From: Octopus sinensis
Taxonomy: Eukaryota
Direction of reading: 5' to 3'
DNA: 6,786 bases
NCBI RefSeq assembly: GCF_006345805.1
Contig: NW_021829205.1
Coordinates: 1-6,786, forward strand
Under the pieces are notes generated by a model. That model was not told the origin of the DNA. It saw nothing but the letters and a program-made list of their open reading frames with translations, and did not search any database. A program made the translations under genes and the position numbers. Within the stretch, counting starts at the first letter, position 1. Every line of letters starts with the position of its first letter. This document shows, in pieces, positions 1-6,786 of this stretch.

Positions 1-287
1 CACTACTTTCCACCGCCGCCACCACCACCGCCATGTTTTAATCATTATCCTTGTGCAAAGACAAAACCTGCTATCTAATACACCTGGAGATTCCATCAAG
101 AAATTCCGAGCGTTTCTCTTGTGGTTGTTGTTGTTGTTGTTGCTGCTGCTGCTGCTACTACTACTACTACTGGTGCTTTGGTTGTTGTTATTGTTTTCAG
201 TTTGTTTTCTTTGTTGCTGACTTTCTCCTTCATCGCCATACACCGTTTACCATTATCCTCATCATTATTAAACATCATCATTACCAT

Positions 288-319
<32 letters not shown>

Positions 320-515
320 CCAAAGAACTTATCATCATCACCATCATCACCACCACCACCGCCATCATCATCAATAAACATCACCACAATCATCATCATC
401 ATCATCATTACCATCATCACAAAAAAAAAAATTCGTTATCATCAACCACATCGGTACCACTTTGAATAACCACTAAAACAATCGCCACTATCATCACTAG
501 CATCTCCATCATCAG
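1..515. repeat. Compound trinucleotide microsatellite / low-complexity block: (CAC)n, (GTT)6(GCT)5(ACT)5, (CAT)n
   Basis: Read directly. It explains the poly-His/Cys/Val/Met ORFs at 51-465 on both strands. Confidence 0.95.
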
Positions 516-1018
516 TCTGGCGGATTGGTAAAAGATCTCTGATCTTGTATTTAAGTAACTTGCAAAAATTGTTAAAGCCTCTTTTCGTTTGTTTCCAATA
601 CGAACTTCTTTTTTTCTTCAGCTGTACACAAATTACATCATTGCTTGTCTTTTTTATTTTGCTTTTTCTAATTTTATTTTTTTTTGCTCCATTTCTATAT
701 GGTCTGCAGCGCTCGAGGGTCTTGCACTTGATAGCAAAATCAGTATCCTGTTCTTTAAAATTCCAGATGTAATTTGAAAATGTTATCACATTCTTCTACT
801 TTGTATGTCTGAAGTAAGTATGACTGAAGTAGCACTGTTTGTTTAAAATTTACCTTCTACCAAACCCACATTATACTTACGCATCATGTTAAGGCTGAAA
901 TCGGTGAAGGGTTTTTGTTGCTAAAATAATTCAATCTAACATATGTGTAATAAGGAATATACATTCAAAATACAAGCTTTTACTTCACACGCACACATAT
1001 GTACATGCACACACATAC

Positions 1019-1032
1019 ACACGTACATGCAC
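1019..1032 (+). repeat. Left copy of the target-site duplication of the CR1-like insertion (ACACGTACATGCAC)
   Basis: Identical 14-mer at 1019-1032 and 1445-1458. The first 2 nt of the right copy overlap the (TAAC)3 tail, so the TSD is 12-14 bp. Confidence 0.85.
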
Positions 1033-1446
1033 GGACACGTCCTACGAAGAAAGGCTGAGGACGCTCGACCTTTAATTCTCTTGAAAAAACCCCGCCGCCG
1101 TGGTGATCTCATTCTCGCCCACAACATCATAAGCGAAAGTGTAACCTCTCGAAAGAGCTGTTCTTCACTCCTGCTCCCGAGCGTCGGCTGCGGGGGTCAT
1201 TCCGAAAAGCTCTACCTGCGACGATTTCATCTCTCAATCGAAGGAGAGGAGCTTTCTCTCCGTCCGGTTGCGGATCCGTGGAACAGCTGCCAGACGAGAT
1301 GGTGAAGATGCCGACGACCACCGCTTTGTTCAAGCCTCCCTGGACCTCAAGTGGCCTGAACTCTTTACATGAACCCACCCTGTACTTAACTCCATGTCCC
1401 CCTACATGGCCTTGCTATTTGCTTTTGAGCCAAGTAACTAACTAAC
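1033..1446 (+). mobile_element. 5'-truncated CR1-like LINE (family A): ORF2 C-terminus, 3' UTR and (TAAC)3 tail
   Basis: GC-rich island in AT-rich DNA. Frameshift-corrected translation is DTSYEERLRTLDLxSLEKxRRRGDLILAHNII...HSEKLYLRRFHLNRRRGAFSVRVADPWNxLPDEMVK...LDLKWPELFT*. This matches the CR1 ORF2 C-terminal pattern (YEERL..L.L.SLE.RR.RGDL...F..RV...WN.LP). Stop at 1370-1372, (TAAC)3 at 1435-1446, flanking TSD. Confidence 0.9.
1034..1372 (+). pseudogene. Frameshifted C-terminal fragment of CR1-like ORF2 (downstream of the RT domain)
   Basis: Pieces fall in different frames (SYEERLRTLDL at 1040-1072; RRRGDLILAHNII and GHSEKLYLRRFHL in ORF 943..1305) and are joined by 1-3 nt indels. Confidence 0.85.
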
Positions 1447-1458
1447 ACGTACATGCAC
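1445..1458 (+). repeat. Right copy of the target-site duplication
   Basis: ACACGTACATGCAC, identical to 1019-1032. Confidence 0.85.
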
Positions 1459-1766
1459 ACACACACGAATAGATTATCTGATATAGCTACATTTGTTTTA
1501 TTAGAATCTTTACTGCAACATGACATAATTAGCAAGATTGCATAATATGCTTCAAAACTCCCAACTCATCAGGCTACTAAATAAGCAAATGAGCCGTGAT
1601 TTGTTGATTGATCAACAGATAATCAAAAACTGAAACGTCTAATCAAGTATACCACCATTTCAAAAATGAAAACTGGGTATGTCCCTAAACTGAGGATCTA
1701 GGGGAGTGGAGATTGGAACAACGTCGTAAATGTACGGACAGTTAAATGTGTTAGTCGGTTGTCACA

Positions 1767-1812
<46 letters not shown>
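1767..1812. repeat. Compound microsatellite (AT)13(AGTT)5
   Basis: Read directly. Confidence 0.95.
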
Positions 1813-2059
1813 GCTATTATGTTAAACTGTCGTACGTCCAAATTCAGCCAAATGGTTTTATTTTTCAATAATTATTTTTGATTGCAATAGCCGGTTCTTT
1901 TGGCCAAACTATCGTATCTCCAGCTGCTTCGGATGCCAAGATATCAAAAATTCTCAAAGAGTAGTACAACGGTTTTGCTATGGAATGGTGAAACCATTTT
2001 TTGGTTTTCTGAAAAAGCAGCGTTTTGAACTTCCGACACTTTCGCATATTAGCAACGAG

Positions 2060-2092
2060 ATATATATATATATATATATGTACACACACACA

Positions 2093-2128
<36 letters not shown>

Positions 2129-2168
2129 CACACCACACACACAACACACACCACACACCACACACCAC
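2060..2168. repeat. Compound microsatellite (TA)n(CA)n(CACG)n with a degenerate CACAC tail
   Basis: Read directly. It accounts for the VRAC/THAR repeats in the ORF track. Confidence 0.95.
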
Positions 2169-2244
2169 ATCATGTTGATTCGCTAGCTTTGTACGCATAT
2201 TTTTTTTTTTCTCTCTTCTTTCTGCGTTTTTTTTCTCTCGTGTA

Positions 2245-2282
2245 TCTTTCTGTTGAAGAGCGTAGGCTCGAAACGTTAAAGA
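2245..2282 (+). ncRNA. Minimal type I hammerhead-ribozyme-like motif with a variant core
   Basis: Stem I TCTTT (2245-2249) / AAAGA (2278-2282); core CTGTTGAA (canonical CUGANGA); stem II GAGC-gtag-GCTC (2258-2269); GAAA (2270-2273); CG then a GUU triplet (2275-2277). Palindromic AACGTT replaces stem III. Confidence 0.55.
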
Positions 2283-2336
2283 CTGTTTCATTTATATTCC
2301 TGAGCGCCATACTAATACATTGTTTGTTTGTATTCC

Positions 2337-2398
2337 ACCTGCCTTCGTCTTTTGTTTATTTCCGTAAACCTGCCTTCGTCTTTTGTCTATTTTCATAA
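2337..2398 (+). repeat. 31-bp direct tandem duplication (2 copies)
   Basis: acctgccttcgtcttttgtttatttccgtaa (2337-2367) versus acctgccttcgtcttttgtctattttcataa (2368-2398): 28/31 identical. Confidence 0.9.
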
Positions 2399-2409
2399 AG
2401 CTTATACCG

Positions 2410-2474
2410 TTATATAATATATATATAATACCATACATGTGTGTTTGTCTTGTGTGTGTGTGTCTCTGTGTGTG
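2410..2474. repeat. (TA)n and degenerate (TG)n microsatellite
   Basis: Read directly. Confidence 0.85.
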
Positions 2475-2800
2475 ATTAATAAGTAAAGAATAGTTATGAC
2501 ACCATAGTGTAGTATTAAAAAGTATAATATAACTTTCCTCGGAAAGCACGGTTGTACATATGAATCGAGGCCGATATTTCTAGAGCTAAGATATTTTAGC
2601 AGTCTTTCTCAAGCATTCATGAATTTTCAATATGTAAATTACATGTAAAGTTGATAGTTAGGGTGTACACATCGAATCTCATATGGAAAATACAAGAGGA
2701 GATTAAACATACAACGTGAGTCAGTTGCTAGATAAGGTTAAGAAAAAACTGTGACGTTTAAGACATCGAATCAATCAAATGAGAATCTTTGATAAATATA

Positions 2801-2977
2801 GGCGCAGGAGTGGCTGTGTGGTAAGTAGCCCTCTTACCAACCACATGGTTCTGGGTTCAGTCCCACTGCGTGGCACCTTGGGCAAGTATCTTCTACTATA
2901 GCCTCGGGCCGACCAAAGCCTTGTGAGTGGATTTGGCAGACGGAAACTGAAAGAAGCTTGTCGTATATATGTACATA
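2801..2977 (+). mobile_element. tRNA-derived SINE, 5' module only (octopus OK/OR-type)
   Basis: A-box-like TGGCTGTGTGG (2811-2821), B-box-like GGTTCAGTCCC (2854-2864), and a CCTTGGGCAAGT motif resembling the CORE-SINE domain. Near-identical to 2978-3140. The exact family name comes from recognition and was not verified. Confidence 0.85.
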
Positions 2978-3136
2978 GGCGTAGGCGTGGCTGTGTGGTA
3001 AGTAGCTTGCTTACCAACCACATGGTTCTGGGTTCAGTCCCACTGCGTGGCACCTTGGGCAAGTGTCTTCTACTATAGCCTCGGGCCGACCAAAGCCTTG
3101 TGAGTAGATTTGGTAGACTGAAAGAAGCCTGTCGTG

Positions 3137-3191
<55 letters not shown>

Positions 3192-3386
3192 GTGTGTTTG
3201 TGTTTGTCCCCCTAGCATTCCTTCACAACCGATGCCGGTGTGTTTATGTCCCCGTTACTTAGCGGTTCGGCAAAAGAGAGACCGATAGAATAAGTACTAG
3301 GCTTTAGGGTCGATTTGCTCGACTAAAGGCGGTGCTCCAGCATGGCCGCAGTCAAATGACTGACACAAGTAAAAGAGTAAAGAGTA
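2978..3386 (+). mobile_element. Full-length tRNA-derived SINE: head, core, internal (TA)n(TG)n microsatellite, 3' tail ending in (A)AAAGAGT repeats
   Basis: Same head as 2801-2977; microsatellite at ~3135-3196. The 3' region has hairpins GTCGA-tttgc-TCGAC (3309-3323) and CAGTC-aaat-GACTG (3349-3362) and ends with AAAAGAGT-AAAGAGT. Its tail is homologous to the LINE 3' end at 5232-5271. Confidence 0.9.
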
Positions 3387-3987
3387 TACGAAAGACATAT
3401 TGACGATATACTAGTTTCTGAATAAGGCACAAGCACAGCAGCTTTGATAATAATAAGGAAGAAGTTTATAAAACAGTGAGTCTCGAAGCGAATACATACA
3501 AACATGTGAAGTATTGGGTTAAAGGTTCGTGGATATCCCGGGAGTAGCTACCGCCGTTTTAAGGCTCACGGTATTTCGATATGTGAAACGCTATTATATA
3601 TAGCAAAATTTTATATGTATACTTAAACACACACACACATACACCACACCACACATATATAGATATGAAATGCAGAAAACATATGTGGTATTTTATGCTT
3701 TACAATGCATACACGCGTTTCGGTATTTTACTATCAGTATTACACAATTGCTTATGGAAACACTGTTACAATTTTGTCAAACTACCTCTTCAGTGTTCAG
3801 CAAAAAATAAAGATACATAGAATCATGTTAAATACTAAAAAAAAAAAAAAAAATTCCTTCATGCAAATCATCAACAAATACCGCATATATATATACATAA
3901 ATTAGATTAGAGATAAAACCACGATTAGGCAACTCAAACAGTGATAGACATAAACAACAAAAAATAAATACAATTGATATGATATAC

Positions 3988-4099
3988 AAAATATATATAA
4001 AATATAAATTTAAATTATTAAAATTTTAAATTTTAAAATTTATATTTATAAATTTTTATATTTTTATATTTTAAATTTATAAATTAAAATTTTTTTTTA
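3988..4099. repeat. 112-nt tract containing only A and T
   Basis: No C or G between the C at 3987 and the C at 4100. Confidence 0.9.
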
Positions 4100-4557
4100 C
4101 TAACCAAAGTGTATTAAAAAGTTCAATATAATATAAGTTTGGATATACTCCCTAATATTATATATATACTGGTGATAAGAGAATTTAGAAAATCCGAGAG
4201 TGTGAAATAACTCTTTTTAGGAAAGGTGAATCTCGAATCAAGTAATGCTATAAATTGTGCGTGTAAATATAGAGTTGAAGACCCTCTGGATAGTAAAAAA
4301 GCTGAAGGTTAGACATTTGCTGTGTCCCATATCTGAATGATATTTTAAAACTGATATTTATATGTTATTATTTTTAGCTATAATTGCTTCGAGAGTCATC
4401 ATTCCTAAAAAGAATTATATAATATTTAAACATGGACAGGAATACAAGCATTCATAATCGAAAATAGGTTTAGATATATATATATATATCTGTAAAATAA
4501 TATACGTATATACATATATATATAATTCATTAATCGTTGAAGAAATGTTTGCCCTAC

Positions 4558-4655
4558 CTTTCTTTGGTATAACAAAACTGTTGGAGAAATGTGCATACTA
4601 AATACTGAAGGAGAGGCCACTTACCTGAAAAATAAAAGAAAAATATAAGAAAAAA
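4558..4655 (-). promoter_or_regulatory. Candidate recursive splice site (pyrimidine tract-CAG|GTAAGT) with a 67-nt cryptic exon
   Basis: Minus strand reads ttttttcttatatttttcttttatttttCAG|GTAAGT. 25 of the 28 nt at 4655-4628 are pyrimidines and the junction is at 4625/4624. A second donor, AAG|GTAGGG, lies at 4558/4557. No transcript evidence is available. Confidence 0.45.
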
Positions 4656-4721
4656 CTGTTTATGTCCGCAAGAAGTTTTACATAAATTGCTCAGGACAAA
4701 ACGAAAATCTTTCATATAATA

Positions 4722-5208
4722 CTAGCAGTATCGCCCGGCGTTGCTCGGGTTTGTAAGGGAAATAACTATAAAGCATTTTTAGAGAGTTATAGCAAAAAAA
4801 TAGCAAAAAATGCATTAAAAATGGGAAAAAAATGATGGTAAATTTTTTTCTAAATCGTTGACTCATCGTAGACATTTTTAGAGAGTTACTTCCCTTATAT
4901 AATGCGAAAAAAATCAATTAAAATGGAAAAAAAAGATGGTAAATTATTTTAAATCGTTGACACCATCGTAGACATTTTTAGAGAGTACTTCCTTATATAA
5001 TAGCGAAAAATGCATTAAAATGGAAAAAAATATGGTAAATTATTTTTTTAAAATCCTAGACTCATCGTAGACGCGCCCTAATACCCAGAAGGGCTCGATA
5101 TGAATCACTACTATAAGATACCGGTTTTGGTTTAAACTGCAACGCAAAATGTGGGAGTAGTTACGATCTAGATCGTAGGAGACAGAACACAAACTCACTT
5201 TTATATGA
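4722..5208 (-). mobile_element. Non-autonomous Helitron (rolling-circle transposon)
   Basis: The minus-strand 3' end reads CCCGAGCAACGCCGGG (hairpin, 4749-4734), an 8-nt spacer, then CTAG (4725-4722) followed by T. The candidate 5' end is A|TC at 5209/5208. This is the canonical A|TC...hairpin-CTRR|T structure. No Rep/helicase coding sequence is present. Confidence 0.8.
4774..5071. repeat. Three tandem ~100-bp units inside the Helitron
   Basis: Units 4774-4872, 4873-4972 and 4973-5071 each begin CATTTTTAGAGAGT and end CATCGTAGA, and share ATTAAAA(A)TGG and ATGGTAAATT internally. Confidence 0.92.
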
Positions 5209-5209
5209 T

Positions 5210-6786
5210 GATTTTGATTTTGATTTTTCCAGTTTCAGCTAATGAGCTGTGGCCATGCTGGGGGCACCGCCATTTGGTTTGCTACACGGGTTTACCTCAC
5301 GATGCTTTTAGCAAAACGCCATCTGATGCATGAGAGAGTTCGATGCAGCTGCCCTCATCTGCAACTCCTGCCGTGAAGTGGTTCATCCGGGACACCTGAC
5401 AGGAAGAGATCCAGTCCTACTTTAAAGACATCCGCATCTACACCATGGCAGGTCCCTCAGGTTCTTCGGGAGGACATTGAAGAGCCGTGGGCCTCTGAAG
5501 CCCAGGCTATCACAATATCTTGTCCTACATCTTGATGGGCAATTTGGAGTCTTGGTACTACGCAATGGCGTCCGGTTCTGGCGTTTGTATGACTCTCGAT
5601 GCCAAAGTCTGGGACAGACCTTCCAGGATCTTCCAGATATATATTGGCAATCTTTCTCGCCTACGCTCCAGGGAATAGAGCTTTAATCTCTTGAGTCTCT
5701 CCCAGTAGCTGTATGCTGCACAGAGGCTATCTTCTTCGTGTAGCTTCGTTGGATCGCCTCAAGTTCTTGTGATCAACTGACACTGGATGGTGACCATAGC
5801 TGAGAGCAATAGTTAAAGTGGCTTAGGACAAGTGTCTTCCAGAGGACCATCATGGTTTCTTGTTCTCTTGTTCTAAAGGTTCTAAGAATCCATCAGCCAG
5901 CCGTCTGCATTTCATTGTCAGTTTAGCAACATGTACATGAAAGGTCGCGTCATCACTCATGTGAATACCCAGGTCACGCACTGATTGTGCCTCTGGGATG
6001 GCAATCCCTCGGGTCCAGTGTATTCATTGGGTATTGCATTCAGTTTTGCATGCTGATAGTATAAAGCTTGAAACTTTTCAGCATTGAACTGCATGCTATT
6101 CTTTTCAGCCCACTTCTATATTTCGTCCAGCTCACATTGCAGGTTTTAGTGTCTTCAGGGTTCTGTATTGCCTGTGAAACTTTTGTATCATCTGCATAAA
6201 ATTGTGATCGTGGCTCTCCGCGTGGCTGAGGGCATGTCTGAGAGGGCCATTATGAACAGTAGTGGTCCCAAAACAGTGCCCTGCGGAACACCGCTCACTA
6301 TTTGCGTGCTAATGGGAGTGGCCCCATTGGCTGCTACCACCTGACTTCTATTCTTCAGAAAGTCATGAAGCCATTCTCCTAGTTTTCCAACTATGCCAAG
6401 ATCACGCAGTTTGTGACATATCATTCCATGATCGACTTTATCGAAGGCCTTTGCGAAATCGAGATTTCCACATTTGAGTGGTTGAGCAGTTGTTTCAGCA
6501 CCCAGTCATAGTGCTGCAGGAGCTGAGTTAAGCAGCTTCTCTGGTCGGAAAACCATTGTGGTGTCAGGCAGCAAGTCATTTTCTTCAAGGAAGGGATTAG
6601 TTTCCTTCTGACTATTCGTTCCATGACCTTGCTGATGTGTGAGGTCAGAGAGATAGTCTGTAGTTCTTGGCCTCCGCTCTGCTACCTCCTTTATGAATAG
6701 GACATATTTTACCTTCCTTCAGTTTTCTTGGAAGTTTGCCAGCTGCAAGGAAGCTCTGAAAGAGGAACTGCAGTGGTCTTGCTAGG
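5210..6786 (-). mobile_element. CR1-like LINE (family B): RT domain, ORF2 C-terminus, short 3' UTR and (AAAATC)3 tail; continues beyond the window
   Basis: Reconstructed minus-strand protein: ...CPIHKGGSRAEAKNYRPISLTSHISKVMERIV...HGFRPxRSCLTQLL...LDFAKAFDKVDHG...SGVPQGTVLGPLLF...YADDTKV...QFNAEKF...VRDLGI...YCSQLWSP...YWERLKRLKLYSLERRRER...GPRLFNVLP...AAASNSL...VR*. PQG at 6286-6278, YADD at 6198-6187, stop at 5294-5292, tail at 5228-5210. Confidence 0.93.
5292..6786 (-). pseudogene. Frameshifted LINE ORF2 (reverse transcriptase and C-terminal region), 5'-incomplete in this window
   Basis: ORFs 6421..6624 and 6188..6424 are fragments. The RT motifs are in the correct order but are broken by roughly 15 small indels (hand count) and one clear in-frame TAG at 6118-6116. 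Confidence 0.9.

What the first reader, a model, noticed from the sequence alone, without database searches (positions are those of the whole stretch)
4558..4655. Textbook recursive-splicing (ratchet) site with a frame-shifting cryptic exon on the minus strand
Seen: a 28-nt tract with 25 pyrimidines and no AG ends in TTTTTCAG and is followed immediately by a perfect donor, GTAAGT (junction 4625/4624). A second donor, AAG|GTAGGG, lies 67 nt further on (4558/4557), and 67 is not a multiple of 3. The site is in unique, non-TE sequence. A rough estimate at ~65% AT gives on the order of 1e-3 chance hits per window for TTTTCAGGTAAGT, ignoring post-hoc choice and poly-T excess. Established: in Drosophila and vertebrate long introns, YAG|GURAGU sites allow stepwise intron removal and are defined by short cryptic exons ending in a competing downstream donor. 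Inference: the window lies inside a long minus-strand intron that is removed recursively. I am not aware of this being described in cephalopods. Alternatives: an ordinary acceptor or donor, or a decayed plus-strand A-rich tail (it contains AATAAA).
Basis: partly seen in the sequence, partly recalled or inferred. Interest (0 to 1): 0.72.

Follow-up and report, generated by a model that had tools for sequence, protein, structure and literature searches.

The report
Ratchet-type splice motif, function unproven
A stretch of octopus-like, repeat-rich DNA carries a near-perfect "acceptor-then-donor" splice motif of the kind used for stepwise intron removal in flies. Nothing available here shows that it lies in an intron or is ever used, so it is a testable candidate and not a discovery.

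Summary
On the minus strand a 28-nt tract (25 pyrimidines, no AG) runs into TTTTTCAG|GTAAGT at 4625/4624, and AAG|GTAGGG follows 67 nt later. With my approximate scoring matrices this one position is both the best acceptor and the best donor in the window on either strand. The second donor is the next best on the minus strand. Simulations give about 1e-4 to 1e-3 chance junctions of this quality per window, and about 1e-5 to 4e-5 with the second donor. That still means several chance copies in a genome of a few Gb.

Every sequence-level criterion of a fly-type ratchet point with a cryptic exon is met. The decisive criteria could not be tested: sense strand of a long intron, conservation, and RNA intermediates. 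No related sequence was retrievable.

Against an old, selected site:
- The tract is a tandem A-rich 11-mer on the plus strand, similar in style to LINE tails in this window.
- A 9-nt direct repeat brackets the 69-nt piece holding the junction.
- Repeat-like elements lie on both sides: a tandem-repeat block 97 nt upstream of the junction and an inverted repeat about 140 nt past the second donor.

My rough estimate is 0.5 unused look-alike, 0.33 recursive site and 0.08 ordinary exon.

The parts
4645..4649 (-). Branch-point-like CTTAT (yUnAy). The A is at 4646, 21 nt upstream of the AG.
   Evidence: Read from the sequence. This motif is common in AT-rich DNA and carries no statistical weight.
4628..4655 (-). 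Polypyrimidine tract of 28 nt, with 25 pyrimidines and no AG. The nearest upstream AG is at 4657-4656.
   Evidence: Only 0.24-0.58% of window positions reach 22-21 of 25 pyrimidines without an AG.
4619..4627 (-). CAG|GTAAGT: an acceptor and a consensus donor sharing one junction (4625/4624).
   Evidence: It is the best acceptor (13.6 bits) and the best donor (12.8 bits) on either strand of the window with my approximate matrices.
4558..4624 (-). 67-nt segment between the junction and the next donor: the putative cryptic (RS) exon or pseudo-exon.
   Evidence: The length is 3n+1, with stops in two frames. GC is 37%, against 33% upstream and 21% downstream. No protein in the 5.8-billion-sequence set shares words with the open frame.
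4552..4557 (-). Second donor GTAGGG, preceded by AAG.
   Evidence: It scores 9.5 bits, second best on the minus strand. A donor this good within 100-300 nt occurs by chance in 1-6% of cases and followed 3-9% of simulated junctions.
4627..4654 (+). The same tract read on the plus strand: A-rich tandem repeat GAAAAATAAAA x 2.5, containing AATAAA at 4631-4636.
   Evidence: Tandem Repeats Finder. It resembles in style the (AAAATC)n tail of the window's own LINE. The local alignment covers the tail only, and 1-2% of shuffles score as well, a figure that flatters the match because both sequences are low-complexity.
4574..4582 (+). AAAACTGTT, left copy of a 9-nt direct repeat.
   Evidence: With its partner it brackets the 69-nt piece 4583-4651 that holds the junction and ends in the A-rich tract.
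4652..4660 (+). AAAACTGTT, right copy, directly after the A-rich tract (resembles a target-site duplication).
   Evidence: 4.4% of 1000 shuffles of the upstream 600 nt give such a repeat. This is a weak, post hoc observation.

Best explanation
Most likely this is a splice-signal look-alike (a pseudo-exon) that is not a selected element and is probably not used.

How it would have arisen (inferred): an A-rich, tandemly repeated tract of the kind that ends LINE/SINE copies in this genome reads as a strong polypyrimidine tract on the opposite strand. Here it happens to abut CAG|GTAAGT, with a moderately good donor 67 nt further on. The tract and junction may have arrived together as a short retroposed fragment.

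Shown: the motif, its rarity, and its repeat-rich setting.
Inferred: its origin and its lack of function.

The sequence is fully competent on paper. If this strand turns out to be the sense strand of a transcribed long intron, I expect the spliceosome would use it as a recursive site, whether or not it was selected for that.
For: 1. Even the full three-part pattern is expected about 1e-5 to 4e-5 times per window. That is roughly 4-15 chance copies in a 2.7-Gb genome (genome size from my own knowledge). The junction alone is expected 50-450 times.
2. Real-genome baselines agree. Antisense strands of large introns carry 0.07-0.12 ratchet-like sites per 100 kb in all 13 animals studied (PMC2773006).
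3. In large, repeat-rich genomes few motif matches are used:
- In human, 36,870 conserved AGGT sites with strong acceptors yielded 342 with junction reads and 16 with a saw-tooth (PMC6110456).
- In mouse brain there were 19-20 sites in 28,382 transcribed long introns (PMC8797253).
4. The tract is a tandem A-rich 11-mer on the plus strand, similar in style to the LINE tail at 5230-5196.
5. A 9-nt direct repeat brackets the 69-nt piece that holds the junction (4.4% of shuffles).
6. The setting is dense in repeats:
- a tandem-repeat block ends 97 nt upstream of the junction at 4722;
- an inverted repeat ends about 140 nt past the second donor at 4418;
- SINE and LINE copies lie elsewhere in the window.
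7. No exon, coding signal or homologue of the open frame was found.
8. The SINE copies themselves carry GTAAGT donor look-alikes.
Against: - The coincidence is striking within the window. The best acceptor and the best donor of 13.6 kb of strand sequence fall on the same nucleotide, and the next-best minus-strand donor lies at exon-like distance.
- The anatomy matches the fly model point by point (PMC8605326): a short cryptic exon, out of frame, with a donor weaker than the ratchet donor.
- All five invertebrates examined so far, including a sea urchin, show 4- to 22-fold sense-strand enrichment of such sites. If octopus behaves like them, a site this good is more likely real than not.
- The evidence for a retroposon tail is weak and post hoc. 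The 44 nt before the tract match no repeat in the window.
Confidence: 0.5

Rival explanations
1. It is a genuine recursive splice site (ratchet point) with a cryptic RS-exon.
1. The 3' splice site at 4625 and the donor at 4557 define the 67-nt exon.
2. The upstream exon is joined to 4624, which regenerates a consensus 5' splice site (xAG|GTAAGT).
3. This stronger donor outcompetes GTAGGG, so the 67 nt are removed with the rest of the intron.
4. Rare inclusion would shift the reading frame and trigger nonsense-mediated decay.
For: - All sequence-level criteria are met.
- The full pattern is rare by chance, about 1e-5 to 4e-5 per window.
- The features match those listed for fly ratchet points: an exon of about 50 nt, out of frame, with the ratchet donor stronger than the exon donor (PMC8605326). 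They also match those listed for human RS sites (PMC6110456).
- Sense-strand enrichment is 4- to 22-fold in insects and sea urchin (PMC2773006).
- A zero-length exon is harmless in an intron, so even a site born by chance would be tolerated and used.
Against: - There is no evidence that the minus strand is transcribed or intronic.
- No conservation data and no RNA data are available.
- The tract looks like a simple tandem repeat or retroposon tail with flanks resembling a target-site duplication. That argues against an ancient, ultraconserved site.
- The genome architecture is of the vertebrate type, rich in SINEs and LINEs, and in vertebrates enrichment is absent and usage is rare.
- No report links recursive splicing with cephalopods or molluscs, so the base rate is unknown.
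Confidence: 0.33
2. It is an ordinary boundary of a real exon in an unannotated or non-coding minus-strand transcript. Either it is a 67-nt cassette or poison exon (4624-4558) that happens to begin with GTAAGT, or it is an exon ending at 4625 that uses GTAAGT as its normal donor.
For: - Both splice sites of the 67-nt segment score well.
- In mouse brain, 46 of 84 AGGT candidates with junction reads proved to be unannotated exons, against 19 recursive sites (PMC8797253).
- Hundreds of annotated human exons begin with a donor-like sequence (PMC6224609 abstract).
- The segment is slightly richer in GC than its flanks.
Against: - 67 is not a multiple of 3, and only one frame is open. That frame has no relative among 5.8 billion proteins and no Pfam match.
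- An exon ending at 4625 would carry a 28-nt pyrimidine run at its 3' end.
- Exons that start with a consensus donor should be selected against, because they would be skipped.
Confidence: 0.08
3. This is an origin hypothesis and is compatible with the best explanation. The piece 4583-4651 would be a very short, 5'-truncated retroposon insertion in plus orientation, made of about 44 nt of body plus an A-rich tandem tail and flanked by the 9-nt target-site duplication AAAACTGTT. The splice look-alike would then be its antisense strand, as in Alu-type exonization.
For: - There is a tandem 11-mer A-rich tail.
- Tails made of short tandem repeats are seen on both LINE copies in the window: (AAAATC)n at about 5230-5210 on the minus strand and (TAAC)n at 1431-1444.
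- The antisense strand of the window's own LINE tail also gives acceptor look-alikes, at 5233 and 5239 on the plus strand.
- The 9-nt direct repeat sits exactly at the end of the tract (4.4% of shuffles).
- Another LINE fragment in the window keeps a perfect 14-nt target-site duplication.
Against: - The 44-nt body matches nothing in the window, nor the octopus LINE contig L001.
- The tail similarity is similarity between low-complexity sequences.
- The repeat is short, half of it is A's, and it was found by looking for it.
- No repeat library for this genome was available.
Confidence: 0.35

Closest known systems
Drosophila intronic ratchet points with cryptic RS-exons (Hatton 1998 and Burnette 2005, as cited in PMC2773006; Duff et al., bioRxiv 10.1101/006163; Joseph et al., PMC8605326)
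   Same: It matches the consensus (y)nncag|gtaagt perfectly. A short cryptic exon follows (67 nt here, about 50 nt typical). The exon is out of frame and carries stops. Its donor is weaker than the ratchet donor.
   Different: Fly sites are defined by their position in long introns, by ultraconservation and by RNA intermediates. None of these is known here. Fly introns are poor in SINEs and LINEs, whereas this window is full of them. The tract here is a simple tandem repeat with flanks resembling a target-site duplication.
Vertebrate recursive splicing through RS-exons (Sibley 2015, as cited in PMC6110456; PMC6110456; PMC8797253; PMC6224609)
   Same: The site would be recognised by exon definition, with a downstream competing 5' splice site. 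The setting is a large, repeat-rich genome.
   Different: Vertebrate sites are few (19-20 in mouse brain), deeply conserved, and lie in the longest introns of neuronal genes. Motif matches vastly outnumber used sites.
Pseudo-exons, and exonization from the antisense strand of retroposon tails (Alu type; my own knowledge)
   Same: The polypyrimidine tract is the complement of an A-rich tail-like tract. It is followed by AG and a nearby donor, in repeat-rich non-coding DNA.
   Different: No retroposon body could be recognised. The donor that directly abuts the acceptor is not part of the Alu paradigm.

Membership tests
Recursive splice site / ratchet point with RS-exon | AG|GT juxtaposed, with a strong 3' splice site (polypyrimidine tract, AG-free zone, YAG) | tested here: met
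   The tract has 22 of 25 pyrimidines, there is no AG for 31 nt, and it is the best acceptor score in the window.
Recursive splice site / ratchet point with RS-exon | The sequence after the junction regenerates a strong 5' splice site (GTRAGT) | tested here: met
   GTAAGT at 4624-4619. The three exonic positions would come from an unknown upstream exon.
Recursive splice site / ratchet point with RS-exon | A short cryptic exon ending in a competing donor that is usually weaker; the exon is usually out of frame | tested here: met
   The exon is 67 nt. The donors score 9.5 against 12.8 bits. The length is 3n+1, with stops in two frames. Criteria are from PMC8605326.
Recursive splice site / ratchet point with RS-exon | Lies on the sense strand of a long intron (more than 5-10 kb) | not testable with these tools
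   No exon or gene is recognisable in the window. The source contig was not retrievable. Composition skews are contradictory.
Recursive splice site / ratchet point with RS-exon | Evolutionary conservation of the tract and the AG|GT core | not testable with these tools
   No orthologous or related sequence was found. The only 18-mer hit is a chance match.
Recursive splice site / ratchet point with RS-exon | RNA intermediates: saw-tooth coverage, upstream-exon-to-site junction reads, lariats | not testable with these tools
   No RNA-seq access.
Ordinary cassette or coding exon | Frame-preserving length, or coding sequence with relatives | tested here: not met
   67 nt = 3n+1. The one open frame has no relative and no Pfam match. 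A poison or non-coding exon is not excluded.
Retroposon 3' tail with target-site duplication (plus strand) | A-rich or simple-repeat tail | tested here: met
   GAAAAATAAAA x 2.5.
Retroposon 3' tail with target-site duplication (plus strand) | A recognisable element body upstream of the tail | tested here: not met
   There is no alignment to the SINE, to either LINE 3' end, or to L001 beyond the tail. Only repeats present in this window could be compared.
Retroposon 3' tail with target-site duplication (plus strand) | Flanking target-site duplication | tested here: inconclusive
   A 9-nt repeat lies at 4574-4582 and 4652-4660; 4.4% of shuffles give one.
U1 snRNA pseudogene (plus strand ACTTACCTG) | Match to the U1 model beyond the 5' end | tested here: not met
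   No Rfam family reaches its threshold anywhere in the window. The sequence after CCTG is A-rich and does not match U1.

The most novel reading that the evidence does not exclude
Octopus removes long introns through fly-type ratchet points with out-of-frame cryptic exons, and this is one of them. It would be the first case in a mollusc or any lophotrochozoan. It would also show that the invertebrate-type excess of such sites persists in a large genome rich in SINEs and LINEs. That would separate ancestry from genome architecture as the reason why vertebrates lack the excess (PMC2773006).
Probability: 0.3. Interest if true: 0.55.

Novelty: new member of a known kind. Interest (0 to 1): 0.35.

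Why it matters
If the site is used, it extends recursive splicing to cephalopods, whose neuronal genes have very long introns.

It would also address an open contrast. [quoted passage not shown] Octopus is an invertebrate with a vertebrate-like, repeat-rich genome, so it could show whether ancestry or genome architecture decides.

If the site is unused, it is a useful reminder. Even a perfect motif, rare within a window, is expected several times by chance in a genome of a few Gb. Antisense retroposon tails can also manufacture strong acceptor look-alikes.

Tried and rejected
**Retrieving the source contig or its flanks.** Exact look-ups of four window ORFs found nothing on record.

**Relatives of the ORF that spans the site.** No candidate turned up in 5.8 billion proteins.

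**DNA scans.**
- The site and the neighbouring tandem-repeat core gave no hit in metagenome contigs or viral contigs.
- One 18-mer hit in a viral contig has unrelated flanks and is a chance match.

**Taxon.** The LINE reverse-transcriptase ORF gave only 23 distant hits.
- The best, P0001 (69% amino-acid and 67.5% nucleotide identity), comes from run SRR3401912.
- A paper describes that run as an octopus meta-transcriptome.
- This supports an octopod origin but gives no orthologue.

**U1 pseudogene or other RNA gene on the plus strand.** Rfam and ARAGORN found nothing.

**Site as a copy of the window's SINE or LINE 3' module.**
- Only the A-rich tail aligns.
- The SINE and LINE tails do align with each other.

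**Similarity of 4419-4721 to the rest of the window.** Only the (TA)n microsatellite matches.

**Pfam.**
- Scanning the ORFs gave only the RT match RVT_1.

**Composition skew as a guide to the direction of transcription.** The AT skew and GC skew point in opposite directions and are dominated by repeats.

**Helitron reading of the neighbouring block.** The form fits (hairpin, then CTAG, then T), but the hairpin is weak, with z = -1.0.

**Search left unused.** The two already run showed that the collection holds almost no cephalopod genomic ORFs.

Full report
**What is there**

Read on the minus strand, 4660..4550 is AACAG-TTTTTTCTTATATTTTTCTTTTATTTTT-CAG|GTAAGT-(61 nt)-AAG|GTAGGG.
- a 28-nt tract with 25 pyrimidines and no AG (4655..4628);
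- the junction at 4625/4624;
- a second donor at 4558/4557;
- 67 nt between the two.

I also found a branch-point-like CTTAT with its A 21 nt before the AG. The 67 nt are open in one frame and carry stops in the other two.

**Is it more than chance?**

The 9-mer YAGGTRAGT alone is not unusual: 0.20 are expected per window. The combination is another matter.
- The scoring matrices are my own approximations of metazoan splice-site frequencies. With them, this single position is the best acceptor (13.6 bits) and the best donor (12.8 bits) on either strand of the window.
- The donor at 4557 (9.5 bits) is the second best on the minus strand.
- None of the other 32 AGGT sites in the window has more than 18 of 25 pyrimidines upstream.
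- In 9.3e7 nt of order-3 and of order-4 Markov sequence trained on the window, junctions this good appeared 0 and 3 times. That is below 1.5e-4 and about 4e-4 per window.
- A separate estimate multiplies the shuffled 9-mer rate by the tract frequency in the real window. It gives 5e-4 to 1.2e-3.
- A donor of at least 9.5 bits followed 3-9% of simulated junctions within 30-300 nt.
- The full pattern is therefore expected about 1e-5 to 4e-5 times per window.

Scaled to about 2.7 Gb (the octopus genome size, from my own knowledge), this gives tens to hundreds of chance junctions and roughly 4-15 chance copies of the full pattern. Published counts on real genomes agree in order of magnitude: 0.07-0.12 ratchet-like sites per 100 kb on the antisense strand of large introns in 13 animals (PMC2773006).

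**Setting**

The window is repeat-rich non-coding DNA.
- A SINE has its head duplicated in tandem (2798-3123), with its 3' part running to about 3400.
- A decayed LINE with a reverse-transcriptase remnant lies on the minus strand from about 5270 to the right end.
- A LINE 3' fragment lies at 1033-1444 between perfect 14-nt target-site duplications.
- A 100-nt tandem repeat lies at 4799-5072.
- An inverted repeat lies at 4207-4418.

The LINE's nearest relative among 5.8 billion proteins comes from a run described as an octopus meta-transcriptome.

The site sits in about 300 nt that are single-copy within the window. One repeat-like block ends at 4722, 97 nt upstream of the junction on the minus strand. 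Another ends at 4418, about 140 nt past the second donor. No exon, Pfam domain or homologue was found near the site.

**The other strand**

On the plus strand the tract is the tandem repeat GAAAAATAAAA x 2.5 and contains AATAAA.
- Both LINE copies in the window end in short tandem repeats. The antisense strand of the large LINE's tail itself makes acceptor look-alikes (plus strand 5233 and 5239).
- The tract aligns with that LINE tail. Only the low-complexity part aligns, and the 1-2% of shuffles that score as well overstate the significance.
- The 44 nt before the tract match nothing available.
- A 9-nt direct repeat, AAAACTGTT, lies at 4574-4582 and again immediately after the tract at 4652-4660. 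It brackets a 69-nt piece that holds the junction. Such a repeat arises in 4.4% of shuffles.

Together these are a weak, post hoc hint that the tract and junction arrived as a short retroposed fragment. That would argue against an old, conserved site.

The plus-strand ACTTACCTG is not a U1 pseudogene.

**Comparison with what is known**

Fly ratchet points follow the consensus (y)nncag|gtaagt.
- They sit in long introns and are ultraconserved.
- They require a short cryptic exon of about 50 nt that is usually out of frame and poorly conserved.
- That exon's donor is outcompeted by the regenerated donor.
- More than 500 such points are known (PMC8605326; PMC2773006).

Human work lists four features: a long intron, AGGT, a strong 3' splice site, and conservation. 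Of 36,870 sites passing those filters, only 342 had junction reads and 16 showed a saw-tooth (PMC6110456).

Mouse brain yielded 19-20 sites. In the same screen, 46 of 84 AGGT candidates were unannotated exons (PMC8797253).

Sense-over-antisense enrichment in large introns is:

| Species | Enrichment |
|---|---|
| Fruit fly | 21.7 |
| Mosquito | well above 10 |
| Sea urchin | 8.2 |
| Beetle | 8.0 |
| Bee | 4.0 |
| Eight vertebrates | 0.9-1.5 |

The authors link the vertebrate pattern to SINE/LINE-rich introns. No mollusc was included. No held paper connects recursive splicing with cephalopods, octopus, molluscs or squid.

**Weighing**

Every sequence-level membership feature is met. Every contextual one is untestable here: sense long intron, conservation and RNA intermediates. 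The answer therefore rests on base rates that differ about 20-fold between lineages.
- If octopus resembles the insects and the sea urchin, a site this good with a cryptic-exon donor is more likely real than not.
- If it resembles vertebrates, whose genome architecture this window shares, it is probably a look-alike.
- The tandem-repeat tract and the flanks resembling a target-site duplication tilt somewhat toward a young, unselected origin.

My estimates are judgement, not computation:

| Reading | Estimate |
|---|---|
| Unused look-alike | about 0.5 |
| Recursive site used in vivo | about 0.33 |
| Ordinary or unannotated exon boundary | about 0.08 |

The recursive figure includes the case of a chance-born site that happens to lie in a sense intron.

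**Verdict**

If real, the site would be a new member of a well-known kind in a new animal group. The genome-wide sense/antisense count and a look at total RNA-seq would settle it cheaply.

Noticed in passing
window 2798-3400 (+) and 5225-5290 (-): The head of a SINE is duplicated in tandem (177-nt period, 93-94% identity). A (TA)n/(TG)n run follows, then the SINE 3' part. The SINE 3' module (about 3330-3375) aligns with the 3' end of the decayed LINE on the minus strand. This is the pattern expected of a SINE that borrows its partner LINE's tail (I23, 55).
   Followed up: partly
window 1019-1458 (+): A LINE 3' fragment lies at 1033-1444. It has the reverse-transcriptase C-terminal motif YEERLRTLDL and a (TAAC)n tail. 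It is flanked by a perfect 14-nt target-site duplication, ACACGTACATGCAC, at 1019-1032 and 1445-1458.
   Followed up: partly
window ~5270-6786 (-): A decayed LINE with a reverse-transcriptase remnant (Pfam RVT_1, E = 4e-5) has many in-frame stops and runs off the right end of the window. Its nearest relative (69% amino-acid, 67.5% nucleotide identity over 1228 nt) is a contig from run SRR3401912, described in PMC11662614 as an octopus meta-transcriptome.
   Followed up: yes
window 4722-5118 (-): A block built around a 100-nt tandem repeat x 2.7 (4799-5072). On the minus strand it ends in a small GC hairpin, then 8 nt, then CTAG followed by T (4722/4721). This is the form of a Helitron 3' end. 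The hairpin is weak (z = -1.0), the 5' end (A|TC at 5119/5118) is a guess, and no other copy could be found.
   Followed up: partly
window 4207-4418: An inverted repeat with 49-nt arms (82% complementary) separated by 114 nt, resembling a miniature inverted-repeat element. It lies about 140 nt beyond the second donor (I2).
   Followed up: no
window 2821 and 2998 (+): Each SINE copy carries TGTGTG|GTAAGTAG. These are the best donor look-alikes on the plus strand (9.7 bits) and show how repeats spread splice-like motifs.
   Followed up: no
window 1-520 and 3985-4099: A long block of trinucleotide repeats (CAT/CAC/GTT/GCT) lies at the left end. An AT-only, partly palindromic minisatellite lies at 3985-4099.
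   Followed up: no
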